Sequence record: OQ689735.1 | Origin: Escherichia phage 4E10 | Reading direction: 5' to 3' (one strand) | Length of the DNA stretch: 64,000 nucleotides | Position numbers and translations under genes: made by a program | The notes under the pieces: generated by a model | What the model was told of the DNA's origin: nothing | The model's database searches: none | The model's input: the letters and a program-made list of their open reading frames with translations, nothing else | In this document: positions 1-64,000 of the stretch, in pieces | Layout of the letters: each line of letters starts with the position of its first letter | How positions within the stretch are numbered: position 1 is the stretch's first letter

Positions 1-360
1 ATTTAATTTTCCTACAATCACTCACAAACTCTTTCATTGATTCGTTTTCAATATAAGACATATAGCTATTATATTCCTTTAATTGTATTTTGTAATCCTT
101 TTTTCTTTGCCAATTTATTTTAAAATTATCATAATGAAAATATAGTATGGTGCCAAAGAATGAAAATAATGAAATCGCTATAGTATAATGAAGTTCACTC
201 CAAACCTCTGTTATAATTGCTGAACCATCGACGTTTAAAATAAAACAGTCAATCATTAATCCAATAAGACTACCCGCAAGAGCTGCAAATACTGACACGG
301 CAAGAATTAACAGTGCCTCAAGAAACGAATATTTGACTTTATTTAGTTTTGGCTTTTGCA
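1..360 (-). CDS. partial small membrane protein (N-terminal part in window, gene continues past position 1)
   Basis: ATG at 360-358 (MQKPKLNKVKYSFLEALLILAVSVF...), frame open to window edge; two hydrophobic segments; C-terminal region resembles the neighbouring 343-735 product. Confidence 0.4.
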
Positions 361-735
361 TCGTGATTCCTTAACAAATTTCATAATTTCATTAAATTCA
401 TACATATCTAGCTTAAGCTGGTGTTCCTTTTTAATCTTTTTACACCGGGCTTTCCAATCACGTACACGTTTACGATAGTGTCTTCCTTGATACCAGTATC
501 CTATCCAATTTACAGGTATTAATAAAAGCGGAACTACCAATGGAAGAATTAGTGTTGCTCCAAATATTACACCAGATTCAATATCAGTCATAACGTCTAT
601 AATCATTCCAGCAATCAGCAGAATCACAAATGATACAGCTACCACAGGACCTATTAACACATCAGTAGAAATTATCTGACGCTTTAATTCATACTTCAAC
701 GGTTTACTTGGAAGGTATAGTGATGGCTTTGACAT
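343..735 (-). CDS. small membrane protein, two predicted TM helices (hypothetical)
   Basis: six-frame ORF 343..756; track start is TTG, first ATG at 735 with AAGGA upstream; hydrophobic stretches VVAVSFVILLIAGMII and ATLILPLVVPLLLIPV. Confidence 0.5.
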   Translation of the reverse strand: MSKPSLYLPSKPLKYELKRQIISTDVLIGPVVAVSFVILLIAGMIIDVMTDIESGVIFGATLILPLVVPLLLIPVNWIGYWYQGRHYRKRVRDWKARCKKIKKEHQLKLDMYEFNEIMKFVKESRCKSQN

Positions 736-1312
736 ATTCTCTACATTCCTTAACAAATTTTTCTAATAATAAATCGCTTTCAAAATTGGGATTTTCTACG
801 AATTTATCAAAAAGATCATCAACAATAGTTAAGATATTCTTTTTACTAAGAATACGTTTATTTTCATGCTTCGTTTCAGAATCAACTATAAGAGTAAAGA
901 AATATTTCTTGCCCTGAAATTTTACAGTAGTATCAATATAGAATAAATTTGACTTTTGTAAATTACGTTTAAACCATTCATCACTTAAACTATAAACGCC
1001 AAGATAATCATAATTGTCGTTTAAATAACAGACCGTCCATTCAGGAGAAACAAAATCAGTAAATTCAACATCAAAATCGCATGTTAATAAATGAATTGAT
1101 TCAATACTGTTAATAAGTATTCCAGGACGTATTAAAGACTTTTTACCTCTAGAAAATCTTCCAGAAAGACTTTCATCAGTTTCATATGAAGAACCCCAAT
1201 AATAATTACGTCCTTCTGCCATACGTTTAAGAGCATTTAATAATTGGTCTGGAACATCAACCTGTCTTTGAAACTCTTCAAACATTGAATTGAAATCACT
1301 TTGCATTTTCAT
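704..1312 (-). CDS. hypothetical protein
   Basis: 202-aa ORF with ATG start, same strand as neighbours; overlaps next gene by about 30 nt. Confidence 0.55.
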   Translation of the reverse strand: MKMQSDFNSMFEEFQRQVDVPDQLLNALKRMAEGRNYYWGSSYETDESLSGRFSRGKKSLIRPGILINSIESIHLLTCDFDVEFTDFVSPEWTVCYLNDNYDYLGVYSLSDEWFKRNLQKSNLFYIDTTVKFQGKKYFFTLIVDSETKHENKRILSKKNILTIVDDLFDKFVENPNFESDLLLEKFVKECREYVKAITIPSK

Positions 1313-1333
1313 TCCTATTTACTCCAAGTAATA

Positions 1334-1347
1334 GGGGCCGAAGCCCC
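1334..1347. terminator. GGGGC-CGAA-GCCCC tetraloop hairpin between the PspA-like gene and the next gene (partial terminator or RNA stability element)
   Basis: perfect 5-bp GC stem with GNRA-type loop; only a weak U tract on the minus strand. Confidence 0.35.
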
Positions 1348-1353
1348 TTATCA

Positions 1354-1947
1354 TTATTTCAGAGAATTAATGTATTCCTGAACATCGGCAGAGGTAGTTT
1401 CAACCCCAGAAATATTACCGTTAAAGGTTTCAACTCGAGCAAGAGTATCTTCAATATCAACCTTAGTCAGTGCTGCAATTTCAACTACATCATCAGCAGT
1501 ACTAATTCCAAGGGCATTCGCGGCGCGAGTTTCACGGATATATTCCAATTTAACTGCAAGTTCTTGGCGAGCATCATCCAATTCAACTACTTTCTTAGCG
1601 ATTTCAATTCGCATTTCAGCATAACCATCAGCTTTAGTAGTCAACTGCTCAGCTGTTCGACGATATAGTAAACCGAGTTTAGCATGCATTGTTACATCTT
1701 GACCTTCGGAAAGAAGCTTGCGAATTTCACGCTCTTTTGATTCGGCCTGCTTATTCTTTTCGACAATAAGTTCACGAATACGCTTTTCTTCATTAATAGA
1801 TTTAACGGAAGCAGTTTTTAGATCTTTAATCTTATCAAGTAGTTTTGCTGCCGCAGCAGTATACTGTTCTTCGACAGATAGATTTTTAGCCATAGCAGAA
1901 CCAAGTTTAGTGCGAATAAACTCAACAATTTTCTTCAGTGTGTTCAT
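1354..1947 (-). CDS. coiled-coil protein, PspA/IM30 (phage-shock protein A / Vipp1)-like
   Basis: 197-aa ORF, ATG with AAGGAAA SD; helical Ala/Glu/Lys-rich sequence; [12 protein letters not shown] and [19 protein letters not shown] resemble conserved PspA_IM30 helices as remembered; assignment not search-verified. Confidence 0.5.
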
Positions 1948-2019
1948 AGTATTTCCTTAGGTTGATTAAGATTTAAAATCCGTGAGAGTATTATACCCTG
2001 TTATTTGAGAGATGTAAAC

Positions 2020-2355
2020 TTATTCTTCGTCTATTTCATCGATAAAGACATCAATGGCCTCGATAACGGCATCATTGATAACCAATAAAGTAAAATCATC
2101 GTCAGTGCCTTTAGAATATTCTAAAGCATTGATATATGCTTGGTTGGCAAGTTCCCAAGCCTTTTTAAAATAAGGAGCTTCATCATCAGGGCCAACGAAA
2201 CGTACACCTTCAAAGATACGGTTAGCATAATCTAATACCCATTGTACAGGCATGTTTTGAGAACGTTCGTTAAACTCTTCAAAGTCCTTAGATTCAAAAA
2301 GTTCTTCAGGGTAATTATTTCTATTACAAAAAGCTTTACTAAAGTTACGTTTCAT
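2020..2355 (-). CDS. hypothetical acidic protein
   Basis: 111-aa ORF, ATG with GAGGAGAA SD; acidic C-terminus. Confidence 0.55.
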   Translation of the reverse strand: MKRNFSKAFCNRNNYPEELFESKDFEEFNERSQNMPVQWVLDYANRIFEGVRFVGPDDEAPYFKKAWELANQAYINALEYSKGTDDDFTLLVINDAVIEAIDVFIDEIDEE

Positions 2356-2410
2356 AATGTTCTCCTCAAATTATGGGCTCATAATATCTCAATCATGAGC
2401 CCGTGTAAAC

Positions 2411-2674
2411 TTATTTCATATTATTGAAATATTCTTCTGCGATTTCGTCGTTATCATGGTAAACTTTAGAAGACAATTTAACATAACCTTCAGCAGTGAA
2501 CATGTTAATCACAACCTTTACAGTATACCACTGACCGTCTTCATTGCCCATTACCGCATAAGTTTCAAACATCGGATGATCAGGACCGATAACTTTAATA
2601 TCATTCACTGTACGACCGAAATCTTCTGAAACACATTTCATAAAGAAGTTGAACAGTTCGCCGTAATTATCCAT
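2411..2674 (-). CDS. hypothetical protein
   Basis: ORF 2411..2686; track start is TTG, first ATG at 2674 with GGAGA SD; first gene after early promoter at 2712-2750. Confidence 0.5.
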   Translation of the reverse strand: MDNYGELFNFFMKCVSEDFGRTVNDIKVIGPDHPMFETYAVMGNEDGQWYTVKVVINMFTAEGYVKLSSKVYHDNDEIAEEYFNNMK

Positions 2675-2711
2675 TTCGTTCTCCAAGTTGTTTTCTGTAT
2701 CAGTAGTTGAT

Positions 2712-2750
2712 AGTTGTATAGTACCATGGAAGAACGGGGATGTAAACAGT
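2712..2750 (-). promoter_or_regulatory. T4 early-type sigma70 promoter
   Basis: minus strand GTTTAC (-35), 18-bp spacer, TACTAT (-10), upstream of the gene starting at 2674. Confidence 0.45.
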
Positions 2751-2876
2751 TTTGTGAAAATTTTTTTAAAAAATTTTAGGGAATTCTAGGGTCAGGAGGG
2801 GCAATTAAAAGGTAGGATAATATATTATAAAGGGTATAAACTAAATGATGCCTAGAGAGGCCCGGAAAGGCCTAGA

Positions 2877-2911
2877 TACCAAAAAGCCCCAACCTTTCGG
2901 TCGGGGCTAAG
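2877..2911 (-). terminator. rho-independent terminator downstream of the internal-protein-like gene
   Basis: minus-strand RNA GCCCCGACC-GAAA-GGUUGGGGC followed by UUUUUGG; identical copy at 3436-3470. Confidence 0.6.
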
Positions 2912-2915
2912 AATG

Positions 2916-3389
2916 TTATTTGATTTGTTTAGCAGACCAAATGCGGTCTTTAATAATTTTTTGGATGTCTTCAACATACTCAAGAGAGTGAGCATGTGGG
3001 TTATCTTTGAAACTATAAGCACGAGCTAGCTTTTGGCCTTCAGTTTTGATTACTAAAAGCTCTTTAAGGATAGCTTCATATTTGGAGATAATTCCTTTAA
3101 CAATATTTTTTTCTTGTGCAGCTTTAGGATCTGCTTTAGGAGCAGGTTTACCCGAAGCCTTTGCAAAAGCAGCGCCAGTAGCAACTAGACTTTTCCAGGC
3201 CATACTAACCGCATTTCCTGTAAATCCTTCTGCTTTCATGTCGCGAGCAAATTGGAATCGCGATTCGTCAGAAGCATCTTTATAAGAATATTTACCCGCT
3301 GCAATGGCTGCTTTTGCAACAGCTTGAATTTCGGTGCTAGATGCTTCATTTAACACCGCTTCATTTAAAAATTGAGTATATGATTTCAT
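2916..3389 (-). CDS. internal-protein-like capsid-targeted protein (CTS-bearing)
   Basis: 157-aa ORF; N-terminus MKSYTQFLNE|A matches the T4 internal-protein capsid targeting sequence with L-x-E gp21 cleavage site; own SD; bracketed by identical terminator hairpins. Confidence 0.6.
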   Translation of the reverse strand: MKSYTQFLNEAVLNEASSTEIQAVAKAAIAAGKYSYKDASDESRFQFARDMKAEGFTGNAVSMAWKSLVATGAAFAKASGKPAPKADPKAAQEKNIVKGIISKYEAILKELLVIKTEGQKLARAYSFKDNPHAHSLEYVEDIQKIIKDRIWSAKQIK

Positions 3390-3435
3390 CTTATTTCCTG
3401 TTTTAATTCGTGGATTTAATATACTACTATATTTA

Positions 3436-3470
3436 TACCAAAAAGCCCCAACCTTTCGGTCGGGGCTAAG
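3436..3470 (-). terminator. rho-independent terminator at the end of the tRNA/stable-RNA operon
   Basis: 35-bp sequence identical to 2877-2911; hairpin plus U tract on the minus strand. Confidence 0.6.
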
Positions 3471-3518
3471 CCTTGCGGCAACCTTGTCGGGGTTCCACCT
3501 GCTAAGGCAAGTGTTTGT

Positions 3519-3610
3519 ACGAAACGCCGGGATTCGAACCCGGTTATTAAGCAGTTGACGCTACTCAATATTTTTAAAAGGCCATATCTCGACCATATCC
3601 GAACGTTCCG
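3519..3610 (-). ncRNA. tRNA-like stable RNA candidate at the distal end of the tRNA operon
   Basis: perfect T-arm (CCGGG-TTCGAAT-CCCGG) at 3527-3543 and a 7-bp acceptor-like pairing between 3604-3610 and 3520-3526, but no canonical D/anticodon arms; sits between the embedded ORF and the operon terminator. Confidence 0.3.
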
Positions 3611-3776
3611 TCAAAAACGCTACTCGACTTACGGCAAAGATATTTCCTCGAATCGATAATTCGGTGCGCCGTTTCTGCTGTGATGTAAGAGGGCATCAAT
3701 AAACGCAAAGATTATTAACGCAATTCCTTACTCAGGGAACATCAGTCCGACGACTTACCGGTAGCGACCCGGTTTC

Positions 3777-4127
3777 TTAATATTCTTTTAAAGCATCAAT
3801 CTGTTTACGGCGTTCACGCCATAAATCAATTGCTTCATACGCGGATTCAGCATTTCGAATTGGACGGCATTTATATAAAGACTTGTGATTTTGATATTGC
3901 GTAGATAACGGAATTTTATCTAAAAGGTCTTTACGTTCAAAGTATTCGTAACCATCTAAGCCAAATGAACGATTTTTGAGAAATTGCCAATGACCATATT
4001 CGTTTTCGACATAAACATAATCCGCGTGTTGATAAAGCAAATTAATTACACGTTCAGAAATAATAGTGTCATTGTGATTAAAATAAAATGTTAAATCATG
4101 AACTACTAAATAAACATTACCTTTCAT
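3777..4127 (-). CDS. hypothetical protein embedded in tRNA cluster
   Basis: 116-aa ORF, ATG 16 nt downstream of tRNA-Arg 3' end with GAGGAAAA SD. Confidence 0.5.
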   Translation of the reverse strand: MKGNVYLVVHDLTFYFNHNDTIISERVINLLYQHADYVYVENEYGHWQFLKNRSFGLDGYEYFERKDLLDKIPLSTQYQNHKSLYKCRPIRNAESAYEAIDLWRERRKQIDALKEY

Positions 4128-4143
4128 ATTTTCCTCACTTAAT

Positions 4144-4219
4144 TGGTCGAGGCAGTAGGGATCGAACCTACGACCTAGGACTTAGAAGGTCCTTGCTCTT
4201 CCTTCTGAGCTATGCCCCG
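4144..4219 (-). tRNA. tRNA-Arg (anticodon UCU)
   Basis: manual fold: 7-bp acceptor, D and T arms (GGTTCGATCC), anticodon loop CUUCUAA, CCA encoded. Confidence 0.8.
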
Positions 4220-4223
4220 TAAT

Positions 4224-4299
4224 TGGGGTGACCGATGGGAGTCGAACCCATGACTACGAGAATCACAATCTCGAGTTCTACCAACTGAACTACGGCCAC
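4224..4299 (-). tRNA. tRNA-His (anticodon GUG)
   Basis: manual fold: acceptor GUGGCCG/CGGUCAC, C73, anticodon loop UUGUGAU, T arm GGTTCGACTCC, CCA encoded; no encoded G-1. Confidence 0.7.
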
Positions 4300-4412
4300 A
4301 TTAATACCTACTCCAACAATCAAGATGTCTTCACACGAAATTAAGAGAAGAGTGATCAGTTCAACCCTATAATCGCGTCAAGTAGATATTAATGTGACAG
4401 TTGTCACAAATT

Positions 4413-4487
4413 TGGCGGACGTGATAGGATTCGAACCTATAACCAATCGCTTAACAGGCGATCGCTCTGCCATTGAGCTACACATCC
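4413..4487 (-). tRNA. tRNA-Asn (anticodon GUU)
   Basis: manual fold: anticodon stem ATCGC/GCGAT, loop CUGUUAA, T arm ATAGGTTCGAATCCTAT, CCA encoded. Confidence 0.8.
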
Positions 4488-4491
4488 AAAT

Positions 4492-4578
4492 TGGTGGGGA
4501 GTGATGGAGTCGAACCACCCGAGTCGCAATGACAATGAATTTACAGTCCACACCGCTACCTCTACGGGATAACTCCCC
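4492..4578 (-). tRNA. tRNA-Tyr (anticodon GUA), long variable arm
   Basis: manual fold: acceptor GGGGAGU/ACUCCCC, anticodon loop CUGUAAA, variable arm GUCAUUGCGAC, CCA encoded. Confidence 0.7.
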
Positions 4579-4591
4579 TTAATTCTTAATT

Positions 4592-4666
4592 TGGTGGCCC
4601 TGGGTGGAATTGAACCACCATCTGGCGATTATGAGTCGCTTGCTTGAACCTTCCAGCTACAGGGCC
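4592..4666 (-). tRNA. tRNA with CAU anticodon (Met, or lysidine-modified Ile as recalled for the T4 CAU tRNA)
   Basis: manual fold: acceptor GGCCCUG/CAGGGCC, anticodon loop CUCAUAA, T arm GGTGGTTCAATTCCACC, CCA encoded. Confidence 0.75.
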
Positions 4667-4667
4667 T

Positions 4668-4743
4668 TGGTGCTGATTGACGGAATCGAACCGCCGACCT
4701 TCTCATTACAAGTGAGTTGCTCTACCTACTGAGCTAAATCAGC
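4668..4743 (-). tRNA. tRNA-Thr (anticodon UGU)
   Basis: manual fold: acceptor GCUGAUU/AAUCAGC, anticodon loop CUUGUAA, CCA encoded. Confidence 0.8.
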
Positions 4744-4748
4744 AAAAC

Positions 4749-4838
4749 TGGCGGAGGCGATAGGATTTGAACCTATGAGTCGCCGGAGCGACTGCCGGTT
4801 TTCAAGACCGGTGCATTAAACCACTCTGCCACGCCTCC
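4749..4838 (-). tRNA. tRNA-Ser (anticodon UGA), long variable arm
   Basis: manual fold: anticodon stem CCGGU/ACCGG, loop CUUGAAA; 2 nt from tRNA-Pro, consistent with a dimeric precursor. Confidence 0.8.
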
Positions 4839-4840
4839 AG

Positions 4841-4914
4841 TCTCCATACAAGGATTTGAACCTTGGACCTCCTGATCCCAAATCAGGCGCTCTACCAAAC
4901 TGAGCTACACGGAG
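4841..4914 (-). tRNA. tRNA-Pro (anticodon UGG), CCA not encoded
   Basis: manual fold: anticodon stem CCUGA/UCAGG, loop UUUGGGA; 3' trailer is not CCA. Confidence 0.75.
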
Positions 4915-4924
4915 TAAATTAAAT

Positions 4925-4998
<74 letters not shown>

Positions 4999-5003
4999 AA
5001 ATT

Positions 5004-5090
5004 TGGTGCGAGAAGTGGGACTCGAACCCACAAGGAAATCATTCCGCAGCATTTTAAGTGCTGTGCCTTTACCAATTTGACCATTCTCGC
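5004..5090 (-). tRNA. tRNA-Leu (anticodon UAA), long variable arm
   Basis: manual fold: acceptor GCGAGAA/UUCUCGC, anticodon loop CUUAAAA, CCA encoded. Confidence 0.8.
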
Positions 5091-5091
5091 G

Positions 5092-5164
5092 CTGGGAATA
5101 AAGGACTCGAACCTTTGCATCCTGGAATCAAAATCCAGTGCCTTACCAACTTGGCTAATTCCCA
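5092..5164 (-). tRNA. tRNA-Gln (anticodon UUG), CCA not encoded
   Basis: manual fold: acceptor UGGGAAU/AUUCCCA, anticodon stem CUGGA/UCCAG, loop UUUUGAU. Confidence 0.75.
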
Positions 5165-5229
5165 ATTATTAACAAAGGCTCTCTAACAAGAACCCTTGAT
5201 GATAGAGGGTATTAATCAGTGCGATATGA

Positions 5230-5260
5230 GTTAATAATAACAAATAATTCTTAAAGCATA
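5230..5260 (-). promoter_or_regulatory. candidate middle (MotA-dependent) promoter for the tRNA operon
   Basis: minus strand ATGCTTTA (MotA box), 12 bp, TATTAT (-10), about 60 bp upstream of tRNA-Gln. Confidence 0.4.
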
Positions 5261-5261
5261 T

Positions 5262-5549
5262 TTACCATTTATGATGATACATACTTACGATGCATTCAAG
5301 ACCCAAAAGATTCTTGAAAATATCATATTCAAGAGGACCTTTTTCTGTTTCAATAAAGAAATCAAAATTTACTGTATTAAATTTACGGTCTTCCTTCACT
5401 AATTTAACCTGAGAAGATGAACGGTCAATGTAAACCTTTTCAACTTCAAAACATGTTAAAATGCCATAATCATCAATCAAGGCTTTAGCTGCTTCTTGAT
5501 CATATTTATATCCATTTTCAATGGATGATACTTTCGCATAAAGAATCAT
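5262..5549 (-). CDS. hypothetical protein
   Basis: ORF 5262..5555; track start is TTG, first ATG at 5549, immediately after the stop of the upstream gene. Confidence 0.5.
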   Translation of the reverse strand: MILYAKVSSIENGYKYDQEAAKALIDDYGILTCFEVEKVYIDRSSSQVKLVKEDRKFNTVNFDFFIETEKGPLEYDIFKNLLGLECIVSMYHHKW

Positions 5550-5551
5550 TA

Positions 5552-5932
5552 TCAACCTTCATCAACAATAGTGTGCGTATTGGCATTTACAATTTGCCAC
5601 CAATCAAAGCGATTAGAACCATAATCTGGTTTGTTTTCATTTTCTTTGATAATGTCACGGAGTTCATCTTCGGTAGCGGCTTTCGCTATTAAATCAGCAT
5701 ATCCACCACGAGGATAATAATTATCACCTGCAAAAAGTAAAAAGTTTGGTTTAATGTTATTGAACTCTTCAAGAGTAATAACTTTTCCTGACGGTTGAAC
5801 AATCTCTACATATTTATATCCCAATTTTTGAGCAGCATCTACTGCTTCAAGCAAAGTATCATGAGCCCATCCAATTTGACAACCTGGCTTTTCAGATGGA
5901 TTAGCCTGATAATCCGCATACACTTTGTACAT
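5552..5932 (-). CDS. hypothetical protein
   Basis: ORF 5552..5971; likely start is ATG at 5932 (MYKVYADYQ...) with AAAGGTGA SD, 1 nt after the upstream stop. Confidence 0.5.
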   Translation of the reverse strand: MYKVYADYQANPSEKPGCQIGWAHDTLLEAVDAAQKLGYKYVEIVQPSGKVITLEEFNNIKPNFLLFAGDNYYPRGGYADLIAKAATEDELRDIIKENENKPDYGSNRFDWWQIVNANTHTIVDEG

Positions 5933-5933
5933 T

Positions 5934-6119
5934 CTATTCACCTTTAGAAATTTTATCCATAACGATAGCAATTAAACCAATTAAAAATGCTACTACAAGT
6001 GAAAACACATTTTCTGCTGTAGTCAATAATCCGCATATAAATCCAACAAACATTGAAAAACTAAAAGCAGAAGCAGAAATTGCAATAGCAACATTTCGAA
6101 TTAATTCACAACGTTTCAT
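5934..6119 (-). CDS. small hydrophobic membrane protein (hypothetical)
   Basis: 61-aa ORF, almost entirely hydrophobic; directly downstream of early promoter 6142-6180. Confidence 0.45.
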   Translation of the reverse strand: MKRCELIRNVAIAISASAFSFSMFVGFICGLLTTAENVFSLVVAFLIGLIAIVMDKISKGE

Positions 6120-6141
6120 TTTATTCTCCTCGGTAGTTGAT

Positions 6142-6180
6142 AGGGTAATAGTATCACAACTAAAACCCTATGTAAACAAC
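6142..6180 (-). promoter_or_regulatory. T4 early-type promoter
   Basis: minus strand GTTTACA (-35), 18 bp, TGaTACTAT extended -10; upstream of the 61-aa membrane ORF. Confidence 0.5.
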
Positions 6181-6195
6181 TTTGTGAAATATTTA

Positions 6196-6483
6196 TTACA
6201 AAAGATTTTTAGCAATAATCTTGAGATGTGCCGCAGAAATGTGTTTAGCTTTAAACAACGCAGTTTCTTCAGCAGGAGAGATAATGATTGTAGCACCATC
6301 CTTTTTAGCAGACCACCCATCACCTAGGTAAACAGTACCTTTGATTTCTTCGCCATCAACCAAGCTAATCATTGGTTTACCTTCTCGTCCTTTATTTGCT
6401 TTAATAACTTCAGAAGTAAGAGTAGCTTCAGTAATAGTAGAAACCGGGGTAGTTGTAGAAGTAAACTCTTTGAAAGTTTTCAT
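6196..6483 (-). CDS. ipI: internal protein I (capsid-packaged, injected; T4 IPI inhibits GmrSD-type restriction)
   Basis: 95-aa ORF; N-terminus MKTFKEFTSTTTPVSTITE|A gives a 19-aa propeptide and 76-aa mature product, matching T4 IPI/IPI* sizes; lies immediately upstream of 57B as in T4. Confidence 0.75.
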   Translation of the reverse strand: MKTFKEFTSTTTPVSTITEATLTSEVIKANKGREGKPMISLVDGEEIKGTVYLGDGWSAKKDGATIIISPAEETALFKAKHISAAHLKIIAKNLL

Positions 6484-6507
6484 TTTATTTTCCTAATTAA
6501 TTTTGAT

Positions 6508-6546
6508 GAGATAATAGTATCACTACCTCATCAGCATGTAAACAAC
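6508..6546 (-). promoter_or_regulatory. T4 early-type promoter for ipI
   Basis: near-duplicate of the 6142-6180 promoter (GTTTACA ... TGaTACTAT) in the 57B-ipI intergenic region. Confidence 0.5.
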
Positions 6547-6555
6547 TTTGTGAAA

Positions 6556-7240
<685 letters not shown>

Positions 7241-7241
<1 letters not shown>

Positions 7242-7966
7242 TATAGTACCTTTAGTGTATTTTTAATTTTAGAAAAAAGTTCTTCAAGAGAACCATCGTT
7301 TGTAATTACTAAATCGCCATCACGAATTGGCAATCCAGCTTCTGTAATATGTGTATCATTGGATTTTTGACCAGGACGAACTACATGAATTACTGTAGCA
7401 CCCATCGCCCTAGCCGCATCCATTTCATGATCTTGACGAGTATCAGGAACGATATAATAATCATAACCTGAGTTAAATTTATCAAGATAATCTAAAGCAA
7501 ATAATTTTACCCAGTACATGCGGTCGAAGTTATTAACAATCAAATCCGTACCTAGGGCTTGCATCAGACGACGGACTGACCATTGATCTTCAATATTATT
7601 TATAACGTCAATAATCTTGTTAAATGCTACGGAATTAACTGATTCTTGTCCTTCGTCATCAAAAACAAACACACCTTTAATTGGGCTTTTACCATTAAGA
7701 TAGCAAAATGCTTGTTCCATAATCGTGATTACTTCTGATTTAGTCAGATTTAAATTAGTCTCACGATCATAGTCAATTCCTTCAAACTCTTTACGAGTTA
7801 AGCAAGGATAGTCGGTGTTTACTGCAAATACTCCCCATGCATAAGCCAATGCATCCTTAATAGGACCAGCAAGTTGGTATTTAACTGCAGAATAATTGCT
7901 CATGATAAAATCAGCAGTAGTATCTTTTCCACTACGCTTTACACCGCTTAAAAAGATTAGTTTCAT
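7241..7966 (-). CDS. 1: deoxynucleoside monophosphate kinase
   Basis: 241 aa from ATG 7966 (MKLIFLSGVKRSGKDT, P-loop); track ORF has an upstream in-frame extension. Confidence 0.9.
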
Positions 7967-8015
7967 GTGTTTCTCCTCAAATTTAATTAAGATTATAACA
8001 CACAAAACTGAAGCA

Positions 8016-8546
8016 TTAAACTTCTGCTATAATTTTGCCATCTTTTTCTACTTGAAAATACGTATAAGGAATCGTTGCTGTGCATACTAAAGCTGGATCT
8101 GAATCTTCCGTATAGCTAAATTCTACTTCAGACAAGTCAGAAACCCAAGGCTTATAAAAATTTATTGACATCACGATTTCAGTTTTGCTATTATCTAAGA
8201 TGTAAAGCGTAATGTATTCAGGACCTGTTTTTTGAGCAGTATTTTCACCTGTAAGATAGTTGCTAGTTCCTAGCATCCATTCATACATTCCTATCCACGA
8301 CTTAAGTTCTTCATCAACTATAAATCTCACGATGAGTGGATCGTACTCAAATGTAGCACCTGGACGTTGTGCTCGGCCCAGTCCAAACGGCCCAGTCACG
8401 GTATCAGTAACAGGTATTCTAATTCCTGGAATAGGAACTGACTGAGCATTTAAAGTAAAAGCAGATGTAGTATTACTATGTGGTATTGATACTACAAAGT
8501 TAGTTGTATTTGCTTGGTTAAAAATTTGTTGCAGTGCTTGCGACAT
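8016..8546 (-). CDS. 3: tail completion / sheath stabiliser protein
   Basis: 176 aa from ATG 8546 (MSQALQQIFNQ...); size and position match T4 gp3. Confidence 0.8.
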   Translation of the reverse strand: MSQALQQIFNQANTTNFVVSIPHSNTTSAFTLNAQSVPIPGIRIPVTDTVTGPFGLGRAQRPGATFEYDPLIVRFIVDEELKSWIGMYEWMLGTSNYLTGENTAQKTGPEYITLYILDNSKTEIVMSINFYKPWVSDLSEVEFSYTEDSDPALVCTATIPYTYFQVEKDGKIIAEV

Positions 8547-8652
8547 ATATTCCTCATAATGCTTTATAAATGTTGGTGGTATAATGGGTCTAAGTCCCTT
8601 CCATTCAATTCCAATTAGAACAAACAACAGAAAAGAATGGAAGATAATAGAA

Positions 8653-9477
8653 TTAGATATTTGACCAGACTTTGTTTGCAGAGAAACGTTTTCCTTTTGA
8701 AACGAACTGCTGAAGTGGCATCAACACAACGTTCGCCCAGTCTTTCGGGGCGATTTCAACAAGGCTACCCATAATATTACCAGGTATATATGCCTTAATC
8801 ATTTGGTCTGCACCCCTAAATCCTTTCACTTGACTCCAATCAATTTTTAATTTCGTTTTATTAGTAATAGTAGGTGTATTTGAATATTGCTTTAAAAGCT
8901 CTTCTAGAAATTGCTGACGAGCTTTAGGTGGAATATAGTGCAAGTTTAATCCATACATTAAATTATGCTTACCTAAACCAAGGTAAATTATTAAAGGAAA
9001 TTTATCCCAGTAAGGAAGAGTTTCCTTGTGTTTAGCATCATAAGCAAAAGCATATATTCGTCCCGGCTGCGGGCGAACAACTTTATGTCCTTTTACTTGC
9101 TTAATAGTTTCGGCAAACCACTTTCTGGTTTTATTATTAATTGCTGCGCCTTCATTACGAATTTTATCACGCAATGTTTGTCTGAATGAATTTATCATAA
9201 GCAGTTGTCTTTCTTGCTTATTGAGTTTATTCATTGGTTTTGATTCAAGCTTTTGAATCTTTTCAGCCGTTTTAATTCCCGAAGCATATTTTGACATTGC
9301 TGAAGTAAACGTAGAGTATTTGATTCCTCTTTCTTCAGCAAATTGCTTTCCTGTCATTCCTTTTGCTTTGGCCTTTTTATATTCAAGACCTATCTGAATC
9401 CATTTCTTTTCGTTTAATGATTGCTTAACCTTTGGAACTTGGGGAGTGCTTTCATTAATTATTTGAAAAATAGCCAT
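8653..9477 (-). CDS. 2: DNA end protector protein
   Basis: 274 aa; size and synteny with T4 gp2. Confidence 0.8.
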
Positions 9478-9929
9478 TATGCCCCCTTAAAGCCAAGAGC
9501 TCGTAATCCATCTTCTGTTAGAATTCTAAATTTTATTCCACGCTTTTCAGCTAAAGATTGCGCTGCTTTCCATTTGTCAGTATTAACTGAATATGTATAA
9601 ATTTCATTCATAAATCTTTTCTTCGCTGCGGTTGTTAGATGTGCTGGTTTAACTGGTGGTTGTGTTTCTTTTTTAGGTTTTATTTCAATAAAAAATTCTT
9701 GTCCAGAAGAATCTTTCATCCAAATATCCATGAAGTATCTACGTTTTTTCCCTTCTGCATTACAAAAATAAGGAATTACTGCTGTTTCACTACCCCATGC
9801 AATAATTTCTGGATTTTTATCTAACCATTCAAAAAAGAATTTTTCCCAATTTGATCTATACGTAATTTTTTTAGGGTCACCTCTATACTTTGATATATTT
9901 TTAGGAACCCATTTTCCAGAATATGCCAT
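9477..9929 (-). CDS. 4: head completion protein
   Basis: 150 aa; stop/start overlap with gene 2; size and synteny with T4 gp4. Confidence 0.8.
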
Positions 9930-9940
9930 TGGATTCTCCT

Positions 9941-9948
9941 TATAAATA
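9941..9948 (+). promoter_or_regulatory. late promoter (TATAAATA) for gene 53
   Basis: exact TATAAATA 29 bp upstream of the ATG. Confidence 0.6.
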
Positions 9949-9955
9949 GATAATA

Positions 9956-9963
9956 TATTTATA
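9956..9963 (-). promoter_or_regulatory. late promoter (TATAAATA) for gene 4, divergent from the gene 53 promoter
   Basis: exact TATAAATA on the minus strand about 27 bp upstream of the gene 4 ATG. Confidence 0.55.
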
Positions 9964-9976
9964 AACAGGAGGGCCC

Positions 9977-10567
9977 ATGCTCTTTACATTTTTTGATCCG
10001 ATTGAATATGCGGCCAAAACGGTGAATAAAAACGCGCCGACTATTCCTATGACAGATATTTTTAGAAACTATAAAGACTATTTTAAACGCGCTCTTGCGG
10101 GATACCGCTTACGTACTTATTATATCAAAGGTTCACCACGCCCGGAAGAATTAGCAAATACTATATATGGAAATCCACAGTTGTATTGGGTTTTATTGAT
10201 GTGTAATGATAATTATGATCCGTATTATGGATGGATTACTTCACAAGAAGCAGCTTATCAAGCATCTATACAAAAATACAAAAATGTAGGTGGAGACCAA
10301 ATAGTATATCATGTGAATGAGAACGGTGAAAAATTTTATAATTTAATATCATACGATGATAATCCATATGTTTGGTATGATAAAGGCGATAAAGCTAGAA
10401 AATATCCTCAATATGAAGGAGCACTTGCTGCGGTCGATACGTATGAAGCTGCTGTTCTTGAAAATGAAAAACTTCGTCAAATAAAAATAATAGCAAAATC
10501 AGACATCAATTCATTTATGAACGACCTTATACGTATAATGGAGAAATCTTATGGAAATGATAAGTAA
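9977..10567 (+). CDS. 53: baseplate wedge subunit
   Basis: 196 aa; TATAAATA late promoter 29 bp upstream; synteny. Confidence 0.85.
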   Translation: MLFTFFDPIEYAAKTVNKNAPTIPMTDIFRNYKDYFKRALAGYRLRTYYIKGSPRPEELANTIYGNPQLYWVLLMCNDNYDPYYGWITSQEAAYQASIQKYKNVGGDQIVYHVNENGEKFYNLISYDDNPYVWYDKGDKARKYPQYEGALAAVDTYEAAVLENEKLRQIKIIAKSDINSFMNDLIRIMEKSYGNDK

Positions 10568-12278
10568 TAACCTTAATTGGTTTGTCGGTGTTGTTGAAGA
10601 TAGAATGGACCCATTAAAATTAGGTCGTGTTCGTGTTCGTGTGGTTGGTCTACATCCACCTCAAAGAGCACAAGGTGATGTAATGGGTATTCCAACTGAA
10701 AAATTACCATGGATGTCAGTTATTCAACCTATAACTTCTGCAGCAATGTCTGGAATTGGAGGTTCTGTTACTGGACCGGTAGAAGGAACTAGAGTTTATG
10801 GTCATTTTTTAGACAAATGGAAAACTAACGGAATTGTCCTTGGCACATATGGTGGAATAGTTCGCGAAAAACCGAATAGACTTGAAGGATTTTCTGATCC
10901 AACTGGACAGTATCCTAGACGTTTAGGAAATGATACTAACGTATTAAACCAAGGCGGAGAAGTAGGATATGATTCGTCTTCTAATATTATCCAAGATAGT
11001 AATCTAGACACTGCAATAAATCCCGATGATAGACCACTATCAGAGATTCCAACCGATGATAATCCAAATATGTCAATGGCTGAAATGCTTCGCCGTGATG
11101 AAGGATTAAGACTAAAAGTTTATTGGGATACCGAAGGATATCCGACAATTGGTATTGGTCATCTTATCATGAAACAGCCAGTTCGTGATATGGCTCAAAT
11201 TAATAAAGTTTTATCAAAACAAGTTGGTCGTGAAATTACTGGAAACCCAGGTTCTATTACAATGGAAGAAGCGACGACTTTATTTGAGCGTGATTTGGCT
11301 GATATGCAACGTGACATTAAATCACATTCTAAAGTAGGACCAGTCTGGCAAGCTGTCAACCGTTCTCGTCAAATGGCGTTAGAAAATATGGCATTTCAGA
11401 TGGGTGTTGGTGGTGTAGCTAAATTTAACACAATGTTAACTGCTATGTTAGCAGGAGATTGGGAAAAAGCATATAAAGCTGGTCGTGATTCATTGTGGTA
11501 TCAACAAACAAAAGGCCGTGCATCCCGTGTTACCATGATTATTCTTACGGGAAATTTGGAATCATATGGTGTTGAAGTGAAAACCCCAGCTAGGTCTCTA
11601 TCAGCAATGGCTGCTACTGTAGCTAAATCTTCTGACCCTGCTGACCCTCCTATTCCAAATGACTCGAGAATTTTATTCAAAGAACCAGTTTCTTCATATA
11701 AAGGTGAGTATCCTTATGTGCATACGATGGAAACTGAAAGTGGGCATATCCAAGAATTTGATGATACTCCTGGGCAAGAACGATATAGATTAGTTCATCC
11801 AACTGGAACTTATGAAGAAGTATCACCATCAGGAAGAAGAACAAGAAAAACTGTTGATAATTTGTATGATATAACCAACGCTGATGGTAATTTTTTGGTA
11901 GCCGGTGATAAAAAGACTAACGTCGGTGGGTCAGAAATTTATTACAACATGGATAATCGTCTTCACCAAATAGATGGAAGCAATACAATATTTGTACGTG
12001 GCGATGAAACTAAGACGGTTGAAGGTAATGGAACTATCCTAGTTAAAGGTAATGTTACTATTGTAGTTGAAGGTAATGCTGACATTACAGTTAAAGGAGA
12101 TGCTACCACTTTAGTTGAAGGTAATCAAACCAATACAGTAAATGGAAATCTTTCTTGGAAAGTTGCCGGGACAGTTGATTGGGACGTTGGTGGTGATTGG
12201 ACAGAAAAAATGGCATCTATGAGTTCTATTTCATCTGGTCAATACACAATTGATGGATCGAGGATTGACATTGGCTAA
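10551..12278 (+). CDS. 5: baseplate hub subunit and tail lysozyme (cell-puncturing device)
   Basis: 575 aa; N-terminus MEMISNNLNWFVGVVED; internal T4-lysozyme-like domain (EGLRLKVYWDTEGYPTIGIGHLI); C-terminal VxGxxxxx beta-helix repeats. Confidence 0.95.
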   Translation: MEMISNNLNWFVGVVEDRMDPLKLGRVRVRVVGLHPPQRAQGDVMGIPTEKLPWMSVIQPITSAAMSGIGGSVTGPVEGTRVYGHFLDKWKTNGIVLGTYGGIVREKPNRLEGFSDPTGQYPRRLGNDTNVLNQGGEVGYDSSSNIIQDSNLDTAINPDDRPLSEIPTDDNPNMSMAEMLRRDEGLRLKVYWDTEGYPTIGIGHLIMKQPVRDMAQINKVLSKQVGREITGNPGSITMEEATTLFERDLADMQRDIKSHSKVGPVWQAVNRSRQMALENMAFQMGVGGVAKFNTMLTAMLAGDWEKAYKAGRDSLWYQQTKGRASRVTMIILTGNLESYGVEVKTPARSLSAMAATVAKSSDPADPPIPNDSRILFKEPVSSYKGEYPYVHTMETESGHIQEFDDTPGQERYRLVHPTGTYEEVSPSGRRTRKTVDNLYDITNADGNFLVAGDKKTNVGGSEIYYNMDNRLHQIDGSNTIFVRGDETKTVEGNGTILVKGNVTIVVEGNADITVKGDATTLVEGNQTNTVNGNLSWKVAGTVDWDVGGDWTEKMASMSSISSGQYTIDGSRIDIG

Positions 12279-12312
12279 TATACTTCCAATGAGCGCTGAT
12301 TTAGGAGAATCC

Positions 12313-12807
12313 ATGGAAGGTTCTTCTATCGACGTCACCTTTACCGCTCAATTAGAAACAGGTGAAACGTTAGTATCTATAAATATAACTAGTTATGAAG
12401 AAACTCCTGGGGTTTTAGTAGAAGAAAATCGCTTATATGGAACATATGAATCTGTATTTGGTTTCGGAAATGACGCGTTGAAATATCGTTTAGGCGATGA
12501 ATTTAAAACTGCTGCTTCATGGGAAGAACTTCCTACTGATTCTGATACTCAGTTGTATTTGTGGAAAGCTCCTCAAAACCTCCAGAAGACATTCACTTAC
12601 GAAGTAACATTAATATATGACTACCAAGAACAAAGTGAATCTGGGGGTTCTGGCAGTAATTCTAGGTCATCTTCTGATACTACTGAACCGACAGATCCTC
12701 CTGCTCCAGTAAGAAAAACTCTAGTTAAAAATTACACAAAAACTATAGTTGGAAATTGGAGTCGTTGGGCTAATAAATTGAGAAGCTATGTGTATGAGAG
12801 GCCATAA
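12313..12807 (+). CDS. 5.1: hypothetical protein (T4 5.1 position)
   Basis: ORF 12250..12807; most plausible start is ATG 12313 with AGGAGA SD downstream of the gene 5 stop. Confidence 0.6.
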
Positions 12808-13101
12808 ATGTCAGGATTAAGTTATGATAAGTGTGTTACTGCTGGCCATGAAGCGTGGCCTCCAACAGTTGTGAATGCCACACAAAGTAAAGTATTCACT
12901 GGAGGAATTGCTGTTCTAGTAGCAGGCGATCCAATTACAGAACATACAGAAATTAAAAAGCCGTATGAAACACATGGCGGAGTGACACAACCTAGAACTT
13001 CTAAGGTATATGTCACTGGAAAGAAAGCTGTTCAAATGGCTGATCCAATATCATGCGGTGATACTGTGGCTCAGGCATCATCTAAAGTATTCATTAAATA
13101 G
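12808..13101 (+). CDS. 5.4: PAAR-repeat spike tip protein
   Basis: 97 aa, size and position match T4 gp5.4. Confidence 0.8.
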
Positions 13102-13109
13102 GATTTAAA

Positions 13110-15092
13110 ATGGCAAATACCCCTGTAAATTATCAATTAACAAGAACAGCAAATGCTATTCCCGAGATATTCGTCGGGGGTACGTTTGCTGAAATAAAAC
13201 AAAACCTCATTGAATGGCTTAATGGCCAAAATGAATTTTTGGATTATGATTTTGAAGGCTCAAGATTAAACGTTCTGTGTGACCTTTTGGCTTATAATAC
13301 GCTGTACATTCAACAGTTTGGTAATGCTGCTGTGTATGAAAGCTTTATGCGTACTGCTAACTTACGAAGTTCAGTTGTTCAAGCTGCACAAGATAACGGA
13401 TATTTACCTACTTCAAAATCAGCTGCTCAAACTGAAATTATGCTAACTTGTACAGACGCATTGAATAGAAATTACATTACAATTCCTCGCGGAACTCGCT
13501 TTTTAGCATATGCAAAAGATACTTCTGTTAATCCATATAACTTCGTTTCTACTGAAGACGTTATTGCTATTCGTGATAAAAATAACCAATATTTTCCGCG
13601 TTTAAAATTAGCCCAGGGACGTATAGTAAGAACTGAAATCATTTATGATAAATTAACGCCTATTATCATTTATGATAAAAATATTGATAGAAACCAGGTT
13701 AAATTATATGTTGATGGAGCGGAATGGATTAACTGGACGAGAAAGTCAATGGTTCATGCTGGTTCTACATCAACAATTTATTATATGCGTGAAACTATTG
13801 ATGGAAACACTGAATTCTATTTTGGCGAAGGTGAAATTTCTGTTAATGCTTCTGAAGGAGCTTTGACTGCTAATTATATTGGAGGTCTTAAACCTACTCA
13901 GAACTCTACGATTGTTATTGAGTACATCAGTACTAATGGTGCTGACGCGAATGGCGCAGTCGGATTTTCATACGCAGATACATTAACAAATATAACTGTC
14001 ATCAATATTAATGAAAATCCAAACGATGACCCAGATTTTGTTGGGGCAGATGGCGGCGGTGATCCAGAAGATATTGAACGTATTCGTGAATTGGGTACTA
14101 TTAAACGCGAGACCCAGCAACGCTGCGTAACTGCGACGGATTATGATACATTCGTTTCAGAGAGATTTGGTTCTATTATTCAAGCAGTTCAGACTTTCAC
14201 TGATTCTACTAAACCTGGTTATGCATTTATTGCTGCTAAACCTAAATCAGGGCTATATTTAACTACTGTACAGCGCGAAGATATTAAAAATTATCTCAAA
14301 GACTATAATTTAGCTCCTATTACACCGTCAATTATTTCTCCTAATTATCTTTTTATTAAGACTAATTTAAAAGTCACATATGCTTTAAATAAGCTGCAAG
14401 AATCCGAACAGTGGCTCGAAGGTCAAATAATTGATAAAATTGATCGTTATTATACCGAAGATGTAGAAATTTTTAACTCATCTTTCGCTAAATCTAAGAT
14501 GTTGACATATGTAGATGATGCAGACCATTCTATCATTGGTTCATCAGCGACAATTCAAATTGTTCGTGAAGTACAAAACTTCTATAAAACGCCTGAAGCA
14601 GGTATTAAATACAATAATCAAATAAAAGATCGTTCTATGGAATCTAATACGTTTTCATTTAATTCCGGACGAAAGGTTGTAAATCCTGACACTGGTTTAG
14701 AAGAAGATGTATTATATGACGTTCGCATAGTATCAACAGACCGAGATTCTAAAGGAATTGGTAAAGTTATTATTGGTCCATTTGCTTCTGGCGATGTTAC
14801 AGAAAATGAAAACATTCAGCCATATTCAGGCAACGATTTTAACAAATTAGCAAATTCTGATGGACGCGACAAATACTATGTTATCGGTGAAATAAATTAT
14901 CCAGCTGATGTGATTTATTGGAATATCGCTAAAATTAATTTAACATCTGAAAAATTTGAAGTTCAGACTATTGAATTATATTCTGATCCAACCGATGATG
15001 TTATCTTTACTCGCGATGGTTCACTGATTGTATTTGAAAATGACTTACGTCCACAATACTTAACTATCGATTTGGAGCCTATATCACAATGA
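13110..15092 (+). CDS. 6: baseplate wedge subunit
   Basis: 660 aa; size and synteny with T4 gp6. Confidence 0.9.
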   Translation: MANTPVNYQLTRTANAIPEIFVGGTFAEIKQNLIEWLNGQNEFLDYDFEGSRLNVLCDLLAYNTLYIQQFGNAAVYESFMRTANLRSSVVQAAQDNGYLPTSKSAAQTEIMLTCTDALNRNYITIPRGTRFLAYAKDTSVNPYNFVSTEDVIAIRDKNNQYFPRLKLAQGRIVRTEIIYDKLTPIIIYDKNIDRNQVKLYVDGAEWINWTRKSMVHAGSTSTIYYMRETIDGNTEFYFGEGEISVNASEGALTANYIGGLKPTQNSTIVIEYISTNGADANGAVGFSYADTLTNITVININENPNDDPDFVGADGGGDPEDIERIRELGTIKRETQQRCVTATDYDTFVSERFGSIIQAVQTFTDSTKPGYAFIAAKPKSGLYLTTVQREDIKNYLKDYNLAPITPSIISPNYLFIKTNLKVTYALNKLQESEQWLEGQIIDKIDRYYTEDVEIFNSSFAKSKMLTYVDDADHSIIGSSATIQIVREVQNFYKTPEAGIKYNNQIKDRSMESNTFSFNSGRKVVNPDTGLEEDVLYDVRIVSTDRDSKGIGKVIIGPFASGDVTENENIQPYSGNDFNKLANSDGRDKYYVIGEINYPADVIYWNIAKINLTSEKFEVQTIELYSDPTDDVIFTRDGSLIVFENDLRPQYLTIDLEPISQ

Positions 15093-18000
15093 CAGTAAAA
15101 GCACCTTCAGTCACTAGTCTCAGAATTTCCAAGTTATCCGCAAATCAGGTGCAAGTACGCTGGGATGACGTTGGTGCTAATTTCTACTATTTTGTAGAAA
15201 TCGCTGAGACAAAAACAAACTCGGGGGAAAATCTCCCGAGTAATCAATACAGATGGATTAACTTAGGATATACTGCAAATAACAGCTTCTTTTTTGATGA
15301 TGCTGACCCGTTGACATCATACGTTATTAGAGTAGCTACAGCTGCACAAGATTTTGAGCAGTCTGATTGGATTTATACCGAAGAGTTTGAAACTTTTGCT
15401 ACAAATGCTTATACATTTCAAAACATGATTGAAATGCAATTAGCCAATAAATTCATTCAGGAAAAATTTACTCTTAATAATTCTGATTATGTTAATTTTA
15501 ACAATGACACTATAATGGCTGCATTGATGAATGAATCATTTCAATTCAGCCCATCATATGTTGATGTTTCATCAATAAGCAATTTTATTATTGGCGAAAA
15601 TGAGTATCATGAAATACAAGGTTCTATTCAGCAAGTATGTAAGGATATTAACCGAGTTTATTTGATGGAATCAGAAGGGATTTTATACCTTTTTGAGCGT
15701 TATCAACCTGTAGTTAAAGTATCCAATGATAAAGGACAAACTTGGAAAGCTGTAAAGCTCTTCAATGACCGCGTAGGATATCCTTTATCTAAGACAGTAT
15801 ATTACCAATCTGCGAACACAACATACGTTCTAGGATACGACAAGATTTTCTATGGCCGCAAATCTACTGATGTCAGATGGTCAGCTGACGATGTCAGATT
15901 TAGTTCGCAGGATATAACATTCGCTAAACTTGGCGATCAATTACATTTAGGATTTGATGTAGAAATTTTTGCCACTTACGCGACTTTACCAGCGAATGTA
16001 TATCGCATTGCAGAAGCTATTACTTGCACCGATGATTACATTTACGTTGTCGCCAGAGACAAAGTTAGATACATAAAAACGAGTAATGCACCTATAGATT
16101 CTGATCCATTATCTCCAACATATTCGGAAAGGCTTTTTGAACCTGATACTATGACTATAACTGGAAATCCTAAAGCAGTATGCTATAAAATGGATTCTAT
16201 CGGTGATAAAGTTTTTGCTCTTATTATTGGCGAAGTTGAAACATTAAATGCTAATCCTAGAACATCAAAAATAATTGATTCTGCTGATAAAGGAATATAT
16301 GTTTTAAATCATGACACAAAAACATGGAAAAGAGTTTTTGGCAACACTGAAGAAGAAAGAAGACGTATTCAACCAGGGTATGCGAATATGTCAACTGACG
16401 GTAAATTAGTTTCGCTATCTTCGAGTAATTTTAAATTTTTAAGTGATAATATTGTTAATGACCCTGAAACTGCATCAAAATACCAGTTAATCGGTGCCGT
16501 TAAATATGAATTTCCTCGTGAATGGTTAGCTGATAAGCATTATCATATGATGGCATTTATAGCAGATGAAAAATCTGATTGGGAAACTTTTACACCTCAG
16601 CCAATGAAATACTATGCAGAACCATTCTTTAACTGGTCTAAAAAATCTAACACACGTTGTTGGATAAACAACTCTGATAGAGCTGTAGTAGTTTATGCTG
16701 ATTTAAAATACACTAAAGTTATTGAAAATTTTCCAGAAACATCTCCAGACAGATTAGTTCATGAATACTGGGATGACGGCGATTGCACTATAGTAATGCC
16801 AAATGTTAAATTCACTGGATTTAAAAAATATGCATCTGGGATGCTTTTTTATAAAGCCTCCGGTGAAATTATTTCTTACTATGATTTTAATTATCGTGTT
16901 AGAGATACAGTAGAAATTATTTGGAAGCCAACTGGAGTATTTTTAAAGGCATTTTTACAAAACCAAGAACATGAAACTCCTTGGTCGCCTGAAGAAGAGC
17001 GTGGATTAGCTGACCCTGATTTAAGACCATTAATTGGCACAATGATGCCTGATTCTTATTTGTTGCAGGATTCGAATTTTGAAGCATTTTGCGAAGCATA
17101 TATTCAATATCTTTCTGATGGATATGGAACTCAGTATAACAATTTACGAAATTTAATTCGTAACAAATATCCACGAGAAGAGCATGCATGGGAATATTTG
17201 TGGTCAGAGATATATAAAAGAAACATTTATTTAAATGCTGACAAACGTGATGCTGTTGCAAGATTTTTCGAATCACGTAGCTATGATTTTTATTCTACTA
17301 AAGGAATTGAAGCATCATACAAATTTCTTTTTAAAGTTCTTTATAATGAAGAGGTTGAAATTGAAATTGAATCTGGGGCTGGTACTGAATATGATATAAT
17401 TGTTCAATCTGATTCTTTGACCGAAGACTTAGTAGGGCAAACGATTTATACAGCTACAGGAAGATGTAATGTTACTTATATAGAAAGAAGCTATTCTAAT
17501 GGTAAATTGCAATGGACCGTAACTATTCATAATCTTTTGGGAAGATTAATTGCTGGTCAAGAAGTTAAAGCAGAAAGACTTCCTAGTTTTGAAGGCGAAA
17601 TTATTCGTGGAGTTAAAGGAAAGGATTTGCTTCAAAATAATATAGACTATATTAATAGAAGTCGATCATATTATGTAATGAAAATTAAATCCAATTTGCC
17701 TTCTTCCCGCTGGAAATCTGACGTTATTCGTTTTGTTCATCCAGTAGGATTTGGATTTATAGCAATTACCCTTTTAACGATGTTTATTAATGTTGGTTTA
17801 ACTCTTAAACATACAGAGACTATAATTAATAAATACAAAAACTACAAATGGGATTCTGGATTGCCTACTGAATATGCTGATAGAGTAGCTAAATTGACTC
17901 CGACTGGTGAAATTGAGCATGATTCGGTAACAGGCGAAGCAATTTATGAACCTGGCCCAATGGCTGGCGTAGAATATCCTCTTCCTGATGACTATAATGC

Positions 18001-18187
18001 TGAAAATAACAATTCAATATTTCAAGGTCAATTGCCGTCTGAACGACGCAAATTAATGAGTCCTCTATTTGACGCATCTGGAACAACATTTGCGCAATTT
18101 AGAGATTTAGTTAATAAACGTCTAAAAGATAATATAGGAAATCCAAGAGACCCTGAAAATCCAACACAGGTTAAAATAGATGAATGA
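15089..18187 (+). CDS. 7: baseplate wedge initiator
   Basis: 1032 aa; size and synteny with T4 gp7. Confidence 0.9.
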   Translation: MTVKAPSVTSLRISKLSANQVQVRWDDVGANFYYFVEIAETKTNSGENLPSNQYRWINLGYTANNSFFFDDADPLTSYVIRVATAAQDFEQSDWIYTEEFETFATNAYTFQNMIEMQLANKFIQEKFTLNNSDYVNFNNDTIMAALMNESFQFSPSYVDVSSISNFIIGENEYHEIQGSIQQVCKDINRVYLMESEGILYLFERYQPVVKVSNDKGQTWKAVKLFNDRVGYPLSKTVYYQSANTTYVLGYDKIFYGRKSTDVRWSADDVRFSSQDITFAKLGDQLHLGFDVEIFATYATLPANVYRIAEAITCTDDYIYVVARDKVRYIKTSNAPIDSDPLSPTYSERLFEPDTMTITGNPKAVCYKMDSIGDKVFALIIGEVETLNANPRTSKIIDSADKGIYVLNHDTKTWKRVFGNTEEERRRIQPGYANMSTDGKLVSLSSSNFKFLSDNIVNDPETASKYQLIGAVKYEFPREWLADKHYHMMAFIADEKSDWETFTPQPMKYYAEPFFNWSKKSNTRCWINNSDRAVVVYADLKYTKVIENFPETSPDRLVHEYWDDGDCTIVMPNVKFTGFKKYASGMLFYKASGEIISYYDFNYRVRDTVEIIWKPTGVFLKAFLQNQEHETPWSPEEERGLADPDLRPLIGTMMPDSYLLQDSNFEAFCEAYIQYLSDGYGTQYNNLRNLIRNKYPREEHAWEYLWSEIYKRNIYLNADKRDAVARFFESRSYDFYSTKGIEASYKFLFKVLYNEEVEIEIESGAGTEYDIIVQSDSLTEDLVGQTIYTATGRCNVTYIERSYSNGKLQWTVTIHNLLGRLIAGQEVKAERLPSFEGEIIRGVKGKDLLQNNIDYINRSRSYYVMKIKSNLPSSRWKSDVIRFVHPVGFGFIAITLLTMFINVGLTLKHTETIINKYKNYKWDSGLPTEYADRVAKLTPTGEIEHDSVTGEAIYEPGPMAGVEYPLPDDYNAENNNSIFQGQLPSERRKLMSPLFDASGTTFAQFRDLVNKRLKDNIGNPRDPENPTQVKIDE

Positions 18188-19184
18188 TTCAAGTGTTATC
18201 TATCGTGCGATAGTTACTTCAAAATTTAGAACAGAAAAAATGTTGAATTTTTATAATTCAATTGGAAGTGGTCCGGATAAAAACACTATCTTTATCACAT
18301 TTGGAAGATCAGAACCGTGGTCATCAAATGAAAATGAGGTGGGCTTTGCTCCACCTTATCCAACTGATTCTGTATTGGGTGTAACTGACATGTGGACTCA
18401 TATGATGGGAACTGTAAAGGTTCTTCCATCTATGCTTGATGCAGTTATTCCTCGTAGAGATTGGGGAGATACTAGATATCCGGATCCATACACATTTAGA
18501 ATTAACGATATTGTAGTGTGTAACTCAGCTCCTTACAATGCTACTGAATCAGGCGCAGGCTGGTTAGTATATCGTTGTTTAGATGTTCCTGATACCGGAA
18601 CGTGTTCAATAGCATCTTTAACTAATAAGGATGAATGTCTTAAGTTAGGTGGAAAATGGACTCCTTCTGTTAGGTCAATGACTCCTCCTGAAGGTCGAGG
18701 AGACGCTGAAGGAACAATCGAACCCGGCGACGGTTATGTTTGGGAATATCTTTTTGAGATTCCGCCTGATGTATCTATAAATAGATGCACGAATGAATAT
18801 ATCGTAGTTCCTTGGCCTGAGGAATTAAAAGAAGACCCGGCTAGATGGGGGTATGAAGATAATCTCACTTGGCAACAAGATGATTTTGGATTAATTTACC
18901 GTGTTAAGGCAAATACTATCCGTTTTAAAGCATATTTAGATTCAGTTTACTTTCCTGATGCTGCATTACCGGGAAATAAAGGATTTAGACAAATATCAAT
19001 AATCACCAATCCTCTTGAAGCTAAAGTTCATCCAAATGACCCAAACGTTAAAGCTGAAAAGGATTATTATGATCCGGAAGATTTAATGAGGCATTCGGGC
19101 GAAATGATTTATATGGAAAATAGGCCACCTATTATCATGGCAATGGATCAAACAGAAGAAATCAATATTCTGTTTACATTTTAA
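18180..19184 (+). CDS. 8: baseplate wedge subunit
   Basis: 334 aa; size and synteny with T4 gp8. Confidence 0.9.
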   Translation: MNDSSVIYRAIVTSKFRTEKMLNFYNSIGSGPDKNTIFITFGRSEPWSSNENEVGFAPPYPTDSVLGVTDMWTHMMGTVKVLPSMLDAVIPRRDWGDTRYPDPYTFRINDIVVCNSAPYNATESGAGWLVYRCLDVPDTGTCSIASLTNKDECLKLGGKWTPSVRSMTPPEGRGDAEGTIEPGDGYVWEYLFEIPPDVSINRCTNEYIVVPWPEELKEDPARWGYEDNLTWQQDDFGLIYRVKANTIRFKAYLDSVYFPDAALPGNKGFRQISIITNPLEAKVHPNDPNVKAEKDYYDPEDLMRHSGEMIYMENRPPIIMAMDQTEEINILFTF

Positions 19185-19189
19185 CTTAA

Positions 19190-19212
19190 GGGAGCCCATG
19201 GGCTCCCTTTTT
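19190..19212 (+). terminator. terminator after gene 8
   Basis: GGGAGCC-CAUG-GGCUCCC hairpin followed by UUUUU. Confidence 0.6.
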
Positions 19213-19215
19213 CTT

Positions 19216-19223
19216 TATAAATA
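19216..19223 (+). promoter_or_regulatory. late promoter for gene 9
   Basis: TATAAATA directly after the gene 8 terminator. Confidence 0.6.
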
Positions 19224-19247
19224 CTATAAACTCATAAGGAAACCGCT

Positions 19248-20114
19248 ATGTTCATTCAAGAACCAAAGAAATTGATTGATACCGGCGAAATTGGTAACGC
19301 TTCTACTGGTGATATCTTATTCGACGGTGGTAATAAAATTAATAGTGATTTTAACGCAATTTATAATGCGTTTGGCGATCAGCGCAAAATGGCAGTAGCA
19401 AATGGCACTGGAGCAGATGGCCAAATTATTCATGCTACGGGATATTATCAAAAACATTCTATAGCAGAGTACGCAACTCCAGTAAAAGTTGGCACTAGGC
19501 ATGATATTGATACCTCTACTGTAGGTGTTAAAGTTATCATTGAAAGAGGCGAACTTGGTGACTGCGTTGAATTTATTAACTCAAATGGATCTATATCAGT
19601 TACTAATCCTTTAACGATTCAAGCAATTGATTCAATTAAAGGTGTTTCAGGCAATTTAGTAGTAACTAGCCCATATAGTAAAGTAACTTTACGCTGTATT
19701 TCATCTGATAATTCTACGTCTGTTTGGAATTATTCTATTGAAAGTATGTTTGGACAAAAGGAATCACCAGCTGAAGGTACATGGAATATTTCTACATCCG
19801 GGTCAGTTGATATTCCACTATTTCATCGTACTGAATACAATATGGCTAAATTGCTAGTTACATGCCAATCGGTAGATGGAAGAAAAATTAAAACAGCAGA
19901 AATAAATATTCTTGTAGATACTGTTAATTCAGAGGTAATTTCTTCTGAATATGCTGTCATGCGGGTTGGAAATGAAACCGAAGAAGACGAAATCGCTAAT
20001 ATTGCATTTAGTATTAAAACAAATTATGTAACAGCGACTGTAAGTTCTTCTATTGTTGGCATGAGAGCGGCAGTTAAAGTTATCGCTACGCAGAAAATCG
20101 GGGTGGCTCAATAA
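19248..20114 (+). CDS. 9: baseplate wedge tail-fibre connector
   Basis: 288 aa; terminator plus TATAAATA upstream; synteny. Confidence 0.9.
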   Translation: MFIQEPKKLIDTGEIGNASTGDILFDGGNKINSDFNAIYNAFGDQRKMAVANGTGADGQIIHATGYYQKHSIAEYATPVKVGTRHDIDTSTVGVKVIIERGELGDCVEFINSNGSISVTNPLTIQAIDSIKGVSGNLVVTSPYSKVTLRCISSDNSTSVWNYSIESMFGQKESPAEGTWNISTSGSVDIPLFHRTEYNMAKLLVTCQSVDGRKIKTAEINILVDTVNSEVISSEYAVMRVGNETEEDEIANIAFSIKTNYVTATVSSSIVGMRAAVKVIATQKIGVAQ

Positions 20115-21919
20115 TGAAACAAAATATTAATATCGGTAATGTTGTAGATGATGGTACCGGTGACTACCTGCGTAAAGGTGGTATAAAAATAAATGAAAAC
20201 TTTGATGAGCTTTATTATGAACTCGGTGATGGTGATGTTCCATATTCAGCCGGTGCCTGGAAAACTTATAACGCTTCATCTGGGCAAACATTAACAGCAG
20301 AATGGGGAAAATCATACGCTATTAATACTTCGTCTGGGAGAGTAACACTACAACTTCCTAAAGGAACTGTTAATGATTACAACAAGGTAATTAGAGCTAG
20401 AGACGTATTCGCTACATGGAACATCAATCCAGTTACGCTAGTAGCTGCTTCTGGCGATACGATTAAAGGGTCGTCATCATCGGTTGAAATTAATATTCAA
20501 TTCAGTGATTTGGAGTTAGTTTATTGTGCTCCAGGACGCTGGGAATATGTCAAAAATAAGCAAATTGACAAAATTACCAGTTCAGACATTAGTAATGTAG
20601 CTCGTAAAGAATTTTTAGTTGAAGTTCAAGGACAAACTGACTTTTTAGATGTTTTCAATGGAACTAGTTATAATGTTAATAACATCCGAGTAAAACACCG
20701 CGGTAATGAATTATATTATGGCGATGTATTTAGTGAAAACAGTGACTTTGGCTCTCCTGGGGAAAATGAAGGAGAATTGATTCCTCTTGATGGATTTAAT
20801 ATTAGGTTAAGACAGCCTTGTAATATTGGTGACACTGTTCAAATTGAAACATTTATGGATGGTGTATCACAATGGAGAAGTTCATATACAAGACGCCAAA
20901 TAAAAGTATTAGATTCAAAATTAACGTCAAAAACTTCTTTAGAAGGAAGCATTTATGTTACTGATTTATCGGCGATGAAATCAATTCCATTCTCCGCATT
21001 TGGATTAATTCCTGGTGAACCAATTAATCCGAACTCTCTTGAGGTTCGTTTTAATGGAATTTTGCAGCAGCAGGCTGGAACAGCTGGATATCCTCTGTTT
21101 TTGTGTGAAGGCGCTAATTCAGATACGCAAGAAGGATGTATATCTCTTGGTGGCGAATGGAAAGAATCAAACACCGATTATTCTATAGAATATGAAGACG
21201 GAAAACCTATCAGTCTTTTATTTGATAGAAAATTTGAATCCGGTGACATTATCGTTATAACATGGTTCAATAATGATTTAGGAACTCTTTTAGAAAAAGA
21301 TGACATTATTGAATTGACTGATGACCGTTATGTTAGTAAAGGATCATCTACTGAAGTTACTGGTGATGTGGCCTTAACAGATTTTGATAAAATCGGTTGG
21401 CCAAATGTTGAAAAAGTTGATTCTTATACTAGAACGTATAATTCAATATCATCTATTTTCGACAGCATTTATCCTGTTGGTTCAATTTATGAAAATGCTA
21501 TAAACCCAAATAATCCGGTGACTTATATGGGATTTGGTTCATGGAAATTATTTGGTAAAGGACAAGTTTTAGTAGGATGGAATGATGATGTTACGGATCC
21601 AAACTTTGCTTTAAACAATAATGATTTAGATTCTAGCGGAAATCCTTCACATACGGCAGGTGGAACGGTTGGAACAACATCAGTAACGCTTGAAAACGCA
21701 AATCTTCCTGCAACTAAAACCGACGAAAGAGTTTTAATTGAAGACGAAAATGGATCGGTTATTATTGGAGGTTGCCAATATGACCCAGATGAAACTGGTC
21801 CTATATATACAAAATATCGTGAAGATTACGCAACAACAAACTCTTCACATACTCCTCCTGCTAATATTAGTAATATTCAACCGTCTATTACTGTATACCG
21901 TTGGATAAGGATTGCATAA
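20114..21919 (+). CDS. 10: baseplate wedge subunit and tail pin
   Basis: 601 aa; synteny. Confidence 0.9.
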
Positions 21920-22578
21920 TGAGTTTACTTAATAATAAAGCGGGAGTTATTTCCCGCTTAGCAGATTTTCTTGGTTTTAGAACTAAGAAAAATGATATTT
22001 CGGTTATGAATAATCAGCCAGTAGGTGCTGTAACAATTTCACAAATAGCAAAAGGGTTTTATGACCCAAATGTAGAATCTGCTATTAATGATGTTAGAAA
22101 TATGGCAGAGCAACAGGTTGGAGCTGTATTAGTTAATATAAGTGGCGTATCTCCTACTGGCGTGCAGCAAACAGACTATTGGTCATTTGAAGGAACTGTC
22201 AATGATACTTCAGCCAAACCAGGTGACCCGGTTATTGTTAACATGTTTGGCATTCCTGTTAAAGCTACTAATGGAATGACTTCAATCGAATTTACTAGTG
22301 CCGTTAGAACAGCTCTGCAGGAAATGGTTGCAAAATTTATTGCAATTGATTCATTTGAAGACCATCCTACCATAGGAAATAAAATACAAGTTAAGTATTT
22401 AGATAATCAAGAACATATCTTAGAACAATACTCTGATAAAGGAATTACTTTCAAACAAGAAATAATTTCTCCTTCTAAACCTGGGTATGGAACTTGGCAA
22501 TTATTAGGTGCGCAAACTGTTACGCTAGATAGTCACACACAACCTACAGTATTTTATTATTTTGAGAGAATAGCATGA
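21919..22578 (+). CDS. 11: baseplate wedge subunit and tail pin
   Basis: 219 aa from ATG 21919 (MSLLNNKAG...), TAATG overlap with the gene 10 stop. Confidence 0.9.
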
Positions 22579-24125
22579 GTAACAATACATATCAGCACGT
22601 ATCAAATGAATCAAAATATGTTAAATTCGATCCTACTGGATCGAATTTTCCTGACACTGTCACGACAGTGCAGTCTGCATTATCAAAAATAAGTAATATC
22701 GGCGTAAATGGTATTCCTGATGCAACTATGGAAGTTAAAGGAATAGCAATGATTGCGTCAGAGCAAGAGGTTTTAGATGGAACTAATAATTCTAAAATCG
22801 TTACACCCGCTACATTAGCAACAAGATTATTGTATCCAAATGCTACTGAAACTAAATATGGTTTAACGCGCTATTCAACAAATGAAGAAACATTAGAAGG
22901 CTCAGATAATAATTCATCAATAACGCCGCAAAAACTGAAATACCATACTGACGATGTGTTCCAAAATAGATATTCGTCTGAGTCATCAAATGGAGTTATT
23001 AAAATATCATCTACACCTGCAGCTTTAGCTGGAGTTGATGATACTACGGCAATGACTCCATTAAAAACGCAAAAACTTGCAATAAAATTAATTTCACAAA
23101 TAGCTCCTTCCGAAGATACTGCATCAGAATCTGTGAGAGGTGTAGTTCAATTATCTACTGTTGCGCAAACTCGTCAAGGAACTCTCCGCGAAGGATATGC
23201 AATTTCTCCGTATACCTTTATGAATTCTGTTGCAACACAAGAATATAAGGGTGTTATACGTTTAGGAACACAATCGGAAATTAACAGTAATTTAGGAGAT
23301 GTTGCAGTAACAGGCGAAACATTAAATGGTCGAGGAGCTACTGGTTCTATGCGCGGTGTAGTAAAATTAACGACGCAAGCCGGTATTGCCCCCGAGGGTG
23401 ATGGCTCTGGAGCATTAGCATGGAACGCAGATGTAATTAATACACGCGGTGGACAAACTATTAATGGTTCTTTAAATTTAGACCATCTTACAGCAAATGG
23501 AATTTGGTCGCGCGGCGGTATGTGGAAAAATGGTGATCAACCTGTTGCCACTGAAAGATATGCGTCTGAAAGGGTTCCAGTTGGAACTATTATGATGTTT
23601 GCGGGTGATTCTGCACCTCCAGGTTGGATTATGTGCCATGGTGGAACCGTGTCAGGAGATCAATATCCTGATTATAGAAACACAGTTGGAACAAGATTTG
23701 GTGGTGATTGGAATAACCCTGGCATTCCTGATATGCGAGGTCTTTTCGTCAGAGGAGCTGGCACAGGAGGTCATATTTTAAATCAACGAGGACAAGATGG
23801 TTATGGAAAGGATAGACTTGGCGTAGGATGTGACGGAATGCATGTTGGCGGTGTTCAAGCACAACAAATGTCATACCATAAACATGCTGGTGGCTGGGGA
23901 GAATACCAAAGACATGAAGCTCCATTTGGCGCGTCCGTTTATCAAGGATATCTTGGAACTAGAAAATATGCCGACTGGGATAACGCTTCATACTTCACTA
24001 ATGATGGATTTGAATTAGGTGGACCGAGAGATGCCCTTGGTACACTTAATCGTGAAGGATTAATTGGTTATGAAACTAGACCATGGAATATATCATTAAA
24101 CTATATTATTAAAATTCATTACTAA
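22575..24125 (+). CDS. 12: short tail fibre protein
   Basis: 516 aa; synteny and size near T4 gp12. Confidence 0.85.
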
Positions 24126-24134
24126 GGATTACAA

Positions 24135-25592
24135 ATGATTGAATTAAAAGAGTTACCTTTTGTTGATAGCGTTCCTGGCGAAGGTCAGGAACGTATTTCA
24201 TGGATTAAAAATGGTGAAGAAATATTAGGAGCTAGTACTAAGTATGGAAACGATGGGTCAATGAATAGACCAACTGTTTCCGTGTTTAAAAACGTCGAGG
24301 TTCTCGACGAAAATGTAGGAATTCTTAAAACTGCCATTGAAACATCTCAGGAAGATATTAAAACTATTCAAGGCATTTTAGATGTATCAGGAGATATAGA
24401 AGCGCTATCACAGATCAGCGTTAATAAAAATGATATATCAAGTTTAAAGACGCTCACAAGTGAACATACTGATATATTAAATGGTACAAATACTACGGTT
24501 GATAATATTCTTTCTGATATTGGTCCATTTAATTCGCAAGCAAATTCAGTTTATAGAACGATTAGAAATGATTTGCTGTGGATTAAAAGGGAACTAGGAC
24601 AATATGCTGGACAAGATATTAATGGTCTTCCTGTTGTAGGAAATAGCAGCACGGGGATGAAGCACCGTATCATTAATAATACAGATGCTATAACTTCCCA
24701 AGGAATACGTCTAAGTGATTTGGAAGAAAAATTTATTGAATCTGATGTAGGTTCGCTTACAATCGAAGTAGGAAATCTTAGACAGGAATTAGGACAAAGA
24801 CCGCCTTCATTTAGTGAAAGTATATATTCGCGTGTGCATAATTTAGATCAATCACAAATTAATCTTAATTCCGAAATTAAATCTATCAAAACTTCTATTG
24901 GATATCCAGGAAATACTTCAATAATCACAGATGTTAACACTAATACACGAGAAATTTCAGCTTTAACTGATGAGCTAAATAAAAGCGGAGGTGTTAAACA
25001 GCGATTAACTGTCATTGAAACATCAATTGGCTCAGATGATATTCCTTCTAGTATTAAAGGTAAAATTAAAGATAATACAACATCTATTGAGTTTTTAAAT
25101 GGAATTGTTGGTGAAAACACTTCATCTGGACTACGAGCAAACGTTTCGTGGTTAAACCAAATTGTTGGAACTGATTCTAGCGGTGGACAACCTTCTCCTC
25201 CTGGGTCTCTTTTAAATAGAGTTTCAACTGTTGAAACTTCCGTTAATAGACTGAATAATGATGTTCAAAACTTGCAAGTTGAAATTGGTAATAACAATTC
25301 CGGAATTAAAGGACAGGTTGTAACATTAAATAAATTAGTAAATGGAACAAATCCAAATGGTTCAACTGTCGAAGAACGTGGATTAACTAATTCAATAAAA
25401 GCTAATGAAACTAACATTTCTTCTATTAATCAAGAAATGCGTAGTATTAAAAGTAATGTATCTTCATTACAGGCGGATGTTCAGACTTTACAGGAAGCAG
25501 GTTATATTCCTGAAGCTCCAAAAGATGGTCAAGCTTACGTTCGTAAAGACGGCGAATGGGTATTACTTTCTACCTTTTTATCACCAGCATAA
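24135..25592 (+). CDS. wac: fibritin (neck whiskers)
   Basis: 485 aa; coiled-coil segments; C-terminal foldon [27 protein letters not shown]. Confidence 0.95.
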
Positions 25593-25595
25593 CAT

Positions 25596-25620
25596 GGGGC
25601 CGCAAGGCCCCAAAGGATTT
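25596..25620 (+). terminator. hairpin after wac (weak terminator or RNA stability element)
   Basis: GGGGCC-GCAA-GGCCCC followed by AAAGGAUUUUU. Confidence 0.35.
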
Positions 25621-25624
25621 TTAA

Positions 25625-27326
<1,702 letters not shown>

Positions 27327-27367
27327 TAAATATTATAAACTAATTAAAGCCCAGATTAGGAGAAATC

Positions 27368-30508
<3,141 letters not shown>

Positions 30509-30536
30509 TATTAAAGCATATTAAAGAGGATTAAAA

Positions 30537-32516
30537 ATGACTTTATTATCTCCGGGCATTGAGCTCAAAGAAACTACGGTTCAAAGCACCGTGGTTAATA
30601 ACTCTACTGGTACAGCAGCTTTGGCCGGTAAATTCCAGTGGGGTCCTGCTTTTCAAATTAAACAGGTTACAAATGAAGTAGATTTAGTTAATACTTTTGG
30701 TCAACCTACAGCTGAAACTGCTGACTATTTTATGTCTGCAATGAATTTCTTACAATACGGAAATGATTTGCGAGTTGTGCGTGCTGTCGATAGAGATACC
30801 GCTAAAAACTCATCTCCGATTGCCGGTAATATTGAATACACTATTTCTACCCCAGGTAGTAACTACGCGGTTGGAGATAAAATCACGGTTAAGTATGTTT
30901 CAGAAGATGTTGAAACAGAATGTAAAGTTACCGAAGTAGATGCTGATGGAAAAATTAAGAAAATTAATATTCCTACCGCAAAAATTATCGCTAAAGCGAA
31001 AGAAGTAGGCGAATATCCAGCATTAGGTTCTAACTGGACCGCGGAAATTTCTTCGTCTTCATCTGGTTTAGCTGCAGTAATAACTCTTGGAAAAATTATT
31101 ACTGATTCTGGTATTTTATTAGCTGAAATTGAAAATGCCGAAGCTGCCATGACAGCTGTTGACTTTCAAGCAAATCTCGAAAAATATGGAATTCCAGGAG
31201 TAGTAGCTCTTTATCCAGGCGAGTTGGGCGATAAAATCGAAATTGAAATCGTATCTAAAGCTGACTACGCAAAAGGTGCTTCTGCATTACTTCCAATTTA
31301 TCCAGGCGGCGGAACACGCGCATCTACTGCCAAAGCAGTGTTTGGGTATGGACCACAAACTGATTCACAATACGCTATTATAGTTCGTCGCAATGATGCT
31401 ATTGTTCAAAGCGTTGTTCTTTCAACGAAGCGTGGTGAAAAAGATATTTACGATAGTAACATCTATATTGACGACTTTTTCGCAAAAGGTGGTTCAGAAT
31501 ATATTTTCGCAACTGCACAAAACTGGCCAGAAGGCTTCTCTGGAATTTTAACTCTGTCTGGTGGATTATCATCAAATGCTGAAGTAACAGCAGGAGATTT
31601 GATGGAAGCTTGGGACTTCTTTGCTGACCGTGAATCTGTTGATGTTCAGTTGTTTATTGCGGGTTCTTGTGCCGGTGAATCTTTAGAAACAGCATCTACT
31701 GTCCAAAAACACGTCGTTTCAATTGGGGATGCTCGCCAAGATTGCTTAGTACTGTGCTCGCCACCGCGTGAAACTGTAGTTGGAATTCCTGTAACTCGTG
31801 CTGTTGATAACTTAGTCAATTGGAGAACTGCAGCAGGTTCATACACTGATAATAACTTTAATATCAGTTCAACCTACGCAGCAATTGATGGTAACTACAA
31901 GTATCAGTATGACAAATATAATGATGTAAATCGTTGGGTTCCATTAGCAGCTGATATTGCTGGTTTATGCGCGAGAACCGATAACGTTTCTCAGACTTGG
32001 ATGTCTCCAGCTGGTTATAATCGCGGCCAGATTTTGAACGTTATTAAACTTGCTATTGAAACTCGCCAGGCGCAGCGCGACCGTTTATATCAAGAAGCTA
32101 TCAACCCAGTAACTGGTACAGGTGGTGATGGTTACGTATTGTATGGTGATAAAACAGCTACTTCTGTTCCTTCTCCATTTGATCGTATTAACGTTCGTCG
32201 TCTGTTTAATATGTTGAAAACGAATATCGGACGTAGTTCAAAATATCGTTTGTTCGAATTAAACAACGCGTTTACTCGTTCATCGTTCCGCACAGAAACT
32301 TCCCAGTACTTGCAGGGAATTAAAGCTCTCGGTGGAATTTATGAATATCGTGTAGTTTGCGATACAACAAATAACACTCCGTCAGTAATTGATAGAAATG
32401 AGTTTGTTGCAACATTCTACATCCAACCGGCTAGAAGCATTAACTACATTACCTTAAACTTCGTAGCAACTGCTACTGGCGCAGATTTCGATGAGTTAAC
32501 TGGTCTTGCAGGTTAA
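30537..32516 (+). CDS. 18: tail sheath protein
   Basis: 659 aa; TATAAATA at 30501; synteny. Confidence 0.95.
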   Translation: MTLLSPGIELKETTVQSTVVNNSTGTAALAGKFQWGPAFQIKQVTNEVDLVNTFGQPTAETADYFMSAMNFLQYGNDLRVVRAVDRDTAKNSSPIAGNIEYTISTPGSNYAVGDKITVKYVSEDVETECKVTEVDADGKIKKINIPTAKIIAKAKEVGEYPALGSNWTAEISSSSSGLAAVITLGKIITDSGILLAEIENAEAAMTAVDFQANLEKYGIPGVVALYPGELGDKIEIEIVSKADYAKGASALLPIYPGGGTRASTAKAVFGYGPQTDSQYAIIVRRNDAIVQSVVLSTKRGEKDIYDSNIYIDDFFAKGGSEYIFATAQNWPEGFSGILTLSGGLSSNAEVTAGDLMEAWDFFADRESVDVQLFIAGSCAGESLETASTVQKHVVSIGDARQDCLVLCSPPRETVVGIPVTRAVDNLVNWRTAAGSYTDNNFNISSTYAAIDGNYKYQYDKYNDVNRWVPLAADIAGLCARTDNVSQTWMSPAGYNRGQILNVIKLAIETRQAQRDRLYQEAINPVTGTGGDGYVLYGDKTATSVPSPFDRINVRRLFNMLKTNIGRSSKYRLFELNNAFTRSSFRTETSQYLQGIKALGGIYEYRVVCDTTNNTPSVIDRNEFVATFYIQPARSINYITLNFVATATGADFDELTGLAG

Positions 32517-32551
32517 TACGGTGCATTCTAAAGGCCTGTTTCGGCAGGCCA

Positions 32552-32559
32552 TATAAATA
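32552..32559 (+). promoter_or_regulatory. late promoter (distal) for gene 19
   Basis: TATAAATA following the GGCCUG..CAGGCC hairpin at 32533-32550. Confidence 0.5.
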
Positions 32560-32610
32560 CACTATATCCTTAATTCTTTAATTCTATATGCCCTAGGTTA
32601 AACATAGGGA

Positions 32611-32618
32611 TATAAATA
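32611..32618 (+). promoter_or_regulatory. late promoter (proximal) for gene 19
   Basis: TATAAATA 15 bp upstream of the ATG; CCCTAGG..TAGGG hairpin at 32591-32609 lies between the two promoters. Confidence 0.55.
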
Positions 32619-32632
32619 CTACAGAGGCTAAT

Positions 32633-33124
32633 ATGTTTGTAGATGATGTAACACGAGCGTTTGAATCTGGTGATTTTGCTCGACCTAACTTATTCCAAGT
32701 AGAAATTTCTTATCTTGGACAAAATTTTACGTTTCAATGCAAAGCCACTGCTTTACCAGCTGGTATTGTAGAAAAAATTCCAGTCGGATTTATGAACCGT
32801 AAAATTAACGTAGCAGGCGATCGTACATTCGATGACTGGACTGTTACAGTAATGAACGATGAGGCACATGATGCTCGCCAGAAGTTTGTTGATTGGCAAA
32901 GCATTGCTGCTGGGCAAGGGAACGAAATTACTGGTGGAAAACCAGCAGAGTATAAAAAGAGCGCTGTTGTTCGCCAATACGCTCGTGATGCTAAAACTGT
33001 AACAAAAGAAGTCGAAATTAAAGGCCTGTGGCCTACTAACGTGGGTGAACTTCAATTAGATTGGGATTCAAACAATGAAATCCAAACCTTTGAAGTAACT
33101 CTTGCTCTCGATTATTGGGAATAA
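32633..33124 (+). CDS. 19: tail tube protein
   Basis: 163 aa; two TATAAATA elements upstream. Confidence 0.95.
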   Translation: MFVDDVTRAFESGDFARPNLFQVEISYLGQNFTFQCKATALPAGIVEKIPVGFMNRKINVAGDRTFDDWTVTVMNDEAHDARQKFVDWQSIAAGQGNEITGGKPAEYKKSAVVRQYARDAKTVTKEVEIKGLWPTNVGELQLDWDSNNEIQTFEVTLALDYWE

Positions 33125-33156
33125 AATGAATGGGGAGAAATCCCCATCCTGCTTAA

Positions 33157-34781
<1,625 letters not shown>

Positions 34782-34782
<1 letters not shown>

Positions 34783-35030
34783 TGGAAGGTTTAATTGAAG
34801 CTATTAAATCAAACGACCTCGTAGCCGCTCGTAAATTATTTGCTGAAGCCATGGCTGCAAGAACGATTGATTTAATTAAAGAAGAAAAAATCGCTATCGC
34901 TCGTAATTTCTTAATCGAAGGTGAAGAACCTGATGACGAGGATGATGACGAAGACGAAGATAGTGATGATAAAGACGACAAAAAAGACAAAGACTCTGAT
35001 GAAGATGACGAAGACGAGGATGATGAATAA
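34782..35030 (+). CDS. 67: prohead core protein
   Basis: 82 aa with poly-acidic C-terminus; position between 20 and 68. Confidence 0.85.
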
Positions 35031-35455
35031 TGCTTCTGATCCCTGAAACTCATGAATTAGTTCTCGAGAATGTCGAAGCACTTATTCCTGAAGCACAGGG
35101 TCGCTTTGACGAATTGTCTTCTGCTTTAAATAAAGACGATATAAATACAATTGTCGAGAATATGCTTGATGATGAAACTGATTTAGCGGTTGCATTAGCT
35201 TCTATTAATGAAAATATGCCGCTAAATGAATTTATCGTTAAACATGTTTCCGCCCGTGGTGAAATTACACGTACTAAAGACCGCAAGACGCGTGAACGTA
35301 ATGCATTTCAAACCACCGGGCTGTCTAAAGCAAAACGTAGACAAATTGCTCGTAAAGCTACCAAAACGAAGATTGCCAATCCAGCAGGTCAATCTCGTGC
35401 TCAGCGTAAGCGTAAAAAAGCTCTTAAACGCCGTAAAGCATTAGGATTAAGCTAA
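35030..35455 (+). CDS. 68: prohead core protein
   Basis: 141 aa; synteny. Confidence 0.85.
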
Positions 35456-36093
35456 TGAATGAACCCCAATTACTAATTGAAACTTGGGGTCAACCTGGCG
35501 AAATTATTGATGGCGTACCAATGCTTGAATCTCATGATGGAAAAGACCTCGGTTTAAAACCTGGTTTATACATCGAAGGAATATTCATGCAAGCGGAAGT
35601 CGTCAATAGAAATAAACGTCTTTATCCAAAACGCATATTAGAAAAAGCGGTAAAAGACTATATCAATGAGCAAGTTTTAACAAAACAAGCTCTCGGAGAA
35701 TTAAATCATCCTCCACGCGCTAATGTTGACCCGATGCAAGCCGCTATCATTATAGAAGATATGTGGTGGAAAGGAAATGACGTATACGGACGAGCTCGTG
35801 TTATTGAAGGTGACCATGGTCCTGGAGATAAATTAGCAGCTAATATTCGTGCCGGATGGATTCCAGGAGTTTCTTCTCGTGGATTAGGTTCATTGACTGA
35901 CACAAATAAAGGTTATCGTATCGTAAACGAAGGATTCAAATTAACTGTAGGTGTTGATGCAGTATGGGGTCCAAGTGCTCCAGATGCATGGGTAACTCCT
36001 AAGGAAATTACCGAATCACAGACGGCGGAAGCCGATACAAGTGCCGATGACGCCTATATGGCTCTCGCAGAGGCCATGAAAAAAGCGTTATAA
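35455..36093 (+). CDS. 21: prohead core scaffold protein and protease
   Basis: 212 aa; synteny. Confidence 0.9.
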   Translation: MNEPQLLIETWGQPGEIIDGVPMLESHDGKDLGLKPGLYIEGIFMQAEVVNRNKRLYPKRILEKAVKDYINEQVLTKQALGELNHPPRANVDPMQAAIIIEDMWWKGNDVYGRARVIEGDHGPGDKLAANIRAGWIPGVSSRGLGSLTDTNKGYRIVNEGFKLTVGVDAVWGPSAPDAWVTPKEITESQTAEADTSADDAYMALAEAMKKAL

Positions 36094-36096
36094 ATA
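36089..36096 (+). promoter_or_regulatory. late promoter for gene 22
   Basis: TATAAATA overlapping the gene 21 stop, 28 bp upstream of the ATG. Confidence 0.6.
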
Positions 36097-36123
36097 TTAT
36101 TATCTAAACAACAGGACTACAAA

Positions 36124-36933
36124 ATGCTTAAAGAACAACTGATTGCTGAAGCGCAAAAAATTGATGCTTCCGTTGCTCTTGATAGTATTTTCGAATCAGT
36201 TAATATTTCTCCGGAAGCAAAAGAAACTTTCGGCACTGTATTCGAAGCTACCGTCAAGCAGCACGCCGTTAAATTAGCTGAATCTCATATCGCTAAAATT
36301 GCTGAAAAAGCAGAAGAAGAAGTAGAAAAAAATAAAGAAGAAGCCGAAGAAAAAGCTGAGAAGAAAATCGCTGAGCAAGCTTCTAAATTCATCGACCATC
36401 TTGCGAAAGAATGGCTCGCTGAAAATAAATTAGCAGTTGATAAAGGCATCAAAGCCGAACTGTTTGAATCCATGCTTGGTGGATTAAAAGAGCTCTTTGT
36501 TGAACACAACGTCGTTGTTCCAGAAGAATCAGTTGATGTTGTAGCTGAAATGGAAGAAGAGCTGCAAGAACATAAAGAAGAATCAGCTCGTCTGTTCGAA
36601 GAACTCAATATGCGCGACGCATATATCAATTATGTGCAGCGTGAAGTGGCATTGAGCGAAAGTACTAAAGATCTGACTGAGTCTCAAAAAGAAAAAGTCT
36701 CTGCTCTGGTCGAAGGTATGGATTATTCAGATGCATTCTCAAGTAAATTGAGTGCCATCGTAGAAATGGTGAAGAAGTCTAATAAAGATGAAAGCACTAT
36801 TACTGAGGGTATAAATACTCCTGATACTGAAGCAGCCGGACTGAATTTCGTCACTGAAGCTGTAGAAGATAAAGCTGCACCTGGTGCAGAAGATATTGTA
36901 AGTGTATATGCGAAAGTCGCATCTCGTTTCTAA
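36124..36933 (+). CDS. 22: prohead core scaffold protein
   Basis: 269 aa, acidic helical; TATAAATA at 36089. Confidence 0.9.
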   Translation: MLKEQLIAEAQKIDASVALDSIFESVNISPEAKETFGTVFEATVKQHAVKLAESHIAKIAEKAEEEVEKNKEEAEEKAEKKIAEQASKFIDHLAKEWLAENKLAVDKGIKAELFESMLGGLKELFVEHNVVVPEESVDVVAEMEEELQEHKEESARLFEELNMRDAYINYVQREVALSESTKDLTESQKEKVSALVEGMDYSDAFSSKLSAIVEMVKKSNKDESTITEGINTPDTEAAGLNFVTEAVEDKAAPGAEDIVSVYAKVASRF

Positions 36934-36951
36934 TTTTAAAGGTTAACACAA

Positions 36952-38517
36952 ATGACTATCAAAACTAAAGCTGAACTTTTGAACAAATGGAAGCCATTAC
37001 TGGAAGGTGAAGGTTTACCGGAAATTGCTAATAGCAAACAAGCGATTATCGCTAAAATCTTTGAAAACCAGGAAAAAGATTTCCAGACAGCTCCAGAATA
37101 CAAAGACGAAAAAATCGCTCAGGCGTTCGGTTCTTTCTTAACAGAAGCTGAAATCGGTGGTGACCACGGTTACAACGCTACTAACATCGCTGCTGGTCAA
37201 ACTTCTGGCGCAGTAACTCAGATTGGCCCAGCTGTTATGGGTATGGTACGTCGTGCTATTCCTAACCTGATTGCTTTCGATATTTGCGGTGTTCAGCCGA
37301 TGAACAGCCCGACTGGTCAGGTATTCGCACTGCGCGCAGTATATGGTAAAGACCCAATCGCTGCCGGCGCTAAAGAAGCATTCCACCCAATGTATGGTCC
37401 AGATGCAATGTTCTCTGGTCATGGTGCTGCTAAGAAATTCCCAGCTTTGGCTGCTAATACCACTACAGTCGTAGGTGACATTTATTCTCACTTCTTCCAG
37501 GAAACTGGTACCGTATATCTGCAAGCTTCTGCTGTCGTAACACTTGATTCTAGTGCGACTGATGCTGCTAAATTAGATGCCGAAGTTAAGAAACAAATGG
37601 AAGCTGGTGCACTGGTAGAAATCGCTGAAGGTATGGCTACTTCTATCGCTGAACTTCAGGAAGGTTTCAATGGTTCTACTGATAACCCATGGAATGAAAT
37701 GGGCTTCCGTATCGATAAACAAGTTATCGAAGCTAAATCTCGTCAGCTGAAAGCTGCTTACTCTATCGAATTAGCACAAGACCTCCGCGCTGTTCACGGC
37801 ATGGATGCTGATGCTGAACTGTCTGGTATTCTGGCTACCGAAATCATGCTGGAAATCAACCGTGAAGTTGTTGATTGGATTAACTACTCAGCTCAGGTTG
37901 GTAAATCTGGTATGACCCTGACTCCGGGTTCTAAAGCTGGTGTATTTGACTTCCAGGATCCGATTGATATTCGTGGTGCTCGCTGGGCGGGTGAATCCTT
38001 TAAAGCTCTGTTGTTCCAGATTGACAAAGAAGCAGTTGAAATTGCTCGTCAGACCGGTCGTGGTGAAGGTAACTTCATTATCGCTTCCCGTAACGTAGTT
38101 AACGTTCTGGCTTCAGTTGATACTGGCATTTCTTATGCTGCACAGGGTCTGGCTACCGGCTTTAACACTGATACTACCAAGTCAGTATTTGCTGGTGTTC
38201 TGGGTGGTAAATACCGTGTATATATCGACCAGTATGCTAAACAGGATTATTTCACTGTAGGTTATAAAGGTCCGAACGAAATGGATGCTGGTATTTACTA
38301 TGCTCCATATGTAGCTCTGACTCCGCTGCGTGGTTCCGATCCGAAGAACTTCCAACCAGTAATGGGATTCAAAACTCGTTACGGTATCGGTATCAACCCA
38401 TTTGCAGAATCCGCTGCTCAGGCTCCGGCTTCTCGCATCCAGAGCGGTATGCCTTCTATTCTGAATAGCCTTGGTAAAAACGCTTACTTCCGCCGTGTAT
38501 ATGTTAAAGGTATCTAA
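36952..38517 (+). CDS. 23: major capsid protein
   Basis: 521 aa, MTIKTKAELLNKWKPLLEGEG...; strong terminator after the stop. Confidence 0.95.
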   Translation: MTIKTKAELLNKWKPLLEGEGLPEIANSKQAIIAKIFENQEKDFQTAPEYKDEKIAQAFGSFLTEAEIGGDHGYNATNIAAGQTSGAVTQIGPAVMGMVRRAIPNLIAFDICGVQPMNSPTGQVFALRAVYGKDPIAAGAKEAFHPMYGPDAMFSGHGAAKKFPALAANTTTVVGDIYSHFFQETGTVYLQASAVVTLDSSATDAAKLDAEVKKQMEAGALVEIAEGMATSIAELQEGFNGSTDNPWNEMGFRIDKQVIEAKSRQLKAAYSIELAQDLRAVHGMDADAELSGILATEIMLEINREVVDWINYSAQVGKSGMTLTPGSKAGVFDFQDPIDIRGARWAGESFKALLFQIDKEAVEIARQTGRGEGNFIIASRNVVNVLASVDTGISYAAQGLATGFNTDTTKSVFAGVLGGKYRVYIDQYAKQDYFTVGYKGPNEMDAGIYYAPYVALTPLRGSDPKNFQPVMGFKTRYGIGINPFAESAAQAPASRIQSGMPSILNSLGKNAYFRRVYVKGI

Positions 38518-38530
38518 TCTTTGACGATTT

Positions 38531-38560
38531 AAGGGACCTTCGGGTCCCTTTAGTTGTTTT
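38531..38560 (+). terminator. terminator after gene 23
   Basis: AAGGGACC-UUCG-GGUCCCUU hairpin followed by a U-rich tract. Confidence 0.6.
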
Positions 38561-38565
38561 TATGG

Positions 38566-38573
38566 TATAAATA
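38566..38573 (+). promoter_or_regulatory. late promoter for gene 24
   Basis: TATAAATA after the gene 23 terminator. Confidence 0.6.
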
Positions 38574-38600
38574 AATCATATAAACCAAAAGGAAAGCGCA

Positions 38601-39884
38601 ATGGCTAAAATCAACGAACTTCTGCGCGAATCAACCACAACGAATAGCAACTCAATCGGTCGCCCAAATCTCGTTGCTTTGACTCGCGCTACCACTAAAT
38701 TAATATATTCTGACATTGTAGCAACGCAAAGAACTAATCAACCTGTTGCTGCTTTTTATGGTATCAAATACCTTAACCCAGATAACGAATTTACATTTAA
38801 AACTGGTGCTACTTACGCCGGCGAAGCTGGGTATGTAGACCGAGAACAAATCACAGAATTAACAGAAGAGTCTAAATTAACTCTCAATAAAGGCGATTTA
38901 TTCAAATATAATAATATCGTTTATAAAGTATTAGAAGATACACCATTTGCTGATATTGAAGAAAGCGATTTAGAATTAGCTCTTCAGATTGCAATCGTTC
39001 TTTTAAAGGTTCGTCTATTTTCTGATGCTGCAGTAACAAGCAAATTTGAAAGCTCTGATAGTGAAATTGCGGATGCTAGATTCCAGATTAATAAATGGCA
39101 AACCGCAGTTAAATCTCGTAAACTTAAAACTGGCATCACAGTTGAATTAGCACAAGATTTAGAAGCAAATGGATTCGATGCTCCTAATTTCTTGGAAGAT
39201 TTGCTTGCAACCGAAATGGCGGATGAAATCAATAAAGATATTCTGCAGTCTTTGATTACAGTATCAAAACGCTATAAAGTTACAGGAATTACTGATACTG
39301 GATTCATTGATTTGAGTTATGCATCTGCACCTGAAGCTGGTCGTTCATTATACCGAATGGTGTGTGAAATGGTTTCACATATCCAGAAAGAATCAACTTA
39401 TACAGCAACGTTCTGTGTTGCTTCAGCTCGCGCCGCTGCGATTCTTGCTGCATCAGGTTGGTTAAAACATAAACCAGAAGATGACAAATATCTTTCACAA
39501 AATGCCTACGGGTTCTTAGCTAATGGTTTACCGCTTTATTGCGATACCAACAGCCCATTGGATTATGTAATCGTGGGTGTAGTAGAAAATATTGGTGAAA
39601 AAGAAATTGTTGGATCAATTTTCTATGCTCCGTATACAGAAGGCCTTGACTTAGATGACCCTGAACATGTAGGTGCATTTAAAGTTGTAGTTGATCCAGA
39701 AAGTTTGCAGCCATCTATCGGTTTATTAGTTAGATATGCTTTATCTGCAAATCCTTACACTGTAGCAAAAGATGAAAAAGAAGCAAGAGTAATTGACGGT
39801 GGAGACATGGATAAAATGGCGGGTCGTTCAGATTTGTCTGTTTTATTAGGTGTTAAGCTACCAAAAATTATCATTGATGAATAA
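38601..39884 (+). CDS. 24: capsid vertex protein
   Basis: 427 aa; TATAAATA at 38566; similar to gp23. Confidence 0.9.
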   Translation: MAKINELLRESTTTNSNSIGRPNLVALTRATTKLIYSDIVATQRTNQPVAAFYGIKYLNPDNEFTFKTGATYAGEAGYVDREQITELTEESKLTLNKGDLFKYNNIVYKVLEDTPFADIEESDLELALQIAIVLLKVRLFSDAAVTSKFESSDSEIADARFQINKWQTAVKSRKLKTGITVELAQDLEANGFDAPNFLEDLLATEMADEINKDILQSLITVSKRYKVTGITDTGFIDLSYASAPEAGRSLYRMVCEMVSHIQKESTYTATFCVASARAAAILAASGWLKHKPEDDKYLSQNAYGFLANGLPLYCDTNSPLDYVIVGVVENIGEKEIVGSIFYAPYTEGLDLDDPEHVGAFKVVVDPESLQPSIGLLVRYALSANPYTVAKDEKEARVIDGGDMDKMAGRSDLSVLLGVKLPKIIIDE

Positions 39885-39912
39885 AACAAAGGGACCTTTC
39901 GGTCCCTTTTTA
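39883..39912. terminator. bidirectional terminator between convergent genes 24 and rnlB
   Basis: GGGACC-UUUC-GGUCCC hairpin flanked by an A-run upstream and a T-run downstream. Confidence 0.65.
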
Positions 39913-39913
39913 T

Positions 39914-40918
39914 TTAACTTACCAATTCAATCCAAGCCGGACGAAGTACATCTTGTACCATTTTAACTAATTCCTTTTTAACCAAAGAAGGACTATCCGC
40001 TTGAGTTAGAGTAATACCTTCACGAGAAGTTTCTTCCAAAATATCTTGAACAGTTAGTCCCATCACCTTTCCAAAATCTTTTGGACCAATTTCGCCAATT
40101 TTAGAAATAACGTTATTTACTCGGTTCAGTGTAACGTAACAAGCTAAAATTCCCACCAATTTGTTATCAGCTTCTGACAGTTCAACTTTAGCTTTAATAG
40201 GCTTATCAGACTTTTTCTTTTCACTAAATTTAGAGTTCTTGCATTTGATGGCTACACGATTGCGATTAGGCAGCCAAGAAGGATAACAAGGTTTCAATAC
40301 ATATCCTTCAGCGGTAAATACTTCGCCTTTTGCTTCGGCATTCCAAACGCATTTATTTGCATCAACTAATCCAGCGTGGTCTGCTGCAAAATTATAATCT
40401 TGGACGACAGAATCTAAATCATTTGGCAATTTAATAAGTTCTTCAAATTTACCGCGACCTAAAAGTGGAGCCATTTTAAATTTAAATGTATTACAGAATG
40501 ATTCCATCATATAATCATCGACATAAGTCACATCACCACTTTCTGTAGTAACAATAATGTCAAATACATAAAAATCTTTATCGCCATAATCGACATTCTT
40601 CTGAATGCCAGGTCCGGCGAATTCACCGAAGACTTGATAAGATACAACCGCTGAAGTTTCCATAATATCTTGTACTGCTTTAATGGAATCAGCGTAATTC
40701 TTCAAAATAATTTCATACCCAAAGAAATCTTCAGCAGGAAGAATAGGACCAGTACGTTTAGCGCAAGTTACTTTATCACGCTCAATAATCAATGAGAAAT
40801 TTGTGCCGTGAATTTTTTCACGAGCTACCCACTCCCCACCAGTCAATCCCAAGCTATAAAGTTTTTCAATAAATTTAGAGTTGTAATGATTTTCAAGACT
40901 GCTATACTTTTTAAACAT
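39914..40918 (-). CDS. rnlB: RNA ligase 2
   Basis: 334 aa; nucleotidyltransferase motif KIHGTN; position after gene 24. Confidence 0.9.
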
Positions 40919-40927
40919 AATTAATCC

Positions 40928-41206
40928 TCAAAATGTAATTTCTAACCAATCACCATCACGCTGATCACTATTGACTTTAAAGCTAAATCCTTCTTTTCTC
41001 AGCCAATCACCAATTTCTTCAGTAATCAATTTATCACGAGCAATACAATAATAACTAAAATGCGTTTTACCTCGTTCAGCTGCTTTATTAGCAAGTTCCG
41101 AAAAATCTTTAATAAAACATTCTAGCTTAAACTGTTTACTTTTGAATGCTTTTTCGCGTAATTGATTAGCAAAAGATTCATTTTCATAAAGATCATACTG
41201 TTCCAT
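40928..41206 (-). CDS. hypothetical protein
   Basis: 92-aa ORF between rnlB and hoc. Confidence 0.55.
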   Translation of the reverse strand: MEQYDLYENESFANQLREKAFKSKQFKLECFIKDFSELANKAAERGKTHFSYYCIARDKLITEEIGDWLRKEGFSFKVNSDQRDGDWLEITF

Positions 41207-41408
41207 TTTTCACCTTTTTATTGATATGTCTTTTTCTATAGACAACTTTTTCTCGAGTTTCAAATTTATTCTTAGCAGTCATAGCTCGAGCCCATAATAC
41301 AGCCACTTCTTTTGCCTGTAAGTTTAATTCACGAGCAATTTCAATGAATGACTTTCCAGACTCATGAAGAGTAAACACCACAACCTCAGTTCTCATAATC
41401 AATCTCAT
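41193..41408 (-). CDS. hypothetical small basic protein, possible helix-turn-helix
   Basis: 71-aa ORF; SGKSFIEIARELNL resembles an HTH. Confidence 0.5.
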   Translation of the reverse strand: MRLIMRTEVVVFTLHESGKSFIEIARELNLQAKEVAVLWARAMTAKNKFETREKVVYRKRHINKKVKNGTV

Positions 41409-41469
41409 GTTATCGAGTTGGTACCATTATATACATCATTTTCTGATTGTGTTTTGTGTGCTTTCAAAA

Positions 41470-41491
41470 TGAAGAAAGGGGCCGAAGCCCC
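41470..41491 (-). terminator. terminator after hoc
   Basis: minus-strand GGGGCUUCGGCCCC hairpin followed by UUUCUUCAUUUUG. Confidence 0.5.
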
Positions 41492-41497
41492 TTATGA

Positions 41498-42916
41498 TTA
41501 TGGATAGGTATAGATGATACCAGTTTCTAAAGCAGTTTTATGAATGATATATCCATTACGCGATTCTTGGACATCAACTTCTGGATAGTCTTTCATCATC
41601 TTCTGAAGAGTGTAACGATGCAGGTAGTATTTACTATCTGAATCTTCAGTTTTCCAATCTTTACCTTCTTCAGTCATTTTTTGAATTTCATCCATAACCC
41701 ACCAACCGCACCAGATATAAGCTGAGCTACGATGTGGAAGAGGATGAACATAAGGTAATTCACCTTCTGGTTCCGGAGCAACTTTATCAGTCACTTGAAC
41801 TTGACCTGTGGCTTTAACTGTTTTACTATCATAGTCAGTTGCTGTAACGACAGCAGTAACTTCAATAGTTTGACTTCCAATAGATGAGGTATCAACAGTA
41901 TATACGTTAGTTGACCCTTCCACAGGAGAAGAATCTTTCTTCCATGAGTAAGTAATTTGTGCTGCTTCAGGTGCGCCAGTAACATTAGCAGTAAATGTAG
42001 CCGAAGCATCTTGCTGAACATTAATAGAAGGAGGAGTCAATGTAACCTGTGGATTCATTGTCTTCTTATTAACTGTCAATGATACTTCATTGGAAGTAAC
42101 TGTTTTTGCGTCATAATCCGTTGCTGTTACTTGGGCTACGCATTTAATTCTTTTTACTCCACTTGTAGTTGGAGTATAGTTAAATGTAGAGTTAGTTTCT
42201 CCACCAACTTGTGAATCATCTACATACCACTGATACGTGGCAGACGCTCCATCAGGTTGAGAAACTAAAGCAGCAGTAAATTGAACCGGGGTTCCAATTA
42301 CTCCAACAGCAGGACTAGCAGGAGTTACTGCTAAGGTAGTTGTCTGTGTCTTTTTATTAACCGTCAATGATACTTCATTAGAAGTAACTTCCTTTGCATC
42401 ATAATCTGTCGCGGTTACTTGAGCTACACACTTAATTTTTTTAACTCCGCTTGTGGAAGGAGTGTAATTGAATGTAGCAGAAGTTGCTTCGCCCACAGGA
42501 GAACCGTCAACGTACCATTGATACGTAGCAGATGCACCTGATGGCTGTGAAGCTAAGGCAGCGGTAAATTCAACAGCTGTTCCGATTACTCCTTCTGGAG
42601 GACTATTAGGAGTTACTGCTAAGGTAGTTGTCTGTGTCTTATTTTGAACTGTGATAGTTGTAGTAACTGTAGCTGTTTCAGCTTCAGCTTCTGGAACTGG
42701 GTTTGTTGCAACTACTTTAATAGTCTTTTGACCGGCAGGTCCTTTTAGTACATAGCTAAAAGTTGCTGACGTTTCTTCCTGCGGAGCGTCGTCTACAGTC
42801 CAAGCATATGTAATAGGTCCATCTCCAGTTTGACCACTGGGTGTAGCAGTAAACTGCTGAGTCTGATCTATAACTCCAGTAGGTGTTTTAGGAGTTATAT
42901 CAACGGTAAAAGCCAT
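41498..42916 (-). CDS. hoc: highly immunogenic outer capsid protein with an extra duplicated Ig-like domain
   Basis: 472 aa (T4 Hoc recalled as 376 aa); tandem Ig-like repeats with a 96-aa unit duplicated; terminator after the stop. Confidence 0.85.
   Translation of the reverse strand: MAFTVDITPKTPTGVIDQTQQFTATPSGQTGDGPITYAWTVDDAPQEETSATFSYVLKGPAGQKTIKVVATNPVPEAEAETATVTTTITVQNKTQTTTLAVTPNSPPEGVIGTAVEFTAALASQPSGASATYQWYVDGSPVGEATSATFNYTPSTSGVKKIKCVAQVTATDYDAKEVTSNEVSLTVNKKTQTTTLAVTPASPAVGVIGTPVQFTAALVSQPDGASATYQWYVDDSQVGGETNSTFNYTPTTSGVKRIKCVAQVTATDYDAKTVTSNEVSLTVNKKTMNPQVTLTPPSINVQQDASATFTANVTGAPEAAQITYSWKKDSSPVEGSTNVYTVDTSSIGSQTIEVTAVVTATDYDSKTVKATGQVQVTDKVAPEPEGELPYVHPLPHRSSAYIWCGWWVMDEIQKMTEEGKDWKTEDSDSKYYLHRYTLQKMMKDYPEVDVQESRNGYIIHKTALETGIIYTYP
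42061..42636. repeat. tandem direct repeat, 2 x 288 bp, inside hoc (duplicated Ig-like domain)
   Basis: unit 42061-42348 and unit 42349-42636 align along their length with scattered substitutions, in frame (96 codons each). Confidence 0.8.
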
Positions 42917-42925
42917 AAGTTATCC

Positions 42926-43606
42926 TTATTTTAATGTTACGAAAGAAGAATTGCGTGTTTCACGAATTAGAACTGATCCGTCACGATTAATGTAGTAAAT
43001 TAAGCTAAATAAAGTTTGGTGTGCCGACGCGTGTTCAAAACTAGTTGGGTGAGATTTCCAATCCGGAGTTTCAGCAATCCACTGGTAAATCCACCAAGGA
43101 ACAGTGCAAAATCCTGGATTTTTTCCAATCAGCTGAAGATTCGGGCTAAAGTTTTCCGGAAGAGTAAATACAGACGGCTTTTCAGATTCAATAATCTCAG
43201 CTACAGCCTGTTCGAATTTTTCTTCAACGAAAGGAGTATCTTCAATCAAAATATTGGTATTTTCAGGAATTTTATCCGTTTCTACGACTTCAATTTTAAT
43301 GTCAGATTTAACCGGAGAATCAATCAGAAGTGCTGCTTCTGGATTGACTTCTTCATCGTCATTTTTTAACCCCTCTGCAGCATCAGCAGCATCGATTAAG
43401 TCTTTAATAGATAACCCATCAGTCTCTGGCATAGGTTCACTAGCGAGCTTCTGGAGGGCTTCTTCAATATCAACAACGATATTATCAAAAGATTTATTCT
43501 TTTTGACTTTTATACCAAACTGTTCAGCATATTCAGCTAATTTAGCTTTAGCTTCTTTATTATCATCAAGAGCCTTCAGCTCTGCAATATAATCTTTATC
43601 TATCAT
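42926..43606 (-). CDS. inh: prohead protease inhibitor-like protein
   Basis: 226 aa; position between hoc and uvsW as in T4. Confidence 0.7.
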   Translation of the reverse strand: MIDKDYIAELKALDDNKEAKAKLAEYAEQFGIKVKKNKSFDNIVVDIEEALQKLASEPMPETDGLSIKDLIDAADAAEGLKNDDEEVNPEAALLIDSPVKSDIKIEVVETDKIPENTNILIEDTPFVEEKFEQAVAEIIESEKPSVFTLPENFSPNLQLIGKNPGFCTVPWWIYQWIAETPDWKSHPTSFEHASAHQTLFSLIYYINRDGSVLIRETRNSSFVTLK

Positions 43607-43619
43607 AATATTTCCTCAG

Positions 43620-43627
43620 TATAAATA
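43620..43627 (+). promoter_or_regulatory. late promoter for uvsW
   Basis: TATAAATA 30 bp upstream of the ATG in the inh-uvsW divergent region. Confidence 0.55.
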
Positions 43628-43656
43628 TAGATATATTTATTACATGGTATTTAGAC

Positions 43657-45168
43657 ATGACTGACATTAAAGTACATTTTTATGATTTTAGTCACGTGAG
43701 AATTGATTGTGAAGAAAGTACATTTCATGAACTCCGTGATTTCTTTAGCTTTGAAGCTGATGGGTATCGTTTTAATCCGAAATACAAATATGGTCACTGG
43801 GATGGACGAATCCGTCTTTTAGATTATAATCGTCTTCTTCCATTCGGCTTAGTCGGGCAAATTAAAAAGTTCTGTGATAACTTTGGCTATAAAGCCTGGA
43901 TTGACCCACAAATTAACGAAAAAGAAGAATTATCAAGAAAAGATTTTGATGAATGGATTTCTAAATTAGAAATCTATTCAGGAAATAAAAGAATTGAACC
44001 ACACTGGTATCAAAAAGATGCAGTGTTCGAAGGATTAGTTAATCGTCGTAGAATTCTTAATCTTCCAACATCCGCAGGTAAATCTTTAATTCAAGCTTTG
44101 CTTGCTCGATATTATTTGGAAAATTATGAAGGTAAAATTCTTATCATTGTTCCAACAACTGCTCTGACAACTCAGATGGCTGATGACTTTGTTGACTATC
44201 GTTTATTCAGTCATGCAATGATAAAGAAAATCGGCGGTGGAGCATCAAAAGATGATAAATATAAAAATGATGCACCAGTCGTTGTTGGTACATGGCAAAC
44301 TGTAGTAAAACAACCGAAAGAATGGTTCTCACAGTTTGGAATGATGATGAATGATGAATGTCATCTTGCTACAGGAAAAAGTATTTCATCTATCATATCA
44401 GGTTTAAATAACTGTATGTTTAAATTTGGTTTGTCTGGTTCATTACGTGATGGCAAAGCTAATATCATGCAGTATGTTGGAATGTTTGGTGAAATATTTA
44501 AGCCAGTAACGACTTCTAAATTAATGGAAGATGGACAAGTAACTGAGTTAAAAATTAATAGTATTTTTCTTCGCTATCCCGATGAGTTCACTACTAAATT
44601 AAAGGGAAAAACTTACCAAGAAGAAATAAAAATTATTACTGGACTCAGTAAAAGAAATAAATGGATCGCTAAATTAGCTATTAAGCTTGCGCAAAAAGAT
44701 GAAAACGCTTTTGTCATGTTTAAGCATGTATCACATGGTAAAGCTATTTTCGATTTAATTAAAAATGAATACGATAAAGTTTATTACGTATCAGGGGAAG
44801 TTGATACCGAAACCCGCAATGTAATGAAAACCTTAGCTGAAAACGGTAAAGGAATAATTATAGTAGCTAGTTATGGTGTATTTTCTACTGGTATTTCAGT
44901 TAAAAATCTGCATCACGTTGTTTTAGCACACGGTGTTAAATCTAAAATTATTGTATTGCAAACAATAGGTCGCGTATTACGTAAGCATGGTTCTAAAACA
45001 ATCGCAACAGTCTGGGATCTTATAGATGATTGCGGTGTTAAGCCAAAATCTGCTAATACGAAAAAGAAATACGTTCATTTGAACTATCTTTTAAAACACG
45101 GCATTGATCGTATTCAGCGCTACGCAGATGAAAAATTTAATTACGTAATGAAAACAGTTAATTTATAA
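43657..45168 (+). CDS. uvsW: RNA-DNA and DNA-DNA helicase
   Basis: 503 aa; SF2 helicase DECH box (MMNDECHLATG); late promoter upstream. Confidence 0.95.
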   Translation: MTDIKVHFYDFSHVRIDCEESTFHELRDFFSFEADGYRFNPKYKYGHWDGRIRLLDYNRLLPFGLVGQIKKFCDNFGYKAWIDPQINEKEELSRKDFDEWISKLEIYSGNKRIEPHWYQKDAVFEGLVNRRRILNLPTSAGKSLIQALLARYYLENYEGKILIIVPTTALTTQMADDFVDYRLFSHAMIKKIGGGASKDDKYKNDAPVVVGTWQTVVKQPKEWFSQFGMMMNDECHLATGKSISSIISGLNNCMFKFGLSGSLRDGKANIMQYVGMFGEIFKPVTTSKLMEDGQVTELKINSIFLRYPDEFTTKLKGKTYQEEIKIITGLSKRNKWIAKLAIKLAQKDENAFVMFKHVSHGKAIFDLIKNEYDKVYYVSGEVDTETRNVMKTLAENGKGIIIVASYGVFSTGISVKNLHHVVLAHGVKSKIIVLQTIGRVLRKHGSKTIATVWDLIDDCGVKPKSANTKKKYVHLNYLLKHGIDRIQRYADEKFNYVMKTVNL

Positions 45169-45193
45169 GGGCTTCGGCCCTTTGGAGAAAAAG

Positions 45194-45424
45194 ATGTTAC
45201 TAGAATTTAAACAATTTCTTTATGAAGCTTCTATTGATGAATTTATGGGTAAAATTGCCTCTTGTCAAACGATAGAAGGTCTAGAAGAACTTGAAGCTTA
45301 TTATAAGAAAAGAGTTAAAGAAACTGAATTAAAAGATACTGATGACATCTCAGTCAGAGATGCTTTGGCAGGAAAAAGAGCTGAATTAGAAGATTCAGAC
45401 GATGAAGTAGAAGAAAGCTTTTAA
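45194..45424 (+). CDS. uvsW.1: UvsW.1 small protein
   Basis: 76 aa from ATG 45194 (track ORF starts at TTG 45182). Confidence 0.7.
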   Translation: MLLEFKQFLYEASIDEFMGKIASCQTIEGLEELEAYYKKRVKETELKDTDDISVRDALAGKRAELEDSDDEVEESF

Positions 45425-45479
45425 ATTAAAAAAGGCCCAACCAAAAAGGAAGGGCCAAAACTATAGACTAAAGGTCACA

Positions 45480-45647
45480 CTATAGCAAAAGTTGTGTTTC
45501 ATTTAATTGTTCTTCCGAACTTTCTGAAACTGGTAGTTCTTTAATGTAATTATAGCAAGGCCCAGGATGTACAGGACCTTTGTCTGTTTCAACAACCAAT
45601 GCAGAATCGATTGGAGTTTTACAGACAACGCAAATCTTATCTGACAT
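45480..45647 (-). CDS. small Cys-containing protein, possible zinc ribbon (not in ORF track, below 60 aa)
   Basis: 55-aa ORF MSDKICVVCKTPID...HPGPC with AGGAGA SD; TATAAATA late promoter on minus strand about 25 bp upstream. Confidence 0.55.
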   Translation of the reverse strand: MSDKICVVCKTPIDSALVVETDKGPVHPGPCYNYIKELPVSESSEEQLNETQLLL

Positions 45648-45672
45648 GATTGTCTCCTCTAAATTATATATC

Positions 45673-45680
45673 TATTTATA
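45673..45680 (-). promoter_or_regulatory. late promoter for the 55-aa Cys-containing ORF
   Basis: TATAAATA on the minus strand about 26 bp upstream of ATG 45647. Confidence 0.5.
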
Positions 45681-45900
45681 TAACTCTCATATGCATATCA
45701 ATGCCCATATCTTTAGAATAAAAATATTCATCAAGATATCCAGCAAATTTTCCTTTAACATAAAGTACATCTTCACCGCATGGGTGGTCGGTCAGGATAC
45801 GAATATCCTGACGCTTGAGATTGTACTTTTTCATTAAGAATTGAATTTCCGTTTCAAATTCTTCTTCATAATTAAAAGCATCATCAATGCTATATTTCAT
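45676..45900 (-). CDS. hypothetical protein
   Basis: 74-aa ORF; TAATG coupling with the uvsY stop. Confidence 0.55.
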   Translation of the reverse strand: MKYSIDDAFNYEEEFETEIQFLMKKYNLKRQDIRILTDHPCGEDVLYVKGKFAGYLDEYFYSKDMGIDMHMRVI

Positions 45901-46313
45901 TATTTTCCAGCCTCAAATGCTCGCATGTCTTGAATATGCTTAATAGCAAATCCGCGTGATTTAATAGCATCAAGAGCTCCGCTACAGAAATCCAATAAAA
46001 TTCCCCAATATTGTAATGAAGTATCAACTTTTAAAACATCCTTATCAGCTGATAGAACTGTCTTCATTTCTGATTTCTCATAACGGTCCATACTAAATTC
46101 ATCACCATCTCCTCGTCCCGAGTAGTAGTCTAATTTAGCTTTAAGAGCAACTTTTTTCTGCGCATCAATTCTAAGCATTTCCTTTTTAATACTTGAATGC
46201 TTATTGAGCCATTTACTATATAACATCACATTATTAGCTGCTTCATACTGTAATTTAGTCGAATCTATAAACACATCTTTCTTCAATTCTTCTTGAAGAT
46301 CTTCTAATCTCAT
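45900..46313 (-). CDS. uvsY: recombination mediator protein
   Basis: 137 aa; size and position match T4 UvsY; middle-type promoter upstream. Confidence 0.9.
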   Translation of the reverse strand: MRLEDLQEELKKDVFIDSTKLQYEAANNVMLYSKWLNKHSSIKKEMLRIDAQKKVALKAKLDYYSGRGDGDEFSMDRYEKSEMKTVLSADKDVLKVDTSLQYWGILLDFCSGALDAIKSRGFAIKHIQDMRAFEAGK

Positions 46314-46349
46314 ATTGTTCTCTATTCAATTGTTATTGGATGGACTTAG

Positions 46350-46380
46350 ATTCATTATACCACGTTTATACGTGAAGCAT
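46350..46380 (-). promoter_or_regulatory. candidate middle (MotA-dependent) promoter for uvsY
   Basis: minus strand TGCTTCA (MotA box), 13 bp, TATAAT, 35-65 bp upstream of the uvsY ATG. Confidence 0.45.
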
Positions 46381-46778
46381 TATACTCTGTTACTGGAAGC
46401 CAGTTGTAGTTTTATCTGCTCAATATCATCAGGGTTATCGATGACTGAAAAGCGTATTTCTACTATCAGAGTATAATCATCATAAACCGGTATTACATTA
46501 ACTGCTAATTTATCAATACGTGGCTCGTAGTTTCTTACTGCGCTTTCAATGTTACGCTCAACGGTATCAGCAGTAAGAGGAGTCATATTCTCAAAAAGCT
46601 GATCAGATAAATCGCATCCAAATTCTGGGTCAAATGGCCTTGACCCTTTCCTGGTTGTAATAATTCCTAAAAGGCTATTTTTAATTGACCTTAATCCAAG
46701 AGATCTTGAAACATCTTTGTCCCAATCCATTTTCATTTCTGGGTCAATGTCAGAATAAAGCTTATTAATATTTGCCAT
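46380..46778 (-). CDS. 25: baseplate wedge subunit
   Basis: 132 aa; synteny. Confidence 0.9.
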   Translation of the reverse strand: MANINKLYSDIDPEMKMDWDKDVSRSLGLRSIKNSLLGIITTRKGSRPFDPEFGCDLSDQLFENMTPLTADTVERNIESAVRNYEPRIDKLAVNVIPVYDDYTLIVEIRFSVIDNPDDIEQIKLQLASSNRV

Positions 46779-47404
46779 TACAATAGCTCAAAGAATTCTT
46801 TGAGCCCTCTTATTACATGAGCGTGAGTTTTTCCACACTCTGGACACTTAATTGGAACAGCCAAATAAACAGTAGGCTTTAAAAGCATATCTTTTATAGC
46901 TACAATATCTGACTCTGTGATGATAGAGTATAAATCTTCCAGTTCTTTTTCATTTAAGTCTTCAACTGGAATGCTTTCACCATTAGCATGAATCGTTTCT
47001 ATGCATGATACTATCATGTGGGCTATATTTTTATCATCAAAAATTTTAGGGTAATGGAACTTAATTTTAATGTCACCCAGTGTATACCAGAGGTCTTCTG
47101 GTGCATCTATTTGTGTATGTAATAGATTTATATGGGTTGGTATTTCAGTTCCACAGGTGCACTTCCAGGAGTTTTCGTGATTAACTTCTCCAAGAGAATG
47201 CGCCCATAAATGAATCAACAGTAGTTCTGATTCTTGACGGTTTAAATCTTTTGCATTTGTACAGTCTTTAATTAGCTTTTTAACGATCTCTTCTACTGAA
47301 CCGTTCTTTTTAGCAGTAATAAGTTCTAGATATTCTTTAAGAGTAAATGCGCGGCAGTTGATTATTTTAGAACCAACTCTCACGTCAAATTTGTATTCAT
47401 ACAT
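46778..47404 (-). CDS. 26: baseplate hub subunit
   Basis: 208 aa; divergent late promoter shared with gene 51. Confidence 0.9.
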
Positions 47405-47425
47405 ATTTAGCTCCTTTATTTATCA

Positions 47426-47433
47426 TATTTATA
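47426..47433 (-). promoter_or_regulatory. late promoter for gene 26
   Basis: TATAAATA on the minus strand overlapping the plus-strand copy. Confidence 0.55.
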
Positions 47434-47437
47434 AATA
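47430..47437 (+). promoter_or_regulatory. late promoter for gene 51
   Basis: TATAAATA 18 bp upstream of the ATG; overlaps the divergent gene 26 promoter. Confidence 0.55.
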
Positions 47438-47454
47438 GAATAAAAGGAGCATCT

Positions 47455-48204
47455 ATGGCAAACATTATTCGTTGTAAATTACCAGATGGTGTTCATCGTT
47501 TTAAACCATTTACGGTAGAAGATTATCGAGATTTTTTGTTAGTTCGAAACGATATAGAACATCGGTCACCACAAGAACAAAAAGAAATAATTGCTGATTT
47601 AATTGCTGATTATTTTGGAGACTATCCGAAGACTTGGCAACCATTTATATTTTTGCAGGTATTTGTAGGGTCAATAGGTAAAACTAAAGTACCGGTCACA
47701 TTTGTGTGTCCAAAATGTAAAAAAGAAAAGACAGTTCCATTTGAAATATATCAAAAAGAATTAAAGGAACCTGTTTTTGATGTAGCTAATGTTAAAATTA
47801 AATTAAAGTTTCCTTCTGAGTTTTATGAAAATAAAGCAAAGATGATTACTGAAAATATTCATTCTGTTCAAGTAGATGAAATATGGTATGATTGGAAGGA
47901 AATTAGCGAATCGAGTCAAATAGAACTTGTTGATGCCATCGAGATAGAAACATTAGAAAAAATTCTCGATGCAATGAATCCTATTAATTTAACATTGCAT
48001 ATGTCATGTTGTAATAAGTATGTAAAAAAATACACTGATATAGTAGATGTGTTTAAGCTATTAGTTAACCCAGATGAAATATTTACTTTTTATCAAATCA
48101 ATCACACGCTCGTAAAAAGTAATTATAGCTTAAATTCAATAATGAAAATGATTCCTGCTGAGCGCGGATTCGTATTAAAACTGATTGAGAAGGATAAACA
48201 ATAA
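47455..48204 (+). CDS. 51: baseplate hub assembly protein
   Basis: 249 aa; synteny. Confidence 0.9.
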
Positions 48205-49379
48205 TGAGTATGTTGCAACGCCCAGGATATCCAAATCTCAGCGTTAAATTATTTGATAGCTACGACGCTTGGAGTAATAATAGATTTGTTGAATTAGCTG
48301 CTACTATTACCACATTAACTATGCGGGATTCTCTTTATGGCCGAAATGAAGGAATGCTGCAGTTTTATGATTCTAAAAATATCCATACAAAAATGGATGG
48401 AAATGAAATAATTCAGATTTCTGTAGCTAATGCAAACGATATTAATAATGTTAAAACACGAATTTATGGATGTAAGCATTTTTCCGTGTCAGTAGATTCA
48501 AAGGGTGATAACATCATTGCTATTGAATTGGGAACTATTCATTCTATAGAAAATCTTAAATTTGGCAGACCGTTTTTCTCTGATGCAGGTGAATCTATAA
48601 AGGAAATGCTTGGTGTCATTTATCAGGATCGCACGTTATTAACTCCAGCAATAAATGCTATAAATGCTTATGTTCCTGATATTCCATGGACTAGCACATT
48701 TGAAAACTATTTGTCGTATGTCAGAGAAGTTGCTCTAGCTGTAGGAAGTGACAAATTTGTATTTGTGTGGCAAGACATCATGGGAGTTAACATGATGGAC
48801 TATGATATGATGATAAATCAAGAACCATATCCAATGATTGTCGGTGAGCCATCTTTAATAGGTCAATTCATCCAAGAATTAAAATATCCATTAGCATATG
48901 ATTTCGTTTGGTTGACTAAATCGAATCCTCACAAACGCGACCCAATGAAAAATGCTACTATTTATGCTCATTCATTTTTAGATTCTTCATTGCCAATGAT
49001 TACTACAGGAAAGGGAGAAAACTCTATTGTAGTATCAAGGTCAGGTGCTTATTCTGAAATGACTTATAGGAATGGCTATGAAGAAGCTATTCGTCTTCAA
49101 ACTATGGCGCAATATGACGGCTATGCTAAATGTTCTACTGTCGGTAATTTTAACTTGACTCCTGGCGTTAAAATTATTTTTAATGATAGTAAAAACCAAT
49201 TTAAAACAGAATTTTACGTTGATGAAGTTATCCATGAATTATCCAATAATAATTCAGTAACTCATCTATATATGTTCACTAATGCAACGAAACTGGAAAC
49301 AATAGACCCAGTTAAGGTTAAAAATGAATTTAAATCTGATACTACCACTGAAGAAAGTAGTTCTTCCAATAAGCAATAA
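48204..49379 (+). CDS. 27: baseplate hub subunit
   Basis: 391 aa; synteny. Confidence 0.9.
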
Positions 49380-49857
49380 AGAAGTTTCTATTCCTAAAAT
49401 GGGTCTTAAACATTATAACATTTTAAAAGATGTTAAAGGTCCTGATGAAAATTTAAAACTTCTTATTGATTCTATTTGTCCGAATTTATCACCAGCAGAA
49501 GTTGATTTTGTTTCTATTCATTTATTGGAATTTAATGGAAAGATTAAATCTCGTAAAGAAATAGATGGTTATACTTATGACATTAATGATGTTTATGTGT
49601 GCCAAAGATTAGAATTTCAATACCAAGGAAATACATTTTATTTTAGACCTCCTGGAAAATTTGAACAATTTTTAACAGTGAGCGATATGTTATCCAAATG
49701 CTTGCTTAAGGTCAATGATGAAGTTAAAGAAATTAATTTTCTTGAGATGCCAGCATTCGTTTTAAAATGGGCAAATGATATTTTTACAACTTTAGCAATT
49801 CCTGGCCCTAATGGTCCAATAACTGGAATTGGTAATATTATTGGATTATTTGAATGA
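49324..49857 (+). CDS. 28: baseplate distal hub subunit
   Basis: 177 aa; overlaps the gene 27 end. Confidence 0.85.
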
Positions 49858-51626
49858 AAAAGCCACAAGAAATGCAAACGATGCGTAGAAAAGTTATTTC
49901 AGATAATAAACCAACACAGGAAGCGGCTAAATCCGCTTCCAATACTCTATCTGGACTTAACGATATATCTACGAAATTGGATGATGCTCAAGCTGCTTCT
50001 GAATTAATTGCTCAAACTGTCGAAGAAAAATCGAATGAAATAATTGGAGCAATTGACAATGTAGAAAGCGCAGTGAGTGATACTACTGCTGGTTCTGAGT
50101 TAATTGCTGAAACTGTCGAAATTGGCAATAATATTAATAAAGAAATCGGTGAATCGCTCGGAAGTAAATTAGATAAATTAACGAGTTTACTCGAGCAAAA
50201 AATCCAGACAGCCGGAATTCAACAAACAGGAACTAGTTTAGCTACGGTTGAAAGCGCTATTCCTGTTAAAGTTGTTGAGGACGATACAGCTGAATCTGTG
50301 GGTCCTTTATTACCAGCTCCTGAAGCAGTTAATAATGATCCTGATGCTGATTTTTTCCCTACCCCTCAACCAGTTGAACCCAAACAAGAATCGCCAGAAG
50401 AAAAACAGAAAAAAGAAGCATTTAACTTAAAATTATCTCAAGCTTTAGATAAATTAACAAAGACTGTTGATTTCGGATTTAAGAAATCCATTTCAATTAC
50501 TGATAAAATATCAAGCATGCTATTTAAGTATACCGTCAGTGCTGCTATTGAAGCTGCTAAAATGACTGCAATGATATTGGCTGTTGTTGTTGGAATAGAC
50601 CTGTTGATGGTTCATTTCAAATATTGGTCAGATAAATTTTCACAGGCATGGGATTTATTTAGTACAGACTTTACTAAATTCTCTAGTGAAACGGGAACAT
50701 GGGGTCCTTTATTACAGAGCATCTTTAGTTCTATCGATGAAATTAAAAAATTCTGGGAAGCGGGAGATTGGGGTGGTTTGACGGTAGCTATTGTAGAAGG
50801 GCTTGGAAAGGTTCTTTATAATTTAGGAGAACTTATTCAGCTTGGAATGGCTAAATTATCAGCAGCAATTCTTCGAGTTATTCCTGGTATGAAGGATACC
50901 GCTGATGAAGTAGAAGGAAGAGCGCTGGAAAATTTCCAAAATTCTACTGGAGCATCTCTCAATAAAGAAGACCAAGAAAAAGTAGCAAATTATCAAGATA
51001 AACGAATGAATGACGATCTTGGTCCAATAGCAAAAGGATTAGATAAAATTGCTAATTGGAAAACCCGTGCATCTAACTGGATTCGTGGCGTTGATAATAA
51101 AGAAGCATTGACAACCGATGAAGAACGCGCAGCAGAAGAAGAAAAATTAAAGCAACTTTCACCTGAAGAAAGAAAAAATGCTTTAATGAAAGCTAATGAA
51201 GCTCGTGCCGCGATGATTCGTTTTGAAAAATACGCTGATTCGGCTGATATGAGTAAAGACTCAACGGTTAAATCAGTTGAAGCTGCCTATGAAGACCTTA
51301 AAAAACGAATGGATGACCCGGATTTAAATAATTCACCGGCAGTTAAAAAAGAACTTGCTGCTAGATTTTCTAAAATTGATGCTACTTATCAAGAGCTCAA
51401 GAAAAATCAGCCTAATGCCAAGCCTGAAACTTCTGCTAAATCACCAGAAGCAAAACAAGTCCAGGTAATAGAAAAGAACAAAGCACAGCAAGCTCCTGTT
51501 CAACAAGCATCTCCTTCGATCAATAATACTAATAATGTTGTTAAGAAAAATACTGTCGTTCATAATATGACACCCGTAACGAGCACGACTGCTCCTGGTG
51601 TATTTGATGCGACTGGAGTTAATTAA
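49854..51626 (+). CDS. 29: baseplate hub / tail length determinator
   Basis: 590 aa, long helical regions. Confidence 0.9.
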   Translation: MKKPQEMQTMRRKVISDNKPTQEAAKSASNTLSGLNDISTKLDDAQAASELIAQTVEEKSNEIIGAIDNVESAVSDTTAGSELIAETVEIGNNINKEIGESLGSKLDKLTSLLEQKIQTAGIQQTGTSLATVESAIPVKVVEDDTAESVGPLLPAPEAVNNDPDADFFPTPQPVEPKQESPEEKQKKEAFNLKLSQALDKLTKTVDFGFKKSISITDKISSMLFKYTVSAAIEAAKMTAMILAVVVGIDLLMVHFKYWSDKFSQAWDLFSTDFTKFSSETGTWGPLLQSIFSSIDEIKKFWEAGDWGGLTVAIVEGLGKVLYNLGELIQLGMAKLSAAILRVIPGMKDTADEVEGRALENFQNSTGASLNKEDQEKVANYQDKRMNDDLGPIAKGLDKIANWKTRASNWIRGVDNKEALTTDEERAAEEEKLKQLSPEERKNALMKANEARAAMIRFEKYADSADMSKDSTVKSVEAAYEDLKKRMDDPDLNNSPAVKKELAARFSKIDATYQELKKNQPNAKPETSAKSPEAKQVQVIEKNKAQQAPVQQASPSINNTNNVVKKNTVVHNMTPVTSTTAPGVFDATGVN

Positions 51627-51634
51627 GGAATAAT

Positions 51635-52729
51635 ATGGCAATTGTTAAAGAAATAACTGCTGATTTAATTAAAAAGTCCGGCGAGAAAATTTCAGCCGGA
51701 CAGAGTACTAAATCAGAAGTAGCAACTAAAACATACACCGCCCAGTTTCCAACTGGGCGTGCTAGTGGTAATGACACTACAGGGGACTTCCAGGTAACAG
51801 ATCTATATAAGAATGGATTATTATTTACTGCATACAATATGTCATCTAGGGATTCTGGAAGTCTTAGATCGATGAGATCTAACTACTCTTCTTCATCTTC
51901 GAGTATTTTAAGTACAGCTAGAAACACTATTAGTAGTACAGTATCAAAACTATCAAATGGATTAATATCAAACAATAATTCAGGAACAATAAGTAAAGCT
52001 CCTGTCGCAAACATTCTTTTACCGAGATCTAAATCTGACGTTGATACATCATCACATAGATTTAATGATGTTCAAGAAAGTCTTATCAGCAGAGGCGGAG
52101 GTACTGCTACTGGTGTGTTAAGTAATATTGCTTCAACTGCAGTATTTGGGGCACTGGAAAGTATAACACAAGGTATAATGGCTGATAATAATGAACAGAT
52201 TTATACGACAGCCAGAAGTATGTATGGTGGTGCTGAGAATAGAACTAAAGTGTTTACATGGGATTTGACTCCACGTTCAACAGAAGATTTGATGGCTATT
52301 ATCAATATCTATCAATATTTTAACTATTTTTCTTATGGTGAAACGGGCAAATCTCAATATGCTGCTGAAATAAAGGGGTATTTAGATGATTGGTATCGTT
52401 CTACGTTAATTGAACCTTTATCTCCGGAAGACGCAGCTAAAAATAAAACACTATTTGAGAAAATGACATCGAGTTTAACTAACGTTCTAGTAGTTTCAAA
52501 CCCGACAATTTGGATGGTGAAAAACTTTGGTGCAACGTCTAAGTTTGATGGAAAAACGGAAATATTTGGCCCATGCCAAATACAGAGCATCAGATTTGAT
52601 AAAACACCTAATGGTAACTTTAACGGATTAGCTATTGCTCCAAACCTCCCTAGTACATTTACTCTTGAGATTACTATGAGAGAAATTATCACGTTAAACC
52701 GTGCTTCTTTATATGCGGGGACTTTTTAA
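51635..52729 (+). CDS. 48: baseplate tail-tube junction protein
   Basis: 364 aa; synteny. Confidence 0.9.
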   Translation: MAIVKEITADLIKKSGEKISAGQSTKSEVATKTYTAQFPTGRASGNDTTGDFQVTDLYKNGLLFTAYNMSSRDSGSLRSMRSNYSSSSSSILSTARNTISSTVSKLSNGLISNNNSGTISKAPVANILLPRSKSDVDTSSHRFNDVQESLISRGGGTATGVLSNIASTAVFGALESITQGIMADNNEQIYTTARSMYGGAENRTKVFTWDLTPRSTEDLMAIINIYQYFNYFSYGETGKSQYAAEIKGYLDDWYRSTLIEPLSPEDAAKNKTLFEKMTSSLTNVLVVSNPTIWMVKNFGATSKFDGKTEIFGPCQIQSIRFDKTPNGNFNGLAIAPNLPSTFTLEITMREIITLNRASLYAGTF

Positions 52730-53694
52730 TGTATTCTTTAGAGGAATTTAATAATCAAGCAATAAACGCAGATTTTCAACGTAATAATATGTTTAGCTGC
52801 GTTTTTGCGACAACTCCATCAACTAAAAGCTCTTCGTTGATAAGTTCAATTAGCAACTTTTCTTATAATAACTTGGGTCTAAATTCAGACTGGTTAGGAT
52901 TGTCTCAAGGCGATATTAATCAGGGAATTACCACGCTAATTACTGCTGGCACACAAAAACTGATAAGAAAATCAGGTGTTAGTAAATATCTTATTGGTGC
53001 CATGAGTCAACGCACAGTTCAAAGTTTATTGGGCTCATTTACAGTTGGTACATATTTAATTGACTTCTTTAATATGGCATATAACTCATCTGGGTTGATG
53101 ATATATTCTGTAAAAATGCCAGAGAATAGATTATCCTATGAAACTGACTGGAACTATAACTCTCCTAATATTCGTATAACTGGGAGAGAATTAGACCCTT
53201 TGGTTATTTCATTTAGAATGGATTCAGAAGCTTGTAACTATCGTGCAATGCAAGACTGGGTTAACGCTGTTCAAGACCCAGTAACTGGACTGCGTGCTTT
53301 GCCACAAGATGTCGAGGCAGATATTCAGGTTAATCTTCATGCTCGTAATGGATTACCTCATACTGCAGTGATGTTCACCGGATGCATTCCAGTGTCAGTG
53401 AGCGCTCCTGAGTTATCATATGATGGAGATAACCAAATAACTACATTTGATGTTACTTTTGCGTATAGAGTCATGCAGGCTGGGTCGGTTGATAGACAAG
53501 CTGCGCTTGAGTGGCTTGAATCTGCTGCTATAAATGGCATTCAAAGCGTTCTCGGAAATAGCGGAGGTGTTACTGGATTATCTAATTCGCTTTCACGACT
53601 TAGTAGATTAGGGGGAACTGCTGGAAGCATTTCAAACATTAATACTATGACAGGAATTGTCAACTCGCAAAGTAAAATATTAGGAGCAATATAA
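52729..53694 (+). CDS. 54: baseplate tail-tube initiator
   Basis: 321 aa; terminator after the stop. Confidence 0.9.
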   Translation: MYSLEEFNNQAINADFQRNNMFSCVFATTPSTKSSSLISSISNFSYNNLGLNSDWLGLSQGDINQGITTLITAGTQKLIRKSGVSKYLIGAMSQRTVQSLLGSFTVGTYLIDFFNMAYNSSGLMIYSVKMPENRLSYETDWNYNSPNIRITGRELDPLVISFRMDSEACNYRAMQDWVNAVQDPVTGLRALPQDVEADIQVNLHARNGLPHTAVMFTGCIPVSVSAPELSYDGDNQITTFDVTFAYRVMQAGSVDRQAALEWLESAAINGIQSVLGNSGGVTGLSNSLSRLSRLGGTAGSISNINTMTGIVNSQSKILGAI

Positions 53695-53698
53695 CAAT

Positions 53699-53728
53699 GG
53701 GGACCGAAAGGTCCCCATATTTTTATTT
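53699..53728 (+). terminator. terminator after gene 54
   Basis: GGGGACC-GAAA-GGUCCCC hairpin followed by AUAUUUUUAUUU. Confidence 0.55.
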
Positions 53729-54013
53729 ACGGAATGAAATAAAAGCAGCAACTGAAGCAACTAAACTGTCTTCAATATAAACTTCAATTTTTACCGGAGC
53801 TTCTGACTCAAATTTACCTGTTACTACACCTTGGAAAATGCTTTCAGTCTGTTCTGGCTTTGAAAAATTTTCAGAAGGAAAAATTCCAAACTTTTTATCT
53901 GTTCCAAAAATTTTGATAAATTCATCATAAACTGCTTCATTAAAAGCGTTATCAGCAGGAATAACGCCTTCAACTACAAGTTCTTGACCTAAAAAGCGTA
54001 AAGAAGATTTCAT
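53723..54013 (-). CDS. hypothetical protein
   Basis: 96-aa ORF preceded by an early-type promoter at 54040-54076. Confidence 0.55.
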   Translation of the reverse strand: MKSSLRFLGQELVVEGVIPADNAFNEAVYDEFIKIFGTDKKFGIFPSENFSKPEQTESIFQGVVTGKFESEAPVKIEVYIEDSLVASVAAFISFRK

Positions 54014-54039
54014 TTTGTGTTCCTCATGTTATGTCAGTA

Positions 54040-54076
54040 AGATTATTATAACACAACACGAGGGACTTGTAAACTA
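54040..54076 (-). promoter_or_regulatory. T4 early-type promoter
   Basis: minus strand GTTTAC, 18 bp, TATAAT, upstream of the 96-aa ORF. Confidence 0.45.
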
Positions 54077-56131
54077 CATCTTGAACTTTTTAGACATTCC
54101 GTTGATGTTAACCAAAGAAGCCAAGATTTGAGAAACTTCGTTTTCCTCTTCTTTTGATTCTTCTACAAGGAATTGATTAAACCCAGCCATTGGACGAACT
54201 TCGCCAGTTTCCATTAGATGATCGCCATCATATACCGATTCTTCTAATTGTTCAGAAGGAGGAACGATTGTGCCTTCGATTAGATACTTGTTATAAGCAG
54301 TTTCTTTCATCATGTACGTGCTTACTTTATTAATCTTCAACAAAATTCCACGCGGTAGAATAACTTCAGCTTCTGATGGAAATCCCGATAAATGACCTGG
54401 AACGATAACTTTGATTCGCTCAGCCCCTTTAATTACCATACCTACGCTAGTTTCAGCATCTTCATTCGCATAAGCAGAATGACTACCCATATGCATCAAA
54501 TCTTCTGCATCAACAGAACCTTCTCCTTCGCCAGAAAATACTGCACCGGAATCATCTAGAGCCATATAGTTTTTACCATGCTCACCGAAGATATTTGGTT
54601 TAAGCGATGTGGATACGAAGTTCTTGAAATAGAACATTTTGTTTTCAATGTTATGACGCAAAGTTTTAAAGGTAACTTCTTGTCCACGATAAAGCGTAGT
54701 TCCTGGAGGAAGAACTGATCCTTTGGCGAATGCAGAATCCAGAGTCTCGATGTGCTTAATAGCTCTTTCCATGTATTCTTCACGGGTAGAATCTGGTTTA
54801 CCCAAAAGGAACGAGTTCATTTCAACATATGAATCTGCACAATAATCTTCAATTACATCAGATTCAGCCTGAGTCAGTCCTTTTGGAGTTACTTCGGTGC
54901 TTGCGTATTCATATGCCTGAGCAGCAGATTCATTAATCAATTTATAAATGCCATTCATGACAAATTGAATAATAGCTACCTTTTCGTCTGGTGTGGCTTT
55001 AGAACCTTTAACTAAATCATTGATAATTTTCTTAATAACATCAAAGCTATTAGAAATATTAATGTCAGCTAGATCGCTCAAAATTTTATCGGTTTTATAA
55101 TCAAAAAATTCTTTATTCTTTAAATATTCTTGAGAACCTTGATGTGTTATATCGCTCTGCAGTCTGATAGACGGATCACGTAAACGTGCATGGGCCAATG
55201 CAATATGATTTCGGAAGCTTTCTAGTTCATAATCGTTAGATTTAAAACGAGAAGCACTTCTCATACCACCGATAGCTCCTTTGCCGAAGTTTGAACCAAT
55301 CTGAATAACGCCAGAGTTCATTGGTCCTTCTGCTTTATATACCGGAACTTTAGATTCAAACTCTTGATATTTCTTAGCGGCGAAGCTATCACCCTGTAGC
55401 GAAGCATCGACAGTAGAATATTGAGCTTGTGCTGCTAATCGACGACTAATTTTAGTTTTCTGAATAACAGCTTGATCCGTGCGCTTATCATTTTCTAAAG
55501 CAATAGAAGCAGCAACAGCAACAGCTTTAGGAACAGCATTACCTGTTTTAACGTCTACATAAACATCACCAACCTTTGATTCAACTTTTGTGAATAACTC
55601 AGTTGAAATAGGAGGTACACCTGGAATGTCTTCTAAATTGGCATTTTTACGGTAAACCATAATATATGCATACTTTTTATCATAGTCCCAGATTTCCTTT
55701 AAAAGAACATATCGACCTGCTCCTTTAGTACGTACTAAACGGTCAGCAATAACTTGCATTTGACGAGCTGCGCCATTTGTTTTACTTTTTAGTACGCGGA
55801 ATAAGCATGCGTCGATTTTATACTGCTTCATTGTTTGAAGAGCAGTATCAAAAACCGCATTAATGACGCCAATTGGATTTCCACCCAAGTTTCTAAGTTT
55901 AACCAGCGATAATTTCTCGTTGACACCTATCATTACGATATGCATCATTTTATCGCCTGGCTTAACGTTTTTATTTGTATCACCACCAGAGGTGTATGTA
56001 CAAAATCTAAATCCAGGAAGCACACTTTCTTCGCCGGCTTGAATAGCAAAAATTTGTGGTATTTTATGCTTAGGATTTAAGTTAACAACCGGCGCCGAAG
56101 CGCCGTCAAATAATTCTGTAATAAGTTCCAT
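54074..56131 (-). CDS. alt: Alt-like ADP-ribosyltransferase, downstream paralog
   Basis: 685 aa; C-terminal ART R-S-E triad (YRGQ, FVSTSL, EAEVILPRG); N-terminus MELITELFD shared with its neighbour. Confidence 0.85.
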   Translation of the reverse strand: MELITELFDGASAPVVNLNPKHKIPQIFAIQAGEESVLPGFRFCTYTSGGDTNKNVKPGDKMMHIVMIGVNEKLSLVKLRNLGGNPIGVINAVFDTALQTMKQYKIDACLFRVLKSKTNGAARQMQVIADRLVRTKGAGRYVLLKEIWDYDKKYAYIMVYRKNANLEDIPGVPPISTELFTKVESKVGDVYVDVKTGNAVPKAVAVAASIALENDKRTDQAVIQKTKISRRLAAQAQYSTVDASLQGDSFAAKKYQEFESKVPVYKAEGPMNSGVIQIGSNFGKGAIGGMRSASRFKSNDYELESFRNHIALAHARLRDPSIRLQSDITHQGSQEYLKNKEFFDYKTDKILSDLADINISNSFDVIKKIINDLVKGSKATPDEKVAIIQFVMNGIYKLINESAAQAYEYASTEVTPKGLTQAESDVIEDYCADSYVEMNSFLLGKPDSTREEYMERAIKHIETLDSAFAKGSVLPPGTTLYRGQEVTFKTLRHNIENKMFYFKNFVSTSLKPNIFGEHGKNYMALDDSGAVFSGEGEGSVDAEDLMHMGSHSAYANEDAETSVGMVIKGAERIKVIVPGHLSGFPSEAEVILPRGILLKINKVSTYMMKETAYNKYLIEGTIVPPSEQLEESVYDGDHLMETGEVRPMAGFNQFLVEESKEEENEVSQILASLVNINGMSKKFKM

Positions 56132-56134
56132 GAT

Positions 56135-58222
56135 TTATCCTTGAACGAACTTGTAAGGCATGTTTGTAATATCTATGCAAGACGCAATAATTCCAAGAGA
56201 TGATTCGACTTTCTGTTTAACATTTGATGAAACAAATGACGCAAAATCAACTCTGTCTTCTATATCACCTGTCATTGTAACCAATTCACCAGTTTCCATT
56301 AAATGGTCTCCGTCATAGATTACCGATTCGGTGAGTTCTTCTGTGGTCATAACTTCAGCTTGAATGAGTTTTGTATTATTAGATGTTGTTCCGTCATTAT
56401 TAGAAGCATCAGTTATTTTATTAACTTTGACCATCAATCCACGCGGTAGAATAACTTCAGCTTCTGTTGCTATTCCGAGACTTCCTGGATATACAACATT
56501 AACTTTATGAGCTCCATCAATTGCCCATCCTATTTGAACTTTAACGTATTCAGGATTTTCTTTATACGCTCTTATTTCGTTTGGATTAATAGTTATTCCT
56601 TCTTCATTTTTATCAACTGTTAATTCATTACGAGCTTCTGGTTCTAAAAGACCAATACCAGCATGTGTGATTCCAAAACGTCCAAAAATGATAGGAGTTA
56701 AAGAAGTAGATACAAAATTTCTGAAGTAGAACACTTTATTTTTAACTAACGCTTCATATATAGGAGCAGTCATACTTTGAGCACGATAAACTGTAATGCC
56801 TTCTGGTATACGGTCACCATTTTCAAAAGCTGAATCTAAGTTATTTATAGCAGATTCAATTTCTTTTTCACTCATTACATCATATCGTTCTGGATTGTAG
56901 CGGCCTAAAAGAAGATTATTGATGTCAGTATATCCTGAACCGCAATATTCTCTAATGCCACGCTTTTGCGATGGAGTATATTTAGAACCATCACGGGCAA
57001 TAGTAATATCAATCATTGGACCTGCACCAATTCCGGAAAAGCTATAAATCATTCGTTTGAGGAATTTAGTTTTTGCTGCGTTCCAAGAATTTTTAGTTAT
57101 TTCTTCCCAGACTTCATCTGGCTGCCCTTTACGAGTTTTATTATGTTTATCAAGCCAATTATCTTTATATTCTTCAAAGAATTGATTAACAGCTGCTGCG
57201 TATTTCTCTAAACATTTTATTGAAGTAGTTGGTTCATTTTTAATCGCATTAAGAATTACATCTTTAATTTTTTCAGAAACTTCATTAACCTCACTTTTTG
57301 AAAAGAATTTATAGTCATAGTGAAGTTCATCTGCGGTTCCTTCGGCAATGATTTTTGCTGCCTTAGTTTTAGAAGCTAATGAATTAATTCCAAGCTTCAT
57401 TTCTTCTGCTTCGGGAATTAAAGGAGCGGTAGCAGGTTTATTGAAATTAGCTGCGGTAGATTCATACTTCTGGAATAATTCACTTTCAAATCTAGAAGAT
57501 TCCAACGACTGACTTTGCGCAATTGCTCTACGTGAAATTTTAACTTTAACGATTACCGCTTGGTCAGAACGTTTATCATTTTCTTGCGCAATAGATGCTG
57601 CAATTGCCTCATTTTTAGTTACTTGGGCTCCAGTATCTTTATTGATATAAACATCACCGACCTTCGATTCAACTTTAGTAAAGAGCTCGGTACTAATTTC
57701 CGGAACTCCTGGAATGTCTTCTAGTGATACATTTTTGCGATGTATAAGAATATATGCATACTTTTTATCATAATCCCAGAGTTCCTTGAGAAGGACGTAT
57801 CTGCCACCTGAACGACTACGGATAAGTCTATCAGCAATAACTTGAATTTGTCGAGCTTGTCCAGCAGTTTTAGACTTAAGAATACGAAGCATACAAGCAT
57901 CAATTTTATATTGACGCATTGTTTGCATTGCAACAGTAAAAACTGAATTGATATAATTAATTGGGCTTGGACCAAGACCTTTTAATTTAGCAATTGAACC
58001 TTTAGCAGTTAATGTAAAAGGAACAATGTGCATCATTTTGTCGCCCATTTTTAAATCGCGATTAGTATCACCTCCAGATGTATATGTACATAAACGAAAG
58101 CCTGGTTGTTCAATTGCATCATCAACATGAACTGAAAAAATTTGTGGTATTTTCTTCTTTGGATTTAAGTTTGTAATCGGAAGAGTAGTATCTTCGTCAA
58201 ATAATTCTGTAATAAGTTCCAT
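56135..58222 (-). CDS. alt: Alt-like ADP-ribosyltransferase, upstream paralog
   Basis: 695 aa from the second Met (MELITELFD); ART triad (YRAQ, FVSTSL, EAEVILPRG); TATAAATA late promoter about 25 bp upstream; stop 3 nt before the next alt start. Confidence 0.85.
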   Translation of the reverse strand: MELITELFDEDTTLPITNLNPKKKIPQIFSVHVDDAIEQPGFRLCTYTSGGDTNRDLKMGDKMMHIVPFTLTAKGSIAKLKGLGPSPINYINSVFTVAMQTMRQYKIDACMLRILKSKTAGQARQIQVIADRLIRSRSGGRYVLLKELWDYDKKYAYILIHRKNVSLEDIPGVPEISTELFTKVESKVGDVYINKDTGAQVTKNEAIAASIAQENDKRSDQAVIVKVKISRRAIAQSQSLESSRFESELFQKYESTAANFNKPATAPLIPEAEEMKLGINSLASKTKAAKIIAEGTADELHYDYKFFSKSEVNEVSEKIKDVILNAIKNEPTTSIKCLEKYAAAVNQFFEEYKDNWLDKHNKTRKGQPDEVWEEITKNSWNAAKTKFLKRMIYSFSGIGAGPMIDITIARDGSKYTPSQKRGIREYCGSGYTDINNLLLGRYNPERYDVMSEKEIESAINNLDSAFENGDRIPEGITVYRAQSMTAPIYEALVKNKVFYFRNFVSTSLTPIIFGRFGITHAGIGLLEPEARNELTVDKNEEGITINPNEIRAYKENPEYVKVQIGWAIDGAHKVNVVYPGSLGIATEAEVILPRGLMVKVNKITDASNNDGTTSNNTKLIQAEVMTTEELTESVIYDGDHLMETGELVTMTGDIEDRVDFASFVSSNVKQKVESSLGIIASCIDITNMPYKFVQG

Positions 58223-58245
58223 CATAGCCTCTCTAGTGTTTATTC

Positions 58246-58253
58246 TATTTATA
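58246..58253 (-). promoter_or_regulatory. late promoter for the upstream alt paralog
   Basis: TATAAATA on the minus strand about 21 bp upstream of ATG 58222/58225. Confidence 0.55.
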
Positions 58254-58258
58254 AAATT

Positions 58259-58276
58259 AAAGGCCCGAAGGCCTTT
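58259..58276 (-). terminator. hairpin overlapping the stop of the 62-aa ORF, upstream of the alt late promoter
   Basis: AAAGGCC-CGAA-GGCCUUU followed on the minus strand by AAUUUUAU. Confidence 0.4.
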
Positions 58277-58463
58277 AGTAATCTAGTGGTAAGAGAGTAC
58301 GATATATTTCAAACTTTGGTCCTTTTTCATAGGCATCAAATGTTTCTGTAAATTTATTGTAAGCATATGCATCTACAAATTCGAGAATGACTTGTGATAC
58401 AGAAGTAGAAACATCTCCACCTTCTTTTTGAGCAATGACAATTGTTTCTAAGTAAGCTTTCAT
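58275..58463 (-). CDS. hypothetical small protein
   Basis: 62-aa ORF overlapping the ligase stop. Confidence 0.5.
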   Translation of the reverse strand: MKAYLETIVIAQKEGGDVSTSVSQVILEFVDAYAYNKFTETFDAYEKGPKFEIYRTLLPLDY

Positions 58464-59923
58464 AAACCAGTTACCTCATGAAAATCGCCAAATACATCCT
58501 CGAATGTATTAGCTTTAGTTTTATCTTCACGTAAACGAATCGCAATCGGAAGAAATAATTTAACGTAATCAGTGCGGCCATCAGATTTTAACCAACCGTT
58601 GCATTCGCACTCTAGAATTTTTCCAATATAATAATTTTGGTTTTCCATAATGCGAGTACGGTCAAGTTCATGCGATTTTACACCAGCTTTATCTTTTAAG
58701 CCTGAACCAGCATTTACTTTAATTTTTCCACACTCTGACTCAAGAATAAATCCACCCGCTTTAGTAGGGTCTTTACGGTGAGGATAAATTCCTACAATTT
58801 TTAAATCAACATCAATTATTTCTTTAAATTTATAAAGATTTTTTGAACGAGCATTTTCCCATAATCCATCGATATTTTTGAGAATAATACCTTCAAGACC
58901 TTGGTCAATATACTTTTTATAAATTACCTTAGCTTCATCTAGGTTATTTACTACCTGGTTTTCAATTAAAATTACTTTATCATAACCTGATGTCATTTGT
59001 TCTAGTTTAGAAAAACGTACATCATATTTCAAACGAAATGCAGGAAGACCGTATATTTCTACCAACGGGACATAATCCCAGACCTGAAACTTCATGCATT
59101 GAGCTTCTTTTTCAGAAATGGTTCCCTTTAAAGATTTATTAGCGATTCCATTAGAAGTAGTACGTGATTCAGCTACTTCGGCGAATTCTTTAGCTTTACT
59201 AATTTCAGGATAAGCATCAAAAAGAAAATCTAGGCCTTCTGGTTCCTTTTCAACTTGCTCATGGTATACCAATTCGCCATCAATTAACACACCTTCTGGA
59301 TGAATCTGGCGAGCTTCTGCAGTCATTTTGATTAACTCTTCCTTGAGAAGATCTAATCCTAGATATTCATTACCAGCTCGTGATAAAAGACGAACATCAT
59401 CTAATTCATCACCTCTGACTTCAGCAAAGCACCGAGCTCCATCAGCTTTTAATTGGGCAAAGGCTGGAAATTTGATATTCTTATTAATGCCTTTTTCATC
59501 ATAAGAACTTGCCAGCATTTGAGGTTGTTCAGGAATTAAACCTGGCCAAACTTTGTTTGCAATAGATACTGATGCACCACATTCAAGGTCTCGCATCATC
59601 ACCCGACGCAAAACTTCAACATCATCTTTTTTACCGTCAGCAATATATCCAGTTAATTCCTCAATTGCCGCATTTCCGGTCAATTTCCGAGTAGCTAACG
59701 TGAATTCAATGAAGTCAAGCATATCGGTAAGAGTCAACATTCCAAAACTCTGGGTAGCAATACCAGGTTTAGGCCATTTCTTGATATAATACTGTAACCC
59801 ACGAGAATAAGTCAGACGATATACTCGTTTAAGTAATTCATTATCTTTATTCTTTTCAAGAATTGCTTGCTTCTGCTTAGTTGAACCAATAGATGCTATT
59901 TCGTTCAGAATTTTAAGAATCAT
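58460..59923 (-). CDS. 30: ATP-dependent DNA ligase
   Basis: 487 aa; adenylation motif KADGAR; size matches T4 gp30. Confidence 0.95.
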   Translation of the reverse strand: MILKILNEIASIGSTKQKQAILEKNKDNELLKRVYRLTYSRGLQYYIKKWPKPGIATQSFGMLTLTDMLDFIEFTLATRKLTGNAAIEELTGYIADGKKDDVEVLRRVMMRDLECGASVSIANKVWPGLIPEQPQMLASSYDEKGINKNIKFPAFAQLKADGARCFAEVRGDELDDVRLLSRAGNEYLGLDLLKEELIKMTAEARQIHPEGVLIDGELVYHEQVEKEPEGLDFLFDAYPEISKAKEFAEVAESRTTSNGIANKSLKGTISEKEAQCMKFQVWDYVPLVEIYGLPAFRLKYDVRFSKLEQMTSGYDKVILIENQVVNNLDEAKVIYKKYIDQGLEGIILKNIDGLWENARSKNLYKFKEIIDVDLKIVGIYPHRKDPTKAGGFILESECGKIKVNAGSGLKDKAGVKSHELDRTRIMENQNYYIGKILECECNGWLKSDGRTDYVKLFLPIAIRLREDKTKANTFEDVFGDFHEVTGL

Positions 59924-60189
59924 TGTTCATCCTTTAGAGTTTGGTTTACAGCTCTATTATAAATCAATTCATCATTAAGCTCAGTCAAAGACCTGTGGTA
60001 CGTGGTTCTAACTTTATTTCCTTGCATCCAGTGCTTGACGTAAATGAAACCTTGCTCTACACATTTTTTAAAAATTCGTTCGTCTTTTTGAGCTCGAAAT
60101 TCTGGATTGCATCTAAAAAATTGATTTACGTGACCGTAATCACGTGTAGTATTACCTTCATTTTCATAAATAGTGTGAACGACAAACAT
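59920..60189 (-). CDS. hypothetical protein
   Basis: 89-aa ORF, translationally coupled to neighbours. Confidence 0.55.
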   Translation of the reverse strand: MFVVHTIYENEGNTTRDYGHVNQFFRCNPEFRAQKDERIFKKCVEQGFIYVKHWMQGNKVRTTYHRSLTELNDELIYNRAVNQTLKDEQ

Positions 60190-61025
60190 TAGAATGCTCC
60201 TTGGAAAATATTATCACCACCAGTAGGTCTATTATACAAATACTCTATGCCACCAGGTTTAATATAGTTCCATGTCTGAAACGGATGTGTCTGATATGGA
60301 TGATATAGATTATAAGGATTAAATCCAGGAGTTCTCCAGGTAGTGTTCCAAGGAAAAGAATCATTTTTAATCATCTTTTCAATTACATCTTTTATAGCTT
60401 TTTCACTATCAAAACTTTCTTTATTTTCCTTCGATGGAAAAAGCTTATTCTCTACATCATTCCATGTATAAACTCGCTGCGCAGTTTTTGGAATACTGTC
60501 ACGCTCCCCTCGAGCCATCCAATAAACAGGAACATTTAATATTTCACTCGCGTGATCGCAGTGGTGAGCGAGATCGTCAATATAACAAATTACGTTATAT
60601 TTCTCTTTTGCCTTTTTGAACAACTCTTCTTTTGAAGAATCATGACCACACATCAATACTTCTGAGAAGGCACCAGGAAAAAGAGCATTCAAATTAAATT
60701 GACGATTTAGCAGAGCGTCAATAGAATCACCCAATGCTGTAACAGCTACAAAATTATAATCTTCTTTTAATTTGTTAATTACACACAGGGCATCTTTATA
60801 CGGAGACAAGTAACGAATAAAATCTGAACGATTGTATTTTTCAATTAACTTGACACCAAGTTCTTCATCGCAATTAAAGAGCTTACCAGGAGAAATAAAT
60901 TTTTCGTCCTGAATCATTTTTAAAATATGTTCCAACGGAAGATTATATTTTTGGGCAAAATAAGGAAGACCTGATTGCCAGCTTAAACATACACCATCAA
61001 TATCAGTTAAAATAGTAGGCTTCAT
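60189..61025 (-). CDS. HAD-superfamily hydrolase-like protein
   Basis: 278 aa; N-terminal DIDGV motif typical of HAD motif I; otherwise unverified. Confidence 0.5.
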   Translation of the reverse strand: MKPTILTDIDGVCLSWQSGLPYFAQKYNLPLEHILKMIQDEKFISPGKLFNCDEELGVKLIEKYNRSDFIRYLSPYKDALCVINKLKEDYNFVAVTALGDSIDALLNRQFNLNALFPGAFSEVLMCGHDSSKEELFKKAKEKYNVICYIDDLAHHCDHASEILNVPVYWMARGERDSIPKTAQRVYTWNDVENKLFPSKENKESFDSEKAIKDVIEKMIKNDSFPWNTTWRTPGFNPYNLYHPYQTHPFQTWNYIKPGGIEYLYNRPTGGDNIFQGAF

Positions 61026-61486
61026 AGAGAGTCTCTTAATAGGTTTAACACATCAATAAATTCAGCTTCAGTTAGTATTGTATCATCTTTTGTTAGACCA
61101 CTAGCCATGCTGTGCTTCAAAACTTTTCCTTTCGAGGCTTGTAATGCATCACGAAAGCCCTTGTTTTGGATCGCTGCCTCAAAATACGCATTTGTGTATA
61201 ATTCTTTCCAGGCTGGGGAGTATCTTGAAAACGGAACTCCAAGCCAGAAGAGGGTCCCACGGTCCTGAGCTCTAGCATAAGACCTTCCAGCTTGTTGGGC
61301 GGCAAGCCCGGATAACCCAAATATACGTCTTTGCTGTTCAACATTTTTCACCTTACATCCTTGGAGGAATCCTTCGAGACCTCCAAATTGAATGCCATCC
61401 ATAACGAAAGGCCAATAGGCGAAATTACTTAATGCACATGATGGCCACCTAAAATTACTTCTAATCTCTAACTCAGACATTTTCAA
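61022..61486 (-). CDS. NADAR (YbiA/DUF1768)-like protein, candidate ADP-ribose-processing enzyme
   Basis: 154 aa; N-terminal SCALSNFAYWPFVMDGIQFGGLEGFLQGCKV resembles the NADAR signature as remembered. Confidence 0.45.
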   Translation of the reverse strand: MKMSELEIRSNFRWPSCALSNFAYWPFVMDGIQFGGLEGFLQGCKVKNVEQQRRIFGLSGLAAQQAGRSYARAQDRGTLFWLGVPFSRYSPAWKELYTNAYFEAAIQNKGFRDALQASKGKVLKHSMASGLTKDDTILTEAEFIDVLNLLRDSL

Positions 61487-61679
61487 TGCTTATAATTTCA
61501 ACATCAGCCCAATGACCATAGTTTGGTAGACGAAATTCAACTGGCCAGTCACTGCCTTTTTCTAATATAATAGACTCAACTTGCGGTTCTTCATGTTCAT
61601 CAGTATATGGATTTTTATCTGTTACTTTATATGTGACCTTAATGTACTGAATTCCAAAAATCTTATTAATTATATTCAT
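61473..61679 (-). CDS. hypothetical small protein
   Basis: 68-aa ORF. Confidence 0.5.
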   Translation of the reverse strand: MNIINKIFGIQYIKVTYKVTDKNPYTDEHEEPQVESIILEKGSDWPVEFRLPNYGHWADVEIISIENV

Positions 61680-61873
61680 ACTAATTCCTTTAATCCGTAA
61701 ATAGGAGATAATTCATCACCCATACGAAGGTCTTCATTTCCATCTACCCAGGAAACAATATAAGCCTCTTTTATTTGAACACCACTCCATTTAAATGGAG
61801 GTAGAACCTTAGAAATTAATCCAGGTATACCAACTTCCTTTAATTCAACAGTTTGACCTAAAAAGAATTTCAT
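61676..61873 (-). CDS. hypothetical small protein
   Basis: 65-aa ORF. Confidence 0.5.
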   Translation of the reverse strand: MKFFLGQTVELKEVGIPGLISKVLPPFKWSGVQIKEAYIVSWVDGNEDLRMGDELSPIYGLKELV

Positions 61874-62160
61874 CAGAACCTCATCTGAAAGCCGTGTGAT
61901 TTAACATTACCGCCGCCAATATCAGAAATATTAATTTCACACGCAATTGAAGGGTCAATGTCAATTTCACGATTAAGTTTAGCGATAGCTAAAGTATCAC
62001 GCCCATTTACTGTACGGAATTCTAAAGGACAAACCACATCAACATAATTTTTAATCGATTCACTGGTAGGTTGCAAATGAGCAGGAAGGTCTTTAGGCGC
62101 CTTAGAGAAAACAACTTCACAGAAATTTTTGCGGGTATCAAAATAAGTAGTCATAAACAT
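61873..62160 (-). CDS. hypothetical protein
   Basis: ORF 61873..62211; likely start ATG 62160 (MFMTTYFD) with GAGGAAAA SD; the track's 5' extension runs through an intergenic hairpin. Confidence 0.5.
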   Translation of the reverse strand: MFMTTYFDTRKNFCEVVFSKAPKDLPAHLQPTSESIKNYVDVVCPLEFRTVNGRDTLAIAKLNREIDIDPSIACEINISDIGGGNVKSHGFQMRF

Positions 62161-62177
62161 AGTATTTTCCTCAGTAA

Positions 62178-62200
62178 GGGGCCGAAGCCCCTGTTTTATT
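62178..62200. terminator. intergenic GGGGCCGAAGCCCC hairpin (terminator-like on the plus strand, stability element on the minus strand)
   Basis: perfect hairpin; the T-run follows on the plus strand only, although flanking genes are minus-strand. Confidence 0.35.
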
Positions 62201-62566
62201 TTAAATATCAAATTCGTTAAGAACTACATCAAAGATTGCTTCAAGATGCTCAGGTTTAGCTCTGTTACTCAAAATATGACGAATCCAAGTTTTAACCAGA
62301 AGCTTACGATTAGCGCCATTCCAGCAAGGATGGGTCCCTAAATCGCGTTGACGAAAATCATCATCCAGAGCGATTTTAAAGTTGGAACCTTCCATTGTGA
62401 TTGAAACCGTGATGCCATTTTCAAATCGCATATAAACGTAATTAGGAGTCATATACTGTTCAATTTCGCATACTGATCCATTTTGATGTTTCCAAAGGCA
62501 AATAGTATCAATAGAACCTGCAATACCATTAGAAACATATTTACGTTCAAAGTTGATGTAGTTCAT
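62201..62566 (-). CDS. hypothetical protein
   Basis: 121-aa ORF with SD; early promoter with inverted repeat upstream. Confidence 0.55.
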   Translation of the reverse strand: MNYINFERKYVSNGIAGSIDTICLWKHQNGSVCEIEQYMTPNYVYMRFENGITVSITMEGSNFKIALDDDFRQRDLGTHPCWNGANRKLLVKTWIRHILSNRAKPEHLEAIFDVVLNEFDI

Positions 62567-62599
62567 TTTTATTCTCCGAGATGTTTAATTGCGGTACAG

Positions 62600-62634
62600 G
62601 TATATAATATCATATCCTGTACCAAAGTAAACAA
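62600..62634 (-). promoter_or_regulatory. T4 early-type promoter embedded in an inverted repeat
   Basis: minus strand GTTTAC, 17 bp, TATTAT; inverted repeat GGTACAGG (62593-62600) / CCTGTACC (62616-62623) flanks the -10 region. Confidence 0.45.
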
Positions 62635-62967
62635 TTATTTTACTACTTTCCAGTGCTTCATGTCAAGTTTACCAACTTTTTTCATCTTCTCAATCAAACG
62701 TTCGGCACGTTGGCGAGCTGTAACATAATACCATTCGCCTAATTCATTTTGTTCAATTTTTCCAACGATTACTGTATTCAATTCATAAATCCAACCAGTA
62801 AAGAAATTATGAACTTGAATTGTAAAGGTGAAATCTGTTCCCATACCTTCTGTTGTTTCTACTTCAATAATATCACCTTCAACTGCCATTAAGAACCACA
62901 TAGTTTCATCATATTTACCATTGAAGCATTTAGTTTTAACTGCAGCGTTCAGATTAATCGTTTTCAT
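62635..62967 (-). CDS. hypothetical protein
   Basis: 110-aa ORF with AAAGGAGAA SD; early promoter 62990-63026 upstream. Confidence 0.55.
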   Translation of the reverse strand: MKTINLNAAVKTKCFNGKYDETMWFLMAVEGDIIEVETTEGMGTDFTFTIQVHNFFTGWIYELNTVIVGKIEQNELGEWYYVTARQRAERLIEKMKKVGKLDMKHWKVVK

Positions 62968-62989
62968 TTTATTCTCCTTTGTTTGTGTA

Positions 62990-63026
62990 AGATAATACTA
63001 TCACAAAGGAACCATACTGTAAACAA
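62990..63026 (-). promoter_or_regulatory. T4 early-type promoter
   Basis: minus strand GTTTACA, 18 bp, TGaTAGTAT; same motif family as the 6142 and 6508 promoters. Confidence 0.5.
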
Positions 63027-63041
63027 CTTTGTGCAATCTTT

Positions 63042-63073
63042 GGAAAATAAAAAAGGACTCCCGAAGGAGTCCT
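63042..63073 (-). terminator. terminator after the small basic-protein gene
   Basis: minus-strand AGGACUCC-UUCG-GGAGUCCU hairpin followed by UUUUUUAUUUU. Confidence 0.6.
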
Positions 63074-63077
63074 TAAC

Positions 63078-63254
63078 TTATGCTTTCTGCTTACCAAAAC
63101 GAGAAGCATCATCTCTAAGAACCGCACGTGCTCGGCGCATGATCTTCTCAACAGTTTGATTGATACGAGAGTTCGACCCACGCTTGTAGCCAGCGCGTTT
63201 AGAATCACCAACTTTCTTTTCAACTGCTTTCTTTGCTTTAGCTTGTTTTGCCAT
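63078..63254 (-). CDS. small basic protein
   Basis: 58 aa from ATG 63254 (MAKQAKAKKAVEKK...); terminator directly after the stop. Confidence 0.5.
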   Translation of the reverse strand: MAKQAKAKKAVEKKVGDSKRAGYKRGSNSRINQTVEKIMRRARAVLRDDASRFGKQKA

Positions 63255-63498
63255 TATAAATTCTCTTTTAAATGAAAATGCAGGACTTATTGGCATTGCC
63301 TGCGCAAGCCCTCAAGGGGAACGTAGGTTTTTGGATATTTAACGACAGGATAACCATAAACCCGTCATCATTCACATTCAAGAGGTACACCATAAAACTG
63401 CCGGGGTCTTAAAACTATAATGATTCGCAAATCATTAATCAGACAGTTCGATGGCTCCTCGATTTTAGCTCACACTAAGGCAGTGAATCTCCAATAAA

Positions 63499-63747
63499 TT
63501 ACTTCAGTGTTACCACAAAGTGACGAACTGCTTTTCGTGCAGCAGAAGCCAGAGGCTTAGCATACTTAAGTTCATCTTTTTCCTGAAGCTCAGCAGCTAA
63601 TGCAGTTTGAGCAGGATTCAGATGTTTGAAATAACGCAGGATTTCAAGAGCTTCGGCTTCAACATCAATAGATGCGCCATAGTTTTCGTGACCATTATTC
63701 CATGCGTTTCGTTGCAGTTCAAGAGCGTGTTGTAATTGTTTAATCAT
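63499..63747 (-). CDS. rIII: lysis-inhibition accessory protein rIII-like
   Basis: 82 aa, size and position (between gene 30 block and gene 31) match T4 rIII; assignment from memory. Confidence 0.6.
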   Translation of the reverse strand: MIKQLQHALELQRNAWNNGHENYGASIDVEAEALEILRYFKHLNPAQTALAAELQEKDELKYAKPLASAARKAVRHFVVTLK

Positions 63748-63886
63748 TTAAAAATTCTCGTTAGAGATTAAAACTCGGTAGTCACGTTCTTCTGAATTTC
63801 ATCTTCTTTCGACAGATCTCTCAGTTGTAGACTACCACATAGAATTGTTCGGTTAACTTATTATTCCGACACCCAATTCATATTAT

Positions 63887-63894
63887 TATTTATA
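63887..63894 (-). promoter_or_regulatory. late promoter-like element upstream of rIII
   Basis: TATAAATA on the minus strand abutting the stop of the partial gene 31, 140 bp upstream of rIII. Confidence 0.4.
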
Positions 63895-64000
63895 TCACTT
63901 ATAAAGACACGGAATAGCTTTATAGTGACAAGTAACGAATTTTTGTTTAATTTCTTTTGGCTGCTTAAGACCCAGAGCTACAAAAGGATGCGGAACATTT
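63895..64000 (-). CDS. 31: 3' end of a gene running off the window, probably co-chaperonin gene 31
   Basis: open minus-strand frame from the window edge to TGA at 63897-63895 (...[34 protein letters not shown]); position corresponds to T4 gene 31. Confidence 0.4.

Follow-up and report, generated by a model that had tools for sequence, protein, structure and literature searches.

The T4-type gene e.6 of Escherichia phage 4E10 (OQ689735.1) encodes a 197-amino-acid protein that is, on balance, probably a divergent phage member of the PspA/IM30(Vipp1)/ESCRT-III superfamily, acting as an inner-membrane scaffold recruited by partner proteins that bear a common C-terminal tail. The association of e.6 with fast-evolving, tail-sharing partners, several of which are membrane-anchored, suggests an undescribed phage-borne membrane-maintenance module. 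The T4 e.3-to-e.8 gene set was already known; new here are the pairing of e.6 with e.5, the common tail motif, and the slow evolution of e.6 compared to the fast evolution of its partners. In the literature library that was searched, neither a function of T4 e.6 nor a phage-encoded PspA was reported.

Gene content and expression of the e.3-to-e.8 block

The window, i.e., the whole 64,000-nucleotide stretch of DNA that was analyzed, carries on the minus strand of positions 1 to 2760 the counterpart of the T4 block e.8, e.7, e.6, e.5, e.4, e.3. Five minus-strand open reading frames listed in the earlier note were all found at the positions given there, and they match, one to one and in order, the genes e.8 (2411 to 2674; 87 residues from an ATG; soluble; phrog_2678), e.7 (2020 to 2355; 111 residues; soluble; phrog_7266), e.6 (1354 to 1947), e.5 (704 to 1312; 202 residues; soluble), and e.4 (343 to 735; 130 residues; phrog_2604) of the NC_000866 annotation; in the older T4 record L13089, the e.8-to-e.4 block appears as msp1 to msp5. 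A gene previously described as partial and placed at 1 to 360 is present and corresponds to T4 e.3 (phrog_2330), but its start is at 361 and only the stop codon is missing, cut off by the window edge (2 to 361, minus strand; 120 codons). The block might have proved to be a well-characterized T4 gene set with a different known function; this was not the case, as every gene from e.3 to e.8 is annotated as hypothetical. A Pfam scan of the six window proteins returned zero families with a copy of the database that does not contain PF26876, the precomputed label borne by relatives of e.5, and a PHROGs search matched the block proteins to families of "unknown function" alone.

The early promoter proposed to head the block was found as an early-promoter-like site before e.8 (2718 to 2746, minus strand; TTTACA-17-TACTAT with an extended -10 TG), but it does not stand alone. 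Better matches precede e.7 (2381 to 2409, minus strand; TTTACA-17-TATTAT, 10/12) and, directly, e.6 (1990 to 2018, minus strand; TTTACA-17-TATAAT, 11/12), and -35/-10 signals are annotated in L13089 ahead of all three genes. A GGGGC-UUCG-GCCCC tetraloop hairpin, without a T-run, lies exactly where it had been reported (1334 to 1347, minus strand), 7 nt past the e.6 stop codon, and L13089 has a stem_loop annotated behind msp3. The predicted fold of the 43-nt stretch bearing this hairpin was -13.1 kcal/mol (-12.2 kcal/mol for the centroid, which is the hairpin alone). Since the 14-mer of the hairpin occurs in three copies in the window versus 0 expected, it is a recurrent intergenic element of the genome and is not peculiar to the e.6 operon.

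In T4, e.4 and e.5 are early at the levels of both RNA and protein, e.6 combines early RNA with middle protein, and e.3 RNA is early while its protein accumulates late (PMC9697503 supplements). Genome-wide screens in laboratory hosts scored e.2 to e.8 as non-essential (HIDEN-SEQ) and "Not Fit" (CRISPRi-ART).

Relationship of e.6 to PspA/IM30

The resemblance of the 197-residue product to the PspA/Vipp1 family, which the earlier note had proposed, was borne out by several comparisons. When a 42-member alignment of the e.6 family was compared by hhalign with a PspA-side alignment that was shallow (7 enterobacterial PspA sequences and 1 Vipp1), the match had a probability of 92.9% (E = 3.7e-7; score, 49.9) and spanned 167 collinear columns, from 4 to 179 in the e.6 family and from 1 to 171 on the PspA side. 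Reversed alignments gave a probability of ~1%, and scores reached at most 20.4 in 40 column shuffles and at most 24.1 (probability, 5.6%) in 40 heptad-block shuffles. The protein motifs quoted in support of the original proposal are present in e.6 and align with Vipp1 TIAEEKRTEQRL and NGEENLAREALARKK. In a Foldseek search of the PDB with the e.6 model, ranks 1 to 8 were all Vipp1 (E = 8.6e-4 to 9.4e-3), and archaeal CdvB2 came next.

The window protein itself gave no match to PF04012 even at E values of up to 10. The family was matched by 5 of the 42 e.6-family members, among which the relatives P0068 (39.0 bits) and P0066 (35.1 bits) exceeded the curated gathering cut-off of 33.9 bits; P0067 and P0069, at about 22 bits, were below it. 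P0068 and P0066 are full-length relatives of e.6, with E values of 2.9e-20 and 3.1e-21, respectively, to the e.6 profile and of 4.5e-12 and 2e-15 in BLASTP comparisons to window e.6. Because window e.6 falls under every Pfam threshold and its relatives pass, the link to PspA is transitive. The e.6 profile matched Vipp1 collinearly but at an E value of only 1 to 2.3, and when 1.84 billion representative proteins were searched with the profile HMM, 45 family members and zero bacterial PspA proteins were recovered, so that HMMER alone fails to bridge the gap. The identity between E. coli PspA and e.6 is ~14%, and a tblastn search of 50,697 phage records with E. coli PspA found two unannotated metagenomic contigs and nothing else. 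At the superfamily level, sequence comparison supports the homology of e.6 to PspA/IM30 (Vipp1), with the window protein a member by way of its relatives.

The fold predicted for e.6 by AF2 is likewise PspA-like, with an N-terminal helix (residues 2 to 22) and the long alpha1/alpha2+3 helical hairpin of the PspA/IM30/ESCRT-III superfamily (residues 25 to 80 and 86 to 145; pLDDT of ~90). Confidence was low (pLDDT of <50) at residues 1 to 20 and 151 to 163. The N-terminal helix, modeled at low pLDDT, is cationic and amphipathic, with a net charge of +4 and a hydrophobic moment of 0.45, compared to 0.42 for PspA and 0.57 for Vipp1. Short C-terminal helices (154 to 160, 165 to 175, and 186 to 196), possible counterparts of the subunit-packing helices alpha4/alpha5 of the superfamily, were predicted with low to moderate confidence, and the hhalign match stops at PspA residue 171; over its last 50 residues, e.6 has a strongly conserved sequence that is particular to its family (LGI..DV, VETF, and EY[IL]xSLK). 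From the first residue onward, the predicted order of elements (amphipathic helix, long hairpin, and, less certainly, shorter C-terminal helices) is that of PspA/IM30 (PF04012), and the sizes are similar (197 versus 222 residues); e.6 differs in that virulent phages encode it and early promoters drive its expression. The label "host specificity protein," which e.6 carries in some GenBank records, had no backing from sequence, model, or context.

The score could also reflect no more than a shared helical-hairpin design, in which case e.6 would be a coiled-coil scaffold, PspA-derived or merely PspA-like, that no longer acts on membranes and serves as an adaptor for e.5 and other proteins or as a cytoplasmic structural or regulatory factor. 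We consider this unlikely, since the profile match is collinear over its 167 columns from residue 1 onward and is lost on reversal or heptad-block shuffling, and since the curated PF04012 cut-off is exceeded by two family members. Moreover, the N-terminal helix has the amphipathic, cationic character of the membrane-binding helix of PspA/Vipp1, and the tail-sharing neighbors of e.6 are membrane-anchored in both Tevenvirinae and Ackermannviridae.

Partner proteins, their common tail, and genomic context

In 45 of 48 loci, among them loci in which the pair is located between nrdD and nrdG, the gene that immediately follows e.6 belongs to the e.5 family; like the tail counts given below, this count comes from related phages and hence from non-independent events. 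The gap between the two genes was 9 to 67 nt, mostly 40 to 67 nt. Conversely, e.8 (detected in 14/47 loci) and e.7 (9/47 loci) are not conserved companions of e.6. The conserved partner is e.5, which the earlier note had not singled out. The conserved cassette order is e.6, e.5, and then small membrane proteins. Identity among e.6 proteins across genera was 48 to 100%, and e.5, e.4, and e.3 were mostly undetectable by tblastn outside Tequatrovirus; e.6 is slow-evolving, and its partners are fast-evolving.

As had been claimed for the products of 343 to 735 and 1 to 360, a Kyte-Doolittle scan showed two hydrophobic segments in e.4 and two in e.3; both are predicted two-TM proteins, with e.4 predicted to lie in the inner membrane and to have a basic cytoplasmic C-terminal tail. 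Their description as tandem paralogs was upheld only in part. The two proteins are weakly similar (BLASTP E = 0.046; 21% identity), but a profile-profile comparison (86% probability) restricted the similarity to the C-terminal cytoplasmic tail. For e.5, an AF2 model built from a shallow alignment (pLDDT of 62) had no meaningful Foldseek match in the PDB (TM-score of <0.2), and PDB sequences searched by profile gave zero matches; as judged from this model, e.5 remains an orphan fold.

A common motif was found near the C termini of all three partners, namely, FVKECR in e.5 (740 to 757, minus strand; residues 186 to 191), FVKESR in e.4 (361 to 378, minus strand; residues 120 to 125), and FVSDCR in e.3 (11 to 28, minus strand; residues 112 to 117). 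Among the loci surveyed, an FIKECR-like tail was present in 49 of 54 distinct membrane proteins encoded downstream of e.6 versus 0 of 72 non-membrane neighbors. When 293 ORFs (nearly a whole T4-type genome) were scanned, clean matches in real genes were confined to e.3, e.4, and e.5; besides these, the scan picked up only a spurious ORF and a loose match in gp59. In Ackermannviridae, the two to four genes that follow the PspA-like gene have [IV][ILV]xxAR endings, whereas among the real genes upstream of it none has a clean ending of this kind; this [IV]xxAR tail is analogous to the F[IV]xxCR tail of Straboviridae. In T4, the motif partly coincides with the ribosome-binding site of the overlapping gene that comes next, so selection on the nucleotide sequence could account for part of its conservation. 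The ribosome-binding site was rejected as the sole cause of the motif, because the motif positions hit by Shine-Dalgarno-like bases are not the same in e.4 as in e.3, Pseudotevenvirus relatives of e.5 carry the motif ~25 residues from the stop, and other closely packed T4 genes have no clean copy.

The location of the cassette bears on a different reading, in which the homology of e.6 to PspA holds but the role of the module, instead of general membrane repair or counter-defense, is in T4 lysis control, e.g., by buffering the inner membrane while holin T accumulates in lysis inhibition, or in superinfection exclusion, e.g., by altering the membrane against a superinfecting phage. The module would then join the known T4 membrane functions rI, rIII, imm, sp, and rIIA/B. 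The same homology and membrane-partner evidence applies to this reading, the T4 block lies two genes (e.2 and nudE) from the lysozyme gene e, and the e.3 protein is late despite its early RNA. However, the e.6-e.5 pair of RB43-like and Aeromonas phages is located between nrdD and nrdG, far from e, and in Ackermannviridae the PspA-like gene lies near helicase and ligase genes, so linkage to lysis genes is not conserved. Since, in addition, the genes are non-essential and no lysis phenotype has been reported, a role in lysis or exclusion appears improbable. The gene that follows the PspA-like gene in Ackermannviridae was tested as an e.5 homolog and was found not to be homologous.

A putative membrane-maintenance module

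In the scheme that we favor, e.6 would bind the host inner membrane from the cytoplasmic side via its N-terminal helix and self-assemble through the hairpin, as in PspA, Vipp1, and LiaH. Its recruitment or regulation would fall to e.5 and to the two-TM proteins e.4 and e.3, whose cytoplasmic tails with F-[IV]-x-x-C-R may provide a common docking peptide for e.6, analogous to the anchoring of LiaH by LiaI or the engagement of PspA by PspB/PspC. The module might thereby stabilize, repair, or remodel the inner membrane in infection and so maintain the proton-motive force; DNA injection, holin build-up, and membrane-attacking host abortive-infection effectors are possible sources of damage. The fast-evolving bodies of e.5, e.4, and e.3 may be the host-facing, specificity-determining parts.

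In Bacillus subtilis, LiaI is a small membrane anchor that recruits the PspA homolog LiaH. The phage cassette is like LiaI-LiaH and E. coli PspB/PspC-PspA in that small inner-membrane proteins with cytoplasmic tails are encoded next to a PspA-like gene, but the analogy is a functional one, as e.4 and e.3 have no sequence relationship to LiaI, PspB, or PspC (zero Pfam matches). The phage system further differs in having several partners, including the soluble e.5, with one C-terminal motif and in the very fast evolution of these partners. Unlike in the classical Psp system, no PspF, PspB, PspC, or other known Psp partner is encoded near e.6, the neighbors of which are the phage-specific e.5 and the tail-bearing membrane proteins. 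Compared to archaeal and eukaryotic ESCRT-III (CdvB and Snf7), e.6 is less similar than it is to Vipp1, and its neighborhood contains no Vps4-type ATPase or MIM/MIT system.

A wider reading, which we advance only tentatively, is that Straboviridae (T4-like) and Ackermannviridae (ViI-like) phages possess an ESCRT-III-type system of their own, in which a PspA-like polymer with changeable, tail-plugged clients guards the inner membrane. Under this reading, the common tail peptide may imitate the C-terminal helix of e.6 (..EYINSLK). The protection might be directed, for example, against host abortive-infection effectors that depolarize or perforate the membrane, and the fast-evolving partners might form the interface of an arms race.

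PspA owes its name, "phage shock protein," to its induction in the host by a phage protein. The helical-hairpin region of PspA contacts PspF, and T4 shuts off host transcription early. That e.6 is instead a PspA mimic directed against the host Psp system, binding PspF or PspB/PspC or co-polymerizing with PspA and thereby blocking psp operon induction via PspF or poisoning host PspA, would fit a homology that spans the helical hairpin, the part crystallized as E. coli PspA residues 1 to 144 (PDB 4WHE), but it is very unlikely, since, with only ~14% of residues identical to those of E. coli PspA, there is no evident imitation of a particular binding surface, the early shut-off leaves little to be gained from controlling a sigma-54 regulon, the hosts of e.6-family phages extend from Aeromonas to Klebsiella and Salmonella, and the conserved phage-encoded partners with their common tail are left unexplained.

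The favored scheme of a tail-recruited PspA-like scaffold would provide a testable role for T4 e.3 to e.6, which were still hypothetical, and dispensable in genome-wide screens, up to 2025. The common tail motif is a concrete handle on how a PspA-like scaffold is targeted, through point mutants and peptide binding, and the question is directly addressable because T4 genetics, PspA/Vipp1 cryo-EM, and defense-system collections exist. If the scheme is true, a PspA homolog in a virulent model phage would give a fresh perspective on membrane maintenance of the ESCRT-III type and on the ways in which phages keep the membrane of their host energized.

Identity, expression, and surroundings of the e.3-e.8 block

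The sequence derives from a T4-type phage (Tequatrovirus), and its first 4 kb were 90 to 95% identical to hundreds of T4-like genomes. The minus-strand genes at 1-2760 corresponded one-to-one to T4 e.8 (2411-2674), e.7 (2020-2355), e.6 (1354-1947), e.5 (704-1312), e.4 (343-735), and e.3 (2-361), which are named msp1 to msp6 in the older T4 record L13089, with promoters annotated before msp1, msp2, and msp3 and a stem-loop after msp3. All ORF coordinates in the earlier note were correct; the gene at the window edge that it called partial is e.3, which begins at 361 and is complete except for its stop codon. The early promoter described as heading the block was present at 2746-2718, and it was joined by early-type promoter-like sites at 2409-2381 and 2018-1990 (all minus strand), indicating that the block carries three tandem early-type promoters and not one. 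The hairpin reported at 1334-1347 (GGGGC-UUCG-GCCCC) was likewise found, with no T-run after it. The exact 14-mer forming this C(UUCG)G tetraloop hairpin, GGGGCTTCGGCCCC, occurred three times in the window (1334-1347, 41478-41491, and 62178-62191; all minus strand) versus 0 expected, which indicated a recurrent intergenic RNA element of this genome.

In T4, the e.3 to e.8 proteins are all made from early RNA; protein appears early for e.4, e.5, e.7, and e.8, in the middle period for e.6, and late for e.3 (PMC9697503). Genes e.2 to e.8 were classed as of unknown function and "Not Fit" by CRISPRi-ART (PMC11879866), and all were non-essential by HIDEN-SEQ, in which insertions in e.6 were tolerated at 43/43 sites (bioRxiv 10.1101/2025.11.20.689424). 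The block is thus expressed early and is dispensable in the laboratory.

The stretch that joins e.8 to the rest of the genome (2760-5164) differed from its T4 counterpart. Eleven tRNA genes were present at 4144-5164 (minus strand) versus 8 in T4, segB was absent between them, and extra ORFs at 2916-3389 (157 aa; phrog_2280) and 3777-4127 (116 aa; phrog_3355) stood where T4 has rnaC and rnaD. The 157-aa ORF was flanked by two copies of one terminator-like hairpin (AGCCCCGACCGAAAGGTTGGGGCT and then TTTTT), at 2885-2908 and 3444-3467 (minus strand), which suggests that this ORF with its hairpins is a duplicated or inserted cassette.

Relationship of e.6 to the PspA/IM30 family

In a direct Pfam scan, the window e.6 had no match, and its family is listed as unknown in PHROGs. 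The family is small, with 49 proteins recovered by a word-indexed search and 45 when 1.84 billion representative proteins were searched exhaustively with an HMM; no bacterial PspA was among the matches of either search, and all full-length members were about 200 aa long. Three independent lines tie this family to PspA/IM30. First, when 42 members were each scanned alone, 5 matched PF04012, the Pfam PspA/IM30 family, and the e.6-family proteins P0068 (39.0 bits) and P0066 (35.1 bits) exceeded its curated cutoff of 33.9 bits, with matches spanning profile position 2-3 to 143. Judged by their sequences, these two are unambiguous full-length e.6 relatives, matching the e.6 profile with E values of 2.9e-20 and 3.1e-21 and the window e.6 over its whole length in pairwise BLASTP (E = 4.5e-12 and 2e-15, respectively). 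Second, hhalign comparison of the e.6 family with an alignment of enterobacterial PspA and Synechocystis Vipp1 gave a probability of 92.9% (E = 3.7e-7) over 167 collinear columns from residue 1. The score of 49.9 fell to about 19 when either alignment was reversed, to at most 20.4 in 40 column shuffles, and to at most 24.1 (5.6% probability) in 40 heptad-block shuffles; therefore, coiled-coil composition does not explain the match. Third, the AF2 model of e.6 (mean pLDDT of 74, about 90 in the hairpin), with helices at residues 2-22, 25-80, and 86-145 and then three short helices, retrieved Vipp1 at ranks 1 to 8 in a Foldseek search of the PDB (E = 8.6e-4 to 9.4e-3), followed by archaeal CdvB2, with PspA itself at rank 37. 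The e.6 profile also picked Vipp1 collinearly from PDB sequences, but only with E values of 1 to 2.3. Together, these results support homology of e.6 to PspA/IM30 at the superfamily level, and the resemblance to PspA/Vipp1 proposed in the earlier note holds at that level.

A rival reading is that e.6 is a non-membrane coiled-coil scaffold. Its N-terminal helix is amphipathic and cationic (charge, +4), with a hydrophobic moment (0.45) comparable to those of the membrane-binding helices of PspA (0.42) and Vipp1 (0.57).

Reviews of the Psp/ESCRT-III superfamily and surveys of its phyletic distribution, as far as accessible, contain no discussion of members encoded by phages, and E. coli PspA matched only two of 50,697 phage records, both unannotated metagenomic contigs. 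The label "host specificity protein" on an e.6 homologue in several records (e.g., OR539217 and OL870317) appears to be automatic and was unsupported by sequence, model, or context.

Conserved neighbors of e.6 and their C-terminal tails

Loci with an e.6 relative (n = 48) were collected from GenBank phages, IMG/VR, and metagenome assemblies. In nearly all, a gene of 180 to 315 aa began 9 to 67 nt past e.6 (40 to 67 nt in most), and in 45/48 it was assigned to the e.5 family by iterated HMM searching from the window e.5 as seed; in RB43, the e.5-family gene was the second gene downstream. Independent PHROG cross-hits linked e.5 (phrog_2607) to phrog_13418, phrog_16253, and phrog_10830. The e.6-e.5 pair is conserved despite differing genomic addresses: T4-like genera have it between e and the tRNA genes, and in RB43-like and Aeromonas phages it is flanked by nrdD and nrdG. 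Genes e.7 (9/47 loci) and e.8 (14/47) were sporadic, so that the module envisaged in the earlier note is better drawn without them, as e.6, e.5, and tail-bearing membrane proteins. Evolutionary rates contrast within it: identity between genera was 48 to 100% for e.6, but outside Tequatrovirus tblastn mostly failed to detect e.5, e.4, and e.3 (in one comparison, e.6 was 88% identical and e.5 47%). In large Aeromonas phages (about 230 kb; loci L035, L046, and L047), the e.5-family gene was doubled in tandem directly 3' of e.6.

Among 20 aligned e.5-family proteins (12 to 20% identity), the only invariant columns were the initiator Met, F186, and C190, the latter two being part of F-[IV]-x-x-C-R near the C terminus. 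This tail is common to e.5 (740-757), e.4 (361-378; ending in ...KFVKESRCKSQN), and e.3 (11-28; ending in ...EFVSDCRKIK), all on the minus strand, and recurred in their counterparts across Straboviridae genera. Scored as [FW][IVL]xx[CVMAIS][RK] within the last 14 residues of proteins encoded two to four genes past e.6, it was present in 49/54 distinct proteins with a hydrophobic segment versus 0/72 without one, the proteins being related and not independent events. Profile comparison found the e.4 and e.3 groups alike in the C-terminal cytoplasmic tail only (86% probability; 41 columns), and the e.5 family consensus matched the tail consensus over 15 columns. Among 293 non-overlapping ORFs of a near-whole T4-type genome, clean C-terminal matches in real genes were confined to e.3, e.4, and e.5, with gp59 matching loosely and one further match falling in a spurious ORF; the strict form occurred once in the 64-kb window, in e.5. 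Both ends of the membrane-anchored e.4 and e.3 proteins are basic and, by the positive-inside rule, are predicted to be cytoplasmic, which would place the tails within reach of a cytoplasmic partner.

The relatives that passed PF04012 came from Ackermannviridae (Kuttervirus and relatives), where the 2 to 4 genes directly 3' of the PspA-like gene encode mostly membrane-anchored proteins ending in an analogous motif, [IV][ILV]xxAR (loci L002, L004, and L051). The tails were ILARAR, IIKHAR, ILANAR, IVHRAR, IIARAK, IVDRAR, and IVDKAR; upstream genes gave one loose match only, VVSDAK in a helicase.

Two further C-terminal features were observed. In many relatives (L015 to L049), the third to fifth genes past e.6 (e.g., L019 d2-d4) included 1 to 3 tandem proteins of 65 to 105 aa, all ending in W[VI]SSSxxC or SSC, a second neighbor family with a common C-terminal motif. 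Moreover, e.6 itself ends in ...EYINSLK (residues 187-197; 1354-1386, minus strand), with a nearly invariant Tyr and Y[IL]xSLK in many relatives; its loose likeness to the partners' tail may hint, as a lead only, that the tails imitate the C-terminal helix of e.6.

A putative membrane module

We infer that e.6, like its homologues, attaches to the inner membrane and assembles there. By analogy with LiaI-LiaH and PspBC-PspA, bacterial pairs of a membrane anchor and a PspA-type protein, the tails would be docking sites for e.6, and the module would keep the membrane intact during infection and possibly counter host membrane-targeting defenses. Alternatively, the module could serve lysis timing or superinfection exclusion, or e.6 could be a mimic directed at the host Psp system. 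Laboratory screens have so far revealed no phenotype, which tempers the significance of these findings. The e.6 protein is a phage-specific variant of the PspA/IM30 family whose partners were not previously described, and since the module resides in the best-studied phage, it is directly testable.

Follow-up and report, generated by a model that had tools for sequence, protein, structure and literature searches.

A candidate internal head protein gene in a hairpin-flanked cassette between e.8 and rnaC of T4-like phages

The window analyzed here, a 64,000-nucleotide stretch of the genome of Escherichia phage 4E10 (OQ689735.1), comes from a T4-like phage (genus Tequatrovirus) and extends from e.4 to beyond genes 21–24. 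Between the homologs of e.8 and of the stable RNA gene rnaC lies an open reading frame for a protein of 157 aa that opens with MKSYTQFLNE, as a sequence-only reading of this DNA had described it (Table 1). The 901 bases around this cassette have matches of 97–100% identity in hundreds of Tequatrovirus genomes from Escherichia, Shigella, and Yersinia phages. The canonical internal protein gene ipI occupies its classical locus in the same window, and the two genes do lie on opposite sides of the tRNA cluster, as had been noted.

Table 1 Features of the e.8–rnaC cassette and related features in the window
Feature	Coordinates	Strand	Remarks
e.8 homolog	2411–2674	-	First gene downstream of the cassette (context)
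T4-early-type promoter-like GTTTACA...TACTAT	2718–2746		Intergenic region downstream of the cassette
Downstream repeat copy	2876–2911	-	Intrinsic terminator of the 157-aa gene; stem-loop 2885–2908, then UUUUU
Candidate internal head protein gene	2916–3389	-	157 aa; stop codon 2916–2918; start MKSYTQFLNEAVLNEASS
15-nt tandem duplication	3339–3368	-	Read from the sequence; makes two LNE-A sites
Leader codons 1–10, MKSYTQFLNE	3360–3389	-	Capsid-targeting-sequence-like; Y4, F7, L8, E10
Shine-Dalgarno-like AGGAAA	3394–3399	-	Read from the sequence; ends 4 nt before the ATG; AGGA core (3396–3399) 6 nt upstream of the ATG
T4 late-promoter consensus TATAAATA	3430–3437	-	Perfect match; 40 nt upstream of the ATG
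Upstream repeat copy	3435–3470	-	Counterpart of the T4 hairpin after rnaC; stem-loop 3444–3467
rnaC homolog (T4 stable RNA)	3518–3656	-	Directly upstream of the cassette
rnaD homolog (T4 stable RNA)	3663–3777	-	Upstream of the cassette
tRNA cluster	4144–5164		11 tRNAs, between the 157-aa gene and ipI
ipI (Pfam IPI_T4)	6196–6483	-	Canonical internal protein, classical locus; leader MKTFKEFTSTTTPVSTITE then A
gp21 prohead protease	35455–36093	+	Peptidase_S77 (E 1.5e-111); needed by the leader
gp22 scaffold	36124–36933	+	T4_CASP; needed by the leader

The gene is bracketed by two copies of the direct repeat ATACCAAAAAGCCCCAACCTTTCGGTCGGGGCTAAG that are 100% identical. They had been described as identical terminator hairpins of 35 bp, and while their identity, their bracketing position, and their terminator-like character hold, the repeat measures 36 nt. 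Each copy folds on the coding strand into a 10-bp stem with 7 G-C pairs and a GAAA loop followed by UUUUU (ΔG −22.5 kcal/mol, z −3.55; none of 200 shuffled sequences was as stable), and both are detected by a terminator scan as having the features of intrinsic (rho-independent) terminators. A search for further copies in the 64-kb window found none, even with 3 mismatches (0 expected by chance), nor is there a copy at the classical internal protein loci that could serve as an ectopic recombination partner. Over 33 aligned nt, the repeat core matches with 100% identity the one hairpin that T4 has after rnaC (species 1 RNA) and that closes the tRNA gene block there; unlike in T4, this hairpin is duplicated in the window, and its second copy terminates the inserted 157-aa gene.

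The late-promoter motif TATAAATA overlaps the upstream repeat copy by three bases, which are the first of the motif and the last of the repeat. This motif supports expression of the putative cassette gene late in infection, i.e., during prohead assembly, and no sigma-70-type site was picked up by the scan in front of the gene. In T4, by contrast, a GTTTAC-type early promoter combined with an AT-rich stem-loop stands before each of ipI, ipII, and ipIII, and none of them is preceded by the late consensus, whereas the 157-aa gene has a late promoter and a G+C-rich intrinsic terminator of its own. The placement and the regulation of the gene are unusual among internal proteins.

Suppressor analysis of the IPIII leader has assigned capsid targeting mainly to residues 4 and 7 and processing to residues 8 and 10, and the motif cleaved by the gp21 protease is L/I-x-E, with the cut after the glutamate (PMC9026906). 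The leader of the 157-aa protein agrees at all four experimentally defined positions, with Y4 and F7 for targeting and L8 and E10 for the gp21 site, and the proposal that it is a capsid targeting sequence followed by a gp21 site thus fits where it matters experimentally. Among the 494 methionine starts in the window that are followed by at least 50 codons, only those of ipI and of the 157-aa gene match the pattern MK[ST][YF]x[EQ]F. Annotated leaders of the same kind are MKTYQEFIAE then A in T4 IPII and IPIII, MKTYQEFITE then A in IpIV and MKTFKEFIAE then S in IpVI of phage PST, and MKTYQEFIAE then T in Ip6 of phage JK1. Both the protease and the scaffold that match this type of leader are encoded in the same phage (35455–36933, plus strand). 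In alignments with the known internal proteins, which the sequence-only reading had suggested, similarity to IPII, IPIII, IpIV, and IpVI was limited to the leader. PST IpIV is also exactly 157 aa long, and the possibility that the two are the same protein was rejected for lack of homology (BLASTP E 3.6).

The protein contains two gp21-type motifs close to its N-terminus, L8-N9-E10 followed by A11 and L13-N14-E15 followed by A16, and these tandem sites result from a 15-nt tandem duplication (TTAAATGAAGCGGTG / TTAAATGAAGCATCT). Homologs with short leaders have a single cleavage site that aligns with E15/A16 of the 157-aa protein, so that the conserved mature N-terminus is, on the evidence of this alignment, probably A16, with the extra AVLNE representing the duplicated site. 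The site after E10, where cleavage had been predicted, is indeed present, but in view of the second site the prediction should read “after E10 and/or E15.” The predicted mature part would be 147 aa long when counted from A11 and 142 aa when counted from A16, with a pI of 9.5–9.6, a mass of 15.5–16 kDa as against 17.2 kDa for the precursor, and 20 lysines in the 147 residues of the longer form. It would thus be a small basic protein (pI 9.5, 16 kDa) as internal proteins are, the processed forms of IPI, IPII, and IPIII having pI values of 9.0–9.65 compared to 9.5 here. As a side observation, the tryptic N-terminal peptide of the unprocessed protein is SYTQFLNEAVLNEASSTEIQAVAK, and after processing the peptide would start as ASSTEIQAVAK from A16 or as AVLNEASSTEIQAVAK from A11.

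The occupancy of the e.8–rnaC locus is polymorphic among close relatives. On the coding strand, T2, T4, T6, and PST have rnaC, one hairpin, GGTAT/CTAGGCC, and e.8, which constitutes an empty site, and in the window the downstream repeat copy is followed by GGTAT then CTAGG, the same junction as at the T4 empty site. The window and the phages NBG2, JK1, and fD1 share the order hairpin, TATAAATA, 157-aa gene, hairpin, and GGTAT/CTAGGCC. RB14 carries an unrelated gene for a protein of 187 aa between the hairpin and a second hairpin that has only its GGGCTTTTTGGTAT end in common, followed by CTAGGCC, and the right junction of this cassette falls inside the shared T-run of the hairpin. In ECML-134, the 157-aa and 187-aa units stand in tandem. 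The T4 empty-site query matches 768 phage records, and in a sample of 39 Tequatrovirus records spread across them, about 6 were empty, 21 had the 157-aa gene only, 3 had the 187-aa gene only, and 9 gave the split match expected when both are present. All four combinations of the two cassettes occur among closely related genomes, with junctions at the hairpins. The suggestion that the flanking repeats delimit a cassette is borne out by the empty one-hairpin site in T2, T4, T6, and PST and by the filled states elsewhere, and comparative genomics did reveal a different leader-bearing gene, that for the 187-aa protein, at the same hairpin-bounded locus.

The 187-aa protein opens with MKTYAEFLTE then A and has otherwise no similarity to the 157-aa protein. 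Although both fall into PHROG 2280, they were rejected as paralogs, as BLASTP and hhalign align the 10-residue leader only. It is a hallmark of the T-even internal proteins that one shared leader precedes mature parts without relation to each other (PMC12373910). In the Mosigvirus OLB35 and the Klebsiella Jiaodavirus KpV477, a homolog of the 157-aa gene likewise has the tRNA/rnaC block on its upstream side and e.8/e.6-like genes on its downstream side, and the synteny of the gene in Tequatrovirus, Mosigvirus, and Jiaodavirus indicates that the locus is old. Truncated and frameshifted copies of the gene are common, which implies that it is often dispensable.

The age and synteny of the gene would also suit an account in which the hairpins are terminators only and play no part in recombination, with a single ancient insertion that was then inherited vertically and now and then deleted. 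The hairpin is a model example of a terminator, and its sequence variants (GACC to AGCC; G-A to A-G) keep the base pairing, which fits selection for structure alone. We nevertheless consider this account rather unlikely, given that the empty sites keep exactly one hairpin with both flanks intact, that four cassette combinations exist among closely related genomes, and that the junction of the 187-aa cassette lies inside the T-run shared by the hairpins. Homology of less than 50 bp is, moreover, enough for recombination in T4 (PMC2839356).

When 1.84 billion representative proteins were searched exhaustively with a profile, 13 clusters related to the 157-aa protein were recovered, apparently all of phage-type proteins, and no cellular homolog was among them; a word-indexed search of 5.8 billion proteins yielded 13 proteins. 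With tblastn, the 157-aa family was found in 511 phage records and the 187-aa protein in 165. Members of the 157-aa family range from 97% down to 26% identity, and their leaders include MKSYAEFLTE then Q in Mosigvirus, MKFKEFLAE then A in Klebsiella phages, and MLEYSEFLKE then L in Yersinia phage fHe-Yen9-01, as well as MLKFNEFLAE, MINFSDFLNE, and MKSFSSFLNE (each then G) and MISFNEFVDGNLITE then S in uncultured relatives. Only eight columns are invariant in an alignment of ten sequences, and F7 is among them; all ten have Y or F at position 4, with a hydrophobic-x-E site (L/V-x-E or I-x-E) following in each. Judging from this alignment, selection acts on the leader as strongly as it does on the core AWKS motif of the protein.

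The critical leader positions are kept even in homologs of only 26–40% identity (Mosigvirus, Klebsiella, Yersinia, and metagenomic phages), which speaks for selection and against a 5′ end that arose by chance or was copied recently. It is accordingly improbable that the gene encodes a late cytoplasmic protein that is not packaged and whose leader arose incidentally when recombination copied the start of an internal protein gene together with its translation-initiation region. The location of the gene outside the classical internal protein loci would agree with such an origin, as would the fact that the proteomic flag described below comes from a permissive list, but the leader-coding DNA, as read from the sequence, is no copy of ipIII, and two unrelated proteins at e.8–rnaC both carry the leader.

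Yersinia phage fD1 (phiD1, HE956711) encodes a protein, Gp140, that is identical to the window protein at 156 of 157 positions. Gp140 was flagged as phage-particle-associated (PPAP) by LC-MS/MS of ultracentrifuge-purified particles (PMC8309999, Table S3, a permissive list), in a study where 113–137 of the 277 gene products of fD1 received particle-associated calls and where the PPAP table also flags DenV, lysozyme, and NudE (PMC8309999). The presence of the latter three marks the list as permissive, and the support that the Gp140 flag lends to packaging is consequently weak. The fD1 virion dataset is publicly available as PXD026812; the paper on fPS-2/-65/-90 was checked for a further proteomic dataset and contains none. 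We regard it as very improbable that the 157-aa protein is an accessory of the prohead core or scaffold that is degraded by gp21 like gp67 and gp68 and is neither retained nor injected. Core proteins are cut at several sites, and an extra internal motif, L-K-E then L, can be read from the sequence at residues 108–111, yet this site lies mid-way in a confidently predicted long helix, the near-identical protein was detected in mature fD1 particles (on the permissive list), and, in contrast to core assembly factors, the gene is polymorphic and can be dispensed with.

The AlphaFold2 model of the 157-aa protein (pLDDT 76.8) predicts an N-terminal three-helix bundle (residues 18–71), a Lys/Pro/Ala linker (76–87), and a C-terminal helical hairpin (88–154). 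Structural searches with the model returned generic helical matches only and no informative fold, and searches of Pfam (with the whole protein and with each domain), NCBIfam, and PDB profiles gave nothing above noise. The protein belongs neither to the Pfam family IPI_T4 nor to a PHROG named “internal virion protein,” its only PHROG match being phrog_2280 (“unknown function”). In the family alignment, a conserved N-domain with the strongly conserved motif AGKYSYKD...AWKS is combined with two different C-domains, and conservation of the former while the latter are swapped makes the N-domain look like a specific interaction surface.

Of the T4 internal proteins, Ip1, Ip2, and Ip3 each block one distinct GmrSD-type restriction enzyme without cross-protection, and among Ip1–10 there is no inhibitor for five other GmrSD variants that are active against T-even phages (PMC12373910). 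The mature part of the 157-aa protein has no homology to Ip1, Ip2, or Ip3; as these three are themselves mutually unrelated (PMC12373910), this lack of homology says nothing about function. With neither a family nor a fold match for the mature part, the case for an anti-defense role is one of analogy only, and the analogy with Ip1–3, each of which blocks a GmrSD enzyme, makes a specific injected anti-defense protein, e.g., a GmrSD-type inhibitor, the most likely role. The protein might instead be packaged and processed without having a specific host target, as a generic basic DNA-associated head protein that acts in charge neutralization or in DNA condensation and ejection. Its predicted mature pI of 9.5 and its 20 lysines per 147 residues would suit such a role, in T4 heads, internal proteins make contact with the phosphates of the DNA through their lysines (PMC3012670), and the predicted fold is generically helical with no informative match. 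We consider this unlikely, however, as T2, T4, T6, and PST manage without the gene, all three characterized T4 internal proteins have specific targets, and the family combines a conserved N-domain motif (AGKYSYKD...AWKS) with swapped C-domains.

Taken as a whole, we consider it likely that the 157-aa gene encodes a previously unannotated Tequatrovirus internal head protein, carried in a self-contained hairpin-flanked cassette, that acts as follows. Late in infection, the gene would be transcribed from its own TATAAATA promoter, with termination at its own hairpin, and the 10-residue N-terminal leader would direct the protein into the prohead's gp22 scaffolding core; the gp21 protease would remove the leader after E10 and/or E15. 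We infer that the basic, Lys-rich mature protein would then stay in the head with the DNA and be ejected into the next host, where, by analogy with the characterized internal proteins, it would most probably neutralize an early-acting defense, the leading candidate being a GmrSD-type (type IV) restriction enzyme. At the level of the genome, the unit of late promoter, gene, and terminator would have entered at the hairpin with which the tRNA/rnaC gene block closes, and the duplicated 36-nt hairpin may allow such units to be lost, gained, or stacked through homologous recombination.

As a kind, internal proteins are already known, and what is new here is a probable, unannotated member of 157 aa, together with its 187-aa neighbor in other phages. 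Like IPI–III and Ip4–Ip10 and beyond (Repoila 1994; Mullaney & Black 1996; Silas 2025), the 157-aa protein has a leader of the type M-K-[ST]-[YF]-x-[EQ]-F-[IL]-x-E, and it shares with the T-even internal proteins a gp21 site and a small, basic, Lys-rich mature part that is unrelated between members. The genes are also alike in being dispensable, variable between close phages, and flanked by repeated regulatory stem-loops. In contrast to the named internal proteins, with which it has no similarity beyond the leader, the 157-aa protein has two tandem predicted cleavage sites and is encoded at a third locus. Internal protein genes have been described as confined to two loci, denV-e and 57B-trna.4 (Arbiol 2010, PMC2839356), whereas the 157-aa gene lies in neither of them, and e.8–rnaC would be a third internal protein locus compared to these two.

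The variants at the two known hyperplastic loci are flanked by PeSL-like elements, i.e., T4 early promoters with AT-rich stem-loops. The e.8–rnaC cassette resembles PeSL elements (Arbiol 2010; Comeau 2014) in that an orphan gene of a hyperplastic region has a composite of stem-loop and promoter at its flank, the repeat is found on both sides of the gene and as a single element at the empty site of relatives, and the unit brings its own promoter and terminator. It differs from them in that the stem-loop is followed by a late promoter (TATAAATA) instead of being combined with an early (sigma-70-like or T4 early) promoter, and in that the repeat is one locus-specific terminator and not a genome-wide family. 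A further likeness is with the morons of lambdoid phages, which are also autonomous promoter-gene-terminator units between two transcription units. The 157-aa unit is, however, probably late-lytic and is bounded by direct repeats, whereas morons are typically expressed from the prophage and, to our knowledge, are not thought to move via flanking regulatory repeats.

A wider proposal, which we regard as possible but doubtful, is that e.8–rnaC is a third Tevenvirinae internal protein locus of late-promoter/terminator cassettes, conserved in position across Tequatrovirus, Mosigvirus, and Jiaodavirus, and that the 157-aa and 187-aa proteins may be injected inhibitors of defenses without a known phage counter-measure, e.g., the GmrSD variants that are not blocked by Ip1–10. 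In 2025, all three T4 internal proteins were reported to be specific injected inhibitors of different GmrSD-type enzymes (PMC12373910), and two widespread proteins with a head-targeting leader (about 510 and 165 phage records) are candidates for the missing GmrSD inhibitors. T2, T4, and T6 provide natural empty-site backgrounds at e.8–rnaC in which the effects of the cassettes can be compared. The clean four-state gain and loss of cassettes at a terminator hairpin is useful for understanding accessory-gene exchange, and engineering of such exchange in therapeutic T4-like phages could draw on the e.8–rnaC example.

Reportedly, between 10 and more than 30 internal protein variants exist, as counted in work attributed to Repoila et al. 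(in 1994) and Comeau et al. (in 2007). A literature search by locus tag returned nothing relevant, a scope that does not extend to the variant lists of Repoila 1994 and Comeau 2007, and the strings MKSY and MKTYAEFL are absent from the supplementary text of the ip4–10 study (Silas et al.). The 157-aa and 187-aa proteins appear to have been missed, being absent at e.8–rnaC in T2, T4, and T6, located outside the two searched loci, and devoid of functional annotation; on the wider proposal above, their absence from T2, T4, and T6 would be the reason why they were never studied. That the 157-aa protein is uncharacterized, as had been supposed, agrees with its names, all of those examined being “hypothetical,” and with the lack of a full-length match to the named internal proteins. 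For three clusters, the source names (about 55 of roughly 410 members examined) were all “hypothetical” or “uncharacterized” with one exception, a “dioxygenase” label in the 187-aa cluster that is evidently spurious.

A GTTTAC early promoter lies 5′ of each canonical internal-protein gene examined (T4 ipI, ipII and ipIII and the window ipI), and the interval between its -35 and -10 elements forms a stem-loop. None of these genes has a late-promoter consensus, TATAAATA, of its own in the flanks that were compared (T4 ipII/ipIII, L003 1357-2503; T4 ipI, L003 9516-9952; window ipI, 6484-6558), whereas the 157-aa cassette carries a late promoter instead of an early promoter with a stem-loop. The same consensus occurs 24 times in the whole window against 9.0 ± 2.8 expected, an excess that is itself expected because the region is rich in late genes.

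Truncated or frameshifted copies are common for both leader-bearing genes of the locus, those encoding the 157-aa and the unrelated 187-aa protein, a pattern that fits accessory genes which are dispensable and on which selection fluctuates. In a 2.9-kb metagenomic contig (P0013), the final 27 residues of the 157-aa protein follow a trna.3-like N-terminal part in a single chimeric ORF of 94 aa, apparently the product of a natural deletion in which the entire tRNA cluster was lost together with most of the cassette.

The T2 gene labelled "valyl tRNA synthetase modifier" looks like a misannotated internal protein, as its product gives the same N-terminal tblastn leader match as PST ipIV and the gene adjoins the lysozyme gene in the corresponding position. 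In the proteomics table of Yersinia phage fD1, the e.5 and e.6 homologues (g136, g137) are likewise marked as particle-associated; both homologues lack a capsid-targeting-type leader, and their flag may be a mere effect of the permissive dataset.

Within the tRNA/stable-RNA block, the 116-aa ORF (starting MKGNVYLVVHDLTFYF) is, by sequence comparison, a further presence/absence gene: it is shared with T2 and Mosigvirus OLB35, and in T4, T6 and PST tRNA-Arg directly adjoins rnaD with no intervening gene. The window cluster holds 11 tRNA genes and no segB homing-endonuclease gene; that of T4 holds eight, with segB between tRNA-Arg and tRNA-Ile. Like the neighbouring cassette site, the slot adjoining e.8 is polymorphic, being occupied by e.7 in the window, T4 and T6 and by an unrelated 177-bp ORF in NBG2, PST, RB14 and T2.

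Coordinates of the features discussed (L, compared loci; P, homologue entries)
Feature	Location	Strand	Remark
e.5 homologue	window 704-1312	-	
e.6 homologue	window 1354-1947	-	
e.7	window 2020-2355	-	336 bp
177-bp ORF in e.7 slot	L001 3467-3643; L004 6570-6746; L007 56-232		
Counterpart of P0013 chimera, 157-aa gene end	window 2916-3000		
Counterpart of P0013 chimera, trna.3-like part	window 5552-5971		
116-aa ORF	window 3777-4127	-	between rnaD and tRNA-Arg
116-aa ORF, T2	L010 9003-9353		
116-aa ORF, OLB35	L005 3277-3621		
tRNA genes	window 4144-5164		including His, Asn, Tyr, Met
T2 "valyl tRNA synthetase modifier"	L010 4430-4903		157-aa gene
Frameshifted/truncated leader-bearing genes	KpV477 L008 3341-3731; RB69 ORF148c/149c; P0006, P0017, P0059

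Follow-up and report, generated by a model that had tools for sequence, protein, structure and literature searches.

The locus at positions 3480-3776 raises the question of what a T4-like phage encodes at the end of its tRNA operon, in a stretch where no sizeable open reading frame (ORF) is found. It belongs to a window of 64,000 nucleotides, the whole stretch of DNA that was analysed, from a phage of the Tequatrovirus (T4-like) class. Using ARAGORN on the window, we located 11 tRNA genes on the minus strand, from 5164 to 4144, in the order Gln, Leu, Gly, Pro, Ser, Thr, Met, Tyr, Asn, His and Arg; neither a tRNA nor a tmRNA was called in 3480-3776. Nor did ARAGORN call a tmRNA anywhere else in the window. 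The first-pass annotation had described the stretch as free of ORFs and as lying between an ORF and the operon terminator, and both descriptions hold: there is no ORF of ≥60 amino acids, only ORFs of 34-50 amino acids, mostly with TTG starts, and the stretch is bounded by a 116-amino-acid ORF and by a strong intrinsic terminator. Pfam and PHROGs searches with both flanking ORFs returned matches limited to families without an assigned function. Megablast of 3400-4150 matched 738 phage records at 80-100% identity, nearly all of them Escherichia, Shigella or Yersinia T4-like phages (Tequatrovirus and relatives), and the region is contained in about 800 phage records. The parts of the locus, read along the minus strand, are the following.

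4127-3777, minus strand: ORF of 116 amino acids, upstream flank, phrog_3355
3780-3663, minus strand: rnaD (species 2 RNA) ortholog, 118 nt, with ends transferred from the T4 annotation
3656-3518, minus strand: rnaC (species 1 RNA) ortholog, 139 nt, tRNA-shaped, with ends from the T4 annotation
3515-3471, minus strand: conserved 3' trailer, 45 nt, with hairpins CACUUGC/GCAGGUG, AACC/GGUU and GCC-GCAA-GGC
3467-3444, minus strand: intrinsic terminator of the tRNA/small-RNA operon, with a 10-bp stem (7 G-C), a GAAA loop and a U run

The identity of the region follows from the T4 record (NC_000866), in which two minus-strand misc_RNA genes come immediately after tRNA-Arg: rnaD (‘small, stable RNA; species 2’, 71053-71171) and rnaC (‘species 1’, 70908-71046). 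The window aligns collinearly with T4 rnaD and then rnaC, likewise at the 3' end of the tRNA operon and before the terminator, with 116/119 identical positions for rnaD (97.5%) and 136/139 for rnaC (97.8%). By alignment and operon position, the stretch thus holds the orthologs of the two small stable RNAs of T4, a counterpart that the first-pass annotation had proposed as one of two options. It had also described a single tRNA-like element, in place of which we find two RNAs and a conserved 3' trailer. As the stretch matches annotated T4 genes, the finding is in itself already known. The species 1 and 2 RNAs of T4 have been known since the 1970s, and what is added here is a corrected acceptor pairing, a structural model that extends across genera and a probable kissing loop. 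We assign a probability of roughly 85% to the reading as a whole, in which the identity with T4 rnaC and rnaD and the conserved folds are shown, co-transcription, processing by tRNA enzymes and loop pairing are inferred, and a decoy role is speculative.

The two loci agree closely in their 3' parts. T4 rnaC lies on the same strand, in the same place (after rnaD and before trailer and terminator) and has the same predicted fold as rnaC of the window. Three substitutions separate the two sequences; mapped by hand onto the pair list, they correspond to U-G for C-G, a bulge base and U-G for U-A, and are predicted to be structure-neutral, with no functional difference expected. The trailer is conserved in T4, the terminator sequence is the same there, and trailer plus terminator are identical at 74/77 positions and fold together with z = -3.9. 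At 3467-3444, a G+C-rich hairpin is followed by a U run, as defines a Rho-independent terminator.

T4 rnaD likewise shares its conserved base and its apical hairpin with rnaD of the window, whereas the layout upstream differs. T4 rnaD begins 2 nt past tRNA-Arg, while in the window the 116-amino-acid ORF separates tRNA-Arg from rnaD; its stop codon (3779-3777) overlaps the T4-equivalent 5' end of rnaD, no tRNA abuts rnaD, and the first 4 nt of the RNA differ between the two phages. The 3' ends also differ, reading ...CACCG in the window and ...CACCA in T4, so that ...ACCA is encoded by T4 only. A further difference is that segB, part of the T4 layout, is absent in the window. The layout of the window is of the T2L type, for which genes of species I and II have been published (PMC2330249).

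We then considered the fold of rnaC. Homologs were gathered from GenBank phages, IMG/VR and metagenomes, giving 35 unique sequences; a broad IMG/VR pattern scan returned mostly chance matches and was filtered by a T-arm rule, and the metagenome scan contributed at least three true homologs. The model, derived from the minimum-energy fold, was tested pair by pair on an alignment of 32 sequences. Its main elements are the following; a 3-bp helix (AGG/CCU) and an A/U-rich linker complete it.

3655-3649, minus strand: 5' strand of the acceptor stem, CGAUUCG, which pairs with 3526-3520
3648-3579, minus strand: P2, long hairpin in the place of the D arm, with the apical 6-nt loop UUGACG at 3614-3609
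3570-3545, minus strand: P3, 10-bp hairpin in the place of the anticodon arm, with the 6-nt loop CGUCAA at 3560-3555
3543-3527, minus strand: T arm, CCGGG/UUCGAAU/CCCGG, with a 5-bp stem and a 7-nt loop
3526-3520, minus strand: 3' strand of the acceptor stem, CGUUUCG, followed by the discriminator U (3519) and ACA (3518-3516)

Across the 32 homologs, 89.8% of cells in the alignment form standard pairs under this model; shifting the 3' partners by 1-3 columns lowers the figure to 38-48%. More than half of the pairs (28/54) are changed on both sides, and in four of five measures 0/500 shuffles attain the observed value. The changes reach every arm. In the acceptor stem, pair 3 co-varies (A-U in 12 homologs, G-C in 20), while positions 4 and 5 are invariant U.U mismatches. 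P2 has 17/26 pairs (helices 2 and 3) changed on both sides, and its stem is wholly replaced in homologs from Gelderland-, Marfa-, Moon- and Kanagawavirus with the loop retained; in P3 the figure is 8/10. The T arm has 99.4% of its cells paired and co-varies at pair 3 (GC 15, UA 14, AU 1). Single-sequence minimum-energy folds give the same architecture in most distant homologs. A purpose-built covariance model, made from 18 homologs of other genera with no Tequatrovirus member, matches 3511-3658 on the minus strand at 135.6 bits (E=1.3e-32) and T4 rnaC at 139.6 bits, and finds nothing above 10.3 bits in the rest of the 64-kb window. The model thus shows rnaC as a tRNA-shaped RNA, in which the RNA ends form an acceptor stem next to a T arm and two long hairpins replace the D and anticodon arms.

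This pattern of substitution also bears on the idea, suggested by ‘hypothetical protein’ features in several GenBank records, that one or several small proteins are encoded here. Short ORFs do overlap the RNAs, and in Klebsiella phage F48 the rnaC homolog has an annotated CDS of 45 amino acids over it. The predominance of TTG starts among the window ORFs speaks against such products, however, and the substitutions are paired or compensatory rather than codon-like. Any reading frame would moreover shift, because 1-base and 2-base indels separate the homologs. We therefore consider that the region almost certainly does not act through a protein product, and return to its reading as structured RNA.

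How far, then, is rnaC a tRNA? The perfect T arm noted in the first-pass annotation is present, with its 5-bp stem and UUCGAAU loop on the minus strand at 3543-3527, adjoining the acceptor strand 3526-3520. Allowing ≤1 mismatch, the T-arm core GGTTCGAATCC has 9 copies in the window where 0.59 would be expected, and the other 8 copies are all in annotated tRNAs. As in RF00005 and class II tRNAs, the 7-position acceptor stem abuts a 5-bp T arm with a UUCGAAU loop; as in canonical tRNAs, a discriminator base is followed by CCA (in Marfavirus) or ACA, and in several genera the gene lies among tRNA genes. Unlike a canonical tRNA, rnaC is 139 nt long, has two invariant U.U mismatches in its acceptor stem and lacks both the D arm and the anticodon stem-loop; canonical forms of these arms were already found missing in the first reading of the sequence, and two long hairpins stand in their places. 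A non-canonical T loop (UGCAUCC, UGCAUGC) occurs in LC53, a Winklervirus homolog, and in several IMG/VR contigs that are unclassified.

The acceptor pairing required correction. The pairing of 3520-3526 with 3604-3610 that had first been proposed can form in the window (7 pairs, one of them G-U), but it is not the conserved one: it has 0 compensatory changes in 32 homologs, and it is 3655-3649 that co-varies with 3526-3520 instead. This distinction bears on the possibility that the 3' 91-96 nt of rnaC (3610-3520) form a class II tRNA, degenerate or unusual, or are the pseudogene of a tRNA, with the internal segment CGGAACG as acceptor strand and 3570-3545 as a long variable arm. The seven internal pairs exist in the window sequence, and ARAGORN calls an equivalent tRNA of 94-96 nt in two relatives, as tRNA-Lys(ttt) in G29 and tRNA-Phe(gaa) in KKP_3262, calls that are also found in GenBank. 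The best Rfam match of a tRNA type, a weak one, points the same way, being to tRNA-Sec at 3519-3611 with 16.6 bits (E=3.4), compared with a gathering score of 47. However, the called identities conflict with each other, ARAGORN makes no such call in the window, LC53, Melville or VPA32, and the T4 record labels the locus rnaC and not a tRNA. The RF00005 tRNA model gave no match in the region nor in any of five homologs tested. Internal pair 3 is broken in 18/32 homologs and pair 4 in 9/32, without compensatory change, whereas the terminal pairing co-varies, and the internal segment belongs to a local hairpin that itself co-varies. The degenerate tRNA suggested as a second option in the first-pass annotation is thus very unlikely, as what is conserved with compensatory changes in at least eight genera is a 139-nt RNA with an acceptor stem built on its distal 5' end. 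A scan with covariance models, proposed at the outset as a check, gave a divided answer: the purpose-built model supports a structured RNA, while Rfam tRNA models do not accept the region as a tRNA and Rfam holds no family for either RNA. The latter applies to the window at gathering thresholds and to the region plus four distant homologs at permissive E-values.

A tRNA-shaped RNA such as rnaC has parallels in tRNA mimics such as the tRNA-like domain of tmRNA, bacterial YrlA and the tRNA-like structures of plant viruses, in which an acceptor/T-arm module engages tRNA enzymes and the remaining RNA has another job. None of these shows sequence or covariance-model similarity to rnaC. The matches of the YrlA model fall only on true tRNAs and below threshold, and the two architectures differ in that the tRNA-like part of YrlA is internal, whereas the acceptor stem of rnaC is formed by the ends of the RNA.

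The two hairpins that replace the D and anticodon arms carry loops that are exact reverse complements, UUGACG in P2 and CGUCAA in P3. This complementarity is perfect in 35/35 unique homologs, 29 of which have UUGACG/CGUCAA and 6 UUGGCG/CGCCAA, and the loop-loop helix is 100% paired in the pair count on 32 homologs. The Marfavirus loops (UUGGCG and CGCCAA) differ by a double change, from A-U to G-C. In Melville, PEi20, Ursula, Kosakonia 305, NM4.3 and VPA32, the loops are kept despite a replaced P2 stem, and in VPA32 the complementarity extends to 15 nt, with the minimum-energy fold favouring the long-range helix. These observations point to a probable 6-bp kissing interaction between the P2 and P3 loops, which we grade as probable and not proven because it rests on one independent compensatory event together with strong invariance. 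The two loops would pair within one molecule or between molecules. As both hairpins begin at one junction, P2 (~26 bp) must bend back to P3 (10 bp) for kissing within a molecule, and pairing between molecules, or an alternative pairing, is equally possible. The literature searched, which postdates the original papers of the 1970s, yielded no prior description of a kissing loop in rnaC.

Kissing complexes between hairpin loops are known from HIV TAR-TAR* and ColE1 RNA I-RNA II. Like these, rnaC has two loops, here of 6 nt, with full Watson-Crick complementarity; unlike these, both of its loops belong to one RNA and arise from one junction.

The same motifs could in principle act at the level of DNA, with the inverted TTGACG/CGTCAA pair or the T-arm motif serving as sites for a binding protein or a homing endonuclease. 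The recognition site of SegB spans 27 bp and includes the 11-bp T-psi-C motif found in tRNA genes (PMC2330249), a motif that rnaC carries exactly, and an inverted repeat survives a compensatory change in DNA just as it does in RNA. A DNA site would nevertheless leave unexplained why both 6-mers fall exactly in the loops of extensively co-varying hairpins, and the RNAs accumulate in T4 (PMC9697503). We consider sites in DNA an extremely improbable explanation of the conservation, and continue with a pairing in RNA.

For rnaD, a consensus was built from 18 unique homologs, all from E. coli-type T-even relatives, in which the conserved block begins at about 3778. Two hairpins make up the RNA.

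3773-3757, minus strand: P1 hairpin of rnaD, ACCGG/GUCGCUA/CCGGU, with stem and loop invariant except for the basal pair
3754-3664, minus strand: long irregular hairpin of rnaD, with P2, P3 and a variable apical hairpin

At the base of P1, the A-U pair is replaced by G-C in 2 homologs and by G-U in one other. P2 joins GUCGUCG (3754-3748) with CGGCG-C-AC (3671-3664) in an invariant 7-bp stem with one bulge and is therefore uninformative on structure. P3 is formed by UGUU with AGCA (4 bp), and its first pair is UA in 9 homologs, AU in 7 and UU in 2. The apical hairpin is variable and its stem pairs co-vary; in the consensus as a whole, 6 of the 24 predicted pairs are changed on both sides. The model shows rnaD as a predicted 5' hairpin followed by a long irregular hairpin, highly conserved at its base and variable at its tip. 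Inspected by eye for a tRNA-like minihelix, a K-turn and a loop-E motif, rnaD gave no convincing fit.

We also analysed how the two RNAs are distributed among phages. Among genus-assigned GenBank homologs, rnaC is found in at least eight genera (Tequatro-, Gapriver-, Winkler-, Karam-, Gelderland-, Kanagawa-, Moon- and Marfavirus), at differing positions within their tRNA clusters. It occurs alone, embedded among tRNA genes, in Winkler-, Karam- and Gelderlandvirus, typically flanked by tRNA-Trp and tRNA-Gly in the latter two, and lies downstream of a tRNA-Met in Marfavirus. Conversely, rnaD is present in the fetched loci of Dhakavirus-type phages and of Gaprivervirus VR20, in which the rnaC model finds no match; in phages without rnaC, as in the Dhakavirus-type loci, the trailer directly follows rnaD. 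On this distribution of sequences, rnaC and rnaD are independent modules.

Conservation of the region could alternatively reflect nothing but the recent common ancestry of T-even phages, the stretch being a non-functional 3' untranslated spacer. Such a reading has in its favour that the T4 tRNA region is not essential for phage development (PMC2330249) and that no function is known for the RNAs (PMC3014915). It accounts poorly, however, for an rnaC kept in eight genera at different positions of the tRNA cluster, with stems rewritten by compensatory changes around invariant loops, and for the independent occurrence of rnaD and rnaC and the stable RNAs seen in T4 (PMC9697503). An inert spacer is in our judgement extremely unlikely.

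Beyond phages, blastn against 5,426 complete E. coli genomes gave no match to the RNAs or to their motifs, and the RNAs are therefore not sequence mimics of a host RNA. Scanning 185,579 representative bacterial and archaeal genomes for the rnaC motif returned two matches, both rejected by the covariance model.

Expression of the RNAs is probably tied to that of the tRNAs. On the minus strand, late-promoter TATAAATA motifs near the cluster occur only at 5510-5503, upstream of the tRNAs, and at 3437-3430, past the terminator; between these, from 3438 to 5502, the minus strand contains none, and hence none lies between the tRNA genes and rnaD. Because of this lack of an intervening motif, we infer that transcription of rnaD and rnaC is probably shared with the 116-amino-acid ORF and the 11 tRNA genes.

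The shape of rnaC suggests how it might be released from such a transcript. Its acceptor/T-arm minihelix would allow the host tRNA machinery to excise and stabilise the RNA, with RNase P acting at the 5' end, followed by 3' trimming and CCA addition. At the 3' end, ACA follows the discriminator U in the window, T4 and most homologs, and GUACAA is conserved. In T4, several tRNA genes do not themselves encode CCA. The Marfavirus homologs of rnaC have U-CCA where a tRNA would end, an arrangement that matches the 3' end of a tRNA and that, as read from these sequences, fits maturation by the tRNA machinery.

What the two RNAs do has been an open question for 50 years. Searching the literature for any function or partner of rnaC or rnaD, or for a structure already published, yielded only statements that the function is unknown: a review says so of the T4 small stable RNAs (PMC3014915), and a 2022 omics study, which detects RNAC and RNAD of T4 at a late stage of infection and lists them among the late RNAs, says the same (PMC9697503). 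The latter study also reported Northern blot validation with an RNAC probe in T4-infected cells (PMC9697503). The T4 tRNA gene region has been described as not essential for phage development (PMC2330249).

A 2025 evolution study of the T4-like phage BW-1 points to a host-specific role. All three lines evolved on the semi-permissive E. coli strain ECOR34 had one SNP in common (PMC12685909); it was mapped to rnaD, and the study's measure of virulence, relative bacterial growth (RBG), went from 0.17 to 0.98 (PMC12685909). We do not think that rnaC and rnaD are decoding tRNAs. More speculatively, both may act as mimics or decoys that bind protein and in this way modulate a host-specific factor, such as a tRNA-directed defence or processing enzyme. 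In the most specific form of this proposal, to which we give only an outside chance, the arms of rnaC would be locked or dimerised through their loops and, together with rnaD, the RNA would be a host-range determinant that binds or decoys a host-specific, tRNA-directed factor, for example a defence nuclease. Were this host-range reading true, it would explain how, through one SNP in the rnaD region, a T4-like phage could overcome an E. coli strain that is semi-permissive. The comparative model offers mutants with which these ideas can be tested, in the acceptor stem with its U.U mismatches and in the hexaloops, and the modularity of rnaC and rnaD can be exploited in the same way.

A discrete stable rnaC of ~140 nt has been reported only for T4, by RNA-seq and Northern blot (PMC9697503).

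The region is blank in most deposited T4-like genomes and mislabelled in others, as ‘hypothetical protein’, tRNA-Lys or tRNA-Phe; some GenBank records label it rnaC.

In phages (loci L008, L044 and L046-L049) that lack rnaC, the gene for species 1 RNA, the trailer hairpin and the sequence downstream of it directly follow rnaD, which encodes species 2 RNA. On the basis of this arrangement, rnaC looks like a precisely bounded module that has been inserted or deleted.

Trailer hairpin of the window
within 3471-3515, minus strand: CACUUGC-loop-GCAGGUG

Homologs of rnaC lack annotation in most other public records, while three are mis-annotated: as tRNA-Lys(ttt) in phage G29 (L003:1678-1771), as tRNA-Phe(gaa) in KKP_3262 (L004:1547-1642) and as a 45-aa hypothetical protein in Klebsiella phage F48 (L050:1516-1653). 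In the homolog from Klebsiella phage VPA32 (L051:1504-1651), complementarity between the tip of the P2 hairpin and P3 extends to 15 nt, compared with 6 nt, with AAAGUAGUUGACGCU and AGCGUCAACUACUUU as the partners. The minimum-energy fold of this homolog favours a long-range helix over the P2 and P3 hairpins. A conformational switch is thus hinted at as a possibility.

The T arm of rnaC contains an exact 11-bp T-psi-C motif (3530-3540, minus strand), which is the conserved core of the recognition site of the homing endonuclease SegB (PMC2330249). As the tRNA region of the window carries no segB gene, rnaC might offer SegB a secondary target during mixed infections with T4.

Three further features lie within the tRNA operon.

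Features of the operon
3777-4127, minus strand: 116-aa ORF, phrog_3355 (unknown function), between a tRNA-Arg and rnaD
4300-4412, minus strand: 113-nt spacer from tRNA-Asn to tRNA-His
4492-4578, minus strand: tRNA-Tyr of 87 nt with a long variable arm, found by ARAGORN

The 116-aa ORF has no Pfam match; with its UAA stop codon at 3779-3777, it overlaps the T4-equivalent 5' end of rnaD. At the gathering threshold, Rfam recovered 10 of the 11 tRNAs that ARAGORN found in the window, and tRNA-Tyr was missing among its matches. The spacer, which contains no tRNA, ORF or Rfam match, has a predicted fold with a 13-bp closing stem (z = -2.95); 2 of 200 shuffled versions folded equally well. The same gap between tRNA-Asn and tRNA-His is present in phage G29. 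The spacer could yield a further processed RNA or act as a signal for processing.

A perfect 36-nt direct repeat (2876-2911 and 3435-3470), consisting of the terminator hairpin and its flanks, brackets a 559-bp cassette.

Features of the cassette
3437-3430, minus strand: late-promoter motif TATAAATA
3389-2916: 157-aa ORF, phrog_2280 (unknown function)

Whereas the window has two copies of the terminator repeat and the cassette, T4 has a single terminator and no cassette. This arrangement looks as if terminator duplication or recombination had inserted a gene.

Follow-up and report, generated by a model that had tools for sequence, protein, structure and literature searches.

Bacteriophage T4 keeps eight tRNAs, whose functionality is established, together with two further stable RNAs, rnaC (the "species 1" RNA) and rnaD (the "species 2" RNA), and no open reading frame (ORF) stands between tRNA-Arg and rnaD, which begins 1 nt after the tRNA. 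The whole T4 tRNA cluster is transcribed from a middle promoter just 5' of it, and the transcript extends to the end of the species I RNA (PMC2330249). No function has been assigned to rnaC (PMC3014915). The tRNA region of the related phage T2L, sequenced by Brok-Volchanskaya et al. in 2008, holds two ORFs for which no function was given (PMC2330249). One of these, trna.2, lies in a segment that SegB-driven homing from T4 replaces; only 0.4% of the progeny of T4 x T2L crosses keep trna.2, and 99.6% lose it (PMC2330249). More generally, hyperplastic regions in T4-like phages are regarded as carriers of adaptive genes (PMC4122927). The present analysis concerns a homologue of trna.2 in Escherichia phage 4E10.

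The window, which here means the whole 64,000-nt stretch of DNA that was analysed (record OQ689735.1), belongs to a Tequatrovirus, or T4-like phage, and is 97-100% identical to AR1, RB18 and ECO95 1-6-1, among others. Comparison of its ORFs with the T4 and AR1 annotations shows a map equivalent to the T4 segment that includes gene 3, gene 1, 57A, 57B, ipI, trna.4-.2, the tRNA cluster, and e.8-e.5.

The ORF listing gives a single reading frame at 3777..4127 on the - strand, with an ATG start, 116 codons and a stop, whose sequence is that quoted in a first-pass annotation of the same DNA. The 116-aa length, the 16-nt gap after tRNA-Arg and the Shine-Dalgarno sequence reported there are all confirmed by the ORF listing, by ARAGORN and by the sequence itself. 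The 16-nt leader between the CCA of tRNA-Arg and the AUG (4143-4128) reads 5'-AUUAAGUGAGGAAAAU-3'. It contains the Shine-Dalgarno element GAGGA (4132..4136, - strand; read from the sequence), and the GAGG at 4136-4133 is 5 nt ahead of the AUG at 4127. The initiation region has an MFE of -8.9 kcal/mol (z = -0.09 against shuffles), which is no significant structure and leaves the RBS open; RBS sequestration of the kind proposed for segB was rejected on this value.

The encoded protein matches PHROG 3355 over its full length (E 3.4e-54; ORF residues 1-115 against profile positions 1-116 of 117). Its membership in the family of T2L trna.2 and PHROG 3355 is established by this similarity and by the location between tRNA-Arg and rnaD in both Tequatrovirus and Mosigvirus. 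Identity between the window protein and its T2 counterpart is 94%, and the published primers for the trna.2 probe, #24 (GAAAGGTAATGTTTATTTAGTCGTTCATG) and #25 (CTTTTAAAGCATCAATCTGTTCACG), correspond to the first and last codons of the window ORF (PMC2330249). The gene is already known as an ORF: it was mapped in T2L in 2008 and is present in hundreds of genomes, and neither the T2L paper nor PHROG assigns it a function. Literature searches for functional studies of PHROG 3355 or of tRNA-cluster ORFs found none.

The stretch 3777-4127 is a genuine protein-coding gene under selective maintenance, conserved yet dispensable in T4-like phages. By tblastn the ORF is carried by 425 phage records, and in every one (425/425) an intact frame spans at least 80% of its length. 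Identity to the window protein is 84-100% among Tequatrovirus copies and 65-70% among Mosigvirus copies, and a few copies from Serratia, Erwinia and Pectobacterium phages are 30-40% identical (tblastn). Pairwise dN/dS is 0.03-0.17 within and between Tequatrovirus, Mosigvirus and Winklervirus copies, and synonymous sites are near saturation between genera. Because the frame is intact in all 425 records at such dN/dS values, it is more than a chance frame, and the proposal that a protein-coding gene is embedded in a stable-RNA operon holds. The G+C content of the ORF is 31%, compared with 36% for the window.

Directly 5' of the ORF is tRNA-Arg(UCU), with an encoded CCA (4144..4219, - strand; ARAGORN, and 66 bits to the Rfam tRNA model). 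It belongs to a set of 11 tRNA genes 5' of the ORF (Gln, Leu, Gly, Pro, Ser, Thr, Met/Ile-CAU, Tyr, Asn, His and Arg; 4144..5164, - strand; ARAGORN and Rfam). On the 3' side are rnaD (about 3663..3780, - strand; aligned to the annotated T4 rnaD) and the last gene of the operon, rnaC (about 3518..3656, - strand; blastn, 98% identity to the annotated T4 rnaC), the coordinates of both having been transferred from the T4 annotation by alignment. By blastn, the rnaD of the window is 99% identical to that of T4 and 100% identical to that of AR1. The earlier placement of the ORF 3' of the tRNAs was thus correct but incomplete: the ORF lies between tRNA-Arg and rnaD/rnaC, two RNAs that the first-pass annotation did not recognise. 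Alignment to T4 rnaD places the rnaD 5' end at the last base of codon 116, and the UAA stop (3779-3777) falls in the first 4 nt of rnaD. The annotated rnaD in the RB68 record overlaps the CDS by the same 4 nt. In Mosigvirus HX01 the order tRNA-Arg, ORF, rnaD, rnaC is kept, and rnaD aligns from the stop codon.

The tRNA-ORF-rnaD-rnaC unit ends in an intrinsic terminator with a U run (3444..3467, - strand), whose hairpin at 3467-3444 has a 10-bp stem with 7 GC pairs followed by TTTTT. According to the terminator scan this is the only terminator of the unit, 3' of rnaC. Promoter and terminator scans from the tRNAs through rnaC found no sigma-70-like site, no T4 late-promoter motif (TATAAATA) and no terminator. 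A candidate T4 middle promoter is positioned 5' of tRNA-Gln (5234..5258, - strand), with a MotA-box-like TGCTTTA, a 12-nt spacer and TATTAT; we take this element (5258-5234) to fit the published T4 middle-promoter consensus. It is probably the start of the transcript that carries the ORF. Since no promoter- or terminator-like site lies between the tRNAs and the ORF, co-transcription with the tRNAs, as the first-pass annotation had supposed, is the simplest reading and is consistent with the T4 operon (PMC2330249). With its stop codon inside the first 4 nt of rnaD, the ORF would therefore be best described, as far as its sequence context indicates, as a translated spacer of a polycistronic tRNA-rnaD-rnaC precursor.

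Several features of the stable RNAs are recorded here in their own right. The rnaC gene is far better conserved than the surrounding proteins: between the window and Mosigvirus HX01 it is 99% identical, and the adjacent ORF is 65% identical at the protein level. In EcS1, Karamvirus and Winklervirus, rnaC is 83-86% identical and stands ahead of tRNA-Trp or tRNA-Gly. The rnaC-aligned regions in related loci are L003 3470-3609, L007 3021-3158, L010 1090-1229 and L004 778-916. In one Mosigvirus locus (L014 3515-3608), the region that aligns with rnaC in HX01 is itself called by ARAGORN as a tRNA-like gene whose anticodon is TTA. In a 2025 experimental evolution study of the T4-like phage BW1, one convergent SNP was found in rnaD, between two hypothetical genes, in all ECOR34-adapted lines (PMC12685909); one of the BW1 genes that flank rnaD may be a homologue of the 116-aa ORF.

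Within the tRNA cluster, a 113-nt non-tRNA spacer (4300-4412, - strand) separates tRNA-Asn from tRNA-His. The spacer holds a palindrome with 7-bp arms (TGTGACA-AC-TGTCACA), is 100% identical in AR1, and has no Rfam match; RB68 has neither the spacer nor tRNA-His. The tRNA at 4592-4666 (- strand), which ARAGORN calls Met(CAT), comes right after tRNA-Thr, the position of the annotated T4 tRNA-Ile. It is probably an AUA-reading tRNA-Ile with a modified CAU anticodon rather than a methionine tRNA.

Relatives of the ORF occur in seven Tevenvirinae lineages: Tequatrovirus, Mosigvirus, Winklervirus, Mosugukvirus, EcS1, Jiaodavirus, and Karamvirus. All homologues examined are either inside the tRNA cluster or at its end. 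The gene is 16-18 nt 3' of tRNA-Arg in Tequatrovirus and Mosigvirus and 19 nt 3' of a tRNA-Met in Karamvirus, and hence starts 16-19 nt 3' of a tRNA in three genera; in Winklervirus it is about 90 nt 3' of tRNA-Thr. PM2, EcS1 and KPV15 have one or two small ORFs 3' of tRNA-Trp, tRNA-Gly or tRNA-Pro. In Mosigvirus the ORF adjoins the only two tRNAs of the genus. In a G8-like Tequatrovirus, 710 bp (L011 2196-2905) separate tRNA-Met/Ile from tRNA-Arg, which is in turn followed by the 116-aa ORF. This gap is large enough for a seg-like gene and, if one is there, seg genes and the ORF can coexist.

Profile comparison confirmed the distant members from Jiaodavirus KPV15 (96%) and Karamvirus myPSH1140 (97%), and the members from PM2, EcS1, LC53, KPV15 and myPSH1140 all match PHROG 3355. 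When 1.84 billion representative proteins were searched exhaustively by profile, the eight matches comprised one spurious repeat protein and otherwise ORFs or fragments from T4-like phages, with no bacterial or other non-phage homologue. IMG/VR sampling (7 loci) added no further lineages, and Foldseek against viral models matched only uncharacterised Straboviridae proteins. On these searches the family appears to be confined to T4-like phages. The window holds no detectable paralogue elsewhere, and a profile search through all six frames of the complete T4 genome found no homologue, the best match being a-gt.4 at E 0.21.

Because T4 lacks a copy and its tRNA-Arg abuts rnaD, tRNA maturation in T4 does not require the gene. 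The loss of the ORF from 99.6% of T4 x T2L progeny through SegB homing likewise marks it as dispensable. The ORF is found next to two tRNA-Arg variants with only 75% identity to each other, and in one Winklervirus-like contig the ORF is present and rnaC is not detectable; pairing with any one RNA is therefore not obligatory. In nature the ORF is polymorphic in its presence, which distinguishes T2-type from T4-type tRNA regions. The synteny expected for a tRNA-linked gene was found, in that the homologues of all seven lineages are in the tRNA cluster and variable placement elsewhere was not seen. However, all of these genomes are collinear and their tRNA clusters share one map position, which leaves synteny unable to tell function from inheritance. 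The constant location and the 16-19 nt spacing fit a tRNA-linked role as well as they fit collinearity.

Searches of Pfam, NCBIfam and PDB sequences with the ORF protein gave no match. The protein does not belong to the GIY-YIG Seg or HNH Mob homing endonucleases, as there is no Pfam or NCBIfam match even at E <= 1. Neither sequence nor fold places it among the enzymes of tRNA processing and repair (Pnk, RNA ligases, 2H phosphoesterases, nucleotidyltransferases, RNases), and the absence of any Pfam match likewise separates it from the anti-defence families with Pfam models, including Acb1 and IPI. Two AlphaFold models (pLDDT 67 and 72) have the same architecture, in which two beta-hairpins are packed with a helix and followed by a long C-terminal helix; residues 55-60 and 73-85, in the middle of the protein, are poorly defined. 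Several weak matches to aminoacyl-tRNA synthetase (aaRS) anticodon-binding domains in the first run were not strengthened by the better model, and this likeness was discarded. Kinship to tRNA enzymes, for which fold and profile checks had been proposed, thus found no support in any enzyme family or fold.

Four residues are invariant across the family (W47, K51, R53, F63), and ten more are nearly so (Y6, L31, D36, F49, Y62, D67, L68, L69, L84, W103). Apart from K51 and R53, the invariant residues are mostly aromatic or hydrophobic. The His/Asp/Glu-rich stretches that the first-pass annotation had flagged are not a family signature: VVHD and NHND are lost beyond close relatives, and HADY is only partly kept, so these stretches were rejected as a catalytic motif. 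With pI values of 6.2-7.0 the family proteins are close to neutral, unlike typical RNA binders, and the sequence of the ORF protein shows no hydrophobic segment suggestive of membrane insertion. The conserved K51, R53 and R107, together with the many aromatic side chains, might make up a site that binds nucleic acid or a nucleotide. A local match of 25 residues (residues 25-50) to DUF2654, the family of T4 a-gt.4, was found in 5 of 13 family members, its best score of 18.2 bits (E 0.0029) lying below the 25-bit gathering cut-off; homology was rejected on this sub-threshold match and an hhalign probability of 3.6%.

The surrounding region contains two small genes of known anti-defence function, Acb1 (anti-CBASS; T4 gene 57B; 6556-7014, - strand; Pfam E 1e-59) and IPI (internal protein, a nuclease inhibitor; 6196-6483, - strand; Pfam E 2e-53). 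The other neighbours of the ORF all match PHROGs without assigned function. Genes for seg-type endonucleases have been gained and lost within the cluster, with segB in T4 and seg-like ORFs in AR1 and RB68. On the other side of the operon, a 157-aa ORF (PHROG 2280; 2916-3389, - strand) is flanked by identical 36-nt copies of the terminator hairpin at 2876-2911 and 3435-3470, 559 bp apart. A late-promoter motif (TATAAATA) is found at 3437-3430, just 5' of this ORF, and T4 has no annotated gene at this spot. Its N-terminus, MKSYTQFLNEA, presumably resembles the capsid-targeting sequence of T4 internal proteins. The gene has the look of a cassette inserted by PeSL-type repeat-mediated recombination (PMC4122927) and may encode an internal protein that is polymorphic and injected. 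An apparent 520-bp "insertion" in AR1 relative to the window proved to be an artefact of the 36-nt terminator repeat, which the window also has.

The reading we favour, at about an even chance of being right, is that this gene of a plastic region encodes a small binding protein without enzymatic activity, in the class of host-interaction or anti-defence proteins. It is favoured by the accessory character of this region, as seen in Acb1, IPI, the turnover of seg genes, and the adaptive genes described for such regions (PMC4122927). The view of a binder rather than an enzyme rests on the absence of matches and on models of moderate confidence (pLDDT 67-72). We regard as rather unlikely a factor that acts on the tRNAs or stable RNAs, binding phage tRNAs or rnaC/rnaD and chaperoning them, protecting them (e.g., from host anticodon nucleases) or modulating their processing. 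The residence of all examined homologues in tRNA clusters across seven lineages speaks for such a factor, yet the cluster has the same map position in all Tevenvirinae and synteny is expected without any function. Mosigvirus retains the ORF beside its only two tRNAs, whereas T4 has eight tRNAs, rnaC and rnaD and lacks the family altogether. The apparent co-transcription with the RNAs agrees with a tRNA-directed role, but the preceding tRNA varies by genus (Arg, Met, Thr, Trp, Pro or Gly), the two accompanying tRNA-Arg sequences are only 75% identical, and the Winklervirus-like contig has the ORF with no detectable rnaC. Basic and aromatic residues are conserved (W47, F49, K51, R53, Y62, F63, W103, R107); the proteins are nevertheless near-neutral, and no RNA-binding or RNA-enzyme domain or fold was matched. 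In a bolder form of the same idea, unlikely in our judgement, the family would have a new fold and serve the T-even tRNA operon as its dedicated partner. It might shield tRNAs or rnaC/rnaD from anticodon nucleases, or sequester a defence signal or effector, at a dosage set by translation versus RNase processing at the rnaD 5' end. This proposal draws on the fact that the gene is never outside the tRNA cluster in seven lineages, on the conserved aromatic and basic residues, and on the lack of a known fold.

Cargo or a remnant of a mobile element, whether a homing endonuclease in decay or the helper or immunity gene of such an enzyme, is very improbable. The seg genes of T4, AR1 and RB68 all occupy the same cluster, the ORF is polymorphic in presence and is removed by SegB homing, and its G+C content is 31% in a window of 36%, but at just 116 aa it has no GIY-YIG, HNH or other nuclease domain and no flanking repeats. 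Moreover, purifying selection and a fixed position across genera that share only 22-40% identity with the window protein argue for old vertical inheritance rather than recent invasion. Scarcely credible is a non-functional or untranslated frame, kept only as a DNA spacer in the RNA precursor. Overlap of the stop with the rnaD processing site would turn processed transcripts into non-stop mRNAs, and T4 shows the gene to be dispensable; against this, dN/dS is far under 1 even though synonymous sites are saturated from genus to genus, none of the 425 copies is broken, the RBS is canonical and unstructured, and T4 needs no spacer between tRNA-Arg and rnaD.

Under the favoured reading of a small binding protein, the ORF would be made in the early/middle period from the promoter 5' of tRNA-Gln, and its mRNA would owe its two ends to the maturation of tRNA-Arg at the 3' side and of rnaD at the 5' side. 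A cut at the start of rnaD would sever the UAA stop, and RNA processing would in that case probably limit ORF expression, by analogy with the proposal for segB (PMC2330249); rnaD 5' processing in the phages that contain the ORF is assumed from T4. The product is predicted to be soluble, near-neutral and about 14 kDa, with a small beta-sheet/helix core, a long C-terminal helix and no catalytic signature. Most likely it binds a macromolecule of host or phage origin and counts among the numerous adaptive proteins of the region. Its position in the tRNA operon would provide expression and be a product of shared inheritance and homing-driven replacement rather than a sign of tRNA chemistry.

The finding adds one more conserved hypothetical protein to those of T4-like phages, which is ordinary for such genomes. 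The T2-type/T4-type polymorphism of the ORF nevertheless makes it a defined candidate for tests against tRNA-targeting and other defence systems. In addition, a stop codon placed over a stable-RNA processing site offers a small model of how translation competes with RNA maturation.

Among the described systems, Acb1 and IPI resemble the ORF as small accessory genes on the same strand, 2-3 kb upstream in the same variable region. They differ from it in that neither has sequence or fold similarity to the ORF, which by its sequence also lacks the N-terminal targeting motif of internal proteins; an anti-defence role for the ORF would be guilt by association only. The likeness to T4 segB is one of arrangement. 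Both are protein genes in the same polycistronic tRNA precursor, with no promoter near the 5' end, and both have a 3' end that abuts a stable-RNA processing site, which for segB is proposed to limit expression (PMC2330249). SegB differs in being a GIY-YIG homing endonuclease of 221 aa, and its RBS is predicted to be part of a hairpin. The 116-aa protein lacks a nuclease domain, its RBS is open, and the ORF is the allele that SegB homing removes. The closest counterpart is found in T2L. The second T2L ORF, trna.1, is absent from the window, which retains tRNA-Pro there, and a seg-like trna.1 sits between tRNA-Gly and tRNA-Ser in AR1 and RB68. T2L trna.2 is the same gene as the window ORF, a few substitutions apart, and it occupies the same spot on the map of the tRNA region, ahead of the species I/II RNA genes (PMC2330249).

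Follow-up and report, generated by a model that had tools for sequence, protein, structure and literature searches.

The ipI gene of Escherichia phage 4E10 lies between two copies of a T4-type early promoter that very probably double as portable homology, so that general homologous recombination between such copies would lose, gain and swap internal-protein cassettes, as judged from the sequences compared here. We analysed a 64,000-nt window of this phage (OQ689735.1) together with related loci. The anatomy of the locus, the breakpoints among relatives and the agreement of natural genomes with predicted recombinants are direct observations.

A 2.1-kb query around the locus matched 850 phage records, almost all of them Tequatrovirus and Mosigvirus (T4-like), and the query region is about 96% identical to T4. 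The genes run on the minus strand in the order 57B (6556-7014), ipI (6196-6483), trna.4 (5934-6119), trna.3 and trna.2, followed by eleven tRNA genes; 57B is the conserved upstream neighbour and trna.4, which encodes a 61-aa membrane protein, the conserved downstream one. The ipI ORF encodes internal protein I (95 aa), as annotated in T4. It combines an N-terminal capsid-targeting signal with homology to T4 IPI, differs from the T4T protein by one residue and matches PHROG 4363 (internal virion protein; E 3.7e-48). Its unique part, defined by a gap in homology to relatives, covers approximately 6195-6448 and forms the exchangeable body of the cassette.

Other features of the neighbourhood differ from T4. 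The part of trna.3 (5552-5971) at 5748-5929 has no T4 alignment, B1.1 lacks any trna.3 and G4507 has two trna.3-like ORFs; neighbouring genes are therefore also polymorphic, there without promoter repeats. The tRNA cluster at 3777-4700 is unlike that of T4, with eleven tRNAs that include His, Asn, Tyr and Met. No segB homing endonuclease was found in this cluster, and a 116-aa ORF (3777..4127) occupies the place of T4's rnaD and the segB-adjacent site.

The two direct repeats (6137-6190 and 6503-6556) are 54 nt long and 80% identical. They share two exact blocks, one of 21 nt (ATGTAAACAACTTTGTGAAAT, plus strand; 6170-6190 in the left copy and 6536-6556 in the right) and one of 12 nt (TAATAGTATCAC), separated by 16 divergent nt, which make up the variable arm of a hairpin. 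The original prediction placed near-identical promoter repeats of about 45 bp on both sides of ipI. Their position is right, but 'near-identical' is an overstatement because identity is only 78-80% (38 of 49 positions, or 78%, between 6142-6190 and 6508-6556). The duplicated unit is also longer than predicted, at about 88-91 nt (6111-6198 versus 6475-6565, with 67 of 91 positions identical), and extends over the ribosome-binding site and ATGAAA.

Both copies lie on the minus strand and have the sequence features of T4-type early promoters, for which we looked for a -35 GTTTAC(A), a spacer of 17 +/- 1 nt and a -10 TAnnnT that is often TG-extended, together with an A/T-rich upstream region and a position immediately 5' of a gene, on its coding strand. 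The copy upstream of ipI (6503-6556) has its -35 GTTTAC at 6538-6543, a 17-nt spacer and a TG-extended -10 TACTAT at 6514-6519. The copy downstream of ipI (6137-6190), which precedes trna.4 and the tRNA operon, has its -35 at 6172-6177 and its -10 TACTAT at 6148-6153. The same features are present in a further copy at 63024, and all three combine GTTTACA and a 17-nt spacer with TG-n-TACTAT or TAGTAT. Each ipI-flanking promoter lies between two genes, directly after the stop codon of the upstream one and ahead of the ribosome-binding site and ATG of the downstream one; the A/T-rich upstream stretch of the ipI promoter contains the 57B stop codon. With up to three mismatches allowed, the 21-mer occurs four times in the window (exactly at 6170 and 6536, with two mismatches at 63017 and with three at 2740), versus no occurrence in 100 shuffles.

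The recurrence of the motif, predicted at 62990-63030, was confirmed with a corrected extent of 62995-63037, which includes the 21-mer at 63017. This third copy is an early promoter of the same sub-family (CACAAAGTTGTTTACA...GTGATAGTATTA) on the minus strand, upstream of 30.8 and after the 30.9 terminator. Its identity to the members of the ipI pair is 72-74%, compared with 76% between these two; the other early promoters in the window reach only 41-63%. Because the third copy is nearly as similar to the pair as its two members are to each other, part of the similarity between the ipI-flanking copies reflects function or sub-family membership. We considered whether the third copy is itself a site of shuffling and rejected this: 30.8 is conserved in relatives, the indels in that region fall between 30.9 and rIII, and the copy forms no significant hairpin (z -0.2). 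It is a promoter of the same sub-family, and a cassette boundary is excluded. The indels of relatives between 30.9 and rIII (approximately 63300-63500) amount to about +45 to +155 and -125 nt in Kelasse, Lutter, KNP1 and RB32.

To describe the variation at the ipI locus, we compared the window base by base with 13 related loci (14 loci in all, of about 850 available). Between the stop codon of 57B and the start of trna.4, these loci carry zero, one or two internal-protein ORFs. A6-6 has none, and its interval consists of 76 nt with a single promoter. One ORF is present in six loci: ipI in the window, T4 and G4507, and ORFs of 85, 81 and 102 aa in CrRp10, ECO07P4 and B1.1, respectively. The remaining loci have two, of 85 + 81 aa in Solly, JK08, HEMP5 and FL23, 90 + 102 aa in S143_2, 95 + 102 aa in LF82-16 and 87 + 90 aa in RPN187. 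These ORFs fall into six families that are mutually unrelated past residue 12 (all E >= 0.098), and every one of them begins with MKT[FY][KQ]EF, the capsid-targeting signal. In every locus, n genes are accompanied by n+1 promoter modules (34 modules across the 14 loci). Among relatives, identity in the flanking genes 57B and trna.4 is 94-98%.

The 81-aa ip6-type ORF (loci L004, L006, L007, L008 and L013) is annotated from an upstream ATG (MEIKMKT...). Because the conserved signal begins at the internal MKT, its true start is probably four codons downstream, which would give a protein of 77 aa. A literature search for the names ip4-ip7 returned only papers on inositol phosphates.

Breakpoints among these relatives coincide with, or adjoin, the repeats, as an alignment of the locus across related phages had been predicted to show. 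The homology of the window to loci of different content ends at 6160, inside the left repeat, or at 6194, 4 nt past its end, and resumes at 6449-6478. The latter breakpoints lie in the leader and the first 12 or so ipI codons, adjoining the right repeat. This leader, with the ribosome-binding site and the codons of the capsid-targeting signal (MKTFKEF...; 6449-6502, minus strand), is common to unrelated internal-protein genes and, on its sequence, is the likely upstream homology arm for cassette replacement. In the Mosigvirus loci, the shared blocks are shorter.

Recombinants predicted from the repeats match natural genomes. In silico deletion of ipI between the 21-nt blocks leaves 76 nt, of which 75 match the natural empty site of A6-6. 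Similarly, removing ip5 from JK08 between 24-nt repeats yields a sequence that matches ECO07P4 at 374 of 374 positions, and excising HEMP5's second cassette by way of the GTGATACTATTA block yields one of the same length as CrRp10 (395/406). Besides A6-6, the empty site is found in slur02, slur04, slur11, slur13, bov9_1, bov10K1, PTE-Eco15 and 11B_SA_NWU, among the best 60 matches and counting single-piece hits only. The prediction that promoters and terminators act as recombination substrates that shuffle injected-protein genes is therefore supported for deletions and additions (75/76, 374/374, 395/406 and a 559-nt excision at a terminator repeat, described below). For replacements, it applies differently: the upstream boundary is formed by the capsid-targeting-signal codons and the leader, not by the promoter core.

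Exchange also reaches into the modules. One and the same type of ORF body is found behind different versions of the promoter, hairpin and leader. In S143_2 (L009), the middle module (offset 353) joins the 5' arm of one hairpin type to the 3' arm of another, and this hybrid has lost the hairpin (MFE -2.9, z +0.9); it looks like the product of a recent crossover inside the hairpin. Taken together, the reassortment of ORFs and modules and the S143_2 hybrid indicate that crossovers also occur inside modules.

Most of these modules share a secondary structure. The right copy in the window forms a 13-bp hairpin at 6504-6533 (GATGAGGTAGTG/TACTATTATCTCATC) that covers the spacer and the -10 box (MFE -14.8 kcal/mol; z -4.0 to -4.5 versus shuffles), and the left copy forms one at 6140-6171 (ATAGGGT...ACCCTAT; MFE -14.2 kcal/mol; z -4.3 to -4.6). 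Across the loci, 24 of 25 distinct promoter modules fold into a hairpin of 12-14 bp over the spacer and -10 (z -3.5 to -6.6), and at least five different stem sequences fill the same place. In an alignment of 16 modules in one register, 91.7% of cells pair and 5 of 12 pairs show compensatory changes, a level of covariation reached by none of 500 shuffles, with the qualification that the sequences are related and that the structure was derived from the same sequences. Sliding the partner column by one or two positions reduced pairing to 32-42%, and sliding it by three gave 58-72%. The ATAGGGT...ACCCTAT type, which includes the left copy in the window, has a displaced 5' arm and was excluded from this alignment; the Mosigvirus AGGATGAT type (two modules) has a shifted register and was kept, scored as mismatches.

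We rejected the possibility that these hairpins are canonical terminators: the T-run is absent, the stems being followed by CAAAATT or CAACTAC, and a terminator scan called none of them. An Rfam search of 2300-7300 returned only tRNAs and placed the promoter hairpins in no known RNA family. Because G-U wobble pairs are frequent, the U-run is missing and the terminator scan was negative, a role at the RNA level is the better reading. By analogy with what has been proposed for PeSLs (the promoter/stem-loop cassettes of other T4-like phages discussed below), the hairpin is probably an attenuator or an RNA structure for read-through transcripts. The same architecture, with a hairpin over the -10, is seen in four of the eight intergenic GTTTAC-type candidates of the window. 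Among its early promoters on the minus strand, the one upstream of 30.7 (62604-62632) has such a hairpin (GGTACAGG...CCTGTACC; z -5.4), as does the one upstream of an e.7-like ORF (2020..2355), at 2381-2410 (GGGCTCAT...ATGAGCCC; z -4.8).

A second gene in the window is bounded by repeats of another kind. Downstream of rnaC, a 157-aa ORF (2916-3389, minus strand) that starts with MKSYTQFLNEA lies between two copies of a 36-nt direct repeat, the rnaC-end terminator (AGCCCCGACCGAAAGGTTGGGGCTTTTT), at 3435-3470 (upstream) and 2876-2911 (downstream). The copies are 100% identical, which bears out the hairpin repeats that had been predicted around this gene. Each has the form of an intrinsic terminator, with a 10-bp stem containing seven G-C pairs, a 4-nt loop and then TTTTTGG. 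In T4, a single copy adjoins the 3' end of the annotated rnaC. Removal of the 559 nt between the repeats leaves a window sequence that aligns without gaps to T2 (378/392) and T4 (375/392), both of which have one terminator copy and no gene at the exact empty site; T6 is also empty. G50 and A2 each have two cassettes at this site, with three terminators in G50, whose extra ORF starts with MKTYAEFLTEA. The site spans 2876-3470 in the window, 600-1960 in L015 (G50) and 937-2092 in L020 (A2). The last 3 nt of the upstream repeat, together with the insert, form TATAAATA at 3430-3437, the T4 late-promoter consensus.

The designation of this ORF as a second internal-protein gene agrees with its N-terminus and with no family annotation. 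MKSYTQFLNE|A fits the signal pattern (MKTYQEFIAE-like, ending in Glu-Ala), and only two ORFs of the 64-kb window, this one and ipI, carry such a motif. The ORF belongs to PHROG 2280 (unknown function), and each of the 511 records with this gene labels it 'hypothetical', the annotation also given to the other ORFs at the site in G50 and A2. We infer an internal protein here from the N-terminus only. A tentative extension, which we hold to be possible though on balance doubtful, is that the rnaC-terminator site (2876-3470) constitutes a third, unrecognised cassette array for internal proteins in T-even phages, bounded by terminators, with a putative late promoter (TATAAATA) at the junction of repeat and insert and with zero (T2, T4 and T6), one (this phage) or two (G50 and A2) signal-bearing genes. 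Such terminator-bounded, signal-bearing cassettes downstream of rnaC may be under-described, and they lie outside the two IP loci of PMC2839356 and PMC4122927. If their products are packaged and injected, the repertoire of anti-defence proteins and its genomic spread would be wider than in the 'two IP loci' view of PMC2839356.

We propose the following model; in it, the activity of the promoters, the route of recombination, what the hairpin does and whether events ran towards loss or gain are inferred. The copy at 6503-6556 would drive ipI, and that at 6137-6190 would drive trna.4 to trna.2 and the tRNA cluster. Each gene at the ipI locus would bring or keep its own promoter, leader and capsid-targeting codons, so that the locus can be viewed as a row of units, each consisting of promoter, hairpin, leader, signal and variable body, with one closing promoter. 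The portable homology would consist of stretches of about 80-110 nt, roughly 75-95% identical, with exact blocks of 12-24 nt in them; between these blocks the highly active homologous recombination of the phage could cross over, either within a genome or between relatives that infect the same cell. Perfect matches of 12-36 nt should be ample, because T4 recombines at microhomologies of 6-10 bp (PMC9391042). Unequal crossover between the flanking promoters would delete a cassette and the reverse reaction would add one; a crossover in the signal and leader arm combined with another in the next promoter would replace the body. The same logic would apply to the duplicated intrinsic terminator around the internal-protein-like gene at 2916-3389. 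Whole cassettes could also be replaced through the longer homology of 57B and trna.4. The comparative data fit deletion and insertion alike, and carry no event rate. The expected outcome is a fast turnover of injected anti-restriction proteins with the signals for expression and packaging retained.

This model has to be weighed against readings in which the repeats have a lesser or a different part. The promoters might resemble each other only through the constraint shared by early promoters, with the locus varying through the long 57B and trna.4 homology. The near-equal similarity of the 30.8 promoter (72-74%, versus 76% within the pair), which lies 57 kb away at an invariant site, and the 94-98% identity of the flanking genes are what this reading would lead one to expect. 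However, exchange through the flanks cannot alter the number of cassettes, and loci with zero, one and two cassettes differ by exact repeat-to-repeat units (75/76 and 374/374); moreover, promoter modules reassort independently of ORF bodies, and some modules are hybrids. We therefore regard constraint alone as an unlikely explanation. A still less likely source of the variation is a nearby homing endonuclease of the Seg type, such as SegB of the T4 tRNA cluster: repair of its break from a co-infecting genome would co-convert the ipI locus, and the repeats would only mark the ends of the conversion tract. The window has tRNA genes and an unrelated ORF in place of segB, a change of copy number within a genome needs no donor, and an endonuclease would supply the initiating break while leaving homology-guided resolution at the repeats in place. 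These points outweigh the location of segB about 1.7 kb from ipI in T4, the homing endonucleases present there in CrRp10 and FL23, and the entry on SegB-driven preferential inheritance of the tRNA region in the reference list of PMC4122927.

The hairpin, rather than linear homology, could also be the active element, if a structure-specific nuclease or binding protein acted on an extruded hairpin or cruciform to start targeted recombination or the excision and integration of mini-circles. The junctions lie in exact linear blocks beside the hairpin and at no fixed position within it, the frequent G-U wobble pairs suit a structure at the RNA level better than a DNA cruciform, and the terminator-flanked cassette has a quite different hairpin. 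We thus consider this very improbable, even though compensatory changes maintain the stem across five or more versions, and mini-circles and a possible targeted pathway have been discussed for PeSLs and for GGGC/GCCC repeats (PMC2839356). Homologous recombination between modules explains the base-exact copy-number changes better than any of these alternatives.

The exchange of cassettes between promoters matters because of what the genes encode: injected internal proteins inactivate particular GmrSD-type restriction enzymes of the host (PMC12373910, PMC3012670). Swapping them while the signals for expression and packaging are kept helps to explain the quick changes of host range in T4-like phages, and is worth knowing when therapeutic phages are chosen or engineered.

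The locus belongs to a known class. According to PMC2839356 and PMC4122927, Repoila, Tetart, Bouet and Krisch (1994, EMBO J 13:4181) described early-promoter/stem-loop sequences at the highly variable internal-protein loci of T-even phages and proposed that they shuffle internal-protein genes and so change host range. As reported in those two papers, the elements concern the same locus, the same genes and the same idea, with nothing essential that differs from the present case; relative to that account, our additions are matches, exact to the base, of empty sites and recombinants in modern genomes, and the site between terminators downstream of rnaC. The observation is thus correct and its interpretation supported and already known (1994; generalised in 2010 and 2014). 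Because the principle has been published since 1994, our result is a base-exact confirmation on modern genomes and not a discovery.

The closest generalisation is the PeSL cassette of RB49/phi1 and other T4-like phages (Arbiol et al. 2010, PMC2839356; Comeau et al. 2014, PMC4122927). PeSLs and the T-even elements share the succession of an upstream stop codon, an A/T-rich stretch, a -35, a -10 with a stem-loop over it that contains G-T pairs, a Shine-Dalgarno sequence and a start codon, and both flank small variable ORFs with indel or replacement junctions at the motifs. The ipI locus is PeSL-like in its promoter-overlapping stem-loop (24 of 25 modules) and in its junctions at motifs that flank variable ORFs. 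Its modules depart from PeSLs in having -35 GTTTAC instead of TTGACA and A/T-rich stems with no U-tract. More generally, T-even elements follow the T4 early-promoter consensus (GTTTAC), whereas PeSLs follow the plain sigma-70 consensus, and T-even stems are weaker and A/T-richer, without the polyG/polyC of PeSLs. Arbiol et al. regarded the T-even elements as analogues, not homologues, of PeSLs (PMC2839356), and the sequences at the ipI locus agree with their phrase 'analogs, not homologs'.

Two further systems offer partial parallels. T4 deletes and amplifies DNA at microhomologies of 6-10 bp, including a loss of ipIII with effects on host range (Srikant et al. 2022, PMC9391042). As at the ipI locus, short direct repeats recombine there and leave a single copy at the junction, in that case seen experimentally. 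However, those repeats are chance matches of 6-10 bp, whereas the ipI-type repeats are exact over 12-36 nt, functional (promoters or terminators) and present at every cassette boundary. Integron cassettes are similar by analogy only, as an array of small, promoter-served, exchangeable ORFs between repeated sites. Integrons depend on a site-specific tyrosine recombinase and attC, neither of which is present here, where exchange would proceed by general homologous recombination.

Follow-up and report, generated by a model that had tools for sequence, protein, structure and literature searches.

The hoc gene of Escherichia phage 4E10 carries two 288-bp units repeated head to tail. An earlier reading of the sequence alone (the sequence-only reading) took this arrangement for a relatively recent duplication that had added a 96-aa Ig-like module to a T4-like Hoc and lengthened its capsid-decoration fibre. 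Is the repeat real, how old is it, and is the longer fibre peculiar to this phage? We addressed these questions in a 64,000-nucleotide stretch of the 4E10 sequence (OQ689735.1; hereafter "the window") and in the hoc genes of related phages. Our best explanation, which we regard as highly probable, is that the window hoc is a two-unit allele that is widespread in T4-like (Tequatrovirus) phages and not a new duplication.

The 472-aa ORF that contains the repeat is hoc. Its product matches PHROG 1149 ("Hoc-like head decoration") with an E-value of 2.2e-140 and T4 Hoc in the PDB (5vf3 chain Z, 376 aa) with an E-value of 1e-214, and has Pfam matches to PKD, Ig_2, Ig_3, and I-set domains. The gene order in the window is rnlB, 24.2, 24.3, hoc, inh, uvsW, as in T4T, UGKSEcP1, and RB69; hoc thus has inh and 24.3 as its neighbours in the late-gene head region, which is the conserved position of Hoc. 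At the protein level the window Hoc is 100% identical to the NCBI entry for Escherichia phage 4E10, and about 24 kb around the gene are ~98% identical to several Tequatrovirus isolates. The protein is acidic (pI 4.68, net charge -18 at pH 7), as is T4 Hoc (pI 4.68, charge -15), and an acidic pI of about 4-5 has been given as a property of Hoc (PMC10385173).

The tandem repeat is recovered by two programs. Tandem Repeats Finder reports it at 42059-42640 with a period of 288, 2.0 copies, 80% matches, 1% indels, and a score of 747, and an ungapped repeat search pairs 42059-42346 with 42347-42634 at 79% identity. Two in-frame, head-to-tail 288-bp units are therefore confirmed, and the coordinates first claimed for them (42061-42636) are off by a few bases. 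At an offset of 288, 227 of 288 bases in hoc match (78.8%) and the units differ at the other 61 positions. When the codons of the gene are shuffled (100 versions), the same offset yields 100.7 +/- 6.2 matches (maximum 117), which places the repeat about 20 standard deviations above this expectation; other in-frame offsets in hoc give at most 91 matching bases. In the protein, residues 93-188 and 189-284 are identical at 80 of 96 positions (83%) with an offset of exactly 96 residues, which keeps the repeat in frame. Exact identity between units 1 and 2 of the window extends over 33 nt at most, at the unit start.

Tandem repeats can be mis-assembled from short reads, and the sequence-only reading had asked for long-read confirmation that the duplication is no assembly artefact, in which a single unit would have been spuriously expanded. 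However, the 61 differing positions mean that reads can be placed unambiguously, the frame is intact with both copies under purifying selection (see below), and the same architecture recurs in many independently assembled isolates and in metagenome contigs. With copies that are 21% divergent and an architecture shared this broadly, the probability of an artefact is negligible and we exclude it from further consideration.

The domain plan of the window Hoc is D1-D2a-D2b-D3-C, as compared to D1-D2-D3-C in T4 (Table 1). Residues 89-376 of T4 Hoc are colinear with residues 185-472 of the window protein in an alignment to 5vf3_Z. The T4T record and 5vf3_Z both give 376 aa for T4 Hoc, so the length first given for it was right and the difference of 96 aa equals one unit. 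D1 of the window is 77-83% identical to D1 of T4T, CM8, and UGKSEcP1, and D3 is 88% identical to T4 D3. Residues 377-472 differ from T4 residues 281-376 by few substitutions and include the motif E451-S-R-N-G455; ESRNG has been described as highly conserved in Hoc (PMC10385173). Nearly all columns of this C-terminal domain are invariant across the 44 homologues that we aligned for structure prediction.

Table 1. Features of the hoc locus in the window, with positions counted from the first nucleotide of the 64,000-nucleotide stretch.
Feature	Position	Strand	Extent	Evidence or remarks
hoc CDS, highly immunogenic outer capsid (head decoration) protein	41498..42916	(-)	472 aa + stop	ORF, PHROG 1149, T4 match, synteny
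Ig-like D1	42641..42916	(-)	aa 1-92	weak unit-HMM match (30.6 bits); beta-sandwich, pLDDT about 85-93
Repeat unit 1, Ig-like D2a, "type 1"	42353..42640	(-)	aa 93-188	in domain phase, head to tail with unit 2; type 1 at 24/24 diagnostic sites; pLDDT about 90
Repeat unit 2, Ig-like D2b, "type 2", orthologue of T4 D2	42065..42352	(-)	aa 189-284	in domain phase; type 2 at 22/24 diagnostic sites
Ig-like D3	41777..42064	(-)	aa 285-380	weak unit-HMM match (35.4 bits); Pfam Ig_3/I-set at residues 289-374
C-terminal capsid-binding domain	41501..41776	(-)	aa 381-472	near-identical to T4 Hoc 285-376; PHROG 21694, E 1e-40
Intrinsic-terminator-like hairpin directly 3' of the hoc stop codon	41476..41493	(-)		AAGGGGCTTCGGCCCCTT then T-rich tail

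An AlphaFold model of the window Hoc, built on the 44 homologues, contains four beta-sandwich domains (residues 1-91, 93-188, 189-284, and 285-376) with pLDDT mostly >90 and a C-terminal domain of low confidence (pLDDT 41-67). The additional 96 aa are indeed an Ig-like module, given that both the Pfam PKD/Ig matches and the four confident beta-sandwiches of the model describe a complete Ig/PKD-like fold. The top Foldseek matches of the model are multi-Ig proteins, with an rmsd of ~11 Å to extended rods (4p99, 5t9t, Ig/cadherin-like) versus >50 Å for horseshoe-shaped four-Ig structures. This preference of the predicted model for extended multi-domain rods is in line with the linear fibre that has been modelled for T4 Hoc (PMC10385173), and the longer fibre proposed by the sequence-only reading is a reasonable expectation from it. 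Of the 16 amino acid differences between the units, 11 fall in loops of the model, an enrichment that is not significant when loops make up 48% of the unit.

One close comparison is T4 Hoc itself (376 aa; PDB 5vf3, 8t1x; model of Fokine et al. 2023, PMC10385173), which is the same gene at the same genomic position. T4 D2 is 95% identical in amino acid sequence to window unit 2. Relative to T4 Hoc, the window protein has a type-1 D2 (unit 1) inserted between D1 and the T4-like D2, has four Ig domains and not three, and its net charge is more negative by three. In T4, three Ig-like domains and the C-domain together form a 180 Å fibre, and domains 2 and 3 bind E. coli (PMC10385173). The window gene encodes four Ig-like domains mounted on a conserved C-terminal domain that would anchor one Hoc at each capsid hexamer center. 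Because the C-terminal domain is almost identical to that of T4, we infer attachment at the gp23 hexamer center; the protein would be expected to sit as one monomer per gp23* hexamer center, at 155 per capsid, and to be dispensable for growth. The fibre would be about one Ig domain (roughly 40-45 Å) longer than that of T4, or about 220-225 Å if length scales linearly, and would carry D2 twice, in non-identical copies; D2 is one of the two domains for which binding to the E. coli surface has been reported. As a plausible consequence, the weak and reversible adhesion proposed for Hoc, and its proposed role in electrostatic dispersion, would change in reach and avidity.

To place the repeat in time, we compared units within and between phages. 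We took 288-nt units from 38 Tequatrovirus-type hoc genes, of which 23 have one unit, 12 have two (including the window), and 3 have three. Unit 1 and unit 2 of the same genome are 75-80% identical in nucleotide sequence in all two-unit genomes, whereas identity between phages is higher for orthologous units, at 87% (unit 1 to unit 1) and 89% (unit 2 to unit 2). For the two units of the window, the Nei-Gojobori method gives a dS of 0.99, a dN of 0.106, and a dN/dS of 0.11, as compared to a dS of 0.35-0.37 for orthologous units. This divergence is unevenly distributed: dS between units 1 and 2 is 0.66 at the unit ends, which is about the orthologous level, versus 1.56 in the center, and a pS of 0.76 in nt 70-213 of the window's units marks the central part as saturated. 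First units are separated from later units in 200 of 200 bootstrap replicates among 14 multi-unit genes, and in 185 of 200 when only the central part is used. From these paralogue and orthologue distances and the positional clades, it follows that the duplication predates the spread of the two-unit alleles. It is older, by a wide margin, than the diversification of the two-unit alleles seen today. The substitution rates also indicate that both D2 copies are kept functional by purifying selection.

These results bear directly on the view that a T4-like Hoc of four domains gained a fifth through a recent, lineage-specific duplication. Such an event would fit the ease with which the units can still be aligned (79% nt, 83% aa), and the D2 of RB69 (Mosigvirus), the closest outgroup in our comparison, is equidistant from the two window units (53% and 56%), so that the duplication does lie within the Tequatrovirus-type hoc lineage. 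However, a duplication private to one lineage should leave paralogues closer to each other than orthologues are, and we find the reverse: the dS of about 1.0 between units is roughly three times the divergence of orthologous units, each unit has orthologues across many phages, and units cluster by position (bootstrap 200/200). Moreover, the two-unit form is present in about one third of the matching phage records, including RB27, PP01, AR1, teqskov, pSs-1, and fPS-90, and NCBI already contains an identical protein. A recent origin is refuted by the distances between paralogues and between orthologues, and we consider it very improbable. Our preferred explanation is instead that D2a and D2b would derive from one old in-frame tandem duplication of a 288-nt D2 module, after which both copies would have been held by purifying selection as their synonymous sites diverged to saturation in the central part.

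How, then, did the tandem form come to coexist with single-unit genes? We identified 24 diagnostic sites that part type 1 from type 2, of which 23 are within nt 70-241 of the unit. Protein-level typing of 120 homologues offers three robust diagnostic residues only, too few to place breakpoints, and DNA was used instead. All two- and three-unit genes start with type 1 and continue with type 2, and this fixed order suggests that the tandem arrangement arose once. The D2s of the 23 single-unit genes do not form one clade; they include pure type 1, pure type 2, and mosaics of both polarities. T4, RB10, LH2, and others have a type-2 D2. In the central part, the D2 of T4(T) is closer to window unit 2 than to unit 1 (96.5% versus 74.3% identity), while window unit 1 is 96.5% identical to the single D2 of CM8 and 74.3% to that of T4. 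CM8, ECML-134, mg44, and others have a type-1 D2 that is 96.5-97.2% identical to window unit 1. Given a type-2 D2 in T4 and a type-1 D2 in CM8, the "added" module of the window is unit 1 when compared with T4 and unit 2 when compared with CM8. Mosaic single units, of either polarity or with several switches, are found in KAW1E185, IMGVR3, fPS-2, PHB12, mg42, SH-1, ECO07P1, and ZCEC15.

Other features of hoc also speak to exchange between alleles. The longest exact identity tracts are located at the unit ends, and the D1 variants VIDETK and VIDQTQ are each seen with one, two, and three units. Together, the mosaics, the similar unit ends, the identity tracts, and the shared D1 variants show that recombination and gene conversion within hoc are pervasive. 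The alleles differ by whole units, contain mosaic units, and have homogenized unit ends, as expected of a domain-scale copy-number polymorphism driven by unequal homologous recombination. We therefore read the copy-number differences as follows: D2 number and type are an old polymorphism that is reshuffled by homologous recombination between units and between co-infecting phages, probably by unequal crossing-over or gene conversion. Unequal recombination is the probable mechanism of copy-number change, and an identity tract of only 33 nt is a poor recombination substrate, so such events must be rare.

Certain alleles are less easily accommodated by simple exchanges. The mosaics that switch from type 2 to type 1 (mg42, fPS-2, and PHB12) do not arise from a simple in-register deletion, and additional allelic exchange or gene conversion must be invoked for them whichever form of hoc came first. 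In addition, the middle unit of the three-unit genes is not the 5'-type-2/3'-type-1 chimera that one unequal crossover predicts. We also considered a deletion-only model in which all single units are 5'-unit-1/3'-unit-2 chimeras, and dropped it on account of the opposite-polarity and multi-switch mosaics among the 23 genes.

We next asked how common each form is. A megablast search with the window hoc returned 678 phage records, almost all from Tequatrovirus, and in 595 of them the match extends over at least 80% of the gene. Systematic sampling along the ranked megablast matches gave 53 near-full-length rows, which represent records and not independent isolates. The two-unit form accounts for 18 of these rows (about 34%; matches span 1419-1425 bp in one piece), and the one-unit form of T4 for 32 (about 60%; matches span about 1131 bp in two overlapping pieces). 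The remaining 3 rows (about 6%) are three-unit forms as judged from the match pattern, and YUEEL01 was confirmed at 568 aa. About 40% of T4-like isolates have fibres of four or five Ig domains instead of the reference three-Ig fibre. A unit HMM run on 120 homologues among the matches listed finds the plan D1 + n x D2 + D3 + C in all of them, with n = 1 in 81, n = 2 in 30-31, and n = 3 in 8-9. The corresponding lengths are 376 aa (one D2), 472 aa (two), and 567-570 aa (three), in steps of 96 aa. Tequatrovirus-type Hocs with only two Ig domains (L050 and L054) are rare. Further relatives were few: IMG/VR held only 5 close ones, a metagenome scan added 8, and a scan of GTDB genomes found no close hoc relatives.

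In addition to the six phages named above, ECO07P4 and BF15 have the same architecture and length as 4E10. The two-unit Hocs other than 4E10 are 88-96% identical to the window in protein and 88-96% in nucleotide sequence over the whole gene, and they differ by allelic substitutions and small conversion patches only; for instance, unit 1 of teqskov has a type-2 patch at nt 129-137. The three-unit Hocs (568-570 aa; UGKSEcP1, UGKSEcP2, YUEEL01, and metagenome contig L040) share D1, D3, the C-terminal domain, and the 96-aa module with the window and have one D2 more. Their D2 series begins with a type-1 unit, followed by variants of type 2; the third unit is a variant type 2 that also serves as unit 2 of pSs-1.

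The sequence-only reading had allowed that its view would fail if the five-domain form were the common ancestral state. As to the first half of this proviso, the form is indeed common, making up about a third of the GenBank phage records that matched; that it is also ancestral to the T4 form has somewhat less than an even chance, as set out next. One alternative is that multi-unit hoc is ancestral for the Tequatrovirus type and that the three-Ig form of T4 was derived by repeated unequal recombination that deleted units in register. Several observations argue for this scenario. The single-unit D2s are not a clade but include type 1, type 2, and mixed forms. A pure type 2, as in T4, is the expected product of a crossover in the conserved nt 1-69, and a type 1 with the type-2 last site (CM8, ECML-134, mg44) is the product of a crossover in nt 214-288; consistent with this, 22 of the 23 single units have the unit-2 state at site 288. 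Diverged tandem paralogues also explain two deep types more simply than long-lived alleles do. That the dominant single-unit classes are crossover products of a two-unit gene thus favors repeated collapse from a multi-unit gene. On the other hand, a single joining of two old single-unit alleles would leave the same single-unit classes, site 288 adjoins D3 under both models, mosaics from type 2 to type 1 exist, and we found no outgroup with orthologous type-1 and type-2 units, the second D2-like domain of RB69 being ~40% identical to either. On balance, we give derivation of the T4 form by collapse close to, and slightly less than, an even chance. Overall, the data fit equally well with duplication followed by divergence and repeated collapse, or with two old D2 alleles that were joined once by unequal recombination.

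More distant Hocs show how often whole modules have changed in number. RB69 Hoc (471 aa) also has four Ig-like domains, and its third domain shares only ~40% identity with its own D2 and with the window units, so that its extra domain is not orthologous to that of the window. As an outgroup for polarity RB69 is uninformative, with a D2 equidistant from the two units and an extra domain that is too diverged (~40%). The equidistance does indicate that the split of type 1 and type 2 arose within the Tequatrovirus-type hoc lineage. In another Tevenvirinae lineage (N-terminus MAYSV...; L005-L012 and L046-L057), the extra domains are copies of D3 and not of D2, and lengths form a ladder of about 280, 374, 468, and 565 aa. 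Hoc homologues with 1 to 10 Ig domains have been described, including RB49 Hoc, with a three-Ig crystal structure (3SHS), and the Hoc of Serratia phage Muldoon, with 10 Ig domains (PMC10385173). Taken together, these comparisons show that hoc has repeatedly gained and lost whole Ig modules.

A more far-reaching possibility is that the number (2 to 5 Ig domains) and type of D2 in Hoc are an actively maintained, trans-species balanced polymorphism, in which frequency-dependent selection tunes fibre length and D2 loops and the three-Ig Hoc of T4 is a secondary collapse product of a multi-unit ancestor. If true, the targets of selection could include the binding of different bacterial or mucosal glycans and the evasion of antibodies. 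The persistence of two deep D2 types (dS >1) in both single- and multi-unit genes is compatible with this idea, as are the parallel length ladders in two Tevenvirinae lineages combined with purifying selection on every copy. We nonetheless regard it as unlikely.

The hoc repeat in the window is an ordinary, known feature, an allele that is both old and common. That Hoc varies in its number of Ig domains has been published in general terms, and the 472-aa Hoc has been deposited for many isolates and carries little weight as a discovery. In the literature that we searched, we found nothing specific on a four-Ig Hoc in Tequatrovirus, on a D2 copy-number series, on two D2 types, or on unequal recombination in hoc. 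What is mildly new, in a descriptive sense, is the existence of two deep D2 sequence types that multi-unit genes carry side by side, always in one order, and that recombination has mixed into mosaics in single-unit genes, the class to which the reference T4 gene belongs. T4 phage display and vaccine work rely mainly on Hoc as a scaffold, and Hoc is central to the "adherence to mucus" idea, and users should be aware that the fibre varies and that T4 D2 represents one of two deep sequence types only. The natural series of one, two, and three units offers ready variants for examining the effects of fibre length and D2 type on mucin and cell binding, virion aggregation, and antigen presentation.

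Lastly, we inspected the sequences that flank the gene for signals of transcription. The late promoter TATAAATA does not occur on the hoc strand from hoc to uvsW, and sigma-70-like matches around hoc are at chance level only. Downstream of the gene, a terminator is annotated in fPS-90, fPS-2, and KAW1E185 at the post-hoc position that matches the hairpin listed in Table 1.

The third repeat unit of the 568-aa hoc genes (L022, L036 and L040 among the compared sequences) has a distinctive variant of the type-2 pattern; in pSs-1 (L030), a phage with two units, the second one shows the same variant. The shared pattern suggests that three-unit hoc was born from recombination between two different two-unit alleles. 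At the other end of the size range, two metagenome contigs (L050 and L054) encode Hoc of the Tequatrovirus type that is only 282-283 aa long and has just two Ig-like domains, D1 and one D2/D3-like domain, ahead of the C-terminal domain. This two-Ig form is the lowest rung of the Tequatrovirus-type length ladder.

A second Tevenvirinae Hoc lineage, with an N-terminus beginning MAYSV or MAYTV, is found in IMG/VR and metagenome contigs (L005-L012 and L046-L057). This lineage has a separate length ladder of about 280, 374, 468 and 565 aa, in which the added domains copy D3, not D2; for example, domains 3 and 4 of one member (L006) are 78% identical.

Comparison across genera suggests exchange of hoc sequence. 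HX01 (L035), PHB12 (L095) and mar005P1 (L097) are classed as Mosigvirus, yet their hoc is of the Tequatrovirus type with a single unit and has 86-89% nucleotide identity to that of the window. For RB69 (L037), also a Mosigvirus, the hoc match to the window is confined to the last 273 nt. From these alignments, genera seem to have swapped the segment of hoc that codes for the Ig domains.

Hoc is dispensable in the laboratory. In Escherichia phage ECML-134 (L031, JX128259.1), the hoc annotation is split into two CDS and the translation stops after only 305 aa, which reflects either a Hoc-inactivating frameshift or a sequencing error.

Features of the window outside hoc
Feature	Position	Strand
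tRNA cluster, 11 genes	4144-5164	-
ORF homologous to T4 24.2	40928-41206	
ORF homologous to T4 24.3	41193-41408	
inh	42926-43606	-
uvsW	43657-45168	+

On one side of hoc, inh and uvsW are separated by only 50 nt (43607-43656). In T4T, the homing-endonuclease gene segE sits between these genes, whereas it is missing there both from the window and from the three-unit phage UGKSEcP1. This looks like ordinary presence or absence of a mobile endonuclease gene. On the other side, the 24.3 and 24.2 ORFs share 14 nt (41193-41206), as they do in T4T; compact packing of this kind is ordinary.

Elsewhere in the window, the tRNA genes are those for Arg, His, Asn, Tyr, Met/Ile(CAT), Thr, Ser, Pro, Gly, Leu and Gln. 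T4 has eight tRNA genes and lacks those for His, Asn and Tyr; the set of the window phage is therefore expanded.
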